Positions 1 to 64,000 of a stretch of DNA of 64,000 bases are shown one piece after another (position 1 is the stretch's first letter; each line of letters opens with the position of its first letter). Origin of the DNA: Anaeromyxobacter sp. (GTDB lineage Bacteria; Myxococcota; Myxococcia; Myxococcales; Anaeromyxobacteraceae); NCBI GenBank assembly GCA_049840735.1, contig JASGJN010000021.1, forward strand, positions 32,001 to 96,000, read 5' to 3'. The notes under the pieces were generated by a model. It made no database searches, was not told the DNA's origin, and was given only the letters and a program-made list of their open reading frames with translations. The position numbers were made by a program, and so were the translations under genes.

Positions 1-206
1 GGGCACCTGATTCTGGAATCAAGAGGGAGGGTTCCCGAATATTGCGGTGCGGCAGGAGTCCTCGCAACGGAAAAGCCCGACCCAGGTGCACACCCGCAAG
101 GGAGCGATTTCAGGCTTCCCTTCGCACGGCAGGACGCCCGATCTTCGTCCCCTGCGAATCCTTGCAGTATCCGTCAGTGAACCAACCGCTTCAAAGGAGA
201 CGAAAC

Positions 207-722
207 ATGCTGCGCATCACGCTCGCCCTCGCTGCCGCCGCCCTGCTCGCCGCCCCGTTCCAGGCCAGCGCCGCCGACGCCGTCAAGGACACCGAGAACG
301 CGATCAAGGGCAAGGGCACGTACGGCACCGCCGGCTGTGGCCTGGGCTCCATGGCCTTCGGCAACTCGCCGGGCGCCGTCCAAATCCTGGCCGCCACCAC
401 CAACGGCACCTTCGGCACCCAGACCTTCGGCATCACCTCCGGCACCTCGAACTGCGGCCCGGCGCTCTGGGCCCAGGGCACCAAGAACTTCGTCGAGGGG
501 AACCGCGAGGCCGTGGCCAAGGACATCTCCCGCGGCCAGGGCGAGGCCATCGGCGCGCTCACCGTGATCAACAACTGCTCCGACTCCGCCGCGGTCGGCG
601 CCGCGCTGCAGAAGAACTTCTCCGCCATCTACCCGACGGCCCAGGCCAACGACGACCAGGTGACCCAGGCCATCCTGCAGACGCTGCACAGCGACGCGAG
701 CCTCGGCTGCGGCCGCGGCTAG
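207..722 (+). CDS. DUF3015 family secreted protein
   Basis: SD AAAGGAG before ATG 207; signal peptide; YGTAGCGLGS...TNGTFGTQTFGITSGTSNC motif typical of DUF3015. Confidence 0.85.
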   Translation: MLRITLALAAAALLAAPFQASAADAVKDTENAIKGKGTYGTAGCGLGSMAFGNSPGAVQILAATTNGTFGTQTFGITSGTSNCGPALWAQGTKNFVEGNREAVAKDISRGQGEAIGALTVINNCSDSAAVGAALQKNFSAIYPTAQANDDQVTQAILQTLHSDASLGCGRG

Positions 723-725
723 CGC

Positions 726-2781
726 GTGCCTGACGCGCGCGGCGGCGCGGCTCACACCGCGCTGATCCTCGCCTCGCTGCTGGCCGGCGCACCGGCGCCC
801 ACCCTCGCGCAGGGTGTGGCGCCGGTCGCGCCTCCGCCCGAGGCCACCGAGAACCTGCTGGCCCCGCCCAAGACCCCGGCCCCGCCCTCGGCCGGAGCCG
901 AGGCGCGTCCGCCGGGTGGCGACCCCGCCTACCTGCCGGAGCTGGTGGCGCGCGCCCGCGAGGAGCGGCTGGCCGAGGACGTGGGCTGGCTGCGGCTCCT
1001 GCACTACCGCTCTCGGCTGGGAGGCGGCTGGGAGAGCGAGGTGGACGGCCCGGCCTTCTTCCGCGCCCCGGACGGGAAGAAGGATCCAGCGGCCGAGCTC
1101 GAGGCCACGCTGGCCGGCTTCTTCGACGCCACGCCGCACGCCGACGAGCTGGACGACGCCCAGTGCCGCTTCCCGGCGCGCCTGCGCTGGCTGGCCGATC
1201 ACCTCGACATCGACTTCGGCCGGCTGGCGCTGCGCCCCTGCCCCCGGCGCGACACCTTCCTCCAGCGCATCCACCCCATGGGCGTGACGCTGGTCTTCTC
1301 CTCCTACTACCTCAACAACCCCGCCTCGGCCTTCGGCCACACCCTGCTGCGCTTCGACAAGGCGCAGGAGGCGATCGGCGGGAAGCACTTCGAGCTGCTC
1401 GACCTGGGCGTGGACTACGCCGCCACGGTGGACACCCCCAACGCGCTGGCCTACGCGTTCAAGGGGCTGTTCGGCTTCTTCAAGGGCGAGTTCAAGGCCT
1501 ACGCCTACTACTACAAGGTCCGCGAGTACGGCGACTTCGAGTCGCGCGACCTGTGGGAGTACGACCTCGACCTCACGCCGGGTGAGCTGGCGCTGCTGGC
1601 CGACCACGTCTGGGAGCTGGGCGGAACGTACCTCTGGTACTGGTACCTGGACGAGAACTGCAGCTACCACGTGCTGGGCGCGCTGGAGGCGGCCGCCCCG
1701 CGGCTCCAGCTGCTGCGCCACGTGGGCCGCTACGTGGTCCTGCCGTCCGACACCGTCCACGCGCTCTTCGCCAACCCGGGGCTGGTGCGCCGGACGCACT
1801 ACCGCCCTTCGCTCCGCACCCAGTTCGCGGCCCGGGTGGCGCCGCTCGACGGCGAGGCCCAGGCGCTGGTGGAGCGGCTGGCGGGCGAGCCGTCCGCGCC
1901 GCTGCCGGAGGCGCTGCCCCCGGAGCGGCAGGTGGCGGTGCTGGACGCCTCGGCCGACCTGCTCGACCTGCGCCACGCCCGCGAGCTCCTGCTGGGGAAG
2001 GACCCTGTGGCCGCAGCGCAGCGGCAAGAGCTGCTGCAGCGCCGCGCCGCGCTGGCGCTGCCCAGCGCGCCGCTGGACGTCCCGATCCCCGACGATCAGC
2101 GCCCGGAGCGCGGGCACGGCTCCATGCGGCTGGGCGCCGGCGCGGCCGCGGTGGAGGGCGAGGGGGCCGCGGCGGTGCTCGACCTGCGGCTGGCGCTCCA
2201 CGATCTGGGGGACCCGCCGCTCGGCTTCCCTCCGCTCTCGCAGAATCGAGTTCCTCCCCACCCGCCTGCGCTGGCTCCCGCGCGAGCAGCGGGTGGAGCT
2301 GGACGACGCCTCGCTGGTGCGCATCCTCTCGCTCAACCCGGTGGGGCGGTTCGACCTGCGCCCGTCCTGGCGGGTGCGGATGGGCGCCACCACCGTGCGC
2401 GACGCGGGCTGTCACGACTGCCTGGCCTTCGTGGCCGAGGGGGGCGCCGGGTTCACCGCCGCCGATCTGGGCGGCGCGGTCGATCTGATGGGCGGCGGCG
2501 ACGTGGAGCTCCTGGCCTCCTCGCACCTCGACGGCGCCGGCGGCTCTGGCCTGCGGCCCGGGGTCGGGCCCTCGGCGCTGGGGCGGGTGCGCTTCGGCAC
2601 GGCGGCCGCGCTGCTGCTCGACGCGCGCTGGCGCTGGCTGCCCGACGCCGCCCCCGAGACCACCTACCTGCTCTCCGCTGCGCTGCGGCTCCACCTGGCC
2701 CGGAACTTCTCGCTGGGGCTCGAGGTGCGTGACACCCCGACTGAGCGCGACGGCACCATGTTGCTGCTGGGCTACTTCTGA
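726..2781 (+). CDS. DUF4105 (Lnb N-terminal-like) domain protein with probable C-terminal beta-barrel; one frameshift at ~2245
   Basis: QCRFPAR, NPASAFGHTLLR and YLDENCSY motifs; removing one A at 2244/2245 joins ORF 726..2732 to ORF 1582..2781, which ends in ...LLLGYF (terminal Phe). Confidence 0.8.
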
Positions 2782-3070
2782 CCCGGCCCCACCGGCGACG
2801 GCGCGCGCGCCTCGTCCGGGGAGGTGCGCATGTGCCGCTCCGTGAACAATCCCCTCCCAGGAGTGACTGGGTGGCCGGTCATCCTTCGGGTGGAAGCTCC
2901 ACGCCCCGGGCGAGGCGCAGCGCGTCAACGGTGGGAAAACACCTTCCTACCCATCAGCAGCGCCGAGCATTCTTGACTTCCCGGTCAGCGCAGAACACAA
3001 GGGAAGCGGATTTTCTGCCGCACCCCTGTCCGTTCACTCCGGGTACGTTCACGTCCCGAGGAGGCCGCCG

Positions 3071-6000
3071 ATGTCGCTTCGCCGCTCCGGTCCCCTGGCC
3101 CTGGGCATCGCTGCCCTGTTGGCGGCCGGCTGCACCGATACCGTCTCGCAGAGTCCGTCGCCTGACGAGATCGTGTTCGCCAACTTCGTCACCTCTCCCA
3201 CCGCGAGCATTCCGGTCCCGAATGACCTCGCGCTCCAGGCGGCCGGCGCCGCCGGCGAACCGACATCCCGCAGTACCTGCTCCTGCAGCAGTTCATCGCT
3301 GCCGGCGGCTTCCCCTCCGACCAGGAGGTGAGCATCACCGTCCCCTTCCGCACCATGACGCGGAACGACGACGGGACCTACACGGTGGGCGCGCCCCCGA
3401 CCATCGCCAATGACACCGTCACCGCGTCCACCTTCGCGGTGCTCAAGGTGGACGGCGGCACGGTCACGCAGGTGGCGGTCGAGCCGGTCGGCACCACCAA
3501 CGGGACGCTCACGGTGCGCAAGGCCGCCGACGCCGGCGGCGTCCGGCGCTGGGCCCCCGGCCGCTACGTGCTGGCGGTCCGCGGCGGCGCCAACGGCGTG
3601 AAGACCAGCACCGGGCTGCCCGTCTCGGCCGACCTGGCCATCTCGCTGGTGATCCCGAACAAGGACCTCTCGGTCGCCGAGAACCAGCCCCCCGGCGGCA
3701 TCCCGGCCGACCTGGTGGCCCGGCTGAACCAGGTCCGCAGCCTGCTCTGGAACCCCATCGACTGGAACAACGTGGGCGGCCAGTGGGTGCCGGCCGGCGC
3801 CGCCGGCATCACCCCGGCCTTCACCGCGGTGGACACCGCGTTCCCGCACACCGAGGTGGCGGCCATCGCCACCTTCGAGGTCGCCTCCGGCACCCGCGCC
3901 CTGTTCGACTCCAGCGCCGGGCAGATCCCGCTGCCCAGCGACTTCCTGCTGGACGGCGCGAACCCGGTCGAGAACGACCCGGGCCGGTTCCACGTCCGCA
4001 ACGTGCCCTCCTTCGGCGCGGCCGCCGCCGGGCTCACCACCCTGGACGGCTTCTCCACCACCGGCCTGATCCTGCAGCCGCTCAACGGCCCCGTGCAGGC
4101 CACCACCATCAACGCCAACAGCGTGCTCGTGTTCGAGCTGCCCAGCGGCGGCAACCCGCGGCGCATGGTCGACGTGGCGGCGGCCGTCCAGGCCAACGCC
4201 CCCGGCACCGCCGAGTACCTGACCCAGCCGCCGGCGCTGAACCAGACCGTCAACGGCACCGCCCTCACCACCGCGATCGGCCTGCAGCCCGGCGTGGCCG
4301 TCCCGGTCGCCCCGGGCGCGATCATCTACACGCCGCCGCTCAAGGAGCGCGCCCGCTACCTGGTCGTGATCACCGACCGCGTCCTGGACGCCACCAACGC
4401 CCCGCTCCGCCGCAACACGCTGAGCAGCATCCTCTGGGGCTTCCCGGCCGACGTCTCGCTGGTGGACGAGGGCGGCGTCTCGCTCGTCCCCGGCCTCTCC
4501 AACGGCGACGCCCAGGCCCTCCAGGCCATGCGCGTCGCGCTCAACCCGGTGCTGGACAACCTGGGCGCCATCTCCGGCGACGACACGCTGAGCCGCGACA
4601 ACGTGGTGATGGCCTACACCATCTCCACGCAGTCGGTGACCGGCACGTCCATCCGCCTCTCCGCCGCTCCCTACGATCCCAACGCCGACGGCAACCCGAC
4701 CGACAGCGTGGCCTTCACCTCGCCCTCCGCCGACGTCTTCAACATCTCCGAGGCCGGCTTCCCCGACGCCGCCATGCCGGCGCTCTTCCCGCACGTGAAG
4801 ACCTTCCTCAAGGGCACCACCATCTCGCTCGACGCCATCAACCCGGCGAACGGCGCCCTCAACCCGGACACCTCCGCCTGGACGCCGGTCCAGCTCCCGG
4901 TCCTGGTGGCGGTCCCGACGGTGCCCGACACCTGCACCACCGACGCGCCCTGCTTCCGGAACGTGGTGGTCTTCCACCACGGCATCTTCGGCAGCCGGCT
5001 GCAGATGCTCGGCACCGCCGAGGCGCTGGCCGCCCGCGGCTTCGTGGTGGTGGCGACCGACGCGCCCTACCACGGCGCCCGCGCCTTCTGCGCCCAGGAC
5101 TCCGACTGCTCCGCCGACGGCACCGCCACCGGCGCCAACGGCGTCTGCACCTCCGACCCGAACAAGGCCGGCCAGGGCGACGCGGTGCCGCCCGGCACCT
5201 GCACCGCCGGGAGCACGCTCCGCCCGAGCAGCAACCTCTCCACCGTGGCCTCGGGCAACTACTTCATCTCGGCCAACTTCTTCCGCATCCGCGACGCCAT
5301 CCGGCAGGACCTGTTCGACCAGGCCGCGCTGGTGCTCTCGCTCTCGCGCCCGCCGGCGCCGTTCCCGCAGCCGGCCGGCAACGCGCTGGTCACCGCGCTC
5401 CGCGGGCAGGGCATCGTCATCAACCCGACCCAGGTCGCGTACGAGGGCATGTCGCTCGGCGCCATCATCGGCACCAGCGTCCTGGCCACCAACCCGCGCT
5501 TCGCCCGCGGCGTCCTCGACGTCCCCGGCGGCACGCTCACCGACATCTTCATGAACGCCCCGGCGTTCAGCGACGAGGTCAACCAGCTGCTCCTCTCGCT
5601 GGGCGTGGACCGGAGCCAGATCGCCACCAACCCGGCCATGGCCGCCCGCTACCTCCAGATCAACATCCTCGCCAAGTGGATCCTGGACCCGGCCGACCCC
5701 CTCAACTACGCCCCGTACGCCGGCGGCGGCCTGGTGAGCCCGCTCACCGCGGCGCTGGGGCCCGCCGCCCATGCCGAGCGCGACCTGTTCGGCCAGCTGG
5801 TCAAGTGCGACCCGGTGGTGCCGAACGCCACCACGGTCGTGAACGGCGTGCCGCTGCCCTACGGCGACGAGCTGCTGGCCCTGGCCGGCATCCGCGCCGA
5901 CGGGACCACGCTCTACTCGGCCGAGGACTCGGACACCAACCCCAACGGCTGCGTCTCCCACGGCGTGCTGCTCGACACGTTCGGAGGCCTGGCCGATCCG

Positions 6001-6099
6001 CCCGTGCCGGTCATCGGTGCGCAGGTCCGCGACGACGCCGCCCAGTTCCTCTTCGACCTGACCTACCCGCCGTCCGACGTCACGCTGTCGGCGCCGTGA
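3071..6099 (+). CDS. Large lipoprotein lipase/phospholipase (VolA/Pla-1-like alpha/beta hydrolase with Ig-like N-terminal domains); frameshift at ~3250-3270
   Basis: Lipobox LLAAGC; FHHGIFG, ATDAPYHGAR and nucleophile elbow GMSLG; ORFs 3071..3331 and 3328..6099 join via ...QYLLLQQFIAAGGFPSDQE. Confidence 0.75.
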
Positions 6100-6119
6100 G
6101 ACCACGAGAGGTGCACACC

Positions 6120-7373
6120 ATGAACAAGCTCTCGCTCAGCGCACTCGCCCTCGTGCTCCCCGCGCTCGCCAGCGCCAGCGGGTACGAGGTGATCGCCATC
6201 CACCCGCGCGACCTCGCGCTCACGTCCTCCGCCGTCGCGGCGCAGGACGGGGCCGCGGCCGCGTTCTTCAACCCGGCCGCGCTCTCCAAGGTGGACGGCT
6301 TCTCCGTGTCCGCCGGCCTCTCGATGCTGTCCATCACCACCGACTGGGACGCGCCGTCCGGCAGCGACGTGACCGGCAGCCAGACCTCCGAGTTCGAGCC
6401 GGTCACCCCCATCGCCCTCTACCTGGGCTGGGGCACCAAGGTGAACGGGCGCGGCCTCGGCTTCGGCTTCGGCGTGGGCAACCCCGCCGGCGGCAACGTC
6501 TTCTACGACGCCCAGTGGGAGGGGCGCGGCCGCATCATCGAGGTGCAGCGGCGCATCTTCGGCCTGTACGGCTCCACCGGCTACGAGCTCGTCCCCGAGC
6601 GGCTCCGGGTGGGCGGCAGCGTCATCTACTACAAGGTGTTCGAGTACCTGAAGCAGGGCATCCAGCCCTACCCCGAGGCGCACGCCGAGCTGGACACGAG
6701 CGGCGGCGGCTGGGCGTTCGGGCTCTCGGCCGAGGGCAAGCCCTTCGCCGACCTGCCCATCACGCTGGCGGTGGACTACAAGCACAGCGCCGACATCCAC
6801 GCGACCGGCGACGGCAACTTCAACGTGCCGCCGGCGCTGGAGGGGCCGTCCACCATGGATCAGGGCGTGACCCACGACTTCACGTTCCCGAACCTGCTGG
6901 CGGCCGGCGTGGCCTGGCGCGTCTCGCAGCCGGTGCAGCTCACGCTGCAGTACTCCTACTCGAACTGGAGCGTCTACCAGGACGACACGTTCGAGGGCGA
7001 CCAGGGGCTGTCCATCACCGTCCCGCGCAAGTACGACGACGGCCACATCATCCGCGGCGGCGTGGAGTGGTTCGCCTCCAAGGCCTGGACGCTCCGCGCC
7101 GGCTTCATGCGCGACTGGTCCGGCCTCAACACCGACGCGTACTCCCCCACGCTGCCCGACTCCAGCATCTGGGCCGGCGCGGTGGGGGCGGGCTGGAACC
7201 TCAGCCCGAACCTCCAGCTCAACGCGGCGTTCTTCTACGGCATCCGCGACCAGGTGAAGAGCACCAACTGGCGGAGCGCCGAGAACCCCGAGGGCACGTT
7301 CCCGGGCGTCTACAACACCGACGTCTGGATCACCTCGCTGGGCGTGACCTGGAACCTGCCCAGCGGCAAGTGA
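6120..7373 (+). CDS. OmpP1/FadL family outer-membrane fatty acid transporter
   Basis: SD GAGAGG; signal peptide; AAAFFNPAAL hatch motif, YSPTLPDS motif, beta-barrel pattern. Confidence 0.85.
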   Translation: MNKLSLSALALVLPALASASGYEVIAIHPRDLALTSSAVAAQDGAAAAFFNPAALSKVDGFSVSAGLSMLSITTDWDAPSGSDVTGSQTSEFEPVTPIALYLGWGTKVNGRGLGFGFGVGNPAGGNVFYDAQWEGRGRIIEVQRRIFGLYGSTGYELVPERLRVGGSVIYYKVFEYLKQGIQPYPEAHAELDTSGGGWAFGLSAEGKPFADLPITLAVDYKHSADIHATGDGNFNVPPALEGPSTMDQGVTHDFTFPNLLAAGVAWRVSQPVQLTLQYSYSNWSVYQDDTFEGDQGLSITVPRKYDDGHIIRGGVEWFASKAWTLRAGFMRDWSGLNTDAYSPTLPDSSIWAGAVGAGWNLSPNLQLNAAFFYGIRDQVKSTNWRSAENPEGTFPGVYNTDVWITSLGVTWNLPSGK

Positions 7374-7403
7374 ACGGCTGACCGCCTCGCAGGCGCTCTC
7401 TCC

Positions 7404-7455
7404 CTGGAGCATCGAGGCCCCCTCGCCGTCCGCGGCGAGGGGGTCGCTGCTCCAG
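7404..7455. terminator. Long GC-rich hairpin between convergent genes
   Basis: CTGGAGCA...CCCCCTCGCCG-TCCG-CGGCGAGGGGG...TGCTCCAG; no U-tract. Confidence 0.5.
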
Positions 7456-7464
7456 CGGGCCGAA

Positions 7465-7492
7465 CGGAGTCGAACCCTGGCCTTCGACTCCG
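7465..7492. repeat. REP-like palindrome (partial copy of the window-wide family)
   Basis: CGGAGTCGAA-CCCTGGCC-TTCGACTCCG. Confidence 0.65.
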
Positions 7493-7519
7493 CCGCCGCT
7501 GGCGCAGCGGCGCCGCGGG

Positions 7520-8546
7520 TCAGGCGGGCTCTTCGTTGTAGCGACGCGCCGCCCGCTCGCCCAGCGCGGTCAGGATGGAGCGGGCCAGCCCGCGGCGGAA
7601 GAGCTCCGCCGGCAAGGCCATGCCCCCGCGCGCCTCGGCGCCCGCGTCGGCGCCCGCGTCCGGCAGCGCCCGGTTGATCCAGCCCAGCGTCGCGACCACC
7701 ATCCCCGGGAAGAGCGCGTGCGCCAGCCGGAGCAGCTTCGCCGGCGCGCCGATCACCACGAACCGCTCCCGCCGCTCGATGGCGCGGAGGATGCGCCGGG
7801 CCGCGTGCTCCGCGCTGATCGTGAGGAGCGGGAGGGAGGCCATGAGCGAGAAGAGGCTCGCCTCCGCGTAGCGCTTCCCCTTCACCAGCGCGTGGCCGAA
7901 GGAGCCCGTCCGCATCAGCCCCGGGACCACCGTGATCACCGAGATGCCGTCCTTCGCCGCCTCCGCCCCCATCGCCTCCGACCAGCCCCGCAGCGCGAAC
8001 TTGGCCGCGCCGTAGGGGGCCAGGTGCGGGATCCCCACCGCGGCGCCGATCGAGGTGATGTTGACGATGGTGCCGCGCCGCCGCCCGCGCATCGCCGGCA
8101 GCACCGCCTCCGCCCCGTGGACCGCGCCCCAGAACATCGTGTCCATGGCGCGGTGGTAGTCCTCCAGCGACATCGCCTCCGCCGGGCCCACCTGGATGAT
8201 GCCCGCGTTGTTCACCAGCAGGTCCACCGGCCCCAGGTTCTCCTCCACGTCCGCCACCAGCGTCCGCATCCCCTCCTCGTCGGTGACGTCGCAGGGGAGC
8301 GAGGTCGCGTCGAATCCCCTCCGATGCCAGCGCCTCGCGCGCACGCTCCAGCTCCTGCTCGTCCCGGGCGCAGAGCACCACCCGGGCGCCCCGCCGGCCC
8401 AGCTCGCGCGCCACCACCAGCCCCAGCCCGCGCGAGCCCCCCGTGACCAGCGCCACGCCCGTCACCGGGCGGCGCCTGGAGAGCCGGCGGGCGAGCAGGA
8501 CGCCGCCAGCGGCGGCGAGGAGCAGGAAGGCGAGCGATTGGCGCAT
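7520..8546 (-). CDS. SDR family oxidoreductase with N-terminal membrane anchor; frameshift at ~8313
   Basis: VTGGSRGLG, NNAG and YGAAK (YxxxK) motifs split across two frames. Confidence 0.85.
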
Positions 8547-8598
8547 GTGAGCCTCCCCGGCAAGATGCACACCCGGGGGACCGCGCGCCGTGCCCGGC

Positions 8599-9646
8599 TC
8601 AGGCGGGGACCGCGTCCGTGCGGGTCACGCCCGGCAACGAGAGCACCAGGTCCGCGCCGTAGGCCGCGGCCGGCGTCTGCCAGCCCGGGCGCACCTGCCC
8701 GCCCAGGACGCGCGCCGCGATCTCCCGCGACCGCCAGCGCCGTGAGGGTGTAGCCGTCCGGCCCCAGCAGCCGGGCCTCCACCCGGCGCCCATCCCCGGC
8801 CACCGCCTCGCCCGCAATCCGCGACCGGCTGGCCGCCCGCGTGGCCGCGTCCGGCCCGCCCGTGCCGCCCGCCAGCGCCCGCGCCGCCGCCTCCTGCACC
8901 GCCGGGTGACGGAAGGTGAAGGCCGCCCCCATGGCCAGCCCCGCCAGCAGCTGCCGGTGGAGCGGCTGGGCGGTGTAGACCGTCACGTCCTGCACGCCCG
9001 TGGTGTGGCGGGCCGTGTAGACGTCGCCCCAGGGGATGGAGAGCGCGCGCACCGGGCCGTCGCCGAAGTCGATGCGGCGGGTGGCCGGGCCGCTCCCCTT
9101 CGGCACCTGCAGGCCGGAGATGGGCGTGGTCATGGTGCGCGCCGTGCCGATGGAGAGGTGGCCCAGCCCCTGGAACGCCAGCACCAGCCGGACCGCGTCG
9201 GGGAGCTTCTGCGCCAGGTGCGCCGCCAGGCAGTCCGTCGGGACCACGTCGAAGCCCGCGCCCGGCAGGAGCATCACGCCGGCGCGCTCGGCGTGGGCGC
9301 CCATCTTCGAGACCCCCTGGAAGACCGGGATCTCGCCGGTGATGTCCAGGTAGTGCACCCGCGTGTCCAGGCAGGCCTCCGCCATCGGCTGCCAGGTGGT
9401 GTGGAACGGCCCGGCGCAGTGGACCACCGCGCTCACGTCCTCGATGGCCCGCCGGAGCGCCACCGCGTCCAGCAGCGGGAAGGCGCGCCAGGGGCAGCCC
9501 AGCTCCGCCGCCAGCCGCGCCAGCCGCTCCGAGTCGCGGCCGCCCAGGATGACCGGGAGGCCGCGCCGGATGGCCTCGCGGGCGATGAGGGTGCCGGTGT
9601 AGCCGTAGGCGCCGTAGACCAGGAGTGGACGTGGGGTCGGGTCCAT
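8599..9646 (-). CDS. Saccharopine dehydrogenase-like NAD(P)-binding oxidoreductase; frameshift at ~8725
   Basis: YGAYGYTG, HCAGPF, YLDITGE, GFDVVPTD; C-terminus GWQTPAAAYGADLVL lies in another frame. Confidence 0.85.
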
Positions 9647-9781
9647 GTGGCGGGAAAGCTAGCAGATCGGCGACGCGGTGGGCCGGAGGAGCGCGGGCCG
9701 TGTCCCGCGGGCCACGACGGCGCGTCCGCCCGCGGAACCAGGGCGCTTTCTGCTGGCATCGGGCTGGCAAAGGCGGGGAAC

Positions 9782-11104
9782 ATGCCTGCCATGACCCTGC
9801 TCCCGGCGCTGCTCCTGGTCGTCACCGCAGCTTCACCCGAGGCGCCTCTCCGGCTCGAAGCCCTGGCTTCGACGTCCGGCGCCGGGGTGGAGCGGATCCT
9901 CGACGGCGATCCGACGACCACATGGTCGCCGGAGGGCGATCCCAGGGACGAGGGGATCCTGCTCCGGTTCGGGGAGACGGTGAAGGCCGACGGGGTGGAG
10001 GTGGTCACCTGCGCCGGCGCCTCGAGGTTCACGGCCTTCGCCGACGGCTTCGAGCTCGGCCTCTACGAGTACCAGGAGAAGAAGGGCGCGCACGCCGCGA
10101 TCTGGGCCGAGATGGGCCCGGACGAGTTCGACGAGCTCCGCTCGCTCTTCCTGCGCGTGGACTCCGGCACCGGCTGCATCGCCGAGCTCAGCTTCCTGAA
10201 GGACGGCAAGCCCCTGCCGGTGTCGCCGCCGCGCCAGGTCGCGGGCCGGCTCACCGCCACCTCGACCCTCCCGCCCGCCCCCGCCTACCATGCCAGCTAC
10301 CTCTTCGACGGCCGGCTCGACTTCGGCTGGGTCGAGGGAGCCGCCGGCAGCGGGGCCGGTGAGGGCGTGACCATCGAGCTGGAGAAGCCGGTGACGCTCA
10401 CCGGCCTCGAGGTCTGGAACGGCTACCAGCGCTCCGAGGCCCACTTCACGCGCAACGCCCGCGCGCGCGGCGTCACGGTGAGCCTCGATGGCCGCCCGCC
10501 CATCCCGCTCGAGCTCCGCGACGAGCAGGGGAGCCGAATCCACCTCCTCCCCGCCGGTCCGCCGGCCAAGCGGATCACCCTGCGGGTGACGTCCGCCTAC
10601 CCTGGCCTCAAGTACCCGGACCTCGTGCTCTCGGAGCTCCGGCTCTGGGACGCCGAGGGGGCGCTGCGCGTCGCCACCTCCGACCGCGAGGCCATGAAGC
10701 GGGCGCTGCTCGAGCAGGCGAAGCCCACGATCCTGGCCGCGTTCATGGACCGCAAGCTCCAGGCCTGGGAGACCCCCAAGCTCCCCGCCCAGAGCCTCAA
10801 GCTCCGCTCCGACCACACCTTCGTCGCCTACCAGTCCTGCTCTTCCCGCGCCCGCTGCCTCCGCGAGGCGATGGACGGCACCTGGGTGCTCTCCGGCTCG
10901 GACGCGGGCAGCGCCGAGATCGAGCTCTTCGCCCGCGCCCACCGCACCGACGAGAACACCGACCCCTACGCGCCCGGCGGGGCCTACCAGCGCGAGTCCA
11001 CCCGCATCGCCGGCGGCAAGCTGCGCATCACCGTGCCCGCTCCCGGCTCGGTCAAGGTCAGCGGCAAGCTCCTCGACCGCGAGCTGAAGGTCGCCGACAG
11101 GTGA
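9782..11104 (+). CDS. Secreted protein with discoidin-like / NADase-type glycan-binding domains
   Basis: Signal peptide; LDGDPTTTW, LFDGRLDFGWVEG and VWNGYQRS motifs; start may be 9791. Confidence 0.65.
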   Translation: MPAMTLLPALLLVVTAASPEAPLRLEALASTSGAGVERILDGDPTTTWSPEGDPRDEGILLRFGETVKADGVEVVTCAGASRFTAFADGFELGLYEYQEKKGAHAAIWAEMGPDEFDELRSLFLRVDSGTGCIAELSFLKDGKPLPVSPPRQVAGRLTATSTLPPAPAYHASYLFDGRLDFGWVEGAAGSGAGEGVTIELEKPVTLTGLEVWNGYQRSEAHFTRNARARGVTVSLDGRPPIPLELRDEQGSRIHLLPAGPPAKRITLRVTSAYPGLKYPDLVLSELRLWDAEGALRVATSDREAMKRALLEQAKPTILAAFMDRKLQAWETPKLPAQSLKLRSDHTFVAYQSCSSRARCLREAMDGTWVLSGSDAGSAEIELFARAHRTDENTDPYAPGGAYQRESTRIAGGKLRITVPAPGSVKVSGKLLDRELKVADR

Positions 11105-11907
11105 CCGCCTCGGTCCGCCACGCCGCCCGCGCGCTCCTCCCGCTCGGCCTGCGGGTGGCCCTGCGGCGCGCGCCGGCCCTGCTGCGCAGCGCGTTCCAGC
11201 CGGCCCTCCCGCTGCTGCCGCCGGGCGGCCGAGCCACCTTCGGACACGTCCAGGCCCAGCGCGCCACCCCGCTGCGCCGCGCCGGCACGATGTACGGCGA
11301 GGCGCTCCAGCGCGGCAAGGAGCAGAACGTGGCCCGCGCCGCGGCGCTGCTCGACGGGCTGGTGATCGGGCCTTTCGAGACCTTCTCCTGGCACCGGACC
11401 GTGGGCGCGCCGCTCCGGCTGCGCGGCTTTGCCCCTGGCCCGGAGGTGCGCGGCGGGGAGGTGGTGGCCGGGGTCGGCGGCGGCGCCTGCCAGGTGGCCA
11501 ACCTGGTCTGCTGGCTCGGGCTCCACGCCGGGCTGGAGCTGGTCGAGCGGCACGGCCACGACGTCGACCTCTTCCCCGACCACGAGCGGACCGCGCCCTT
11601 CGGCTCCGGCGCCACCGTGTTCTTCCCCACCCGCGACCTGCGCCTGCTGAACCCCGGACCCTCCCCGCTGCTGCTCACGCTGGAGGTCCGCGACGGCTGG
11701 CTGCACGGCGCGGCGCGGCTCACCCGCGACCCCGGGCTGCGCTGGGAGCTGCAGGAGCGCGAGCACCACTTCGTGCGCGAGCCGGACGGCGTCTATCGCC
11801 AGAACCGGCTCTGGATCCGGACGCTGCGCGGGGACGAGCTGGTCGCGGAGGCCGAGGTGGCCGCCAACCGGGCGCGGGTCCTCTACGCGGTGCCCGGGCT
11901 GGGCTGA
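11101..11907 (+). CDS. VanW family protein
   Basis: IGPFETFSW...VGGGACQVAN...ELVERHGH...FGSGATVF motifs; GTGA overlap with upstream gene. Confidence 0.85.
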   Translation: MTASVRHAARALLPLGLRVALRRAPALLRSAFQPALPLLPPGGRATFGHVQAQRATPLRRAGTMYGEALQRGKEQNVARAAALLDGLVIGPFETFSWHRTVGAPLRLRGFAPGPEVRGGEVVAGVGGGACQVANLVCWLGLHAGLELVERHGHDVDLFPDHERTAPFGSGATVFFPTRDLRLLNPGPSPLLLTLEVRDGWLHGAARLTRDPGLRWELQEREHHFVREPDGVYRQNRLWIRTLRGDELVAEAEVAANRARVLYAVPGLG

Positions 11908-13387
11908 TCAGCGCCCGTGGTTCCGCGCCAGCGAGCGCGGCCGCACCTGCGACGGGTTCCGCCAGTCGCCGAGCCGCGCCAGCAGGTCCTCGTCGCCGTC
12001 CGCCCGCGCGCGCTCCAGGAGGCCCTCCCACACGTCCTCGCGGACGTAGGCGTAGTCCGGCGAGAGCGCAACCACCGGCGCGTCCGCGCGCTGGGGCGCC
12101 AGCGCGGTCCACTCGCCCGGCCGGATCCCCCAGGCGATCCGGCCCACCTCGCGCCGGTCCAGCTCCGGCTCCGGTGCCCAGCTCATGGCGTCGCGCCCGG
12201 TCTCCGTGGTCGTAGAGGAAGGCCAGCCCCTGCTGCGCGATGAGCAGCGCGGGGAGCGGCCGCGGCAGCTCCGTCAACAGCTCGCGGTAGAGCCCCCAGG
12301 GCGGCTGGCGCACCGCGCCGATCCCACCCCTCGCGCCCGGCCAGGCCAGGGCCAATCCCAGCGCCACCAGCAGCGCGGGCACCGCGCGCAGCAGGCGCGG
12401 CCAGGGCAGCGGCGCCGGCCAGGCCAGCACCAGCAGCGGCGCCGCCAGCGCCGGGGCGGCCAGCGCCAGCCTGTAGCCGAGGTCCAGCAGATCGTCGCGC
12501 CAGGGGATGGCCAGGCAGGCGGCCAGCGGCAGCGCGAGGGCCGCCAGCGCCGGGCGCGCCGCAGGGCGCCGGAGCCAGGCCAGGGCCGCCAGCGGCAGCG
12601 CCGCCCACCCCGCCCAGAGCTCGCCGGCCTGCCCGGCAGGGATCGGCCGCAGCTTCAGGTAGCCCGCCGGCGACGGCCAGCCTGGCGAGAGGCGCAGCTG
12701 CCCGCCCAGCCGCTCCAGGTCGGCCGGGTGGAGCAGGTTGGGCAGCGCCCAGCTGGCCAGGGCAAAGGCCAGCGCCGCCACCAGGCCGGCCGCCAGCACC
12801 CCCGCCGCCGCGCCCATGCCGCGACGCGCCGTGACCAGCCCCAGCCCGCCGCCGATCGCCGCCAGCGCCAGCAGCGCCGCGCCGAGCCGGTGGGCGGTGG
12901 CCGCCAGCAGCAGCGCCACGGCCAGCACCGCCGCGCGACCCAGGCCGGGCCGCGCCCGGACCAGCCCCATCGCCAGCAGGGCCGGGGCCACCACCCCGAG
13001 CTGCTTGGGGAACTCCGCCGCGAGCTGCCCCAGCGTGGGCGAGGCCGCCGCCCAGGCCGCCAGCGCCAGCGCACCCTCCTCCCGCCCCGCCAGCCGCGCC
13101 CCGGCCGCCGCCGCCGCGGGCACCGCCAGCGCCGCCAGCAGCGCCGAGCCCAGCTTCACGCCCAGCTCCGGATCCCGCGCCGCCCAGGCCGCCGCCGCGA
13201 GGAAGCGGAGCACCCAGCTCGCGTCCGGCGCGTGCAGCCGGCCGGTGGCCAGCAGCCGCTCGGCCTGGACCACGTAATAGTAGCCGTCGGTCCCCAGCGG
13301 CCCCGGGCTGGCCAGCAGCGCCAGCAGCCGCGCCGCCACCGCCGCCGCGGCCAGCGCGGCCACGGCCCACCAGGCCCGGCGGCTCAC
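11908..13387 (-). CDS. Multi-pass membrane protein (GT-C-like topology, inferred); frameshift at ~12204
   Basis: GTG start overlapping the vanX-like stop; GTDGYYY motif after TM1; many TM helices; C-terminus in ORF 11908..12186. Confidence 0.6.
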
Positions 13388-13989
13388 CGCGCCGGCGCCG
13401 GGCAGAGCGGCGCCTCCTCGATGGGCCAGCGGCCGCTCCCGGCGGCGTGGAAGTGCCACCACTCGGTCCGGATGCCGCCGAACCCCGCCGCCTCCATGGC
13501 CTCCCGCAGGAGCTTGCGGTTGGCCGCCGCCTCCGGGCTGGCCGGGGCGTCGGGCGCGGCGGCTGGGGTGAAGTCGTCGAAGGGGGTAGGCATGACCACC
13601 GGCGCGCCGCTGGCGTCGACCAGGGTCAGGTCCACCGCGCCCCCGCGGTTGTGGACCGAACCCCTGGCCGGATCCGCCACGTACCGTGCGTCCGGGACCC
13701 GCCGCCACATCTCGCGCTGCACCGCCGGCGGGCGATAGCAGTCCCACACCAGGAGGCCGTACCCGCGCTGCTCCAGCCAGGCCTGGGCCCGGGCCAGCGC
13801 CTCCGCCGCGGGGCGGCGCAGCAGGCAGCGCGCGCAGGGGTAGACCGCGGCGTGGAGGAAGTTGTCCGGGGTGGCGTAGCGCAGGTCCAGCCGGACGCCC
13901 GGGGCGACCGTGGTCACGTCCACCAGCTGGGGGACGGCGGCCGGACCCCCGGTCGACAGCAGGGCGAGCAGCAGGGCGGGGGCGAGCAT
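13384..13989 (-). CDS. D-alanyl-D-alanine dipeptidase (VanX/DdpX, peptidase M15) with signal peptide
   Basis: LRYATPDNF, DCYRP, SVHNRGGAVDLTL and EWWHF motifs. Confidence 0.9.
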   Translation of the reverse strand: MLAPALLLALLSTGGPAAVPQLVDVTTVAPGVRLDLRYATPDNFLHAAVYPCARCLLRRPAAEALARAQAWLEQRGYGLLVWDCYRPPAVQREMWRRVPDARYVADPARGSVHNRGGAVDLTLVDASGAPVVMPTPFDDFTPAAAPDAPASPEAAANRKLLREAMEAAGFGGIRTEWWHFHAAGSGRWPIEEAPLCPAPAR

Positions 13990-14095
13990 CGGGCCATTGT
14001 AGCGATTGTTTGCCCCGGGCAGAGAACGGGACTTCCTCCTGTTTGTGGATAGGATCCCCCCAGGATCGACCCGCCGGCCCAGCCCCTGCTCGATC

Positions 14096-15469
14096 ATGCG
14101 CCTCCTGCTGCACACCACCCCCGCCGTGCTCGACGGCGACCTCGACCACCCGCGGCCCTTCGGCCTCGTCGCCGAGCTGGTGGCGGCCGACGCCGCGGAG
14201 GGCGCGCTGGTGATCGAGGCCGCCAGCTGGGACGAGGCGGTGTCCGCCGGCGCCGCCGTCCGCGCCGCGCCGCACCTCTCTCGCCTGCCGCTCTTCCTGG
14301 CCGAGCGCCCCGCCGGCGACGAGCCCGCCGTGGCCGGCCAGCTGTTCGACGGCCTGCACCTGGGCGACCTCCGCGCCCGGGCCGCGCCCATCCTCAGCGA
14401 GGGGTCCCGCTTCGCCCACCGCGCCAACGCGCCGGGCGAGGCGCTGGCGCAGTACCTGGCCTGCCGCCCCCAGGCGCGCCTCCACCCGATCCGCGACTGG
14501 CGCGCCCCCGGCTACTACCGCTACCCGGTGGTGGACGCGCTCTTGGGCGCCTCGGAGAACGTCTTCACCTGGCTCGACCGCTGGGCGGCGCGCCACGTGC
14601 TCGACCTGGACATCGTGGTGGACCGGCTGCGGCTCTGCGACGCCTGCAGCTCGGCCCACCTCAGCTACCTCGACGTCTGCCCGTCCTGCGCCAGCCTCGA
14701 CATCGTCCACACCCGCCTGCTGCACTGCTTCACCTGCGCCCACGTGGGTCCGCGCGAGGCGTTCGTGCAGGGCGACCACCTGAGCTGCCCCAAGTGCGAG
14801 GCCGTGCTGCGCCACATCGGCGTGGACTACGACCGGCCCATCGAGCAGCAGCAGTGCCGGCACTGCAAGCACCTCTTCGTGGACGCCGACGTGCGCAGCG
14901 CCTGCATGGCCTGCCAGGCCACCAGCAGCCCCGAGCACCTGCCCTCGCGCGCCATCGGCCTCTACCGCCTGGGCGGCGCCGGCCTGCTGCTGGCCCGCCA
15001 GGGCAACCTGTCCCCGGTCCTCTCCGGCCTGGACATGGTCAACTACATCGGCCCGGCGCTGTTCGAGCGGCTCATCGACTGGCAGGTCGCCCTGGCGCGG
15101 CGCTACCCGGAGAGCCACTTCTTCAGCGTCATCGGCCTGCGGGTGGCCAACCTCTCGCGCCTGGTGGAGACCCTGGGGCGCTCCGGCACCGCCGCGCTGG
15201 TGGACAGCTTCGCCGAGCGGCTGCGGGCCATGCTGCGCGTCTGCGACGTGACCACCCGCAGCGACGAGCACCTCTGGCTGCTGGCGCCCCACACCGATGC
15301 CAAGGGCGCCGGCTGCCTGATCGGGCGCATCGAGAAGCTCACCGAGGCCACCCGCCAGCCCAGCGGGCTCAAGCTGGAGCTGGGCTCGACGGTGGGCTCC
15401 ATCCCGGGCGAGGACGTGCCCACCGAGGGCAGCCAGCTGATGGGCGTGCTGGCCTCGCGGCTGGAGTGA
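14096..15469 (+). CDS. TackOD1-like multi-CxxC zinc-ribbon protein with degenerate GGDEF domain (putative c-di-GMP receptor)
   Basis: Six CxxC pairs (CDAC, CPSC, CFTC, CPKC, CRHC, CMAC), LRHIGVDYDRP; RVCD I-site followed by non-catalytic SDEHL. Confidence 0.7.
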   Translation: MRLLLHTTPAVLDGDLDHPRPFGLVAELVAADAAEGALVIEAASWDEAVSAGAAVRAAPHLSRLPLFLAERPAGDEPAVAGQLFDGLHLGDLRARAAPILSEGSRFAHRANAPGEALAQYLACRPQARLHPIRDWRAPGYYRYPVVDALLGASENVFTWLDRWAARHVLDLDIVVDRLRLCDACSSAHLSYLDVCPSCASLDIVHTRLLHCFTCAHVGPREAFVQGDHLSCPKCEAVLRHIGVDYDRPIEQQQCRHCKHLFVDADVRSACMACQATSSPEHLPSRAIGLYRLGGAGLLLARQGNLSPVLSGLDMVNYIGPALFERLIDWQVALARRYPESHFFSVIGLRVANLSRLVETLGRSGTAALVDSFAERLRAMLRVCDVTTRSDEHLWLLAPHTDAKGAGCLIGRIEKLTEATRQPSGLKLELGSTVGSIPGEDVPTEGSQLMGVLASRLE

Positions 15470-15473
15470 GCCC

Positions 15474-16754
15474 GTGCCGACCGCGCTCGACGCCACCACG
15501 CTGGTGCTCAAGTTCTTCCCGCTGGTGCTGCTCTTCGAGCTGCCGGTCTACCTGATCATCTGGCTGGGCGCGCTGCTGTGGGCCCGGGATCGGCGCCGCA
15601 CCCCGCCCGCGGACGACTACCTGCCCTCGGTGAGCTGCCTCGTCACCTGCTACGCCGAGGGCAAGGACGTCGGGATCACCATCCGGACGCTGCTCGAGCA
15701 GCTCTACCCCGGGCTCATCGAGATCATCGTGGTGGTGGACGGCGCGGTGCAGAACCGGGCCACCTACCAGGCCGCCCGCGACTGGCAGGCCGAGGCGCGC
15801 AGCTACCCCATGCGCGTGCTCAAGGTCCTGCCCAAGCGGACCCGCGGCGGCCGCGTGTCCAGCCTCAACGCGGCCCGCCTCTTCGCCCGGGGCGAGATCA
15901 TCCTCACCCTCGACGGCGACACCTCCTTCGACAACGACATGGTCTGGCAGGTGACGCGCCCCTTCGCCGATCCCGGCGTGGGCGCCGCCTCCGGCGCGCT
16001 GCGGCTGCGCAACGCCAAGGCCAGCCTGCCGGCACGGCTGCAGGCGCTGGAGTACATGCTCTCCATCCAGCTGGCCCGGACCGGGCTCTCGGCGCTGGGG
16101 ATCGTCAACTGCATCTCCGGCGCGTTCGGCGCCTTCCACCGCGACCTGGTGGACCGGCTGGACGGATGGGACGCCGGCACGGCCGAGGACCTGGACATCG
16201 TCCTGCGCATCAAGAAGCGGGCCGGTGGCGCCCGGAGCCAGATCGTCCACACGCCCCTGGCCATGGGCCACACCGACGGCCCCACCACGTGGAAGGGCTT
16301 CTTCAAGCAGCGGCTGCGCTGGGACGGTGACCTCTACTATCTCTACGTCCGCAAGCACGGCCGCAGCCTCAAGCCCAGCCTGCTGGGCTGGCGCAACTAC
16401 GTGATGCTGCTCTGGACCGGCATCTACTTCCAGCTGATCATGCCCTTCGTGATCGTGGCCTCCACGATCTGGATGCTCCTGAGCGCCTCGGCCGCCTCGC
16501 TGCTGCTGGTGCTGGGGCTGGTGCTGGCCTTCTACACGCTCGCCACCCTGGGCCTGTTCCTCACCTACCTCTGGCTCCTCTCCGAGCGGCGCGCCCACGA
16601 CTGGCCCTACCTGCGCTTCATCCCGCTCTTCCCCCTCTTCGCCTTCGCCACCCGCGTCTGGAACGGCTTCGCCACGCTGGCCGAGCTCGTCACCCGGCAG
16701 CACCTCGACTCCTCCATGGCGCCGTGGTGGGTGCTCAGGAAGACCCGCTTCTGA
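15474..16754 (+). CDS. Processive GT2 polysaccharide synthase (PgaC/HasA/NodC-like)
   Basis: LDGDT (DxD), TAEDLD and QRLRW (QxxRW) motifs; N- and C-terminal TM helices. Confidence 0.85.
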   Translation: MPTALDATTLVLKFFPLVLLFELPVYLIIWLGALLWARDRRRTPPADDYLPSVSCLVTCYAEGKDVGITIRTLLEQLYPGLIEIIVVVDGAVQNRATYQAARDWQAEARSYPMRVLKVLPKRTRGGRVSSLNAARLFARGEIILTLDGDTSFDNDMVWQVTRPFADPGVGAASGALRLRNAKASLPARLQALEYMLSIQLARTGLSALGIVNCISGAFGAFHRDLVDRLDGWDAGTAEDLDIVLRIKKRAGGARSQIVHTPLAMGHTDGPTTWKGFFKQRLRWDGDLYYLYVRKHGRSLKPSLLGWRNYVMLLWTGIYFQLIMPFVIVASTIWMLLSASAASLLLVLGLVLAFYTLATLGLFLTYLWLLSERRAHDWPYLRFIPLFPLFAFATRVWNGFATLAELVTRQHLDSSMAPWWVLRKTRF

Positions 16755-18886
16755 TGGCCCGCCCGATCTCCCTCGCGCGGACCGCGCTCCTCGCCCTCGC
16801 GGCCCCGGCCCTGGCCGCGGCCGCGCCGCTCGGCCTGCCCGAGCTGGAGGCGGCGCTGGACGGGCGCGACGAGGTCCGGGCGGCCTCGGCCGACCTGGCG
16901 CTGGCCGACGCCCAGGCCGCGCGCGCGCAGGGCGACGGCGGCCTGCGGGCCACCACCAGCGCGGTGGTGGGGGCGCTCTCCGAGCCGCAGTGGCCGCTCG
17001 GCACCAGCCGCGACTACGGCTCGCTGGGGCTGGCGCTGGGGCTGCGCTACCCGCTGCTGGGCTCGGCCGCCGAGGAGCGGCTGGCGGTGGCCACCGCGCG
17101 GCTGGACGCGCTCACCGCCCAGGCCCGCCGCGACGCGGCCCGGCTGCGGCTGCGGCGCGAGCTGCGCGAGAGCTTCTTCGGCTACGCCCAGGCCCAGGCC
17201 CACCTCGCGCTGGCCGAGGCCTTCCTGGCCGACGCCCCGCGCATCCGCGCGGTGCTCCGCCGCCGGCAGGCGGCCGGGCTGGTGCTGGAGAGCGACCGCC
17301 GCCAGATGGAGCTGGCCTTCGCCCGCGCCGAGCGCGCGCGAGACGGGGCCGCGGCGGAGCTGGCGCAGCGGCGCGAGGAGCTGCGCCGCTGGTCGGCGGC
17401 CTTCGACGGCCAGGTGACGCTCCCGCCTCCAGCCGCGCTGCGCGGGGGCGGGGAGGCGCTGGCCCAGGAGCTGGGCTCGCGCCGCGCCGCCGCCCGCACC
17501 GCGCCGCTGGCCGAGCTGGAGGCGCCCGGGACCTCGCTGCTGGCCGGCGCGCGGGGCAACGTCTTCGTGACCGGGACGCTCCGCCACGACACCGACCTGG
17601 GCAACGGGGGCAGCGTGGTGGCGGGCCTGTCGCTGGACTGGCCGCTCTCCCGCGCCAGCGGCGCCGGGCTGGCCGGCGAGCACCAGGCCCGGGTCGAGCA
17701 GGCGCGGCTGGCGGTGGAGCGGCTCCAGGCGGACGAGCAGCGGCTGGCGGTCCAGGCCCTGGGCGAGGCCGAGCAGGCCGCCGCCGAGCTGCGGCTGGCC
17801 CGCGCGCGGGTGGCCAGCGCCGCCGCCGCCGCGGCCGAGGCGGCGCAGCGGGCCCGGCTCTCCGGCGGCGCCGACGGCGCGCCCATCGAGCGCTGGGTGC
17901 GGGCGCGGGCCGCGCTCCACGACGAGCTGCTCGCGCTGCAGCAGGCGGAGGGGCGCCAGGCGCTGGCCGCCGCGCAGGTGGCGCTGGCCTTCGACGGCAG
18001 CGGCATCGCCCCGCTGGTCCCGACCCAGCCGCCGCCCTGCGCCGCCCCGGCGCTGGCGCTGCTGGCCTGGCGCACGCTGGAGGCGCAGCCGCCGCCCGCG
18101 CCGGCCTGCGCCGAGCCGACCGCTGCGCCCGCGCCGGCCGGCCGCGCCTTCTACGCCTGGGACGGCCCGCGCGCCCTGGAGCGCGCCGGGGACGACGCCT
18201 TCTGGCGGACCACCCGCGCCGGGACCCTCTGGCTCTCCTTCGGCGCCGACGCGCTGGCGCGGCTCCAGGAGCCGGCCGCGCGCGAGGCGCTGCGGTCGGG
18301 CCTGCTGCGCCTGCACGAGCGCGGCGTGGGCGTGGCGCTGCTGCTGGGTGAGCCCAGCTGGCTGCGGCCCGGGCAGGAGCAGGCGCTCTTCGCCCTGGTC
18401 CGGTCGCTGGCCGACCTGCCCTTCGACGCCATCCACCTCGACGTGGAGCCGGTGCAGCTCCAGCCGCCGCTCCCCGGCGACCAGGCCTGGACCGCCCTGG
18501 CGCGCCTGGCGCGCGAGACCCGCGCCATCGCCGGGCGCCCGGTGCTGCTCAGCCTGAACTGGCGCGACCTCTCGCCCGCGCCGGGCGCGCCCTGCCCGGC
18601 CTGCGCCGCCGCCGCGGCCGCCGACGAGGTGGTGGTGATGCTGTACGCCACCTCGCCGGAGCTGGTGGAGCAGCGGATGCGCGCGCTGCTGGCGCGCCGC
18701 CCCGCTCCGCGGCTCTGGCTGGCCCAGAGCATCGAGCCGGCGCTGGGGCCGGAGGAGAGCTTCGCCGGCCAGGGGCGAGGTGCGCTGGCGGCGCAGCAGG
18801 ACCGGCTCTCGGGCCTGTCCGCCGATCCCACCTTCGCCGGGTTCGCCGTCCAGAGCCTGGAGGACTTCCTCGAGGCCCGCCCATGA
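16754..18886 (+). CDS. TolC/outer-membrane-factor-like protein fused to a C-terminal glycoside-hydrolase-like domain
   Basis: Signal peptide; two helical repeats with GLRYPLL / GLSLDWPL strands; Pro/Ala linker; C-terminal FDAIHLDVEP and DEVVVMLY; TGATG coupling to GT2. Confidence 0.65.
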   Translation: MARPISLARTALLALAAPALAAAAPLGLPELEAALDGRDEVRAASADLALADAQAARAQGDGGLRATTSAVVGALSEPQWPLGTSRDYGSLGLALGLRYPLLGSAAEERLAVATARLDALTAQARRDAARLRLRRELRESFFGYAQAQAHLALAEAFLADAPRIRAVLRRRQAAGLVLESDRRQMELAFARAERARDGAAAELAQRREELRRWSAAFDGQVTLPPPAALRGGGEALAQELGSRRAAARTAPLAELEAPGTSLLAGARGNVFVTGTLRHDTDLGNGGSVVAGLSLDWPLSRASGAGLAGEHQARVEQARLAVERLQADEQRLAVQALGEAEQAAAELRLARARVASAAAAAAEAAQRARLSGGADGAPIERWVRARAALHDELLALQQAEGRQALAAAQVALAFDGSGIAPLVPTQPPPCAAPALALLAWRTLEAQPPPAPACAEPTAAPAPAGRAFYAWDGPRALERAGDDAFWRTTRAGTLWLSFGADALARLQEPAAREALRSGLLRLHERGVGVALLLGEPSWLRPGQEQALFALVRSLADLPFDAIHLDVEPVQLQPPLPGDQAWTALARLARETRAIAGRPVLLSLNWRDLSPAPGAPCPACAAAAAADEVVVMLYATSPELVEQRMRALLARRPAPRLWLAQSIEPALGPEESFAGQGRGALAAQQDRLSGLSADPTFAGFAVQSLEDFLEARP

Positions 18887-19902
18887 AGATCCGCTTCAGC
18901 GTCCCCGAGGCCACCGACCCCCGCCGCGAGGGGGGCATGCAGCTGCCGCCGCAGCAGGGGAAGCGCACCTCGGCGCGCTGGCGCTGGCTGCTGGTGGTGC
19001 TCCTGGCGCTCAGCCCGGGCCTGCTGGTGGGCGGCTACCTGCTGCGCGGCTGGCTCTGGGTGGACGCGGGCGGCTTCGTCTTCTTCGAGGAGCTGCCGGT
19101 GACGGCGCCCGGCCCGGGCACGGTGGTGGCGGTCCAGGCGGCGGCCGGGAAGCCGGTCGAGCCGGGCGCACCGCTGGTGGAGCTGCAGAACCCGGAGCTG
19201 GCCGCCGAGGCCGCGGCGCTGCAGGCCGCCACGCGCCACGCCGGGCGCAGCAGCCCGGAGCTCGCCGCGCTCGACCGGCAGGTGGCGGCGCTGCGCGCGG
19301 CGCGCCAGGCCCGGCAGGACGAGCTGTCCAGCCTGCGCGCGCTGCAGGCGGCGGGCGCGGCCACGAGGGGCGAGGTGCTGGCCGCGCGCGAGCGGGCCGG
19401 CGCGGCCGAGGCGGCGCTGGCGGCGGCGGAGCGCGACCGGGCCAGCGCGCTGGCGCTGCTCGACGCCAGCGGCCAGACCACGGCCGACCAGGCCAGCCGG
19501 CTGGCGGTGCTGACGGCCCGCCTGGAGGCGCTGAAGGTCGCGGCGCCGGCGGCCGGCCTGGTGGACTCCGTGGTGGTGCAGCGCGGCCAGCGGGTGGCCG
19601 CCGGCGAGCCGCTGCTGGTGCTGCGCCGGGGCGAGCCGCAGGTGGTCGGCTTCCTGCCCGGGCGCGAGCTGGCGCTCAGCACAGGCGACGAGGTCCGGCT
19701 GGTGCTGCCGGACGGCACCACCCTGCGCGGCCGTGTCATCGGCCAGGCGCCCTCGACGCTCCGGCTGCCCGAGGAGCTGTCCAGCTCCTTCGAGCCGCGC
19801 ACCGCCCGGCTGCAGGTGCTGATCGCGCCGGAGGGGCTGCCGCCGCAGGCGCGGGTGCACCGCCTGCCGGTGACGGTCCGGCTGTTCCGGTTCAGGTGGT
19901 GA
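18883..19902 (+). CDS. HlyD family periplasmic adaptor (membrane fusion protein)
   Basis: One TM helix; lipoyl half-motifs VTAPGPGTV...GAPLVEL and VAAPAAGLV...GEPLLVL around a coiled coil; ATGA overlap. Confidence 0.8.
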   Translation: MKIRFSVPEATDPRREGGMQLPPQQGKRTSARWRWLLVVLLALSPGLLVGGYLLRGWLWVDAGGFVFFEELPVTAPGPGTVVAVQAAAGKPVEPGAPLVELQNPELAAEAAALQAATRHAGRSSPELAALDRQVAALRAARQARQDELSSLRALQAAGAATRGEVLAARERAGAAEAALAAAERDRASALALLDASGQTTADQASRLAVLTARLEALKVAAPAAGLVDSVVVQRGQRVAAGEPLLVLRRGEPQVVGFLPGRELALSTGDEVRLVLPDGTTLRGRVIGQAPSTLRLPEELSSSFEPRTARLQVLIAPEGLPPQARVHRLPVTVRLFRFRW

Positions 19903-19908
19903 GCGCGG

Positions 19909-20580
19909 CTACCGCGGCAGCGGCGTGAAGGCCGGCCGGCGGGGCGAGGCCAGGTAGGCGGCGATCCGCTCCCGCGCGGCGATGCGGGCGGCGAAGGCCA
20001 CCAGCGCCGGGTGCCGGTCCACCGCGGCCTCGAAGCCGTTGTCGCGCAGCGACTCCAGCAGGTACCAGAGCGCCAGGTCGGCCACCGTCAGCCCGGCGCC
20101 GACGGCGAACCCCTGGCCGCCGCGGTTGGCCCGGAGCAGCCGGTCGAGCGCCGCCGTCCAGCGCGGCAGCGTCTGCTCCACCAGCCCGGCGCGCACCGCC
20201 GCGCGCGCCTCGGGCGCGGCGGTGGCGAGCTTGCGCAGCTCCGTCCGCACGTCCTCGATGGCCCCCAGCCACTCGTCGCAGCGCGCCTCCTCCAGCGCGT
20301 CCTGCCCGCGCAGGCCGTGCCGGCGGGCCAGGTAGTTGGCGATGGCGGCGCTCTGCGCCAGGCGCAGCCCGTCCGGCTCCTCCCAGACCGGCACCGCGCC
20401 GAAGGGGAGCGAGCCGGCCGCGGCCAGCTCCGCCAGGTCGGTCGGGCGCCCGCCCACCGGCGGCGTGCCGCGGCCCACCGGGTGCTCCGCGTGATCCAGC
20501 CCGATCTCGGCCAGCAGCAGGCGGATCACCTCGGCGCGCCCGCGGGCCGGGAAGTAGAGCAGGGTCGGCTTCGAGGTCAT
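19909..20580 (-). CDS. Glutathione S-transferase
   Basis: LLYFPARGRAEVIRLLL, LPFGAVPV, QSAAIANYLAR and LTVADL motifs. Confidence 0.9.
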   Translation of the reverse strand: MTSKPTLLYFPARGRAEVIRLLLAEIGLDHAEHPVGRGTPPVGGRPTDLAELAAAGSLPFGAVPVWEEPDGLRLAQSAAIANYLARRHGLRGQDALEEARCDEWLGAIEDVRTELRKLATAAPEARAAVRAGLVEQTLPRWTAALDRLLRANRGGQGFAVGAGLTVADLALWYLLESLRDNGFEAAVDRHPALVAFAARIAARERIAAYLASPRRPAFTPLPR

Positions 20581-20729
20581 GGCGCCAGTCTACCGCCGGC
20601 GGCCCGGGCCGCCAGCGACACCGCGCCCCTTCCGCCGGGGCCGACGGCGCGTGTGCTGATATTCCCCGGCACGCGCGCCGCGCGTTCACGCTATCCTCTC
20701 GTGCCCCGGACACGCGGAGAGTCGAGCAC

Positions 20730-21638
<909 letters not shown>

Positions 21639-21754
21639 CGCCGCGCCCCGGAAGGTCCGCCGCGCAGGCGCCGGAGCCCACCTCCGGCTGAGGCCGCACG
21701 CCGCACGCCGCCTTTTGACCCCAGGATGTGGTTAGATCGCACTGGGAGTCCCAT

Positions 21755-24037
21755 ATGACCATTGCCGGGGCCGCGCTGGCGGCCAACGCGGTCGAGTTCG
21801 AGCTCACCGTGGGTCCGCACGCGGCCGACGACCTGCTGGTGGTGGCGTTCGAGGCCGAGGAGCGGCTCAGCGCGCCCTACGCGGTGGACGTGACCGTGGC
21901 CATCCGCGAGGGAACCGAGGTGGACGCGGCCGCGCTGGTGGCCGAGCCCGGCTGCCTCACCGTCCAGCTCGGCGACGGGAGCACGCGCTGCTTCGACGGC
22001 ATCGTCTCGGCCGTGCGCCGCTGGGACGAGGGGCCCGCCCAGCTGGAGCGGCGGCTGAGGGTGACGCTGGTGCCCAGCCTCTGGCGCCTCGGCTGCGTCT
22101 TCCGCAGCCGCATCTTCCAGGACCTGACCGTGCCGGAGATCGTGGAGCAGGTGCTCTCCGACGCCGGCATCACCGACCTCGAGCAGGCGCTCTCCGGCGA
22201 CTACGCGAAGCGCGGCTACACGGTGCAGCACCAGGAGACCGACCTCGACTTCGTGCAGCGCCTGCTGGAGGCGGAGGGCATCTTCTACTTCTTCAAGCAC
22301 GCCCAGGGGTCCCACACGCTGGTGCTGGGCGACGCGCCCTCCGTGCACGAGCCCATCGAGGGCGGCGAGGCCTCGCTCCCGTTCCACGCGCAGAGCGGGA
22401 TGACCGGCGGTGAGCAGGTGGACGAGCTGGCCGCGTCGGCGGAGGTGCTGCCGGGCAAGGTCACGCTGCGCGACTTCGACTGGCAGCGCCCCACCACCGA
22501 CCTGACGCAGGCCCGCGACGACGGCGGCGCCGACGCGGCGCTGGAGGTCTACGAGTACCCCGGCGGCTACGTCCAGGGGCGCGACGGCGCCGCGCTGGCC
22601 CGCATCCGGCTGGAGGAGCTCCGCGCCCGCGCCCAGCGCTTCAGCGGCGCCACCAACTGCCGGCGGCTCCTGCCGGGCCGCACCTTCGAGCTGACCGGCC
22701 ACCCGCTGGGCGAGCTGGACGGCGAGTACCTGATCCTCTCCGTGGCCCACCACGGCGACCAGTCCGAGCTGCTCTCCGCGCTGCACCGGCCGGACCGCCG
22801 CGCCGGGGAGCGGCGGGACCCGTTCCGCGCCCGCTTCGAGCTGCAGCGCAAGGACGTGCCCTTCCGCCCGGAGCGCCGCACGCCGCGGCCGCGGGCGCCG
22901 GGCGCGGAGACCGCCATCGTGGTCGGCCCCGCCGGCGAGGAGATCCACACCGACGAGCACGGCCGGGTCAAGGTGCAGTTCCACTGGGACCGCGAGGGCC
23001 AGCGCGACGACCACTCCAGCTGCTGGATCCGCGTGGCCCAGGCCTGGGCCGGCGCGGGCTGGGGCGCGCTCTACCTGCCGCGCATCGGCCAGGAGGTGGT
23101 GGTCGAGTTCCTGGGCGGCGACCCCGACCGGCCCATCGTGACCGGCAGCGTCTACAACGGCGCCAACCCGCCGCCGGTCCAGCTCCCCGGCGAGAAGACG
23201 CGCAGCACCCTGCGCTCCTTCACCAGCCCGGGCGGCGACGGCTTCAACGAGCTGGCCTTCGAGGACGCCGCCGGCCGCGAGCAGGTCTACTTCCACGCCC
23301 AGCGCGACGTCGAGGCGGTGGTGGAGCACGACCGCAGCGAGACCATCGGCGCCAACGACACGCTCACCGTCACCGGGGACCAGTCCGCCACGGTGGGGAA
23401 GAGCCGCGCGGTGAAGGTGACCGAGGACGACCGGCGCACCGTGGGCGGCAGCTCCTTCCTGGAGGTGGGGAAGGACCGGACCCTCACCGTGGGCGGCTCG
23501 CACACCGAGACCGTGGCCGGCCAGCAGGCGGTGAGCGTGGGGGGCGTCCAGAGCGTGACGGTGGCGATGGCCGCCGCGGAGACGGTCGGCCTGGGCAAGG
23601 CCCTCACCGTCGGCGGCGCCTACGCGGTCACGGTGGGCGGCCTCATGAACGAGCTGGTGGGCGGCCTCAAGGCGGAGGAGGTGGGCGGCGCCAAGGTGGA
23701 GGTGGTGGGGGCCAAGAAGACCGAGACCGTGATGAGCTCGCGCACGGTGGCGGTGGGCGGCGAGTCGTCCGAGACGGTCGGGAAGGCCCGCAGCGTGAAG
23801 ATCGGCGGGGACCTGCTCGTCTCCATCGGCGGGAAGCTCACCCAGGCCGTCAAGGCCAAGCACGAGCTGAACGCGAAGGAGATCGTGCTCTCGGCCGACG
23901 ACAAGCTCACCCTCAAGGTCGGCTCGGCCACCATCGAGCTCAAGAAGAGCGGCGACGTGGTGATCAAGGGGGCCAAGGTGGACGTGAAGGCCTCCGGCGC
24001 CATCGTCCTCAAGGCCGCCACCATCTCCGAGAACTGA
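21755..24037 (+). CDS. vgrG: Type VI secretion tip protein VgrG
   Basis: SRIFQD, QHQETDLDFVQRLLEAEGIFYFF, GRVKVQFHWDR, PRIGQEVVVEFLGGDPDRP; gp5-like beta-helix repeats. Confidence 0.95.
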   Translation: MTIAGAALAANAVEFELTVGPHAADDLLVVAFEAEERLSAPYAVDVTVAIREGTEVDAAALVAEPGCLTVQLGDGSTRCFDGIVSAVRRWDEGPAQLERRLRVTLVPSLWRLGCVFRSRIFQDLTVPEIVEQVLSDAGITDLEQALSGDYAKRGYTVQHQETDLDFVQRLLEAEGIFYFFKHAQGSHTLVLGDAPSVHEPIEGGEASLPFHAQSGMTGGEQVDELAASAEVLPGKVTLRDFDWQRPTTDLTQARDDGGADAALEVYEYPGGYVQGRDGAALARIRLEELRARAQRFSGATNCRRLLPGRTFELTGHPLGELDGEYLILSVAHHGDQSELLSALHRPDRRAGERRDPFRARFELQRKDVPFRPERRTPRPRAPGAETAIVVGPAGEEIHTDEHGRVKVQFHWDREGQRDDHSSCWIRVAQAWAGAGWGALYLPRIGQEVVVEFLGGDPDRPIVTGSVYNGANPPPVQLPGEKTRSTLRSFTSPGGDGFNELAFEDAAGREQVYFHAQRDVEAVVEHDRSETIGANDTLTVTGDQSATVGKSRAVKVTEDDRRTVGGSSFLEVGKDRTLTVGGSHTETVAGQQAVSVGGVQSVTVAMAAAETVGLGKALTVGGAYAVTVGGLMNELVGGLKAEEVGGAKVEVVGAKKTETVMSSRTVAVGGESSETVGKARSVKIGGDLLVSIGGKLTQAVKAKHELNAKEIVLSADDKLTLKVGSATIELKKSGDVVIKGAKVDVKASGAIVLKAATISEN

Positions 24038-24039
24038 CC

Positions 24040-26554
24040 ATGGCCCGCGGCGAGCGCATCGCGTACGAGCTGGAGACCGGCGGCTTCGCCGAGGGCCAGC
24101 TGGTGGTCTGGGCCCTGCACGGCCGCGAGGCCCTCAACGAGCCCTTCGCCTTCTCGGTCCGCATCGGGACCCCCGACGGCGACCCGCTGGACCTGGCCGC
24201 CCTCCTGGGCGGCGAGGCGACGCTCACGCTGCGCCGCCCGGACGGCTCGGAGCGGGTGGTGCACGGCGAGGTCGGGCGGGCGCGGCTGGCCGGCGTGGCC
24301 GCCGGCGTGCCCACCTACGAGCTGCAGCTGGTCCCGCGGCTGGCCCGGCTGGCCCACGCCGCCTCCAGCCGCATCTTCCAGGACGTCACCGTGCCGGACC
24401 TGGTGGCCGAGGTCCTGGACGCGCACGGCGTGAAGCACCGCGCCGCGCTGGGGAGCTACCCGCAGCGCGAGTACGTGGTGCAGCACCAGGAGACGGACCT
24501 GGCCTTCGTCTCGCGCCTGCTCGAGGAGGAGGGGATCGGCTTCTGCTTCGAGCACGAGGCCGGCGCCCACACCCTGGTGCTCTTCGACGCCGCCGACGCC
24601 GGCCCCTCGCTGGACGAGGTCCTGCCCCTCCGGCAGGAGGAGCAGGGCGACGGCGACGTCTTCGCCGACCGGCTCGCCGCCGGCGCGGCGCTCCAGCCGC
24701 AGGCGGCGGCCTTGCGGGACTTCGACTTCCAGCGGCCGGCGCTGACGCTGGAGGCGAGGTCCGGCTCGGGCGCGCTGGAGCGGTACGAGTACCCCGCCGG
24801 CATCGCGACCGTCGGCGAGGGGCGCGCCCGCGCCGGCGTCCGGCTGGCCCAGTCGCGGGTCCGCGCCGCCACCTGGGAGGGCGTCACCACCGCCCTGGGG
24901 CTCTCGCCGGGCACGCGCTTCGAGGTGGACGGCACGCCCAGGCTGCGCTGCGTCTCGGTGGTGCACGAGGGGCAGCAGGAGCGCCGCCCCGGCGGCGAGC
25001 TGCTGGCCACCTACCGCAACGCCTTCCGCGCCCTGTCCGGCGACGAGCCCTGGCGGCCGCCGCGCCGGACCCCGCGGCCCCGCGCCCACGGCCTGGAGAC
25101 GGCCCTGGTCACCGGCCCCGGCGGCGAGGAGATCAACGTCGACGCCCACGGCCGGGTGAAGGTGCAGTTCCACTGGGATCGCCAGGGGCAGCGGGACGAC
25201 CGGTCCAGCTGCTGGGTGCGGGTGGCGCAGGCCTGGGCCGGCGCCGGCATGGGCGCCAGCGTGGTGCCGCGCATCGGCCAGGAGGTGCTGATCCGCTTCC
25301 TGGCCGGGGACGCCGACCGGCCGCTGCTGGTGGGCGCCGTCTACGACGGCCAGAACCGGACCCCGGTCTCGCTCCCGGACGACCGGACCCGCAGCACCCA
25401 CCGCTCCGCCTCCAGCCTGGGCAGCGACGGCTTCAACGAGCTCTCCTTCCAGGACCAGGCCGGCGCGGAGCGCGTCTACCTGCACGCCCAGCGCGACCTG
25501 GTCGCCGAGGTGGGCAACGACCGGACCGCCCAGGTGCGCGGCGACGAGGCGGTGGCCATCGGCGGCGACCTGGACCAGACCATCCTGGGCCGGCGCACGC
25601 GCGCGGTGGGCGAGGACCAGGCCAGCGTGGTGGGCGGCGGGGAGACCACGCTGATCGCCGCCGCCCGGGGCGAGACCGTGGGCGGGGACGACACGCAGGG
25701 CGTGGGCCAGGCCCGGAGCCTCACCGTGGGCGGCGCCCGGACGGTGGGCGTGGCCGCGGCCTCGGCCGAGACGGTCGGGGCCGCCGGCGCGCTCACGGTG
25801 GGCGGCGCCTACGCCATCTCCGTCGGGCTCGCCTCCAACGTGGCGGTGGGCGGCGCGCTGCTGCAGCAGGTGGTCGGCGCCAAGACCGTGGTGGTGAACA
25901 AGAGCCAGGAGGAGCGGGTGGGCAAGGACCGCTCCCTCAGGATCATGGGCGAGGACCGGCTCGAGATTCGGGAAGGGCTCCAGCGTCACCGTGGGGAAGG
26001 ACGGCCGCGACGAGGTCGGCAAGCGGCTGGTGGTGGACGTGAAGGAGGGGAGCATGGGGCTGGCCCAGTCCTTCCTGCTCAAGGCGGACACCGTCACGCT
26101 CAAGGTGGGCGGGCGGCCGCTGCTCAACGCCAAGAGCTCCGGCGCGGTGACCTGGGCGGTCTCCTCCCTCACCATCGACGCCAGCGGGAAGCTCACGATC
26201 AAGGGCGCCTCTGTCTCCAAGAAGTCCGGCGAGGGCGGCTCGGGCGCGGCCCGGACGCAGAAGAAGGTGACGGCCAAGGGGAGCGTCAGCGTCCGCGTCC
26301 CCATGAGCCCGGAGCAGGCCGGCCAGAGCCCGCTGGCCTTCGTCCTCGAGTCCACCGACGGCGCCTTCAAGCAGAAGAAGTCGCTCAAGGGGGACAAGGT
26401 GGACGGGGACGGCGGCGTGCAGCTCCCGTTCAAGGACGTGCCGGACGACAAGACCTTCCGGCTCAAGCTGGTGGCGCCGGGCGGGCAGGAGGTGCTGCTC
26501 GCCGACGGCGTGCCGTACCTCCAGCTGTCGGCCGCCCTGAGCGGCCAGGGCTGA
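24040..26554 (+). CDS. vgrG: Second VgrG with C-terminal extension; frameshift at ~25967
   Basis: Same VgrG motifs; removing one T at 25967/25968 continues into ORF 25991..26554. Confidence 0.88.
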
Positions 26555-26576
26555 ACCCGGTCCCGTGGAGCCCGCC

Positions 26577-27185
26577 ATGTCCAGCGCCCTCCGTCGTGCC
26601 GCCGCCCTGGCCCTGGCCCTCGCGCTCGCCCCGGCGGCCGCCCGCGCCGGCGGCGCGGTGCTCCTCCCCCTGCCGCTCGAGACCGTGGTCGCGCGGGCCT
26701 CGGTGGTCGTGGGTGGCACCTCGCTGGGCGAGCGCAGGCAGCAGGTGCGGGTCCCCATCGGCGAGACCGGCCTGGCGCCGGGCGGGCGGACCCACCTCGA
26801 GTTCGAGGTCTGGCAGGTGGGCCTGCGGGTGGAGCGGGTGCTCGGCGGCGACCCGCGCCACCTGGTGAAGCTGGGGGACGAGCTCTGGGTCACCGCTCCC
26901 GGCAGCTACGACGCGGGGATGCGCGGCGAGGTGGCGGCCGCCGCCTTCGTCTCCATGGAGAGCTACGCGCCCGCCGCCTACGTCAACGCGACCAGCCCGG
27001 GGACGAAGCTCATCGCCTTCGTCGAGACCTCGGCCGATCGCGCCGCGCGAGGCCGGAAGGTCTCCGGCCTGGACGGCGGCTGGTGGCTCACGGCGCAGGA
27101 CGCCTTCGAGGGCCCGGGGCAGCGGGCCAAGGTCGAGCGGATCCGGCGCGCCCATCCCGGGCCCCGCCCGGCCAAGCCCCGCTGA
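26577..27185 (+). CDS. Secreted hypothetical protein
   Basis: Signal peptide ending AARA; SD GGAG; directly downstream of the second vgrG. Confidence 0.65.
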   Translation: MSSALRRAAALALALALAPAAARAGGAVLLPLPLETVVARASVVVGGTSLGERRQQVRVPIGETGLAPGGRTHLEFEVWQVGLRVERVLGGDPRHLVKLGDELWVTAPGSYDAGMRGEVAAAAFVSMESYAPAAYVNATSPGTKLIAFVETSADRAARGRKVSGLDGGWWLTAQDAFEGPGQRAKVERIRRAHPGPRPAKPR

Positions 27186-27191
27186 GCGGCC

Positions 27192-27974
27192 TCACTCCAC
27201 CGGCGGGAACGGCGGCACCGTGGCCAGGTAGGCCTTCACCTGGTCGATCACCGTCAGGTCGTAGTTGGTGAGCGGCTTGGGCGCGCCGGCGAAGGCCTGG
27301 CCGGAGAGGCCCGCCACCAGGTCCACCACGCGGTCGCAGACCCGCAGGTGCTGGGGCCCGGGGATCCCCTCCACCAGCCGGACGGCCGGGGTCCAGTCGT
27401 CCAGCAGCGGCGTGAGCGGCGAGAGCAGCCAGGGCTGCGAGATCAGCTCGGCGTGGAGCACCAGCCGCGGGCTGTCGGCCGGCTTGGCCTCGCGCAGCCA
27501 GCCGGCGAAGGTCACCCGCGCCTCCTCCTCGCCCCGGCGCGCCAGCGCCACCACCATGGCCTCGCGCACCGCCGCGTGGGGCTCGTGCTCCACCTGGGCG
27601 CGCAGCGCCGCCGGGTCCCAGCCGTCCAGCCTGGCCAGCAGCAGCGCCACCTTGCGCCGGACCATCCAGTCCGACGGCCGCGCGAAGCCGGCCACCAGCG
27701 CCGGCGCCAGCTCCGGCGTGGCCAGCGTGCCCAGCGTGTTGGCGGCGGTGGAGGCGACGGCGGCGTCGGCGTCGCCCAGCGCCTGCACCAGCGGCCGCCC
27801 GGCCTCCGGCGCGCGGGTCGCGCCCATGCACTCGACGGCCAGCCCCCGCACGTCCCCCGACGCGTCGCCGGCCAGGAGCAGCAGCTCGGGCAGGGCGCCC
27901 TTGCCCAGCCGCGCCGCCTCGGCCCAGGCCGCCTCGATGTCGCCGGCGCGGATGCTGTCGGTCAGTGCGCCCAT
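27192..27974 (-). CDS. HEAT-repeat protein
   Basis: Repeated L..D....VR..A...LG helical units. Confidence 0.75.
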   Translation of the reverse strand: MGALTDSIRAGDIEAAWAEAARLGKGALPELLLLAGDASGDVRGLAVECMGATRAPEAGRPLVQALGDADAAVASTAANTLGTLATPELAPALVAGFARPSDWMVRRKVALLLARLDGWDPAALRAQVEHEPHAAVREAMVVALARRGEEEARVTFAGWLREAKPADSPRLVLHAELISQPWLLSPLTPLLDDWTPAVRLVEGIPGPQHLRVCDRVVDLVAGLSGQAFAGAPKPLTNYDLTVIDQVKAYLATVPPFPPVE

Positions 27975-27982
27975 GGGTCCCC

Positions 27983-29161
27983 TCAGAAGGCGTCGGCCGC
28001 GGTCCGCGCGGTCGTGGCTTCACCGTCGGTGATGAGCTGCGAGAGATCCTTCATGGTGATGAGCGCGCCGTTCCTGGGCGCGTCCTTGTTCCAGGGCGCG
28101 GGGATGCGGAACGTCCCGTAGCCGAGCTTGTCGAGCCAGTTCCCGAAGGTGGTCGGGGGGATGGTCGGGTACATCAGCATCCGGCGGGACCACAGGTCCT
28201 GGCGCTGGTGGCCGGCGTCCTGCTTCTCCGGGTGCCACAGCATCAGGAAGTGGCCGATCTCGTGGGCCAGCATGGCGGACTGCAGCTGGTTGTCGAGCGC
28301 GTACGCGCCCCGCGCCTCGTCGGCCACGATGATGCCGGGCGTGGTGATGCCCGCCGCGTCGTAGGCGTGCGCCGCCACCTGGCCGGGCGCGATGCCCAGG
28401 CCGAAGTAGCCCTCGCCGGCGGTGCCCAGCACGTGGTGGGCGAAGTAGACGTGGATCGTCTTGGGCAGCGCCGCCGGCGCGGGACCGCCGCCCGCAGGGG
28501 CGGCCGGCGGGTTGAAGGTCGCGAACAGGTTGCCGATGTCCGGCCCCCAGGTGGCGGCGCCGGCGATGGCGGTCTGGAAGGTGTGCTCCACCGTGCTGAG
28601 CAGGGTGAAGTTGATCCCGAACGGCTTCCAGATGGACTGGACCCCGGTGAGCACCTCCTCCGGGCGGCGGGTCGGGGCGACGGGCGGCACCGGCGGGACC
28701 GCGGCGGCGTTGGCCGCGGTGGTGATCTTCACCAGGTGCGGCTTGATGCGCAGCGTGATGGGCCGGTAGACCCAGACGCCCAGCTGCGCCAGCACAGGGC
28801 CGCCCGCGCTGCCGTAGCGGATCTGGATCCTGGCCGTGGCCGGGTTGCCCCCGGCCACGCCGCGCACCTTGACCTGCGTGACGGCGCCGGGGCCGAGCTG
28901 GGCGGCGCCGTCCACCGCCGCCACGCCTGGCGCGCTGGAGGTGGCGAAGAGCGGCGCGTCGCTCTTCAGGTGCTGCCGCACCACCTCCACGATGATGCGC
29001 TCGTTCTGGCAGACCGCCACCAGCGGGCCGCGCTCCGGCCCGCCGAAGCCGCGCTCGTCGAGGTCCGGCCGCTCGGCCATGGGCGCGCCGGTGGTGGCCC
29101 GGCGGAAGGTCACCGGGACGAGCCGCCGCGCGCGGTGGATGGGGAGGGGGAGCCCGGGCAT
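27983..29161 (-). CDS. Metzincin-type zinc metalloprotease without signal peptide
   Basis: HEIGHFLMLWH (HExxHxxxxxH) followed by Met-turn-like RMLMYP. Confidence 0.7.
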   Translation of the reverse strand: MPGLPLPIHRARRLVPVTFRRATTGAPMAERPDLDERGFGGPERGPLVAVCQNERIIVEVVRQHLKSDAPLFATSSAPGVAAVDGAAQLGPGAVTQVKVRGVAGGNPATARIQIRYGSAGGPVLAQLGVWVYRPITLRIKPHLVKITTAANAAAVPPVPPVAPTRRPEEVLTGVQSIWKPFGINFTLLSTVEHTFQTAIAGAATWGPDIGNLFATFNPPAAPAGGGPAPAALPKTIHVYFAHHVLGTAGEGYFGLGIAPGQVAAHAYDAAGITTPGIIVADEARGAYALDNQLQSAMLAHEIGHFLMLWHPEKQDAGHQRQDLWSRRMLMYPTIPPTTFGNWLDKLGYGTFRIPAPWNKDAPRNGALITMKDLSQLITDGEATTARTAADAF

Positions 29162-29163
29162 GG

Positions 29164-29610
29164 TCACTCGCCGTACTGCGTCTTGAGCTGCTCCTGGGTG
29201 GCCGCGTGGGTGATGTCGCCGAGCGTGTCCAGCGGCGCGTTGTCGGCCTGGAACTGGAGCAGCGCCAGGCCGGTCTTCACCCCCACCACGCCGTCCACCC
29301 GCCCCAGCTCGTAGCCCAGCCCCTGCAGGCGGCGCTGCACGCCCAGCACGGTGTCCTTGGCCTCCAGCGCCCCCACCGGCGTCACCTCGTAGGTGCTGCC
29401 CAGCATCTCCAGCGTGGCCTTGGCGTTGGCCGGCAGCGCGACGTGGATCTTCCCGTCCGCGCCGGTCTTGCCCTGGGAGACGTGGCCGGCGACCGTGAGC
29501 TTGTAGTCCACGTCGGCGATGGCCCGGTCGGCGTCGCTGCCGTCGGTGCCGGGGTAGCGCTGGAGGACCAGCTCCAGCGTGACGAGGTTCACGTTCTGCG
29601 GGTTGGGCAT
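29164..29610 (-). CDS. Peptidoglycan-binding domain protein with N-terminal beta-sandwich
   Basis: VQRRLQGLGYELGRVDGVVGVKTGLALLQFQ (PG_binding_1 pattern); N-terminal GKTGADG motif. Confidence 0.8.
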   Translation of the reverse strand: MPNPQNVNLVTLELVLQRYPGTDGSDADRAIADVDYKLTVAGHVSQGKTGADGKIHVALPANAKATLEMLGSTYEVTPVGALEAKDTVLGVQRRLQGLGYELGRVDGVVGVKTGLALLQFQADNAPLDTLGDITHAATQEQLKTQYGE

Positions 29611-29743
29611 GGTGGGCCCTCGGCCTCCGGCGCATCCTAGCAGGAGCGCGGACCGCCTGTGACGCCGAGTGCACCGGCGAGCCGCGGCGCCGCAGCCCCC
29701 TTCGCGGCGCCCCTGGCCACAGGACCCCGGAGCGCGGGCCCGC

Positions 29744-30211
29744 TCAGCGCACCGTCAGGTCGAGCGGGATCTCCAGGTCCACCGGCGGGCCGCGGAAGGC
29801 CGGGAAGGAGAGCTGCCGCCCGGCCTTGACCAGGCAGCTGCGCAGCTGGCGGTCCTTCACCTTCGCGTCGGCGAGCTGGGCGGAGGAGACGCGCCCGCTG
29901 GGCTGCACCTTGAGGCGCAGCGTGGCCTCTCCCAGCGTCGAGGGCCCCTTGCGGCCGCGCGCGGCGCGGGTGGCGCAGTCGTCCAGGTGCACGCGCTGCG
30001 AGGCCAGCGCCTGCTGCACCGCGGCCGCGTCCAGGCCGTCGGTGGCGGCGGGGAGCTGGGGGTCGGCCTTCCTGCCGCCGCCCTGCAGGTTGGCGGGCGC
30101 GGGCGCGAAGGTGTTGCTGGGCGGGGGCGGCTCCTTGGCCGCCGCGGGCGGCGCGGCCAGGAGCAGGGCGAGGAGGGGCGCGACGAGCTGCAGCGGCCGG
30201 GCGGTGATCAT
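29744..30211 (-). CDS. Secreted AgmX/PglI C-terminal (TonB-C-like) domain protein
   Basis: Signal peptide; C...GEATLRLKVQPSGRV...LRSCLV...FPAFRGPPV. Confidence 0.7.
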   Translation of the reverse strand: MITARPLQLVAPLLALLLAAPPAAAKEPPPPSNTFAPAPANLQGGGRKADPQLPAATDGLDAAAVQQALASQRVHLDDCATRAARGRKGPSTLGEATLRLKVQPSGRVSSAQLADAKVKDRQLRSCLVKAGRQLSFPAFRGPPVDLEIPLDLTVR

Positions 30212-30303
30212 GGCGCCGGCGATGCTAGCAAACGCGGGTGTGGGGAAGCTGCCCCCGGTTACACCTGGAGCGGAAACGCCACGGCGCGCCGCGGCGGGGT
30301 GCT

Positions 30304-30786
30304 TCAGCGCGCCGCGACCCGAACTGGAAGCTCCACGCTGACCGGGGGCCCGCGGAAGGGCGGGAAGTTCACGCGCCGCGAGGCCTCCAGGAGGCAGCGC
30401 TGCAGCGCCGGACCGCGCAGCTGGGACTCCGCCACCTGCACCTGCGAGATGCTCCCGCTCGGCTGCACCGTCAGGAGGAGCCTGGCCTTGCCCAGCCGGC
30501 CCGCGCTCCCCTGCCGCTGCGCCGCGCGCGTGGCGCAGGCGCGGAACGCGCCCTGGTGCTGCTGCAGCGTGGACTGCACCGCCCCCTCGTCCAGGCTGTC
30601 GGAGCGGAAGCCGAGCGCGGGCTCCGGCTTGGCGCCGGCGCCCTGCAGGTTCTTCGGCGCGGGCGTGAACGGGTTGCGGGGAGCGGCGGCGCCGCGTGGC
30701 GCGGCATGGGCCGGGCCGGCGATCACGGCCAGGAGCAGCGCGGCCAGGGCCGGCGCTGCGGAGCGGAGGAAGAGGTGGGCGCGCAT
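30304..30786 (-). CDS. Secreted AgmX/PglI C-terminal domain protein (tandem paralog)
   Basis: Signal peptide; FRAC...VQPSGSI...LQRCL...FPPFRGPPV; clearly similar to 29744..30211. Confidence 0.7.
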   Translation of the reverse strand: MRAHLFLRSAAPALAALLLAVIAGPAHAAPRGAAAPRNPFTPAPKNLQGAGAKPEPALGFRSDSLDEGAVQSTLQQHQGAFRACATRAAQRQGSAGRLGKARLLLTVQPSGSISQVQVAESQLRGPALQRCLLEASRRVNFPPFRGPPVSVELPVRVAAR

Positions 30787-31057
30787 GCGAGGCAGTGAGG
30801 CTAGCAGAGTCGCCGTGGGGAAATCTGCCCGGATGCGCACCTCGAGGCGCCCAAACTGCCTGTGCGGCTTCGCCGCGCGTGTACCCGAAATCCCGCGCCC
30901 CGGAGCAGCTCCGGCCCGAAGAGCCGCGCCGTCACGCGCCCTTGGAGAGGAAATCGCCCGCCGGTGAGCGAGCGTGCAGATCGGCGCCGAGGGCGGAACT
31001 GGCCGTCCCGCCGGCGCAGCCGTCTGGGGCTTCGGTCCTCGCGGGGAGCGGCGTGCC

Positions 31058-31834
31058 TCAGCGCACCGGCCCGAGCCGGCCGCTGAAGACCTTGCGATCG
31101 ATCTTGGCCGCCAGCTGCTTCACCACCGCCTCGGGCCCCTCGAGCTTCACCACCACTGCCCGCACCGGGGCCATGGGCGTGGCCGAGGTCACCTGCTGGA
31201 GGTCGTCCGGCTCCTGGCAGGCGCGCTCGCCGAAGACCAGCGACGTGGTGGCCTGGCCGTCGGAGGCGTAGGTCTCGAGCAGGAAGTCCTTCGACTTCTC
31301 GACCGGGCGCGGGTAGCCCTCGGACTGCTCGCACCCGTTGTCGACCGGGTGCGGCGCCAGCCGGACCGAGACCGTGACGCCGTACTGCATCGAGTCGGTC
31401 ACCGCCTGCGCCAGCTCGAGCAGGCCGCCCATCGACCCGGCGTCGGCCTTGCCTGCCTTGGCCTGGGTCTTCGCGCCGTTGCCCTTGCGCTGGTAGCCGA
31501 TGGTGAGCTCCGTCTCCCTCGGCCAGCAGCCGCGCCAGGTCGGCTCGCACTCGTGGAAGTACTGCTTCGCCGCCGGGGCGCCGGGGATGATCGGCGAGCG
31601 CAGCCGCGCCTCCCGCTCCGCCATGCCGTCCGAGGAGGCCGCGCGCTCCCAGCCGCCGTCGGGCACGGGCAGCGCCCGCTCCAGCGCGGTCAGCGCCTGG
31701 CGGAGCGCGGCGTCCTCCCCCGAGGTGATGAGCCGGCAGTTCGAGACCTCCCCGCAGCCGGCCTGGGCAGGGGCGGGGGCCGCGAGGGCCAGGGCGAGGG
31801 CGGCGAGGGCGGCGAGGGCGAGAAGCCTGGGCAT
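31058..31834 (-). CDS. Secreted Cys-containing hypothetical protein
   Basis: SD GGAGGA; signal peptide ending AQA; six Cys residues. Confidence 0.65.
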   Translation of the reverse strand: MPRLLALAALAALALALAAPAPAQAGCGEVSNCRLITSGEDAALRQALTALERALPVPDGGWERAASSDGMAEREARLRSPIIPGAPAAKQYFHECEPTWRGCWPRETELTIGYQRKGNGAKTQAKAGKADAGSMGGLLELAQAVTDSMQYGVTVSVRLAPHPVDNGCEQSEGYPRPVEKSKDFLLETYASDGQATTSLVFGERACQEPDDLQQVTSATPMAPVRAVVVKLEGPEAVVKQLAAKIDRKVFSGRLGPVR

Positions 31835-32119
31835 GTGTTCTTCCTCCGGAGCGGTGCCCCTCGATAGCCGCTGCCCGCCGCCGAGGCCAGCCGAGTCATG
31901 GAGGGCTCCCCGCTCGGGGTCGCACGGGGCGTGAAGGGGCGAGACGGCCCGCGTTCACCCCCGCCCCATCTCCCGCAGCAGGGCTCCCGCGCCGGGCAGC
32001 GCGAACCCGGCGGTACGCTGCGGCGCGGCGGAGGCCCCTGGCGATGGACCTGGGGAAGCTGGCGCGACACTCCTCGCGGCTGTCGGCGACGGACGGGGCC
32101 GGCAGCTGGGTCCGAGAGG

Positions 32120-33125
32120 CTACGGCTGCGAGGACGAGGGGGGAGCGGACGGATCCGGATCCCCGCGCCTCGCGGCCCGCTTCGCGCGGGGCCGCTGCTT
32201 GCGGCTGGCACCGCTGCCGGCAGCGAGCTGTCGGAGCTTCCCCGGGTGGACGCCGGCCACGGCCACCATGAACAGCCAGAGCAGGGCCCCCATGCCGAAG
32301 AAGCCCAGGGCCAGCCACCCATCCGTCTGCGCGCGCGCCTCGAAGGGCTCGTGGTGGGCCTCTAGGATGACGTCTTCCTGCGGCGGGCCCTCGAGATCTC
32401 CGATGGCGGCCTGGAAGCCGTTCCTCGCCGCTCCGGGACGGACCACCTCGAGGTAGGTGAAATCGGCCAGGTCCTGGGCCTCGAACTGCGCCTTCGCCCG
32501 CTGACGAAAGGCCTGGAACCTCCGCTCGCGCTCGGCCTCTGGACGCGAGGCCTCCATCGTCTCGGTGTACGCCAGCGCCAGCCACGCCGGCGGCGGCTCG
32601 GCCCTGTAGGGAACACCACGGCCGCAGAACGGAACCACCACCGAGATCGTGAACCGCAGGGTTCGCTTGTTCTTGCCCGCCAATGCCGCCGCGCTGTTTC
32701 CCCGGCTCCCGTCACGCCGCAGGCAGGGCCGCTCGACCAGGTAGTACCTGGCCAGCGGAGGCCGCGCGATCTCGGCGACGTCGCCGAGGCGGCCGACCGT
32801 CGCATTCGACTTCGCCAGGTACGTCTGCGCGTTCACGGTCGCACCCACCATCGTGCCCACCGCGACGAACAGGTACAGCGGCGCAGCACCGCCCTTCTTC
32901 CCCTCCAGCTTGAGCGCCTTGAGGCGCGGCCAGTATCCAGACCATGGCCGGCCCCCACGAGAGCAGGAACGGGAGCATGAACGTGACCGCTTCTTCATCG
33001 ACCGCGACCAGCCGCGATCCGTGGACCAGCGCCCATGCCAGCAGCGAGTAGCTGAGCACGAACCCCGCGGCCACGGTCAGGAAGGGCAGGTAGATGTGCC
33101 GCAACTTCCCGACGAAGAGCTGCAT
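32120..33125 (-). CDS. Membrane hypothetical protein; frameshift at ~32934
   Basis: TM-rich N-terminus (MQLFVGKLRHIYLPFL...) joins ORF 32120..32998 at ...WPRLKALKL; atypical codon usage. Confidence 0.5.
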
Positions 33126-33166
33126 CGGGCGGCGGGCCTTGCGCGGCGCCGGTCCGGGAGCCGGGC

Positions 33167-33719
33167 TCACGCCCTGCGATCCATTGGCCGCTCCCTGCCT
33201 GCCGGACGCCGGGTGGTGAAGACGAGCGCGGGAAAGAGACAGGCGAGCATCCAGAAGCCGGAGACGCTCCGCGCCTCCCGGGCGATGTACGCATCGTACG
33301 CCTCACGCGTCAGCTCGTGGACCGCCCGGCCCTTGTTCATCAGCCAGTAGTGCTGATCGATCACCGTCGCATCGGTCCCCTCCCTGGTCGCCATAATCAG
33401 GGCGAAGTCGGCCAGCGCGTAGCAGAGGATCGCCGTGAAGACGTAGCGCCAGGGACGGGCGAGGCGCCGCCTCACTTGTTCGTTGAAGTCCCGTCGGCCC
33501 TCCACCCCAGCCTCCTGCTTCAGCGCCAGGACCGCGGCGCCCCAGAGCAGGATGGACCCACCGTGAAAGGCGAAGTGCACGTTGAAGCGGTTGCCGGTCA
33601 GGTCGGAGACCGGCCAGCGCGGCCGCCTGCACGGCCACGGCCAGCAGGAAGCCGACCCAGGCGAACGAACCCAGCACGGCGCGGACACTGCGGCGCGCGT
33701 AGAACGCTTCGTCGCTCAT
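33167..33719 (-). CDS. Small membrane hypothetical protein; frameshift at ~33605
   Basis: SD GGGAG before ATG 33719; TM segments continue in ORF 33167..33688. Confidence 0.5.
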
Positions 33720-33867
33720 CTCCCCTCCCGTGCGGAGTGTAGCTCATCCCCCAGGCGCTCGTGTCCTCCGCGGCGGTGCGAGGAGCCCGGCCCGAGGCAG
33801 CGCGCGATCCCGGGCACTCGCAGGCGCGCCTGGCTATCTCCTCTGCCCACCGCTGGCGGGAGGCCGC

Positions 33868-34308
33868 ATGCCCTTCGAGGTCGAGACGCGCAACATCCAC
33901 GGTCGCGTGACCACCGTCGGGTCCGCCGGCGGACACACGCTGGTCATCGACCGGCCGGCAGCTGCCGGCGGCGGCGGGCTCGGCTTCAACGGCGGTGAGC
34001 TGCTCCACCTGGCCGTCGCGGGCTGCATCTCCAACGACCTCTTCCGCGAGGCGGCGGCGGCCGGGCTCGCCCTGGAGACGGTGCGCGTGGTCGTGCGCGG
34101 CGACTTCGCCGGCCAGCCGGCCGTCTCGACCGGGATCACCTACGAGGTCGAGGTGAGCGGACGGGCCGAGGCCGCGCGGCTGCAGGCGCTGATCGAGCAC
34201 GTGGACGCCATCGCCGAGATCCCGGGCTCGCTGCGGCGGGGCACGACCGTCCTGCTGGCGGCGGCGCGGGTGCGCGCCCTGCCGGAGGGGGCAGCGCCGG
34301 CACCGTGA
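33868..34308 (+). CDS. OsmC family protein
   Basis: IDRPAAAGGGGLGFNGGELLHLAVAGC; SD GGGAGG. Confidence 0.85.
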   Translation: MPFEVETRNIHGRVTTVGSAGGHTLVIDRPAAAGGGGLGFNGGELLHLAVAGCISNDLFREAAAAGLALETVRVVVRGDFAGQPAVSTGITYEVEVSGRAEAARLQALIEHVDAIAEIPGSLRRGTTVLLAAARVRALPEGAAPAP

Positions 34309-34392
34309 CGCGGGGGATCCCTGCGCCCATCGAAGCCATCACCGCCGCCGCCCGTGCGCGAGTGACAGGGACCCATGCTCGGATCCCACGCC

Positions 34393-34614
34393 GTGGCGGC
34401 CTTCACCCTCGAGTTCTACGAAAACGAGCGCGGCGACAAGCCCGTGCTGCGGTGGATCCGCGAGGAGCTCGCCCCGACGCAGCGGTTCGGGAACAAGGTC
34501 GTCCTTCTCCTCGCGGGCTACGACAAGGGGGCCGACACCTCTCCGCGCCGGCAGGACGAGGAGATCGCCGTGGCGCGCCAACGCCTGGCCGCTTGGCGGC
34601 GGGGCCGGGCTTGA
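34393..34614 (+). pseudogene. RelE/HigB-like toxin remnant with apparent in-frame internal deletion
   Basis: N-terminal FTLEFYENERGDKPVLRWI joined directly to C-terminal VVLLLAGYDKG...EIAVARQRL; only 73 aa; upstream of an XRE antitoxin. Confidence 0.55.
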
Positions 34615-34670
34615 CTGCTGATGTGGGTAAGCACATCGTATCTTCCGACGTGCACCCGCGAGGGCGTCCG

Positions 34671-35063
34671 ATGCGCAACGACTTCGACGAATTGATGAAC
34701 GAGATCGAGGCCGAGGCGCGGCGGGCCGGGCCGAAGTCGCAGGCCGGGTACGCGCGTGCGGGCGCGACTCACCGCCTCGCCCGCGAGATCTTCGACCTCC
34801 GCAAGGTCGCGGGCCTGTCACAGCGGCAACTCGCCGCCAGGTCGGGTGTCCAGCAGGCGGACATCAGCCGGATCGAGGCGGGCGACGCGAACCCGACGCT
34901 CGCTACCATTTCGGCCCTCGCCTACGCGCTCGGCGCGGAACTATCGCTCGCGCGATCGGTTACGGGCACGCGCGCGACGGGGCGAGGTCCCAAGAGGCGT
35001 GACTCCGGCACCCGGCAGGTCCGCGTTCGTGCCGCGGCTCGCCGCGCTGCCTCACGTCGCTGA
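34671..35063 (+). CDS. XRE-family HTH antitoxin (HigA-like)
   Basis: LRKVAGLSQRQLAARSGVQQADISRIEAGDANPTLATI. Confidence 0.85.
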   Translation: MRNDFDELMNEIEAEARRAGPKSQAGYARAGATHRLAREIFDLRKVAGLSQRQLAARSGVQQADISRIEAGDANPTLATISALAYALGAELSLARSVTGTRATGRGPKRRDSGTRQVRVRAAARRAASRR

Positions 35064-35324
35064 GATCTTAGTTCATGGTCGGCGGGCGGCACCGCGAGAG
35101 CGACGCGGCACGCCCGCCGGGTCCTCACCAGAGGAACGCGTAGGTATTGTTACAGTCTTTCGACTGGGCCTCGGCCCGCAGTGCGGATATGCCCGGTGCG
35201 GGCGAGCCGCTCCTGCAGATCGGCGGCGGTGGGGAGCGCGGCCGCGTCCCCGGGCAGCAGCTTCTCCGCCACGGCTTGGGCGCTCCGGGCCCCCCGCCCG
35301 TTCCACCGACCCTGTAAAATACTG

Positions 35325-35356
35325 AGGCCCCAAGGACTTTGCAGTCCAAGGGGCCT
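35325..35356 (-). terminator. Hairpin downstream of tRNA-Phe
   Basis: Minus strand AGGCCCCTTGGACT-GCAA-AGTCCTTGGGGCCT followed by CAGTATTTT. Confidence 0.5.
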
Positions 35357-35378
35357 TCGGATGCCGTACGTGATGTTG

Positions 35379-35451
35379 TGCCTGGACCCGGAATCGAACC
35401 AGGGACACGGGGATTTTCAGTCCCCTGCTCTACCAGCTGAGCTATCCAGGC
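35379..35451 (-). tRNA. tRNA-Phe (GAA), CCA not encoded
   Basis: GCCTGGATAGCTCAGCTGGTAGAGCAGGGGACTGAAAATCCCCGTGTCCCTGGTTCGATTCCGGGTCCAGGCA folds as a cloverleaf. Confidence 0.97.
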
Positions 35452-35655
35452 ATTCCCTCGGCTGCCGGTCACCCGACCGCCGCGGGACCGCCCTTTTACG
35501 ATCGCCCGGCCCGGAACGCAACAGGGGAAAAGCGCCCTGATCGCTCACGCTTCGGCGGGTGCGCGGGAACGCACTTTTCGGCCCGGGCGCGGCAGGACGC
35601 CGCCGGGTGTGGACCAACGTGGGCGGACGACGCGGCCGCGGGCGGGCCCGGCGGC

Positions 35656-35979
35656 TCAGTGCTCGTCGACGGCGGCGGCGGGCAGCGCGGCGACGCGGGT
35701 CCGGCCGCCGCGCTCGGGCGGCACCGCGTGGTGCGCCATGTCCTCGGCGTGCGCCTCCTGCGACGTGCAGGCGATGGCCGAGACGCTCTCGTGGCGATCG
35801 CGCATCTCGTTCCAGAAGCGGACGCGCGCCTGGTTCACCAGCAGTCGCGCCTGGAGGTCGTCCAGGCTGGCCTCCAGGTTGCGCTGCTCCAGCGCCAGCC
35901 GCGCGCGGCGGATCTCCGCGTCCCTCGGCGCGCAGGCGGCGGCGAGCAGCAGCAGCGTGGTCATCGCGATGGCTCTCAT
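35656..35979 (-). CDS. Small coiled-coil lipoprotein
   Basis: SD GGAGG; lipobox LAAAC; coiled coil. Confidence 0.7.
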   Translation of the reverse strand: MRAIAMTTLLLLAAACAPRDAEIRRARLALEQRNLEASLDDLQARLLVNQARVRFWNEMRDRHESVSAIACTSQEAHAEDMAHHAVPPERGGRTRVAALPAAAVDEH

Positions 35980-36245
35980 GCGCCCCTCCGACGCAAGCTC
36001 CAGCGGTGGCGTCACTGAGGGTGCTCACGCCCGCGCGGGCCGCCAACCTCCGGCTGGAGGCCGGGCCCCGGCGTGGGACAGCTGCGGAAAGCCACGCGAT
36101 CGCGCGCGGATGCCCAGCTGGAGCGCCGGCGCGTCACCTCTGCGAGGGTCACGGATCCCCGTGAGGACGGAATGCACCCACCGTTGACGGGTGCGGCGGA
36201 CGCGGACGCAGCGCGGGCGCGCGGCTTGGCCGGGCGGCCAGCGCG

Positions 36246-37001
36246 TCAGAGGCGCGGGATGGCCTTCAGCACGGCCTTCCCGTCCTTCACCTCGACGCGG
36301 AAGTCCACGCTCTTGGCCTTGTAGCGCGACATCAGCTCCGGGACCTGCTTCTCCACGCTGCGCGCCACGGCGTCATAGCTGAGGCGGGAGACGTCCTCGT
36401 TGCAGCGCTTCTTGGCCGCGACGTACTCGTCGTAGAGCGCCCGCATGCGGGCGTCGCCGGCGGCGGCCGGCGGCGGCGAGGTGGCGGCACGCGAGGCCGG
36501 CGCCGGCGCAGCAGCGCGCGGCGCCGCGGGCGCAGCAGCCGCGGAGGCGGAAGCAGCCGGGGCGGCCGGCGCCTCCTTGCCCGGCGCGGCGTCCTTCTTC
36601 GCGTCCGGCCGGTGCAGGCGCGCCTTGAAGAGGTCGCGCCGGTAGGTGCCCTCCTCCTTCTCGCGCGCCGTCCGCATCCAGAGCCGCTCGTAGGAGAGGA
36701 AGCGCGCGTGCAGCGACTGCAGCCGGAAGCGCAGGCCGGTGTTGCGCGTGAACGCGGTCTTGATGACGTTCACGCGCTTCTTGATCTCGTTGCGCTCGCG
36801 GTTGGGCTCGCGCCGCTCGATGCCGAGGAAGTAGGCCTCGTAGCGCGCCTTGAGCGCCTCCAGCTCCTCCTCCAGCCGGCTGCACTCGTCGGCCAGCTCC
36901 TCCTGCTGCCGGCGCTGGGCCAGCGGGTCCTCGGGCACGGCCGGCTGGCCGGGCTTCAGGGGGCCGCCTGGACGGCCGGGACGCTGGGGAGGGAGGGCCA
37001 C
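36246..37001 (-). CDS. MXAN_5187 C-terminal domain-containing protein
   Basis: YEAYFLGIERREP...EEGTYRRD...LYDEYVAAK...VDFRVEVKDGKAVLKA. Confidence 0.75.
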   Translation of the reverse strand: MALPPQRPGRPGGPLKPGQPAVPEDPLAQRRQQEELADECSRLEEELEALKARYEAYFLGIERREPNRERNEIKKRVNVIKTAFTRNTGLRFRLQSLHARFLSYERLWMRTAREKEEGTYRRDLFKARLHRPDAKKDAAPGKEAPAAPAASASAAAAPAAPRAAAPAPASRAATSPPPAAAGDARMRALYDEYVAAKKRCNEDVSRLSYDAVARSVEKQVPELMSRYKAKSVDFRVEVKDGKAVLKAIPRL

Positions 37002-37051
37002 GGAGAGAGTCTATCGGTGCGGGCGCGCCGGGATCAACGCAAGGCCCGCAC

Positions 37052-38134
37052 CTACCCCGCCGCGGGCGCCGCCTCCGGGACCGCCGGACGCGGGGCACGG
37101 AGCCACAGGGCCACCCCGACCGCCAGGATCACGATCGAGGTCCACTGCCCGGCGCCCAGCCCCAGGTAGACGCCGCGCTCCACGTCGCCGCGGAACAGCT
37201 CGACCGCGCTGCGCAGGAAGGCGTACCCGATGAGCCAGCTGGCCAGCACCTGGCCGTGGAACCGCTTCCGCGGCCGGACCCACAGGACCAGCAGCAGGAA
37301 CAGCCCCAGCTCCCCGAACGACTCGTAGAGCTGCGTGGGGTGGAGCGCGATGGTGGAGAGCCCGCCCGGCTCCAGGTACTGCCCCGGGTTGGAGCGCTGC
37401 AGGAAGGTCTGGTAGGCCAGCGACTCCGGCGGGAAGTGGGCCGCCCAGGGCAGGTCCGAGTGCATGGGCCCGCCCCAGCAGCAGCCGGCGCCGAAGCAGC
37501 CCAGGCGCCCCAGGAAGTGCCCGATGGCCACCGACGGGATCATGGTGTCGGCGTGGGCCAGGAAGGGCATGCGGTGGCGGCGCATGTACCACCAGGCCGT
37601 CAGCGCGGCGCCGATGAAGCCGCCGTAGAAGACCAGGCCGTTCTTCCAGAAGATCAGGAAGCGCGGCCAGCGGCCGAGGGGCGTCTCACCCCAGAACTGG
37701 CCGGGCCCGAAGTACTCCCGCCAGTTCACGCCGATGAAGTAGAGCTCGCTGCCCACCACGGCCGCGATCAGGATCCAGAAGGCCAGGTCGGCGATCCGCT
37801 CCGGATCCTGCCCGCGCCGGCGCGCCTCGCGCTGCGCCAGCCAGATGCCCAGCAGGAAGGCGCTGGCGATGAGCAGCCCGTAGGTGTGGAGCGGCAGGTC
37901 GATGGACCGGTCGAGCAGCCCCATCCTCCACAGGACCACGCCCAGCACGGCCAGGATCGCCGCCAGCCAGCCGTCGGCCTTCACGGCCTCGACCAGCGAG
38001 AGGCGCTGCCCATCCTGGCGGGCGCGCCAGAGCCAGGCCGCGCCGCGGCCGACCAGGACGACCAGGGCCAACACCACGTAGAGCGGCAGGCCCCAGCCCA
38101 GGGGGACGGAGAGGTGGAAGAGCACCGGGAGCAT
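37052..38134 (-). CDS. lgt: Prolipoprotein diacylglyceryl transferase
   Basis: TYGLL, GLVFYGG, GRLGCFGAGCCWG, HPTQLYE. Confidence 0.95.
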   Translation of the reverse strand: MLPVLFHLSVPLGWGLPLYVVLALVVLVGRGAAWLWRARQDGQRLSLVEAVKADGWLAAILAVLGVVLWRMGLLDRSIDLPLHTYGLLIASAFLLGIWLAQREARRRGQDPERIADLAFWILIAAVVGSELYFIGVNWREYFGPGQFWGETPLGRWPRFLIFWKNGLVFYGGFIGAALTAWWYMRRHRMPFLAHADTMIPSVAIGHFLGRLGCFGAGCCWGGPMHSDLPWAAHFPPESLAYQTFLQRSNPGQYLEPGGLSTIALHPTQLYESFGELGLFLLLVLWVRPRKRFHGQVLASWLIGYAFLRSAVELFRGDVERGVYLGLGAGQWTSIVILAVGVALWLRAPRPAVPEAAPAAG

Positions 38135-38137
38135 CGA

Positions 38138-38767
38138 TCAGGCCCTCCGCTCCTCGCCCGCCGCCGCGTCGGGCGCCGGCTTCTTCGCCTCGCCCTTCTG
38201 TGGCCCGGGGTGGAGCACCAGCATGAGCACGCCCACCACGATGAGCGAGTCGGCGATGTTGAAGGTGGGCCACCGGAGGTCGGGCCGGTTCCACCAGTAC
38301 CACTCGATGAAGTCGATCACGTACCCGCGCGCCAGGCGGTCCACGAAGTTGCCCAGGGCCCCGGCCAGCACCAGCGCCAGCGCCACCTGCAGGAAGCGCT
38401 GGTCCTCGCGCAGCTTCCGGTAGTAACCGACGATGAACACGCCGGCGGAGAGCGAGACCAGGGTGAAGAACACGTTGCGGACCCGCTCGGAGAAGCCGCG
38501 GAACATGCCCCAGGCCGCGCCCGGGTTCTCCACGTAGCTCATCCGCCACACCGGCGCCCAGACCACGTACGGCTCGGTGGCCTGCGACTCCAGGTGGCGG
38601 TGCTCCGAGTAGAAGCCCACCAGCTTCTCGCCCAGCGTCTGCTGCCCCGCCCGCTGGAAGATGACGGTGAGCCGCTCCACGGCCAGGAACTTGCTCCACT
38701 GGTCCGCCAGCAGGCCGGCGGCGAACAGGACCACGAGCAGGGTCCACTTCGACTTGGTCATGGTCAT
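38138..38767 (-). CDS. lspA: Signal peptidase II
   Basis: DQWSK, NPGAAWG, GALGNFVDR, VIDFI, FNIADS; start overlaps the ileS stop. Confidence 0.95.
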   Translation of the reverse strand: MTMTKSKWTLLVVLFAAGLLADQWSKFLAVERLTVIFQRAGQQTLGEKLVGFYSEHRHLESQATEPYVVWAPVWRMSYVENPGAAWGMFRGFSERVRNVFFTLVSLSAGVFIVGYYRKLREDQRFLQVALALVLAGALGNFVDRLARGYVIDFIEWYWWNRPDLRWPTFNIADSLIVVGVLMLVLHPGPQKGEAKKPAPDAAAGEERRA

Positions 38768-41602
38768 GCCAGCGCGTCCGCGCACTTGCCGCACAGGGTG
38801 GGGTGGCTGGGCTCGACGCCCACGTCCTCGCGGTAGATCCAGCACCGCTCGCACTTCACGCCCGGCGCGCGGGCCACCTCGACCGCCAGCGGCCCATCCG
38901 CCAGCGCCACCTTCGAGACGATGAAGAGCGTCGGCAGATCGGCCCGGGCCGACTCCAGCAGCGCGCGCTGCGCCCCCTCGGCCCGGATCGTCACCATGGC
39001 CTCCAGGCCGGAGCCGATCAGCTTGGCGCGGCGCGCCTCCTCCAGCTTGCCCTGCACCGCGGCCCGCACCTCGAACAGCTGCCCGAACCGCTCCTCCAGC
39101 GCCGCCGCGTCGGCCGGGCGCGCGCGCCGCGGCAGGCCGGCCAGGAACGGGCTCTCGGCGGTGCGGCCCGGCAGGTGGCCCCAGGCCTCGCTGGCCGTGA
39201 AGGAGAGGACCGGCGCCAGCAGCCGGATCAGGTCCTCGGCCATCGCGTGCAGCACGGTCAGCGCCGAGCGGCGCGCCTGCCCCCACTTCCTGGCCGTGTA
39301 GACGCGGTCCTTGATGATGTCGAAGTAGATGGCGGAGAGCTCCACCGAGCAGAGCTGCACGGTGGCGTGGTAGGCCACGTGGAACTCGTAGTCCTCGTAG
39401 GCCTGCTGCACCTTCTCGTTCCAGGCCACCAGCCGGGAGAGCGCCCAGCGGTCGATGGGCAGCAGCTCCGCCTCCGGCACCGCGTGCTGGGCCGGGTCGT
39501 AGCCCTCCAGCGCGCCCAGGATCCACCGCAGCGTGTTGCGGATCTCTGCGGTAGCCCTCGGCCACGCCGTCCATGATCTTGTCGGAGATCCGGACGTCGT
39601 CGCGGTAGTCGGCGGCGGACACCCACAGGCGCAGGATGTCGGCCCCGTACTTCTTGATGATCTCCTCGGGCTCGATGCCGTTCCCGGCGCTCTTGGACAT
39701 GGCCTTGCCCTGGCCATCCAGCACGAAGCCGTGGGTCAGGACCGCCTTGTAGGGGGCGCGCTCCTCCAGGGCCATGGAGGTGAGCAGCGAGGAGTGGAAC
39801 CAGCCGCGGTGCTGGTCCGAGCCCTCCAGGTAGAGGTCGACCGGGACCGGCTCGCCCTCGCGCTTCATCACCGCCGCCCAGGAGACGCCCGAGTCCCACC
39901 AGACGTCGAGGATGTCCTGCTCGCGCCGGAAGTCGCCCTTGCCGCACTTCGGGCAGGACTCACCGGCCGTGAACTGGGCCGGGGCCCGGCGGTACCAGGC
40001 CTCGATCCCCTCCTCCTCGAACGCGGCGGCCACCTTCTCCATCACCGCCGGGGAGAGCAGCGGCTCCTCGCAGCCGTTGCAGTAGAAGACCGGGATGGGC
40101 ACGCCCCAGGTCCGCTGGCGCGAGACGCACCAGTCGGGCCGGTTCTCGATCATGTTGTAGATGCGGTCGCGGCCCCAGCGCGGGATCCACTTCACCTGGT
40201 CGATGGCCCGGAGCGCGCCCTTGCGCAGCTCGCGGTGCTCCAGCGACAGGAACCACTGGTCGGTGGCGCGGAAGATGACCGGCTTGTGGCAGCGCCAGCA
40301 GTGCGGGTAGCTGTGCTTGAGCGAGGCCTTGGGGTCGGAGAGCAGGTGGCCCGAGGCGTGGAGGTCGCTCACGATCTCCGCGTTGGCCTCGAAGATCTTC
40401 TTGCCGGCGTACTTGCCCGCCTCCTCGGTGAAGCGGCCCGCGCCGTCCACCGGGTTCAGCACCTCCAGCTTGTAGCGGAGGCCGACCACGTAGTCCTCCT
40501 GGCCGTGGCCGGGCGCGGTGTGGACCAGGCCGGTGCCGGCCTCGAGCGTCACGTGGTCGCCCAGGATCACCGGCGAGCACCGCTCGATGAAGGGGTGGAG
40601 GTACTGCAGCCCCTCCAGCTCCTTGCCCTCGAGGTAGCCCAGCACGCGCTCCGGGTGGCGCAGGTGCGTGGCGCTGAGCCCGCCGCCGCCGGTGGCGGCC
40701 GCGTGCGCGTCGGGCGAGTGGGGCACCGGGACGCCGGTGGTGGTCAGCTCGTCCGGCGCGACCTCGGAGAGGAACTGCGCCAGCAGGTCCTTGGCGACGA
40801 TGACCGGCGTGCCGGCCAGCTCGTAGATGACGTAGGTGAAGTCCGGGTGGGCGCAGATGGCCAGGTTGGCCGGGAGCGTCCAGGGGGTGGTGGTCCAGAT
40901 GACCAGCTTCACCTTGCGGCCGGCCAGCTTGCCGTGCGGCAGCGGCGTGACCAGGTCGAAGGCCACGTGGATGGAGGGCGAGGCGTGGTCCTCGTACTCC
41001 ACCTCCGCCTCGGCCAGCGCGGTCCGGTCGTTGACGCACCAGTAGACCGGCTTCTTGCCGCGGTAGAGGAAGCCCCGCTCCGCCGCGCGCGCGAAGGTGC
41101 GGACGATCTCCGCCTCGTACCCGCGCGACATGGTGGTGTAGGGCGTGTCCCAGCGGCCGAAGATGCCCAGCCGCTTGAAGGACTCGCGCTGCTTGTCGAT
41201 CCAGCGCTGCGCGTAGGCGCGGCAGGCCTCGATGATGGCGGCGCGGTCCAGCTCGCGCTTCTTCGAGCCCAGCTCCTTGTCCACGCCCAGCTCGATGGGC
41301 AGGCCGTGGCAGTCCCAGCCCGGGATGAAGTCGGCCACCTCACCCTTGAGGTTCCGGTACTTCACCACGATGTCCTTCAGGATCTTGTTGAGCGCGTGGC
41401 CGATGTGGATGTCGCCGTTGGCGTACGGCGGGCCGTCGTGGAAGACGAAGCGCGGCCCCTTGCGACCGGCGTTCTGGGCCACGAGGCGCTGGAAGATCGC
41501 CTGCTCCGCCCACTGGCGAAGGATCTCCGGCTCCCGCTGGGGGAGGTTCGCCTTCATGGGGAAGTCGGTCTTCGGAAGGTTGACGGTGTCTTTGTAGTCC
41601 AC
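38764..41602 (-). CDS. ileS: Isoleucine--tRNA ligase; frameshift at ~39546 (probable sequencing error)
   Basis: HDGPPYANGDIHIGH, GWDCHGLPIE, AMSKS, C-terminal KCERCW...LCGKC zinc finger in ORF 38764..39717. Confidence 0.95.
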
Positions 41603-41744
41603 GGACGCGTCCTGAGCCGGGAAGTGGCGGAAAGTAGAGGGTTCTACCAGCCGAGGGGGGCCGGATCAATGAACGGATCCGGTGCGGGGCGCGCGCCGGG
41701 GCGCGTTGCGGTACCCCCCGGGCGCGGCTAACCTTCCCCGGCCC

Positions 41745-42731
41745 ATGCCCTCCGCCCGCAAGCCTGCGCCGCGCCACAAGAGCGCTCGCACCAAGAAGCG
41801 GGCGCCCGGCGGCCTGGGCGTGGTCATCCTCTCCCGCAACCGCCGGCTCTACTCCACGCGCCGCCTGGTCGAGGCCGCCAGGGCGCTGGGCCACGCCCCG
41901 CGCGTGCTCGACACCCTGCGCTGCAACATGCTGCTGGCGCGGGACGAGCCGCGCATCCTCTACCGCGGCGAGGAGGTCCGGGCCGATCGCGTCCACGTGG
42001 TCATCCCCCGGATCGGCGCCTCCATCACGGGCTACGGGCTGGCGGTGGTGAACCAGTTCGACCTGATGGGCGTGCCGGTGCTGGCCGCCGCCATCCCCAT
42101 CGCGCGCTCGCGCGACAAGCTGCGCGCGCTGCAGCTCCTCTCCCGCTTCGGCATGGACATCCCGCGCACGGTGATGTGCCGCTTCCGCGACGAGGTGCCG
42201 GAGGCCGTCGAGCAGGTGGGCGGGCTGCCCTGCATCATCAAGCTCATCCAGGGGACGCAGGGCGTGGGGGTGATGATCGCCAGCACCATGGTGGAGGTGC
42301 AGGGCATGCTCGACACGCTCTGGACGCTGGGCCAGGAGATCCTGCTCCAGGAGCTGGTGGCCGAGTCGAAGGGCAAGGACGTGCGCGCGCTGGTGGTGGG
42401 CGACAGGGTGGTGGCCGCCATGCGCCGCACCGCTCGCGCCGGCGAGTTCCGCTCCAACATCCACCGCGGTGGCAGCGCCGAGGCGGTGCCCCTGGGCCGC
42501 GAGTACGCCGAGGCGGCGGTGAAGGCCGCGCGCGTGCTGGGGCTGGAGGTGGCCGGCATCGACATGCTCGAGGCGCGCACCGGCCCCAAGATCATGGAGG
42601 TCAACTCCTCGCCCGGCTTCGAGGGGCTGGAGAGCGCCACCGGCCTGGACGTGGCCTCAGCCTACGTGCAGCACGCCGTCGAGTTCGGCCTGGCCCGGCG
42701 TCTCTCGCCCGCCGGCGGGCGCGTGGCCTGA
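41745..42731 (+). CDS. rimK: RimK family alpha-L-glutamate ligase
   Basis: LYSTRRL, VIPRIGASIT, RDKLRALQ, GTQGVGV, FRSNIHRGG, EVNSSPG. Confidence 0.88.
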   Translation: MPSARKPAPRHKSARTKKRAPGGLGVVILSRNRRLYSTRRLVEAARALGHAPRVLDTLRCNMLLARDEPRILYRGEEVRADRVHVVIPRIGASITGYGLAVVNQFDLMGVPVLAAAIPIARSRDKLRALQLLSRFGMDIPRTVMCRFRDEVPEAVEQVGGLPCIIKLIQGTQGVGVMIASTMVEVQGMLDTLWTLGQEILLQELVAESKGKDVRALVVGDRVVAAMRRTARAGEFRSNIHRGGSAEAVPLGREYAEAAVKAARVLGLEVAGIDMLEARTGPKIMEVNSSPGFEGLESATGLDVASAYVQHAVEFGLARRLSPAGGRVA

Positions 42732-42867
42732 TCGTGTCATCGCCCTGACGGTGAAGACGAGACCGGGGCTCGGTCTTCACCCCGGGTCGCCTGGGCCCGG
42801 CCAGGCAAGCGAGCACCCGGCCGCCGCTTCTGGGGCGCCGACGAGGCAAGTACAATCCGCCTCGACC

Positions 42868-43536
42868 GTGCCCCCCCGCCAACGCCCCATCGCCCCCGCC
42901 TCGCTGGTGCTGTACGACGATCCGCTCTCTCCGTGGTGCCTGGTCGCGGAGCAGCGGCTCCGGGCCGTGCTGGAGGACTTCCCGGGCGCGTTCCGGCCGC
43001 TGCGGATCGAGCCGTTCGCCACGCGGCGCGAGCCGCGCGCGCTCTGCAAGACCGATCGCCGCGACCTGGCCCGCGCCGCCCGGCGCGCCGCGCGCGAGCC
43101 GGAGGCGGCCCGCACCACGCCGGAGCTGTGGCTCTCGCCGGATCCGCCGCTCTCCTCGCTCCCGGCGCTCACGGCGCTGGCCGCGGCGCGGCTGCAGGGG
43201 CCGGCGCAGGAGGGCGCGCTCCGGCAGGCCATCCGCCAGGCGGCGCTGGAGCGCGGGCTCAACGTGGCCCGCACCGACGTGCTGCTCGAGCTGGCCGAGC
43301 GCGCCGGCCTGGACCTGCACCGCTTCGCCAGCGCGTTCGGCACGCCGGCGGTGGAGCAGCGGGTGCGCGCGGTGCTGGAGGAGGCGCTGGAGCGCGGCGT
43401 GCGGCAGGTGCCGGCGCTGGTGATCGGCGAGAGCTGGCTGGTGGCGGGTGCGCGGGACGCCGACGAGTACCGCGCCATCCTGCACCGCTACCTCTCCACC
43501 GAGGTGGGCCTCCCACCCCTGCGCACCCTTCACTGA
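42868..43536 (+). CDS. DsbA/FrnE-like thioredoxin-fold protein
   Basis: YDDPLSPWC; GVRQVPALVI (cis-Pro loop). Confidence 0.75.
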   Translation: MPPRQRPIAPASLVLYDDPLSPWCLVAEQRLRAVLEDFPGAFRPLRIEPFATRREPRALCKTDRRDLARAARRAAREPEAARTTPELWLSPDPPLSSLPALTALAAARLQGPAQEGALRQAIRQAALERGLNVARTDVLLELAERAGLDLHRFASAFGTPAVEQRVRAVLEEALERGVRQVPALVIGESWLVAGARDADEYRAILHRYLSTEVGLPPLRTLH

Positions 43537-43632
43537 CCGGCGCGTGAGCCCGGCGCACGCGCCGTGCGCCCCGGCCACGCCCGCTGTCGGCCCGGCGCGC
43601 ACAACCGCCCGGAACCGTGACCGGATCGGCCC

Positions 43633-43648
43633 TGGCACGCCCGCTGCT
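43633..43648 (+). promoter_or_regulatory. Candidate sigma-54 promoter
   Basis: TGGCACG-CCCG-CTGCT matches the -24/-12 consensus with one mismatch, ~66 nt before ATG 43715. Confidence 0.5.
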
Positions 43649-43714
43649 AACATGCAGAGGTGAATGCTGCACCGCTCGCTGCGTCGATCGGTGTGACCTC
43701 GAACGGAGCCCTGC

Positions 43715-44770
43715 ATGAAGCGCCTCGCCCTCCTCCTCGCCGCCGCCCTGCCGCTCGCGGCCTGCGTGGTGGTCCCCGACACCGGCGTGCAGACCGCGCC
43801 GCCTCCGCAGCCGGAGCCGCTGCCCGCGCCGCTGCCGCCGCCGCCCGTGGCGCAGCCGCTGCCCGCGCCGCCTCCGCCGCGCGCGCAGGTGGTCTGGTTC
43901 GGCGGACCGCACTTCGTGCCGGACGGCCTGGGCGGTGGCTGGTGCGACCTGCAGCAGCCGCACGCGCACGAGTACCTGCCCGATCGGCCCGAGATCTACG
44001 TCTGGTGGAACGGCGCCTACTACTACGACGGCCCCTGGGAGTTCTGGTACCAGGGCGGCCACCCCGTCCCCGGCGGCGGCTGGTGCCACGCCCACGGCCG
44101 CCACGGCCACGACTACTACCCGCCGCGCAACGCCGCCTTCCACTGGCAGCCGCGCCACGGCTACGTCTACCGCGGCCCGTACCGCCCCAGCGCCCCGCCG
44201 CCGGTGACCTACTGGCCCGCGCCCCCGCCGCGCCCGGCCCGCCCGTACCGGCCTGCGCCCGCGCCGGCCCCCGCGCCTCGCTACGCGCCCGCGCCGCTCC
44301 CCGCGCCTGCGGCTGCGCCGCAGACGCCGCAGCCCTCCGGCAGCTCCGGCCAGCAGTGGGGCCGCATGCCGCTGCCGCCGCCCTCGCGCGACCCCTACCC
44401 GCCCACCCGCCCGCAGCCCGTGCCCGCCACCGGTCCGGCGCCGCAGCAGCAGCCGCCGCAGCAGCCTCGGCCGGCGCCGGCGCCGATGCCTGCGCCCGGC
44501 CACAGCGGCGACGCCCCCGGGCACGACAACAACCCGCCCCCGGGCCACGGCGGGACCCCGCCCGGCCACGCCGGCGCCCCGCAGGCCAGCCCGCCGCCTG
44601 CGCAGCCCGCGCCTGCGGCCGAGCCGGCCACGTCCGCCGACAAGCAGGACGACAAGAAGGACCAGAAGCAGCCGAAGAAGGCCCGCCGCGACCGCGGCGG
44701 CGCGGACGACGAGGACCGGCCAGGCGGCCCGCTGCCCCGCCGCCCGGGCAGGCCGAGCCGGGACGACTAG
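43715..44770 (+). CDS. Proline-rich lipoprotein with duplicated His/Cys/Trp motif
   Basis: Lipobox LAAC; two H-x-VP-x(n)-GGGWC-x(5)-HxH units; Pro-rich tail. Confidence 0.7.
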   Translation: MKRLALLLAAALPLAACVVVPDTGVQTAPPPQPEPLPAPLPPPPVAQPLPAPPPPRAQVVWFGGPHFVPDGLGGGWCDLQQPHAHEYLPDRPEIYVWWNGAYYYDGPWEFWYQGGHPVPGGGWCHAHGRHGHDYYPPRNAAFHWQPRHGYVYRGPYRPSAPPPVTYWPAPPPRPARPYRPAPAPAPAPRYAPAPLPAPAAAPQTPQPSGSSGQQWGRMPLPPPSRDPYPPTRPQPVPATGPAPQQQPPQQPRPAPAPMPAPGHSGDAPGHDNNPPPGHGGTPPGHAGAPQASPPPAQPAPAAEPATSADKQDDKKDQKQPKKARRDRGGADDEDRPGGPLPRRPGRPSRDD

Positions 44771-44786
44771 TTCCCGCCGGGCTGAT

Positions 44787-44970
44787 CCCTGGCCTTCGAC
44801 TCCGCTCGCCCTGAGCGTAGCGCACGCCTTGGCGGGCGCGGAGTCGAAGGGCTCAGGCCGAACGGACAGCTCCCTCCGCCGCCGAGCTCCGTTCGTCCTG
44901 AGCGTAGGGCCCGGTACCATCCCGGAGCGGGTCCGGTGCTCCGGGCCCGGAGCCGAAGGACGAACGGACT
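44787..44970. repeat. Cluster of REP-like elements
   Basis: CCTTCGACTCCG...CTGAGCGTAG...CGGAGTCGAAGG...GAACGG, followed by a second CCGTTCGTCCTGAGCGTAG copy. Confidence 0.8.
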
Positions 44971-45026
44971 CCGCACCTATCGGACCTCTTGCCGCCCCCT
45001 CCGCCGCAGGACTAGCGTCCCGGGCC

Positions 45027-47096
45027 ATGAATCCGGCGCTCACCCTGGTCATGCTGCTGGTCGCGGCGGCGGTCTTCTCCTTCACCATGTACCGGCGGCT
45101 GGCGCCGCTGCGGGCGCTCCGGCGCGAGGACCGCACCGACCGCCCGCGCGAGCGGCTGGCGGCGCTGCTCCGCTTCGGCCTGGGCCAGCGGCGGTTGGTG
45201 GATCCGGAGGAGCTGCGCCCCGGGCTGATGCACGTGGCGATCTTCTTCGCCTTCCTGGTGCTGGCGCTCCGGACCATCACGCTCTTCGGCGTGGGCTTCT
45301 CGGAGGGCTTCCACCTCCCGCTGCTCGGGCCCGGCACGCCCGGCGGCGTCGCCTACGGCTTCCTGAAGGACGTCTTCGTCCTGCTGGCGCTGGCGGCGTC
45401 GCTCTACTTCCTGTGGCGGCGGCTGGTGACGCGGCCTCCGCGGGTGACCCGCTCGACCGAGGGGCTGGTGATCCTGCTCTTCATCGCCGGCCTGATGCTG
45501 ACCGACGTCCTCTTCGACGGCGCGGCCATCCTCTCCATGGGCGGCCAGGGCGGCTGGGCCGAGCCGGCCGGCTCGCTGGGCGCGTGGTTCCTCCGCCCCA
45601 TGCCGCAGGGCGTGATCACCAGCGTCGGCCTGGCCGCGTTCTGGACGCACCTGGCGCTGATCCTGGTCTTCGGCAACGTGCTGCCCTACGGCAAGCACTT
45701 CCACATCATCACCGGCCTGCCCAACGTCTTCTTCGCCCGGCTCCCGCCCACCGCCGCGCTCTCGAAGCTGGACCTCGAGGCCGAGGACGCACGCTTCGGC
45801 ACCGCCACGGTGAAGGACCTCTCCTGGAAGGAGGCCTGGGACGTCTACTCCTGCACCGAGTGCGGGCGCTGCCAGACCCACTGCCCCACCCACGTGACGG
45901 GCAAGCCGCTCTCGCACAAGGAGGTGAACCGCGCCATCCGCCGCCACCTGGGCGAGACCGCGCCGACGCTGATCGCGCTGGCGCAGGCCAGGGACGGCGC
46001 CGCGCGCGAGGCGGCGGCGGGACAGCTGCCCTCGCTGACCGCGGTGGTGGCGCCGGAGACCTTCTGGGCCTGCACCACCTGCGGCTGGTGCGAGACCGCC
46101 TGCCCGGTGCTGATCGAGAACATCCCGCGCCTGATCGACCTGCGCCGGCAGCAGGTGCTGGTGGACGCCACCTTCCCGGACGAGGCCCAGCGCGTCTTCA
46201 AGGGGATCGAGACGCAGGGCAACCCGTGGGGCATCGGCTCCAACCGGCGCACCGAGTGGTGCCAGGACCTGGACGTCCCGCGCGCCGCCGAGGGGAAGCC
46301 GTTCGAGTACCTGTTCTTCGTCGGCTGCGCCGGCGCCTTCGACGACCGGCAGAAGAAGGTCTCCCGCGCGCTGGTGCGGATCCTGCGGGAGGCCGGGGTC
46401 TCCTTCGCCATCCTGGGCGACGAGGAGACCTGCACCGGCGACGCGGCCCGCCGGCTGGGCAACGAGTACCTGTTCCAGCTGCAGGCCCAGGCGCTGGTCG
46501 AGACGCTCAACGGCCACCAGGTCACGAAGATCCTGGTGCAGTGCCCGCACTGCCTCAACGCCATCAAGAACGAGCTGCCCGACTTCGGCGGCCGCTACGA
46601 GGTGGTCCACCACACCGAGCTGATCGCGCGGCTGGTGGCGGACGGCAAGCTGCCGGCCGGCCGCGCCGCGGCGCTGGAGGGGACCGCGGTCACGCTCCAC
46701 GACCCCTGCTACCTGGCCCGCTGGAACGGCATCACCGAGGCGCCGCGCCAGGCGCTGGCCGCGGCCGGCGTGGAGGTGCAGGAGCTGCCGCGCAACCGCC
46801 GCCAGGGCTACTGCTGCGGCGCCGGCGGCGGCCGCTTCTGGCTGGAGGAGAAGCTGGGCGCGCGCATCAACCAGGGGCGGGTGGAGGAGGCGGCGGCCAC
46901 GCTGGGCGGGAAGGGCGGCGTGATCGCCACCGGCTGCCCGTTCTGCCTCACCATGCTGAAGGACGGCGTGAACGAGACCGGGCGCGAGGCGCAGCTGAAG
47001 GTGATGGACGTGGCCGAGCTGGTGGCGCTGGGGCTCCCCGAGCGCGGCGCGCCGGCCCAGCCGGCGGTCCCGGCAGCGCCCGCCGGCGAGGGGTGA
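45027..47096 (+). CDS. FadF-like membrane Fe-S oxidoreductase (HdrD/GlpC-type CCG domains)
   Basis: TM domain; CTECGRCQTHCP, CTTCGWCETACP, HDPCYL, CCGAGGG, TGCPFC. Confidence 0.9.
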   Translation: MNPALTLVMLLVAAAVFSFTMYRRLAPLRALRREDRTDRPRERLAALLRFGLGQRRLVDPEELRPGLMHVAIFFAFLVLALRTITLFGVGFSEGFHLPLLGPGTPGGVAYGFLKDVFVLLALAASLYFLWRRLVTRPPRVTRSTEGLVILLFIAGLMLTDVLFDGAAILSMGGQGGWAEPAGSLGAWFLRPMPQGVITSVGLAAFWTHLALILVFGNVLPYGKHFHIITGLPNVFFARLPPTAALSKLDLEAEDARFGTATVKDLSWKEAWDVYSCTECGRCQTHCPTHVTGKPLSHKEVNRAIRRHLGETAPTLIALAQARDGAAREAAAGQLPSLTAVVAPETFWACTTCGWCETACPVLIENIPRLIDLRRQQVLVDATFPDEAQRVFKGIETQGNPWGIGSNRRTEWCQDLDVPRAAEGKPFEYLFFVGCAGAFDDRQKKVSRALVRILREAGVSFAILGDEETCTGDAARRLGNEYLFQLQAQALVETLNGHQVTKILVQCPHCLNAIKNELPDFGGRYEVVHHTELIARLVADGKLPAGRAAALEGTAVTLHDPCYLARWNGITEAPRQALAAAGVEVQELPRNRRQGYCCGAGGGRFWLEEKLGARINQGRVEEAAATLGGKGGVIATGCPFCLTMLKDGVNETGREAQLKVMDVAELVALGLPERGAPAQPAVPAAPAGEG

Positions 47097-47185
47097 CGTG
47101 CTCCCGCGGCTCCCCGCGCCGGAGCTGCCGGCCTTCCTGGCCGCTCCATCCCGGCAGCGCGTGGCTCCGTCCCGGCAGCGCGTGA

Positions 47186-47239
47186 ACCGTTCGGGCTGAG
47201 CGTAGCGAGCCCGCAGGGCTCGCGGAGTCGAAGCCCAGG
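47186..47239 (+). repeat. REP-like element, left arm of an inverted pair
   Basis: ACCGTTCGGGCTGAGCGTAGCGAGCCC...GGGCTCGCGGAGTCGAAGCCCAGG. Confidence 0.85.
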
Positions 47240-47332
47240 CGCGGACCGCTTCACGTTTCTTCACGTCGGCGACAGGGACCGGCAAGCGCCGGGGCCTATC
47301 TCTCTCCCGTCGAACACGCTCAAGGAGAGCCC

Positions 47333-47806
47333 ATGTCCCCGTTCGTCTCCGGCGCCCTCGGCGCCGCCACCGTCATCGTGCTGGCCGGCCTGCTGCGCCG
47401 CGCGGCCTGGCACCACCACCACCGCCGCGCCCTCGGCGGGCGCCGCCGCTTCTTCCTGCGCCACCTCTTCCGCCGCATCGGCGCCCGCCCCGAGCAGGAG
47501 CAGGTCATCTCGGCGGAGGCCGACGCGCTGGCCGCCGAGCTCCACGCCCTGCGCGAGGACGCCCGCGAGCTGCGCGCGCAGGTGGCCGAGCTGCTCTCCG
47601 CGCCCACGCTGGACGCGGCCGGCGTCGAGGCCGCGCTGGAGCCGCGCCTGGCCAAGCTCGGCGCCGTGAAGGCCCGGGCCGCCGAGGCCCTGGCCCGCGT
47701 GCACGCCACGCTCGATCAGCGGCAGCGCGAGGCGCTGGCGGCGCTGGTGCGCCGCGGGCCGCACGGGCACCACCACGGTCACTGCCGGCGCGCGCACGCG
47801 GCCTAG
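47333..47806 (+). CDS. Spy/CpxP / periplasmic heavy-metal sensor-like helical protein
   Basis: SD AAGGAG; His-rich segments; ARVHATLDQRQREAL (LTPEQR-like). Confidence 0.7.
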   Translation: MSPFVSGALGAATVIVLAGLLRRAAWHHHHRRALGGRRRFFLRHLFRRIGARPEQEQVISAEADALAAELHALREDARELRAQVAELLSAPTLDAAGVEAALEPRLAKLGAVKARAAEALARVHATLDQRQREALAALVRRGPHGHHHGHCRRAHAA

Positions 47807-47816
47807 CTGCTCGTGA

Positions 47817-47929
47817 CCTGGGCTTCGACTCCGCGAGCCCCATGGGCTCGCTACGCTCAGCCCGAACGGTGCCGGAAGACCCGTTCGCCCTGAGCGTAGC
47901 CGCGGCAACGCCGCGGCGGAGTCGAAGGG
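47817..47929. repeat. Two REP-like elements (47817-47870 inverted copy; 47881-47929)
   Basis: 47817-47870 is the reverse complement of 47186-47239 apart from the loop. Confidence 0.85.
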
Positions 47930-47970
47930 CGCCGCCGGCCCACCTCGCGCCGTCCGCGCCGCCCCCGCGC

Positions 47971-48777
47971 TCACGCCCGCCGCGGCGGCGCCGTCGGGAT
48001 GGCCCGCGCGCAGGCGTCCAGCCGCGCGCGGACCTCGCCCTCCAGCGCGTCCAGGTCGTTGCCGGAGCGCGGATCGGCGCCCACGCAGGTGAGGATGGTG
48101 TCGTGGGGCGAGGGGTCGGCGCCCAGCGCCGCGTAGTCGATCCGGCGATCGACCGGGTCGCCGTCCTGGCCCGGGCGGAAGGCGCCGAAGAGCCCCTCGG
48201 ACCCGGGCGCCAGCTCCTCCTTGAGGGCGAAGAGGCGCTGCAGCGCCTGGCGGAAGGGCGCGTGCTCCAGGTGGCGCGGCTCGACCTGCTGGCCGGCGCG
48301 CGCGGCCACCCCCGCCAGCACCGCCCGCACGAAGTCCACGTCTGTGACCACCAGGCCGTAGAGGTAGAAGTCACCGGCCGCCCGCAGCACGATGGCCACC
48401 TCGGCCACTGAGAGCCAGGCGTGGCTGGGGCAGAGGAACGACTCGCACGTCAGCACGTCATAGACACCGCAAGCCCGCAGGTCCGGGCCGCCGGTCACCA
48501 GGGGGTGGGCCAGGCAGCCGATGCGCGTCTCCGCGGCGTCCAGGTACCCGAGCAGCGGGCAGATGCGGACCGAGGGGAAGAGCGGCTCCGGCCCGTCCTC
48601 CGCCAGCGCCTTCGCAGCGGCCGCGAAACCCTCCGCCGTCCGCGGCACCCGGGCCAGCGCGGCCGTGCGCCGGCGCAGCTCGGCCTGCATGCCCTCGCGC
48701 GACAGCTCGGTGGCGTTGTAGAGGCCGCAGCAGGCGCCGCAGCTCAGCCCGTCGCGCTGGCAGAGGCTCGCGCCCAT
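47971..48777 (-). CDS. Cys-rich hypothetical protein (possible Fe-S/Zn cluster)
   Basis: LCQ...SCGACCGLYN, CPLLGYL...GCLAHP, CESFLCP. Confidence 0.7.
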   Translation of the reverse strand: MGASLCQRDGLSCGACCGLYNATELSREGMQAELRRRTAALARVPRTAEGFAAAAKALAEDGPEPLFPSVRICPLLGYLDAAETRIGCLAHPLVTGGPDLRACGVYDVLTCESFLCPSHAWLSVAEVAIVLRAAGDFYLYGLVVTDVDFVRAVLAGVAARAGQQVEPRHLEHAPFRQALQRLFALKEELAPGSEGLFGAFRPGQDGDPVDRRIDYAALGADPSPHDTILTCVGADPRSGNDLDALEGEVRARLDACARAIPTAPPRRA

Positions 48778-48778
48778 G

Positions 48779-49321
48779 TCACGCCGGCACGCCGCCCGTC
48801 AGCCCCAGCGCGACGCGGCAGCCGCCGCACAGCGCCAGCCCCTTGCGGTCGGCGTCGGCGGCGTCGCGCGAGGAGAACATCACGCAGCGGTAGTCGAGGC
48901 AGTCGGAGAGCCCCAGCAGCTGCCCCAGCACGTGCACCGCCTCCACCTGCGTGCGCCGGCGCAGCAGCTGCGGCTCGCCGGAGAGCCGGTGGGTGGAGAC
49001 CAGCGCCGCCCCGCCGTCGCGGTCGGCCTCGCCCAGCACGTAGGCCGCGTCGGGCAGGAACAGGTCCCCGGCCAGCACGCCCAGCACCGGCGCGCCGCCG
49101 GCCTGCGCCCGCAGCCCGGCGAGCCGGCGCAGGATGGAGGTGGCGTGGTACTGGCCGCGGGCCTCGTTGTAGGCGTAGCCGGGCCGGTCCAGCGAGGGGC
49201 CGGCGCGCGAGGGGATGCCCATCACCTGCCGGATGCCGTGGGCCACGTCGGCCAGCTGGCGCGCCGGCACGTCGCCGAGCGCCACCAGCAACAGGCGCTC
49301 CGGGAGCGAGGCGGGCCTCAC
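48779..49321 (-). CDS. Archaemetzincin-like (M54) protein lacking catalytic residues
   Basis: AYNEARGQY, DLFLP..YVLGEA, CVMFSS...LCGGC; HExxHxxGxxH replaced by HVLGQLLGLSD. Confidence 0.75.
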   Translation of the reverse strand: MRPASLPERLLLVALGDVPARQLADVAHGIRQVMGIPSRAGPSLDRPGYAYNEARGQYHATSILRRLAGLRAQAGGAPVLGVLAGDLFLPDAAYVLGEADRDGGAALVSTHRLSGEPQLLRRRTQVEAVHVLGQLLGLSDCLDYRCVMFSSRDAADADRKGLALCGGCRVALGLTGGVPA

Positions 49322-49353
49322 CTCGTCGCGGTCGTTGGTCTCGCGGGGGGGAA

Positions 49354-49427
49354 TGGCTGAGGCGGAAGGATTCGAACCTTCATAGACGGATCCAAAGTCC
49401 GTCGTCCTGCCGTTGGACGACGCCTCA
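49354..49427 (-). tRNA. tRNA-Gln (TTG)
   Basis: TGAGGCGTCGTCCAACGGCAGGACGACGGACTTTGGATCCGTCTATGAAGGTTCGAATCCTTCCGCCTCAGCCA. Confidence 0.95.
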
Positions 49428-49536
49428 ACGAGAAAGAGCTTTCGGGTCACGGCGCGCGGCTCCCCAGCCTGACGGTCAGTGCGCCCTCCTCGCGGAGGCG
49501 GCGCGCGGACCGCTCGGTCCGCCTGACCCTTCCTAA

Positions 49537-50532
49537 CTACCAGCGAACCAGCGCGCTCGCCCAGGTGAACCCGGCGCCGAAGGCGCAGAGGCCCACCAGG
49601 TCGCCGCGCTTCACGCCGCGCACCTGGATCGCCTCCGCCAGGCAGAGCGGGATGGAGGCGGCCGTGGTGTTGCCGTACTTCTGGATGTTGTTGAAGACCT
49701 GGTCGTCGCGCAGCTCCAGCGAGCGCTGCACCATCTCCGAGATGCGCAGGTTGGCCTGGTGCGGGATGAGCACCTTGAGGTCGGTGGTGGCGACGCCGTT
49801 CTTCGCCAGCGCCTCGCGCACCACCTCCGGCATCTTGCTGATGGCGTGCTTGAAGACCTTCTGCCCCTCCATGTGCGGGTAGACGGCGCCGGACTCGATC
49901 ATCTCGGGGGTGACGCGCGGGCTGTAGACCGAGCCCGGCGCGTCGGTCCACAGCTCCTTGCCGAAGCGGCCGTCGGCGTGGAGGTGGCAGGAGAGGACGC
50001 CGCGCCCCGGCTCGTCGGTGGCCTCCAGCAGCGCCGCGCCGGCGCCGTCGCCGAAGATCACCGCCACGTCGCGGCCGCGGGTGGAGACGTCGAGGCCGGT
50101 GGAGTGGACCTCGGCGCCGACCAGCAGCACGCGCTTGTACATCCCGGTCCTGATCCAGGCGTCGGCCACGGCCAGGCCGTAGAGGAACCCGGTGCACTGG
50201 TTGCGGATGTCGATGGCCGGCACGCCCGGGATGCCCAGCTTGGCGTTGAGCCAGCAGCCGTCGCCCGGGAACATGTGATCGCTGGAGAGCGTGGCGTAGA
50301 CGATGGCCTCGACGTCGGTGGCCTTCCAGCCGGCCTTGTCGAGCGCGTCCTGCGCCGCCTTCAGCGCCAGGTCGGAGGCCCCCACGCCCGGCTCCACCCA
50401 GTGGCGCTCCTTGATGCCGGTGCGCTGGGTGATCCACTCGTCGGACGTCTCCATGTACCGCGTCAGCTCCTCGTTCGTGACCACGCGGTCAGGGACGTAG
50501 GTGCCGATGGCTGCGAAGGCGGTCTGGGGCAT
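49537..50532 (-). CDS. fabH: 3-oxoacyl-ACP synthase III
   Basis: TSDEWITQRTGI, NQCTGF, FGDGAGA, PHQAN, YGNTTAAS. Confidence 0.92.
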   Translation of the reverse strand: MPQTAFAAIGTYVPDRVVTNEELTRYMETSDEWITQRTGIKERHWVEPGVGASDLALKAAQDALDKAGWKATDVEAIVYATLSSDHMFPGDGCWLNAKLGIPGVPAIDIRNQCTGFLYGLAVADAWIRTGMYKRVLLVGAEVHSTGLDVSTRGRDVAVIFGDGAGAALLEATDEPGRGVLSCHLHADGRFGKELWTDAPGSVYSPRVTPEMIESGAVYPHMEGQKVFKHAISKMPEVVREALAKNGVATTDLKVLIPHQANLRISEMVQRSLELRDDQVFNNIQKYGNTTAASIPLCLAEAIQVRGVKRGDLVGLCAFGAGFTWASALVRW

Positions 50533-50575
50533 GGCCTGCTCCTCCGGCCGGGCGCTCGACGGCGCGCGGGGCCGA

Positions 50576-54264
<3,689 letters not shown>

Positions 54265-54327
54265 CGGAGGAGGCCTCGGACCTCAGGCTGCAGGCCTCAG
54301 GCGCGCGGCGCTGCGCGGAGCGATCGC

Positions 54328-55455
54328 TCAGATCCGCATCGGCATCACCACCGCGGTGAAGCCCTGGTCCGCCTCGTCCGAGCCCTTCATCACGCCGGGG
54401 GAGAGGTCGTCGGCCAGCTCGAAGACGACGTCCTTCGACTTCACCACCGAGAGCACCTCGGTGAGGTAGCGGGCGTTGAAGCCGATCTTGAGCGCCTCGC
54501 CCTCGTACTCCACCGGCACCTCCTCCTTGGCCTCGCCGAGGTCGGGGTTCTGCGAGAGGACCCGCAGCACGCCGGCGCCCAGCTCGAGCTTCACGGCGTG
54601 GGCCTTGTCGGAGGAGAGGAGCGAGACGCGGCGGAGGGTCTTGTCGAACCGCTCCACGCCCACCTTGATGATCTTCTCGCCCTGCTTCGGGATCACCTGC
54701 TTGTAGTCGGGGAACAGCCCCTCGATCAGCCGCATGACCAGGACCACGCCGGGCCGGCGGAAGATGGCGCTGTTCTCGACGAACCCGAGCTTGGCCTCGG
54801 GGCTCTCCTCGCCGGACTCGACGGCCTCGCCGAGGAGCTTCTTGAGCTCGTTGAGCCCCTTCTTCGGCAGGATGACGCCGCGCTTGAGCCCGAAGTTGCT
54901 CTCGAAGGCCTGCTCGGCCAGCGACAGGCGGTGGCCGTCGGTGGCCACCATCCGCAGCGTGCCGGCACCGGGCTCGAAGAAGACGCCGTTCAGGTTGTAG
55001 CGGGTCTCGTCGGTCGAGACGGCGAAGAAGGTCCGGTCGATCATCTCGAGCAGGACCTTGGGCTGGATGTCGGCGAACGCGACCTTGTCGAACTTGGGCA
55101 GCGCCGGGAAGTCCTCGGCGGGCAGGCCGACGATCCGGAACTCGGACGGGCCGCACCGGACCTCGAGGTAGTTGTTGTTCGCCTTCTTGAGGGTGACCGT
55201 GTTCTCCGGCAGCGCCCGCACGATCTCGTAGAGGTGGCGGGCCGAGACGGCCAGCGCGCCCTCCTTCACGACCTCGCACGGATGCTCGGACGAGACGGCG
55301 AGATCCAGGTCGGTGGCGGAGACGACGAGCTGTCCGGACTTCCTCGCCTCGAGGAGGACATGGGACAGGATCGGCATCGTGCTCTTCTTCTCGACGATGC
55401 CCTGGGAGCGGCCCAGCGCCTTCGCGAGCTCGGTGACGCCGATCTTCAGTTCCAT
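54328..55455 (-). CDS. dnaN: DNA polymerase III beta clamp
   Basis: MPILS, ATDL, ATDGHRL, FPDY, GFNARY, VMPMRI. Confidence 0.97.
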   Translation of the reverse strand: MELKIGVTELAKALGRSQGIVEKKSTMPILSHVLLEARKSGQLVVSATDLDLAVSSEHPCEVVKEGALAVSARHLYEIVRALPENTVTLKKANNNYLEVRCGPSEFRIVGLPAEDFPALPKFDKVAFADIQPKVLLEMIDRTFFAVSTDETRYNLNGVFFEPGAGTLRMVATDGHRLSLAEQAFESNFGLKRGVILPKKGLNELKKLLGEAVESGEESPEAKLGFVENSAIFRRPGVVLVMRLIEGLFPDYKQVIPKQGEKIIKVGVERFDKTLRRVSLLSSDKAHAVKLELGAGVLRVLSQNPDLGEAKEEVPVEYEGEALKIGFNARYLTEVLSVVKSKDVVFELADDLSPGVMKGSDEADQGFTAVVMPMRI

Positions 55456-55499
55456 ATGGGAAGATCCTCTTCTCTTTTAGACTCGTCGCAGAAGCAGGG

Positions 55500-55830
55500 G
55501 CCCGGACCATGGGGACAACTGGCTGAGGCCCTTGGATCGACTCTGCTTTCTTGCCTGGATAACTGCCTGGATCCAGGCGGTCCCCGGTTGTGTAGCGCGC
55601 CGCGCGAAAGAGTGTCAACCGATGCCCACAGCTGATCCCCAGCGGGTTGACACCTGATCCACGCGGCTTCCACAGGGTTCCACCAGCAGTGCGATCCGCC
55701 TGATCCTGGGAGGCGCCTCCGGGTGTGGAGGGCGGCGGGGATACGCTGGGGTCCGTGTTCGAAAACGGCTGTGTCCCAGCGAGCATCGAAGCATGCGCTC
55801 GCGAGTCCGGTCGTGTGGATGAAGGGGGAA
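55500..55830. other. Candidate oriC with degenerate DnaA boxes
   Basis: TGGGGACAA 55510, CCTGGATAA 55554, TGATCCCCA 55633, TGATCCACG 55655, GCTTCCACA 55666, TGTGGATGA 55814, all between dnaA and dnaN. Confidence 0.6.
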
Positions 55831-55931
55831 GCCTGATCGGAGCCGACGGGGTTGGGGCGTCTGGCGGCCGTGGAGCGAGGACGTCCGAGCGAAGCGGCCG
55901 GCCGCAGGCTGAAAGCCGCCCTCGTGCGAGT

Positions 55932-55984
55932 CCCTGGCCTTCGACTCCGCGCCGCTGGCGCGGCGCTACGCTCAGGCCGAGCGG
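55932..55984 (-). repeat. REP-like element
   Basis: CCCTGGCCTTCGACTCCGCGCCG...CGGCGCTACGCTCAGGCCGAGCGG. Confidence 0.8.
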
Positions 55985-56060
55985 GGGCAGGTTCCTCGGG
56001 CCGGGGGGAGCCGCGTCGAGCGCCAGAGGCGGTTCGGGCCGGTGAAGCCGGCCCGAACTG

Positions 56061-57452
56061 TTACGGCATCAACCTTGCCGTCAGCGCCGCCACGTCCGTC
56101 TTCACCTTCTCGTCGCTCACCAGGAGGCCCTTGATGCGGTCCACGGCGGCGATGACGGTGGTGTGGTCCTTCTTGTTGAACTTCTCGGCGATGGACTGGA
56201 GCTTCTCGTCCGCCAGGAAGCGGCACAGGTACATGGCCACCTGGCGTGGGAGCGCCACCTTCTGCTCGCGCGAGGAGCTGGTCAGCTTGGCGACGGTCAG
56301 GCCGTAGTGGGTGGCCACCAGCGCCTGGATCTTCTCGATGGGCGGCTTGTAGCCGGGCGGCGGGATCACGTCGCCCAGGACGTCGCGCGCCAGCTGGACG
56401 GTGATGGGCTCGCTCTTGAGCGAGGCGAAGGCGGCCAGGCGCATCAGGGCGCCTTCCAGCTCGCGCACGTTGGAGCGGACGTGCTGGGCCAGGAGGGCGG
56501 TGACGTCGTCGGGGAGGTCGATGCTCTCCACGTCCGCCTTCTTCTTCAGGATGGCGGCGCGGGTCTCGAACTCGGGTGCCTCGATCTGCACCCGCATGCC
56601 CCACTCGAAGCGGGAGCAGAGCCGCTCGTCCAGCCCCTTCAGCTCCTTGGGCGGCCGATCGCTGGAGAGGACGATCTGGACGTGGTGATCGTGCAGCTCG
56701 TTGAACGTGTGGAAGAACTCCTCCGCCGTCTTGTCCTTGCCGGCGAGGAACTGCACGTCGTCCACCAGCAGCGCGGAGCACTCGCGGTACTTGCGCCGGA
56801 ACTCGTCCATGGTGCCCTTCGACAGGGCGGCCACGAAGTCGTTGGTGTAGCGCTCGGAGGAGACGATCGCGACCCGGCCGCCGCGCTCGGCCAGGATGGC
56901 GGCGGCGACGGCGTGGAGCAGGTGCGTCTTCCCCAGGCCGGAATCGCCGTGGAGGAAGAGCGGGTTCCAGGTGTTGCCGGGGTTGCGGGCCACCGACTGC
57001 GCGGCGGCGAAGGCGAAGTGGTTCGAGGCGCCGACCACGAACGTCTCGAAGGTGTAGCGGGGGTTCGGGCGCGTGTCGCGCGGGTCCACCAGCGCCGGCT
57101 CGGGCGGGCGGGGCAGCGGCGTGAGGCTCGGCACCATGGGCGAGGCCGCGGCCGAGGCGCTGAGCGGGAGCCGGGGCGCCTCGTCCACGTTGAAGGTGAT
57201 CCGCAGCCGCTCGCCGGTCAGCTCCGGGACGAACTCCTCGAACCAGGCCCGGTAGTTGTCCTCGACGAAGTCGCGGTGGAACTTGTCCGGGGCCCCGATC
57301 TGGAGGCGACCGTCGGAGAGGCCGATCGGGCGCAGCGGCGCGAACCAGCGCTCATAGAGGTCGGCGCGCAGGCGCGCGCGGAGGAACGCATCCACGCGGA
57401 TCCAGAGGTCGTCGAGCGGGTTGGGCACCTTGGCGCTCGCGGGCGATTCCAT
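56061..57452 (-). CDS. dnaA: Chromosomal replication initiator DnaA
   Basis: YTFETFVVG, GDSGLGKTHL, DDVQFL, NVRELEGAL, DHTTV. Confidence 0.97.
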   Translation of the reverse strand: MESPASAKVPNPLDDLWIRVDAFLRARLRADLYERWFAPLRPIGLSDGRLQIGAPDKFHRDFVEDNYRAWFEEFVPELTGERLRITFNVDEAPRLPLSASAAASPMVPSLTPLPRPPEPALVDPRDTRPNPRYTFETFVVGASNHFAFAAAQSVARNPGNTWNPLFLHGDSGLGKTHLLHAVAAAILAERGGRVAIVSSERYTNDFVAALSKGTMDEFRRKYRECSALLVDDVQFLAGKDKTAEEFFHTFNELHDHHVQIVLSSDRPPKELKGLDERLCSRFEWGMRVQIEAPEFETRAAILKKKADVESIDLPDDVTALLAQHVRSNVRELEGALMRLAAFASLKSEPITVQLARDVLGDVIPPPGYKPPIEKIQALVATHYGLTVAKLTSSSREQKVALPRQVAMYLCRFLADEKLQSIAEKFNKKDHTTVIAAVDRIKGLLVSDEKVKTDVAALTARLMP

Positions 57453-57741
57453 CTCGACTTCCCCCGGTTGTACGGCGAAAAGGCGCCCACCCACCGATTC
57501 TCGACGGAGAACGCGGTGTTACTCGATCGCTCGGCCTTCGAGGGGTCGGGCGGGCCCGTGCAGCGTGGCGCGGAAGTTAGCGAAGGTGGCGAGGAGGGAT
57601 CAAGGCCGAGTTGGATCGAACCGGAAACGACGGCGGTTTCTCGGTGACGGCGAGGTGCCGCCGCGCCACCAGATCCGCGGCCGGGGAGGCTTGCGTGCCG
57701 ATCCTTGACAGGACGCGGGCGATCGGGGAGGTTGCCGCGCC

Positions 57742-57891
57742 ATGAAGCGGACTTTTCAACCCAAGAAGAAGAAGCTCAATCGTACGCACGGCTTCCGCAA
57801 GCGGTCCAGCACGCCGGGCGGCCGCAACGTCCTCAAGCGTCGGCGGGCCAAGGGGCGCGCAAAGCTGACCCCGAGCGCGCCGAAGAAGTAG
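57742..57891 (+). CDS. rpmH: 50S ribosomal protein L34
   Basis: [39 protein letters not shown] (too short for the ORF track). Confidence 0.97.
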
Positions 57892-57896
57892 CGCGG

Positions 57897-58238
57897 GTGA
57901 AGCTGGAGAAGGCGGCGCGGCTGCGGCGCCGCCGACAGTTCCTCGAGGTTCAGCAGCGGGGGCGGCGTCTCTACTCAGGAGAGGTGCTCGTCCTCGCGCT
58001 CGACTCTGGAGCGCCTGGGCCGCGGATCGGGATCACCGTGTCGTCCAGGGTCGGTAACGCCGTCGAGCGAAACCGGGTGAAGCGCTGGGTCCGAGAGGCC
58101 TGGCGCGAGATCCGGGCCGATCTCCCCGCCATCGACATCGTCCTCATCGCCCGCCCGCCCGCGGTCAGCATGGGTCTGCCCGGGGCGCGGCGGGCCCTTG
58201 CCTGCGCGCGGGACGCGCTGGCCGGAGGGCCGCGGTGA
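57897..58238 (+). CDS. rnpA: Ribonuclease P protein component
   Basis: [21 protein letters not shown]. Confidence 0.95.
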
Positions 58239-58465
58239 TCCGCCGGCTGCTGGTCGGCCTGGTGCGCCTGTACCAGCGGCTCCTGTCGCCGCTCCTCCCG
58301 CCGTCTTGCCGCTTCTACCCGAGCTGCTCGGCCTACGCCGTCACGGCGCTGCAGCGCCATGGCGCGCTCCGCGGCACCTGGCTCACCGCGCGACGTCTCT
58401 GCCGCTGCCATCCGTTCCATCCGGGCGGGATCGACCCCGTCCCCGAGATAACCCTAAAGAGGTAG
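58235..58465 (+). CDS. yidD: Membrane protein insertion efficiency factor
   Basis: [10 protein letters not shown]...[14 protein letters not shown]. Confidence 0.95.
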
Positions 58466-58469
58466 AACC

Positions 58470-60089
58470 TTGAGCGCCGAAACCCGTCGTTTCGTGCTGG
58501 CCATCGCGCTGTCGCTCGCCGTGGTCTTCGTGTGGCAGACCTTCGCGCCGAAGCCGCAGAAGCCGGCGCCCGCGCCGGCGCCGGTCCAGGTCACGCCCGC
58601 GCCGGAGGCGGCGAAGAACCCGGAGGCGCCGGCGCCTGCCCAGGGCGGCGGCCAGGCGGCGGCCGCGGCGCCGGTGGACGCGCCGGAGGAGCTGGTGACG
58701 CTGGAGGGCGCGGAGTTCACCGCCCAGCTCAGCTCGCACGGCGGCACGCTCAAGCACTACCAGCTGCGCGATCACAAGTTCCAGGACCTGGACGTCGTCC
58801 ACGTCACCGACGGCCAGCCCTTCCCGCTGGCGCTGGTCCCCTCGCCCGAGCTGGGCGGCGGCGCCGACGCGGCCAGCGACCGCTGGGCCCGCGCGCCGAT
58901 GCGGGTGGTCTCGAAGGACGCGCGGTCGGTGGTCTTCGAGGGGCGCGTCGGCTCGGTCGAGGTCCGCAAGACCATCGCCGTCACCGGCAAGCCGTACGAG
59001 CTGGCGGTGCGGATCGAGGCCAGCGGCGGCGCGAAGGGCGGCACGGTGAGCGTGCTCTTCCCGTCCTACCAGCCGCCCAACGCCCAGACCGGCGGCATCT
59101 TCTCCGGCCCGCCGCTCAACGTGATGCGGCCGGTCTGCCGCGCCGGCACCAGCACCGAGCGGTACGACCTGGCCAAGGACCCGGGCAGCGAGAAGGTGGC
59201 CGGCGACGCGGTCTGGATGGGCGCCGACCAGCACTACTTCATCGGCGCGCTGGTGCTCGACCAGGCCGCCGGCACCTGCGTCTTCACCCGCGGCCCCGCC
59301 GCCGGCACCGGCCTGGTGGCGCTGGTCCTGCCGCTGGAGGGGCCGCGCACCGTCACCGGCCAGCTCTTCGTCGGCCCCAAGGACATCGACTACCTGCGCG
59401 TCTACGGCCGGTCCTTCGAGACCGCCATCGAGTACGGCGCCTTCGCGAAGCCCTTCGCCCTCTTCGCCCGCGGCCTGCTCTACGTGATGCGCTGGCTGGC
59501 CAGCATCGTGAAGAACTGGGGCGTCGCCATCATCCTGCTGACCCTGCTGGTCAAGGTCGTGCTGCTCCCGCTCACCTACAAGTCGATGAAGTCGATGAAC
59601 GAGATGCGGCGGCTGCAGCCGGAGATGGAGAAGCTCAAGGCCAAGTTCCCGGGGCCGGAGAACCGGGAGAAGCTGCAGATGGCGACGATGCAGATGTACC
59701 AGCAGCACAAGGTCAACCCGCTGGGCGGGTGCCTGCCGATGCTGCTCCAGATGCCGATCTGGTTCGCGCTCTACGCCGCGCTGCAGACCTCGGTCGAGCT
59801 CTACCGCCAGCCGTTCCTCTGGATGGCCGACCTGACCGCCAAGGACCCGTTCTACATCCTGCCCCTGCTGATGGGCGTCTCGAGCTTCCTGATGCAGAAG
59901 CTGGCGCCGCAGCCGGCCGACAACGCGCAGGCCAAGATGATGCTTTACTTCATGCCGGCCATCTTCACCGTCATGATGCTGGGGCTGCCGGCCGGCCTGA
60001 CGCTCTACATCTTCGTGAACAACCTGCTGTCGATCATCCAGCAGCAGGCCATGTTCAAGCAGACGCCCGCCGTCGCCACCGCCAAGTAG
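58470..60089 (+). CDS. yidC: Membrane protein insertase YidC
   Basis: NWGVAIILLT, NPLGGCLPMLLQMPIW, PAGLTLY; TTG start. Confidence 0.97.
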   Translation: MSAETRRFVLAIALSLAVVFVWQTFAPKPQKPAPAPAPVQVTPAPEAAKNPEAPAPAQGGGQAAAAAPVDAPEELVTLEGAEFTAQLSSHGGTLKHYQLRDHKFQDLDVVHVTDGQPFPLALVPSPELGGGADAASDRWARAPMRVVSKDARSVVFEGRVGSVEVRKTIAVTGKPYELAVRIEASGGAKGGTVSVLFPSYQPPNAQTGGIFSGPPLNVMRPVCRAGTSTERYDLAKDPGSEKVAGDAVWMGADQHYFIGALVLDQAAGTCVFTRGPAAGTGLVALVLPLEGPRTVTGQLFVGPKDIDYLRVYGRSFETAIEYGAFAKPFALFARGLLYVMRWLASIVKNWGVAIILLTLLVKVVLLPLTYKSMKSMNEMRRLQPEMEKLKAKFPGPENREKLQMATMQMYQQHKVNPLGGCLPMLLQMPIWFALYAALQTSVELYRQPFLWMADLTAKDPFYILPLLMGVSSFLMQKLAPQPADNAQAKMMLYFMPAIFTVMMLGLPAGLTLYIFVNNLLSIIQQQAMFKQTPAVATAK

Positions 60090-60101
60090 CCGGAGGCCGC
60101 C

Positions 60102-60602
60102 GTGGACCACACCGATCGCGAGAGCACCCCGCCCCCGCGCCACGCGCCCGAGAAGGTGGCGCGGGCGCAGTCCTTCTGCGAGGAGCTGCTGCAGCGCCTG
60201 GGCGGGGACGTCCAGGTCGAGGTGAAGGAGACGCCTGAGGCCATCGGCGTCTCGCTCACGCCGCGCGAGGGCAACACCCTCGAGCTGGCCTCGGCGCTGA
60301 TCGAGGCCGTGCAGCACCTGGTGAACCGGGTCGTGAACCCGCGCGCCGAGGGGCGGAAGTGGGTGAACCTCGACGTGGGCGGCTTCCGCGAGGAGGGCGA
60401 CCCGGCGGTGAAGGCCATGGCCGAGCGGCTGGCCGCCTCGGCCCGTCGGACCGGCAAGGTGCTCGCCATCTCGCCCTGCTCGGCCCGCGAGCGCCGGCAG
60501 ATCCACCTGGCCCTGGTCGGCGTCGAGGGCGTCTCGACCCGCAGCGAGGGCGAGGGGCTGTTCCGGCAGCTGCTGATCATTCCAGACGCCCCTAAGGCCT
60601 AG
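60102..60602 (+). CDS. Jag/KhpB-like R3H RNA-binding protein (short form)
   Basis: ERRQIHLAL...TRSEGEG (R3H); located directly after yidC. Confidence 0.8.
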   Translation: MDHTDRESTPPPRHAPEKVARAQSFCEELLQRLGGDVQVEVKETPEAIGVSLTPREGNTLELASALIEAVQHLVNRVVNPRAEGRKWVNLDVGGFREEGDPAVKAMAERLAASARRTGKVLAISPCSARERRQIHLALVGVEGVSTRSEGEGLFRQLLIIPDAPKA

Positions 60603-60604
60603 GC

Positions 60605-60817
60605 GTGGCGAGGGAGAAGTCCAAGCAGGAGAAGCTCTTCTCCGCAGCCGTCCTGCGGCGCTCGTTCGAGCTGCAGGACGGCGAATACAGGGAAGGTTTC
60701 CGCTTCGTCTACGAGGGCGTGCTGCGGGACCTTGGCCTGGAGCAGGACGAGGTCGAGGCGTACCTCGCCGCCCACCGCGCTGAGATCGAGGCGGCCATCG
60801 GCCGCCGGGGGAAGTAG
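60605..60817 (+). CDS. Small hypothetical protein (70 aa)
   Basis: Tightly packed in the operon between jag and rsmG with typical codon usage. Confidence 0.65.
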   Translation: MAREKSKQEKLFSAAVLRRSFELQDGEYREGFRFVYEGVLRDLGLEQDEVEAYLAAHRAEIEAAIGRRGK

Positions 60818-60820
60818 CCG

Positions 60821-61465
60821 GTGGAGGCCGCCTTCCGCGAGACGCTGGCCAGCGGAGTGGCCGCGCTCGGCCTCCCTGTCGACGCCCGCGCCCTGGCGCT
60901 GCTCGAGCGCTACGCCGACCGGTTGCTGGCCTGGAACCGGAAGGTGAACCTCACCGCCATCACCGCGCCGGCGGAGGTGGCCGAGAAGCACCTGGTGGAC
61001 AGCCTGGCGGTCCTCCCGTCGCTCGGTCCGGCGCGGTCGCTGCTGGACCTGGGCGCCGGGGCCGGCCTGCCGGGCGTGCCCCTCGCCTGCGCCCGGCCGG
61101 AGCTGCAGGTCACCTGCTGCGACTCGGTCAGCAAGAAGGTCGCCTTCGTGAAGGCTGTCGCCGTCGAGCTGGGCCTCGAGAACGTCCGCGGCGTCGCCGC
61201 CCGGGCCACCGGCAACCCCGACGCCGACCGCCTCCCCCGCGCCGAGGCCGTGATCTCTCGCGCCCTGACCGACCCCGAGCAGTGGCTGCCGCTCGGGAAG
61301 GCGTACCTCGCCGAGGGCGGCGTGCTGCTGGCCATGCTCGGCCGTGAGGCCGACGAGGCCAAGCTGGCGGACGTCGGGGCGCGGAACGGGCTGCGGCTCG
61401 AGGGCGTGCAGCGGTTCGAGCTGCCGGTCTCCCGGGCCCCCCGCGCCGTGGCGCGGTGGCGGTAG
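60821..61465 (+). CDS. rsmG: 16S rRNA m7G527 methyltransferase
   Basis: [30 protein letters not shown]. Confidence 0.95.
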
Positions 61466-61549
61466 CTGTTCTGGCCGGCTTCATCGGCCCGTTCCGGCGC
61501 TGACCGCGCGCGCCGGGTGTCCCAGCCCAGGGACTCCTCGCGAGGCAAT

Positions 61550-61868
61550 GCTCGGCGTCGCCCCTCCACGCCTGCGGCCGGCCGCTTCGCTCGGACGTCT
61601 TCGGCCCGGCCGCTCAGGGCGGTCCGCGCGCGTGCCGGACTCCGTGTCAGCGCGAGCCGGGCACAACGCAGGGCCCCGGCCGACCGCCGAGCGAGTCTTT
61701 CCCGCGCCGCGTGGACCCAGCGGTCGGCCAGGGCCCTTTGAACGGGTGCCCGGCTCGCAGCGCTGGACGCGAGCCGCGCGCGTACCTGGTCGCCCAGATA
61801 TGCGGGCCTGCGGATTGTCCTCGCTCCGCGGCCATCCTCCGGCGCTACGAGGCTTGCGGAGGCGGTCG
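61550..61868 (+). repeat. Left arm of ~320-bp imperfect inverted repeat
   Basis: Aligns along its length to the reverse complement of 62067-62390. Confidence 0.85.
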
Positions 61869-61900
61869 AGTCTGCGCGCAGTACCGGCCACGCCTCCCCC

Positions 61901-61950
61901 CCGGTCAGCCTGAGCGTAGGGCCGGCGTCCGCCGGCCCGGAGTCGAAGGC
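61901..61950 (+). repeat. REP-like element
   Basis: CCGGTCAGCCTGAGCGTAGGGCCGGCG...CGCCGGCCCGGAGTCGAAGGC. Confidence 0.8.
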
Positions 61951-61988
61951 AAGCGTTGACCAGGCTTGAGCTGAGCTTCGAGGGATTC

Positions 61989-62004
61989 TGTTCCACGTGG
62001 AACG
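61989..62004. promoter_or_regulatory. parS site
   Basis: TGTTCCACGTGGAACG matches the parS consensus. Confidence 0.9.
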
Positions 62005-62066
62005 TCGCTGCGCTGGCAGCGTTGGCCCCGGGACCGAACCAGGCTTCGCGCGCATCGCCCCCGCCG

Positions 62067-62390
62067 CGACCGCGCCCTCGAGTCCCGCAGCGCCGCAGGA
62101 CGGCCGCGAAGCGAGGACTTTGGCGGAGGCCCGCATCACAGGCAGAGCAGGTACGCGCGCGGCACCCGTTCAGCGGGGCGAGCCGGGCACCCGTCCAAAG
62201 GCCCCTCGCCGACCGCCGCCTTCGACCACGGCGCGGGAGTGGACCGGTCGCTGGTCGGCGAGGGGCCTGCGTTGTGCCCGGCTCGCGATGACACGGAGTC
62301 CGGCCCGCGCGCGGAGCGCTCCGATTGGCCGGGCCGCAGCAAGTCCGAGCGAAGCGGCCGTTCCGGAGGCGCGGAGGGACGACGCCCAGC
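62067..62390 (-). repeat. Right arm of ~320-bp imperfect inverted repeat
   Basis: Reverse complement aligns to 61550-61868. Confidence 0.85.
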
Positions 62391-62436
62391 GGGGCCACGA
62401 CCGGTCCCGTCTTCGACAGGTTCAGGGCGAACCCCG

Positions 62437-62484
62437 GCCTTCGACTCCGCGCCGCTGACGCGGCGCTACGCTCAGGCTGACCGG
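62437..62484 (-). repeat. REP-like element
   Basis: GCCTTCGACTCCGCGCCG...CGGCGCTACGCTCAGGCTGACCGG. Confidence 0.8.
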
Positions 62485-62539
62485 GACAATCCAAGTGCCT
62501 TGCGAAGCTGCCAGGGCCATGAGAGGCGCGTCGAAAGCA

Positions 62540-62633
62540 AACCGGAACCGGAACCGGAACCGGAACCGGAACCGGAACCGGAACCGGAACCGGAACCGGA
62601 ACCGGAACCGGAACCCCGGACCCCGGACCCCGG
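62540..62633. repeat. Microsatellite (AACCGG)x12 followed by (ACCCCGG)x3
   Basis: Directly visible tandem repeat. Confidence 0.95.
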
Positions 62634-62655
62634 GATTACTGGCCACCTCTCGCGA

Positions 62656-62671
62656 TGTTCCACGTGGAACA
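62656..62671. promoter_or_regulatory. parS site
   Basis: TGTTCCACGTGGAACA, a perfect palindrome. Confidence 0.92.
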
Positions 62672-62705
62672 GCAGCCGAGCCAACCCCCGCCCGCTGGCG
62701 TGGGT

Positions 62706-62721
62706 TGTTTCACGTGGAACA
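62706..62721. promoter_or_regulatory. parS site
   Basis: TGTTTCACGTGGAACA. Confidence 0.92.
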
Positions 62722-62825
62722 CCGTGTCAGGGGGATAGGGCATGGTGCCGTCGCCACGACCAGGGGGTCGGGCAGACGACATCGAGGGGTTCGCCTTGAA
62801 CAAGCCTCAGCTGGAAGTCGGGTCC

Positions 62826-63596
62826 ATGAGCCGCATCCTCACCATCGCGAATCAGAAGGGCGGCGTCGGCAAGACCACGACCGCCGTGAACCTGGCCGCG
62901 TCGCTGGCCGCCGCCGAGCGCCGGACGCTGCTCATCGACGTCGACCCGCAGGGAAACGCCGGCAGCGCGCTCGGCATCCGCCGCGACGACAGCGAGAAGT
63001 CGATCTACGAGGTGCTGCTCGACGGGCTTCCGCTCAAGGAGGCCGTGCGCAAGAGCGAGCTCAAGTTCCTCGACCTCGTCCCCGCCTCCGCGCACCTGGT
63101 CGGCGCCGAGCTCGAGCTCGCCGAGATCGACCACCGCGAGTACCGGCTCAAGCGCGCCGTCGATTCGATCCAAGGCGAGTACGAGTACATCGTCATCGAC
63201 TGCCCGCCCTCGCTCGGCCTGCTCACGCTCAACGGGCTGGTCGCCGCTCGCGGCGTCGTCATCCCGCTGCAGTGCGAGTACTACGCGCTCGAGGGTCTCG
63301 CCGACGTGCTCAAGACCATCGAGCTCGTCCGCGCCAGCGCCAACCCCGAGCTCAAGGTCGACGGCATCGTCCTGACCATGTTCTCGCCCAACAACCTGTC
63401 CAACCAGGTCGCCGACGAGATCCGGAAGACCTTCGAGAAGCAGGTCTTCAACACCGTCATCCCGCGCAACGTCCGGCTGTCCGAGGCGCCTTCGCACGGC
63501 AAGCCCGTGCTGCTCTACGACGTGACGTCCAAGGGGTGCCAGAGCTACCTCGAGCTCGCGCGCGAGGTCACCACCCGGCTCGGAGGTGTCGCGTGA
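62826..63596 (+). CDS. parA: Chromosome partitioning ATPase ParA/Soj
   Basis: NQKGGVGKTT, DVDPQGN, DCPPSLG, IPRNVRLSEAPS. Confidence 0.95.
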   Translation: MSRILTIANQKGGVGKTTTAVNLAASLAAAERRTLLIDVDPQGNAGSALGIRRDDSEKSIYEVLLDGLPLKEAVRKSELKFLDLVPASAHLVGAELELAEIDHREYRLKRAVDSIQGEYEYIVIDCPPSLGLLTLNGLVAARGVVIPLQCEYYALEGLADVLKTIELVRASANPELKVDGIVLTMFSPNNLSNQVADEIRKTFEKQVFNTVIPRNVRLSEAPSHGKPVLLYDVTSKGCQSYLELAREVTTRLGGVA

Positions 63597-64000
63597 GCAC
63601 CATGGCCGAGAAGCGCCGCCCCGCGCTCGGGCGCGGGATGGCTGCCCTGCTCTCCAACGCCGCCCCTCCGCCCAGCGTCGCGACCGTCAACGTCGCCGCC
63701 GTGCCCGGGCGCTCGCTCCTGATGCTGCCGATCGAGGCCGTCGAGCGGAACCCCGACCAGCCTCGCAAGCACTTCGACGAGACCAAGCTCGAGGAGCTCG
63801 TCGCGTCCATCCGCGAGCACGGGATCGTCGAGGCCCATCCTCGTTCGCCAGGAGGGCGGCGCCTACCGCATCCTCGCCGGCGAGCGCCGCTGGCGCGCCG
63901 CGCAGCGGGCCGGTCTCCGCGAGGTCCCCGCCATCGTCCGCGAAGCCAGCGAGCGCGAGGCCTTCGAGCTCGCCCTGGTCGAGAACCTGCAGCGCGCCGA
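63593..64000 (+). CDS. parB: Chromosome partitioning protein ParB (5' part; frameshift at ~63832)
   Basis: [19 protein letters not shown]; after removing one G: GIVEPILVR...[11 protein letters not shown]...ALVENLQR. Confidence 0.92.

What the first reader, a model, noticed from the sequence alone, without database searches (positions are those of the whole stretch)
14096..19902. Candidate c-di-GMP-controlled, synthase-dependent polysaccharide system exported through HlyD plus a TolC-hydrolase fusion
Seen: four co-oriented, tightly coupled genes (4-nt gap, TGATG and ATGA overlaps) encoding a Zn-ribbon/degenerate-GGDEF protein, a GT2 with DxD, TAED and QRLRW motifs, a TolC-like fusion protein and a HlyD adaptor. 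Known: these motifs mark processive synthases (cellulose, PNAG, hyaluronan, chitin). Pel, Alg, Pga and Bcs systems export through TPR plus beta-barrel porins, whereas the rhizobial BgsA/BgsB glucan system pairs a GT2 with a membrane fusion protein. Inference: this is a self-contained polymer machine in which the synthase takes the place of the inner-membrane pump of a tripartite channel. The operon has no ABC/RND pump, Wzx/Wzy, deacetylase or porin. I do not recognise it as a named system and the polymer is unknown.
Basis: partly seen in the sequence, partly recalled or inferred. Interest (0 to 1): 0.85.

Follow-up and report, generated by a model that had tools for sequence, protein, structure and literature searches.

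The report
Mxd-type polysaccharide operon with TolC-hydrolase channel
These four tightly packed genes are a relative of the Shewanella Mxd biofilm genes plus an outer-membrane channel gene fused to a chitinase-like domain, and they likely make an N-acetyl-sugar polymer on a c-di-GMP signal and would push it out through their own channel instead of the porins that better-known biofilm polymers use.

Summary
In detail: four coupled genes encode (A) a TackOD1 zinc-ribbon protein with a dead GGDEF domain whose RxxD site is kept in 35 of 37 homologues, (B) a PgaC/NodC-like GT2, (C) a complete TolC fused to a GH18-like TIM barrel, and (D) a HlyD adaptor. It is not an unrecognised system. A, B and D are 35%, 46% and 28% identical to the genes of a Shewanella-type locus that synteny places at mxdABC (the MR-1 sequences themselves were not obtainable). 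What differs is gene C, which replaces mxdD. Its barrel keeps D563/E565 (149 and 148 of 149 homologues) and is fused to TolC in 113 of 114 long relatives. The order A-B-C-D recurs in Aeromonas and other lineages, but TackOD1 is in only 3 of 401 Myxococcota genomes. The synthase-HlyD-TolC model is already proposed for rhizobial BgsAB-TolC and cyanobacterial XcsAB-TolC. Best reading: a c-di-GMP-gated HexNAc-polymer machine with a dedicated duct and a periplasmic clean-up hydrolase; polymer, contacts and export route are untested. This scan has reported the same unit at least four times on other DNA. Verdict: new variant of a known, poorly understood kind.

The parts
14096..15469 (+). Gene A, MxdA-like regulator, 457 aa: divergent N-terminal region (possibly a worn receiver domain, inferred), TackOD1 zinc ribbons, dead GGDEF domain
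14432..14971 (+). TackOD1 domain (aa 113-292), CxxC/HxxC knuckles
   Evidence: Pfam E 2.3e-60; 10 Cys and His210 invariant in 19 of 19
15236..15247 (+). RxxD (R381-V-C-D384) at the I-site position; predicted c-di-GMP site. The catalytic GGDEF position reads RSDEH
   Evidence: aligns to RPGD / RYGGEEF of an intact cyclase; RxxD in 35 of 37 and GG[DE]EF in 0 of 37
15474..16754 (+). Gene B, MxdB-like processive-type GT2, 426 aa, about 3-4 hydrophobic segments, no PilZ extension
16754..18886 (+). Gene C, 710 aa: signal-peptide-like start, TolC protomer, linker, GH18-like barrel
16823..17998 (+). TolC domain (aa 24-415), four membrane strands and two helical repeats
   Evidence: AlphaFold model pLDDT 89.9; Z 20.9, rmsd 4.7, 379 aligned to MtrE
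18140..18874 (+). GH18-like (beta/alpha)8 barrel (aa 463-707)
18434..18448 (+). H561-L-D563-V-E565, matching the GH18 DxDxE motif at the end of strand 4 with the first Asp replaced by His
18883..19902 (+). Gene D, MxdC-like HlyD adaptor, 339 aa, one TM helix (35-55) behind a conserved cytoplasmic tail

Best explanation
This is a four-gene relative of the Shewanella mxd cluster, with an added TolC gene fused to a GH18-like barrel, that likely makes an N-acetylhexosamine-containing biofilm polymer when c-di-GMP rises and is predicted to export it through its own HlyD-TolC duct. Step 1 (inferred from the kept RxxD, the lost catalytic motif and the published c-di-GMP binding of MxdA): A is a receptor, not a cyclase, and switches on B. 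Step 2 (motifs shown, product inferred): B polymerises a UDP-sugar processively and moves the chain across the inner membrane. Step 3 (inferred): D, anchored by one helix and a conserved cytoplasmic tail, couples B to the TolC part of C, so no ABC or RND pump is needed. Step 4 (fold and residues shown, role inferred): the barrel hangs from the periplasmic C-terminus of TolC, outside the duct, and cuts chains that leak or stall.
For: Mxd homology: A 35%, B 46%, D 28% to locus L018. L018 lies between an inorganic pyrophosphatase gene (SO4190) and a sensor kinase gene (SO4173) and has the mxdA-B-C-D gene types in order. Synteny: A-B-C(-D) in 13 of 37 loci and A-B-D in 20 of 37, with unrelated flanks. 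All 14 plasmid records with a B match at E<=1e-30 have a TackOD1 gene next to it. RxxD is kept in 35 of 37 and GG[DE]EF in 0 of 37. HexNAc lean: B scores best on PgaC_IcaA (122 bits) and NodC (73 bits); against single proteins it gives PgaC E 9e-26 and NodC 5e-23 but the BgsA-like glucan synthase only 0.007. The barrel's top folds are Cwp19 (Z 18.0), six GH18 chitinases (16.8-17.7) and the PgaB hydrolase domain (15.9). Its profile aligns to FHGLDLDYE and VMAYD of a chitinase (E 0.021, weak). D563 is kept in 149 of 149 and E565 in 148 of 149. The TolC part is intact. 9 of 15 invariant columns of D lie in its first 45 residues. Precedent: tolC loss abolishes MLG made by BgsAB (PMC13438883).
Against: No polymer, activity or contact was measured, and the Mxd product is itself only 'putative EPS' in the papers seen. 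20 of 37 loci, the Shewanella type among them, have no TolC-barrel gene. The barrel was found on 1 of 5 plasmid or chromid records searched (these are not whole genomes). So the barrel is not a universal part. Identity of B to PgaC and NodC is only about 30% and far below their cut-offs. GH5 mannanases score Z 15.5, only about 2 below the top. The first Asp of DxDxE is His in 112 of 149, and no acid is conserved after M629-x-Y631, so catalysis is not assured. Direct passage through TolC is unproven in both precedents. The MR-1 proteins were not compared directly.
Confidence: 0.6

Rival explanations
1. Same machine, but the product is a glucan or another neutral polymer (cellulose- or MLG-like), and the barrel acts as a glucanase or mannanase.
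For: Both published synthase-HlyD-TolC proposals concern glucans. GH5 and GH1 barrels score Z about 15. A galE-like epimerase gene sits beside the unit in L011 and L020.
Against: B is far closer to PgaC and NodC than to the BgsA-like protein. No cellulose-synthase model is among its 10 NCBIfam matches. The barrel has the GH18 strand-4 and strand-6 motifs.
Confidence: 0.15
2. The product is a short HexNAc oligomer (NodC-like, or cut to size by the barrel) released through TolC as a diffusible molecule or surface decoration, not a matrix polymer.
For: B has few membrane segments and resembles NodC. A small product suits a TolC duct. The hydrolase is fused to the exit channel.
Against: mxd mutants lose aggregation and three-dimensional biofilm structure (PMC3691769), which fits a structural polymer. 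No acyl-transferase or deacetylase gene travels with the unit among the 30 neighbours scanned.
Confidence: 0.13
3. Export is indirect: B glycosylates a lipid or protein carrier, and D with C serves a pump encoded elsewhere to secrete an adhesin or the glycoconjugate.
For: The MLG paper itself leaves an indirect role of TolC open. The best PDB sequence match of B is a 356-aa GT2 named only as a family 2 glycosyl transferase. No pump lies in the operon.
Against: B keeps the full DxD, TED-like and QxxRW set, invariant in 43 of 43. D is welded to B in every locus long enough to tell, and has a family-specific invariant cytoplasmic tail. No pump gene is conserved nearby.
Confidence: 0.12

Closest known systems
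Shewanella oneidensis mxdABCD (SO4180 = mxdA)
   Same: Degenerate-GGDEF c-di-GMP effector, then GT2, then efflux-type adaptor, in this order; homologues at 35/46/28% identity in a syntenic Shewanella-type locus.
   Different: The window has a 710-aa TolC-GH18-like gene between the GT2 and the adaptor and no small mxdD-like gene. The no-TolC loci, L018 among them, form their own branch of the GT2 tree (support 99).
Sinorhizobium BgsA-BgsB-TolC (mixed-linkage glucan)
   Same: c-di-GMP-activated GT2 plus HlyD adaptor, TolC needed, tripartite complex proposed (PMC13438883).
   Different: BgsA binds c-di-GMP with its own C-terminal domain and makes a glucan. The operon is bicistronic, without tolC. 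The BgsA-like and BgsB-like proteins of pSymB are barely similar to B and D (E 0.007 and 0.002; their identification as BgsA/B rests on recalled position and gene types).
Cyanobacterial XcsA-XcsB-XcsC-TolC (cellulose)
   Same: Synthase, HlyD-like protein, a glycoside hydrolase and TolC in a proposed tripartite system (PMC12430437).
   Different: XcsA has a PilZ domain and makes cellulose. XcsC is a separate endoglucanase. In T. vulcanus the genes are scattered. Not compared by sequence here.
Pga/Ica (PNAG) and Pel systems
   Same: PgaC is the closest named GT2 (30%). The barrel resembles the PgaB hydrolase domain (Z 15.9). A receptor with a degenerate GGDEF and RxxD recalls PelD (recalled).
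   Different: No PgaA/PelB porin-TPR, deacetylase or PgaD gene in the unit; B is far below the PgaC cut-off (122 against 422 bits).
GH18 chitinases, Cwp19, PDB 10YV ('putative GH97', Cellulomonas fimi)
   Same: (beta/alpha)8 fold, D-x-E at strand 4, M-x-Y at strand 6; 10YV shares HxxLDVEP (E 1.4e-5).
   Different: No Pfam GH match in 29 members; identity to the solved hydrolases is 9-16%; the first Asp is His; fused to TolC.

Membership tests
Shewanella Mxd system | First gene encodes a degenerate GGDEF protein with an NVDEF motif (MxdA) | tested here: met
   A is 35% identical to the L018 protein (TackOD1 + weak GGDEF, NVAEF at 358-362). NVDEF is from PMC13713693. The window protein reads NLSRL at that place.
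Shewanella Mxd system | Membrane GT2 (MxdB) followed by an efflux-type adaptor (MxdC) | tested here: met
   46% (E 8e-114) and 28% (E 2e-29); gene C intervenes in the window.
Shewanella Mxd system | Direct identity with the MR-1 proteins SO4180-SO4177 | tested here: inconclusive
   MR-1 sequences were not obtainable. L018 is tied to the locus by flanking SO4190 and SO4173 gene types. Gene counts fit within 1 downstream, but 5 genes fill 9 locus numbers upstream. The published promoter primers do not match L018.
Shewanella Mxd system | Fourth gene mxdD (small conserved hypothetical protein) | tested here: not met
   A convergent GST gene follows D after 6 nt. A 129-aa gene follows the adaptor in L018 but not in L015-L017.
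Shewanella Mxd system | c-di-GMP binding by the regulator; biofilm phenotype | not testable with these tools
   Only the RxxD site was checked.
Active diguanylate cyclase | GG[DE]EF active site | tested here: not met
   0 of 37; database labels 'diguanylate cyclase' are misleading.
Processive GT2 synthases | D, DxD, TED-like and QxxRW motifs plus membrane helices | tested here: met
   D89, D147, D149, E238, D239, Q279, R280, R282 and W283 invariant in 43 of 43; hydrophobic segments 7-37 and 309-369.
PgaC/IcaA or NodC equivalogs | Score above the curated cut-off | tested here: not met
   122 against 422 bits and 73 against 550 bits.
Bgs (MLG) system | BgsA-type synthase with a C-terminal c-di-GMP domain | tested here: not met
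   B is 426 aa and ends after its membrane region; 22% identity and E 0.007 to the 669-aa BgsA-like protein.
TolC outer-membrane factors | Two repeats, four barrel strands, long periplasmic helices, signal peptide | tested here: met
GH18 | (beta/alpha)8 fold with DxDxE at strand 4 | tested here: inconclusive
   The fold and D563/E565 are met; the first Asp is His or Asn; no Pfam GH18 match; Cwp19 ties with GH18 within 1 Z.
GH18 | Hydrolysis of GlcNAc linkages | not testable with these tools
   needs an enzyme assay

The most novel reading that the evidence does not exclude
The Mxd family is a widespread, separate class of synthase-dependent secretion in which a small PgaC-like synthase is itself the inner-membrane part of a HlyD-TolC duct and makes an undescribed N-acetylhexosamine polymer. 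The four-gene form carries its own TolC fused to a new glycoside-hydrolase family (319 clusters at 50% identity) whose substrate is that polymer. It would give the cleanest test of polymer export through TolC and a probe enzyme for the unidentified Shewanella matrix sugar.
Probability: 0.4. Interest if true: 0.75.

Novelty: new variant of a known kind. Interest (0 to 1): 0.5.

Why it matters
Whether a polysaccharide can pass through TolC is an open point in two published systems, where tolC is unlinked (and pleiotropic in S. meliloti). Here synthase, adaptor, channel and switch lie in one 5.8-kb cassette that also occurs on a 29-kb mobilisable Aeromonas plasmid, so the question can be tested by moving four genes. 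In the papers seen, the Shewanella Mxd product is still only a putative EPS. The GH18-like barrel predicts its chemistry and may serve as a specific enzyme for it. The work also gives the bacterial TackOD1 domain a context. Novelty is limited because the core is Mxd and the model is in print.

Tried and rejected
Complex prediction of B with D residues 1-72 gave no answer (score 0.00); this is no evidence either way. No RNA holder was listed. The published mxd promoter primer had 0 matches in metagenome contigs, and four primer parts matched none of 14 loci well (best 2-5 mismatches of 15, 6-9 of 21-23). Names of cluster members could not be looked up, so no protein carrying the name MxdA was seen. 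Rakshe 2011 is not held. Supplement searches for the SO4177-SO4181 rows were empty (one scanned file unreadable). No relative in viral contigs. No useful PDB sequence match for A. A receiver domain at the N-terminus of A was not detected by Pfam or hhalign; the only hint is an Atlas structure row with REC-TackOD1 proteins (TM 0.58). The single-sequence model of the barrel gave tied GH5/GH18 matches at Z about 10 and was superseded. Order of events: a first quick tree nested the no-TolC loci among TolC-bearing ones. Without the long outgroups the root was unresolved and a single TolC-bearing clade was not rejected (p-AU 0.52), so loss versus gain of gene C is left open. No sigma-70 promoter and no + strand terminator were found. 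A recent arrival is not supported by GC3.

Full report
Observation. The four ORFs and their junctions are as described. The closest relatives of A in the genome collection come from Anaeromyxobacteraceae. The window lies in G000 contig C21, and each of the four genes has one close copy in that genome. The unit is closed by a divergent D-Ala-D-Ala dipeptidase gene and a convergent GST gene.

Gene A. Pfam gives TackOD1 at 113-292 (E 2e-60) and a sub-threshold GGDEF at 334-423. TackOD1 is described as a cysteine-rich, probably metal-binding domain of unknown function (PMC5847659, passages). Against the intact cyclase encoded at 20730-21638, RVCD of A aligns with the inhibitory RPGD site and RSDEH with RYGGEEF. 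Of 37 A proteins aligned (window plus 36 loci; L011, L038 and L045 left out as split, cut short or not part of the unit), 35 keep RxxD and none has GG[DE]EF. The two misses are distant alphaproteobacterial forms. A is therefore best read as a c-di-GMP receptor (inference).

Gene B. The catalytic motifs are invariant in 43 of 43 sequences. The best named models are PgaC_IcaA and NodC, both far below cut-off. PDB sequence matches are a family 2 GT, hyaluronan synthases and chitin synthase. Against single references B gives 46% to the Mxd-type protein, 30% to PgaC, 31% to NodC and 22% (E 0.007) to a BgsA-like protein of pSymB (the BgsA label is mine, from recalled position and the HlyD-GT2 pair). 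All 14 plasmid records with a match at E<=1e-30 have a TackOD1 gene next to it.

Gene C. A model from 100 sequences (pLDDT 89.9) shows a whole TolC protomer, a flexible linker and an eight-stranded barrel at 463-707. The TolC part matches MtrE, CmeC, CusC and VceC at Z 20-21. The barrel matches Cwp19 (Z 18.0, rmsd 3.7, 243 aligned), GH18 chitinases (Z 16.8-17.7), the PgaB hydrolase domain (15.9) and GH5 mannanases (15.5). The barrel has 319 relatives at E<=0.001 among 50% clusters. Of the best 150, 114 are 600 aa or longer and 113 of those carry the TolC part; 36 are shorter (fragments or stand-alone forms). Among 149 aligned barrels D563 is kept in 149, E565 in 148, M629 in 147, Y631 in 144, and position 561 is His in 112. 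A profile aligns these with FHGLDLDYE and VMAYD of a chitinase, weakly (E 0.021), and with PDB 10YV (E 1.4e-5). Pfam names none of 29 members as a hydrolase. The C-terminus of TolC proteins lies in the periplasm (established knowledge, recalled), so the barrel is likely outside the duct and suited to clearing stray chains, as hydrolases of other synthase systems are thought to do (recalled).

Gene D. A HlyD-type adaptor with one TM helix. Nine of its 15 invariant columns lie in the first 45 residues (19 sequences), which suggests a dedicated cytoplasmic contact (inference).

Distribution. Of 37 loci classified, 13 have the TolC gene right after B (10 whole through D, 3 cut short), 20 have A-B-D, 3 end too early, and 1 is a TackOD1 gene outside the unit. 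The metagenome scan used Shewanella-type patterns, so these numbers are not frequencies. The four-gene form is annotated on an Aeromonas caviae plasmid. The three-gene form occurs in Plesiomonas, Photobacterium, Alisedimentitalea and Phyllobacterium. A Methylocystis plasmid has the barrel and TolC as separate genes right behind the adaptor-like gene, so the link does not depend on the fusion. Flanking genes differ between lineages (30 neighbours scanned). TackOD1 was found in 3 of 401 Myxococcota genomes, the own genome included. A close named relative of B is from Uliginosibacterium (71%). This points to a patchy, probably transferred cassette; the direction was not tested.

Link to Mxd. Papers describe mxdABCD as a c-di-GMP-binding degenerate GGDEF protein with NVDEF (SO4180), a membrane GT2, an efflux-pump-like protein and a hypothetical protein, needed for aggregation and three-dimensional biofilm (PMC3691769, PMC7666153, PMC13713693, PMC11395469, PMC3409153, PMC8683041: passages only). 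Thormann 2006, Rakshe 2011, Gambari 2019 and Maeda 2018 were seen only as citations. Locus L018 has a 462-aa TackOD1-GGDEF protein with NVAEF, a 442-aa GT2, a 351-aa HlyD and a 129-aa gene. Two genes further on lies a sensor kinase, and an inorganic pyrophosphatase gene lies upstream. A supplement table gives SO4190 as inorganic pyrophosphatase and SO4173 as sensor kinase (PMC3271074). The pyrophosphatase piece differs from PDB 6LL7 at 6 of 120 residues (that 6LL7 is a Shewanella enzyme is recalled, as are the tags SO4179-SO4177). The fit is not exact: five genes fill nine locus numbers upstream, and the MR-1 promoter primers do not match, so L018 is another strain or species. A, B and D match it at 35%, 46% and 28%. 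I rate orthology with mxdABC at about 0.9.

Precedent for the export model. PMC13438883 (abstract, introduction, first part of discussion) shows that tolC is needed for MLG and proposes BgsA-BgsB-TolC, while leaving an indirect role open. PMC12430437 (passages) reviews XcsAB-TolC and says it lacks validation. Searches for TackOD1 (one archaeal paper), Mxd terms and the operon design listed no paper on a TolC-hydrolase fusion operon or on the chemistry of the Mxd polymer. The library lacks most subscription papers and bioRxiv supplements, which may bear on this.

Earlier notes of this scan describe the same four-gene unit in four other genomes and the regulator in a fifth, most naming Mxd as closest. 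They are not independent support. My Mxd lead was searched before I read them.

Verdict. A real, conserved operon. It works like a synthase-dependent EPS system of the Bgs/Xcs design and belongs to the Mxd family by three genes. It is a variant by its TolC-GH18-like fourth gene. Shown: anatomy, folds, conserved residues, synteny. Inferred: c-di-GMP binding, polymer type, complex formation, export route and the role of the barrel. Interest 0.5.

Noticed in passing
window 20730-21638 (+): Receiver-GGDEF protein with an intact GGEEF and RxxD, about 830 bp behind the operon; a possible local c-di-GMP source, but not seen at that place in L001.
   Followed up: partly
window 21755-24037 and 24040 to about 26550 (+): Two tandem VgrG-like genes. 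The second ORF runs into non-VgrG-like sequence near 26000 while an overlapping ORF (25991-26554) looks like its continuation: an apparent frameshift or assembly error.
   Followed up: no
window 11101-11907 (+) and 13384-13989 (-): A VanW-like gene and a D-Ala-D-Ala dipeptidase (Peptidase_M15) gene lie upstream of the operon.
   Followed up: no
L008 7797-13619 (Aeromonas caviae plasmid NZ_AP024139): The whole four-gene unit sits on a 29-kb mobilisable plasmid beside toxin-antitoxin and recombinase genes.
   Followed up: partly
L011 8857-13511: In Alisedimentitalea gene A appears split into a TackOD1 protein and a 113-aa protein resembling its C-terminal part, and galE follows the adaptor; a galE-like gene precedes A in L020.
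   Followed up: partly
L050 4445-10837 (Methylocystis plasmid): A lacks RxxD; the barrel and TolC are separate genes, and the annotated barrel gene seems cut short at its start.
   Followed up: partly
W01 (Photobacterium NZ_CP119424) near 268,700 and 512,000: Two copies of TackOD1 on one replicon, each next to a GT2 match.
   Followed up: no
PDB 10YV: A 275-aa protein deposited as 'putative GH97' shares the barrel's motifs and may be a solved stand-alone relative.
   Followed up: partly
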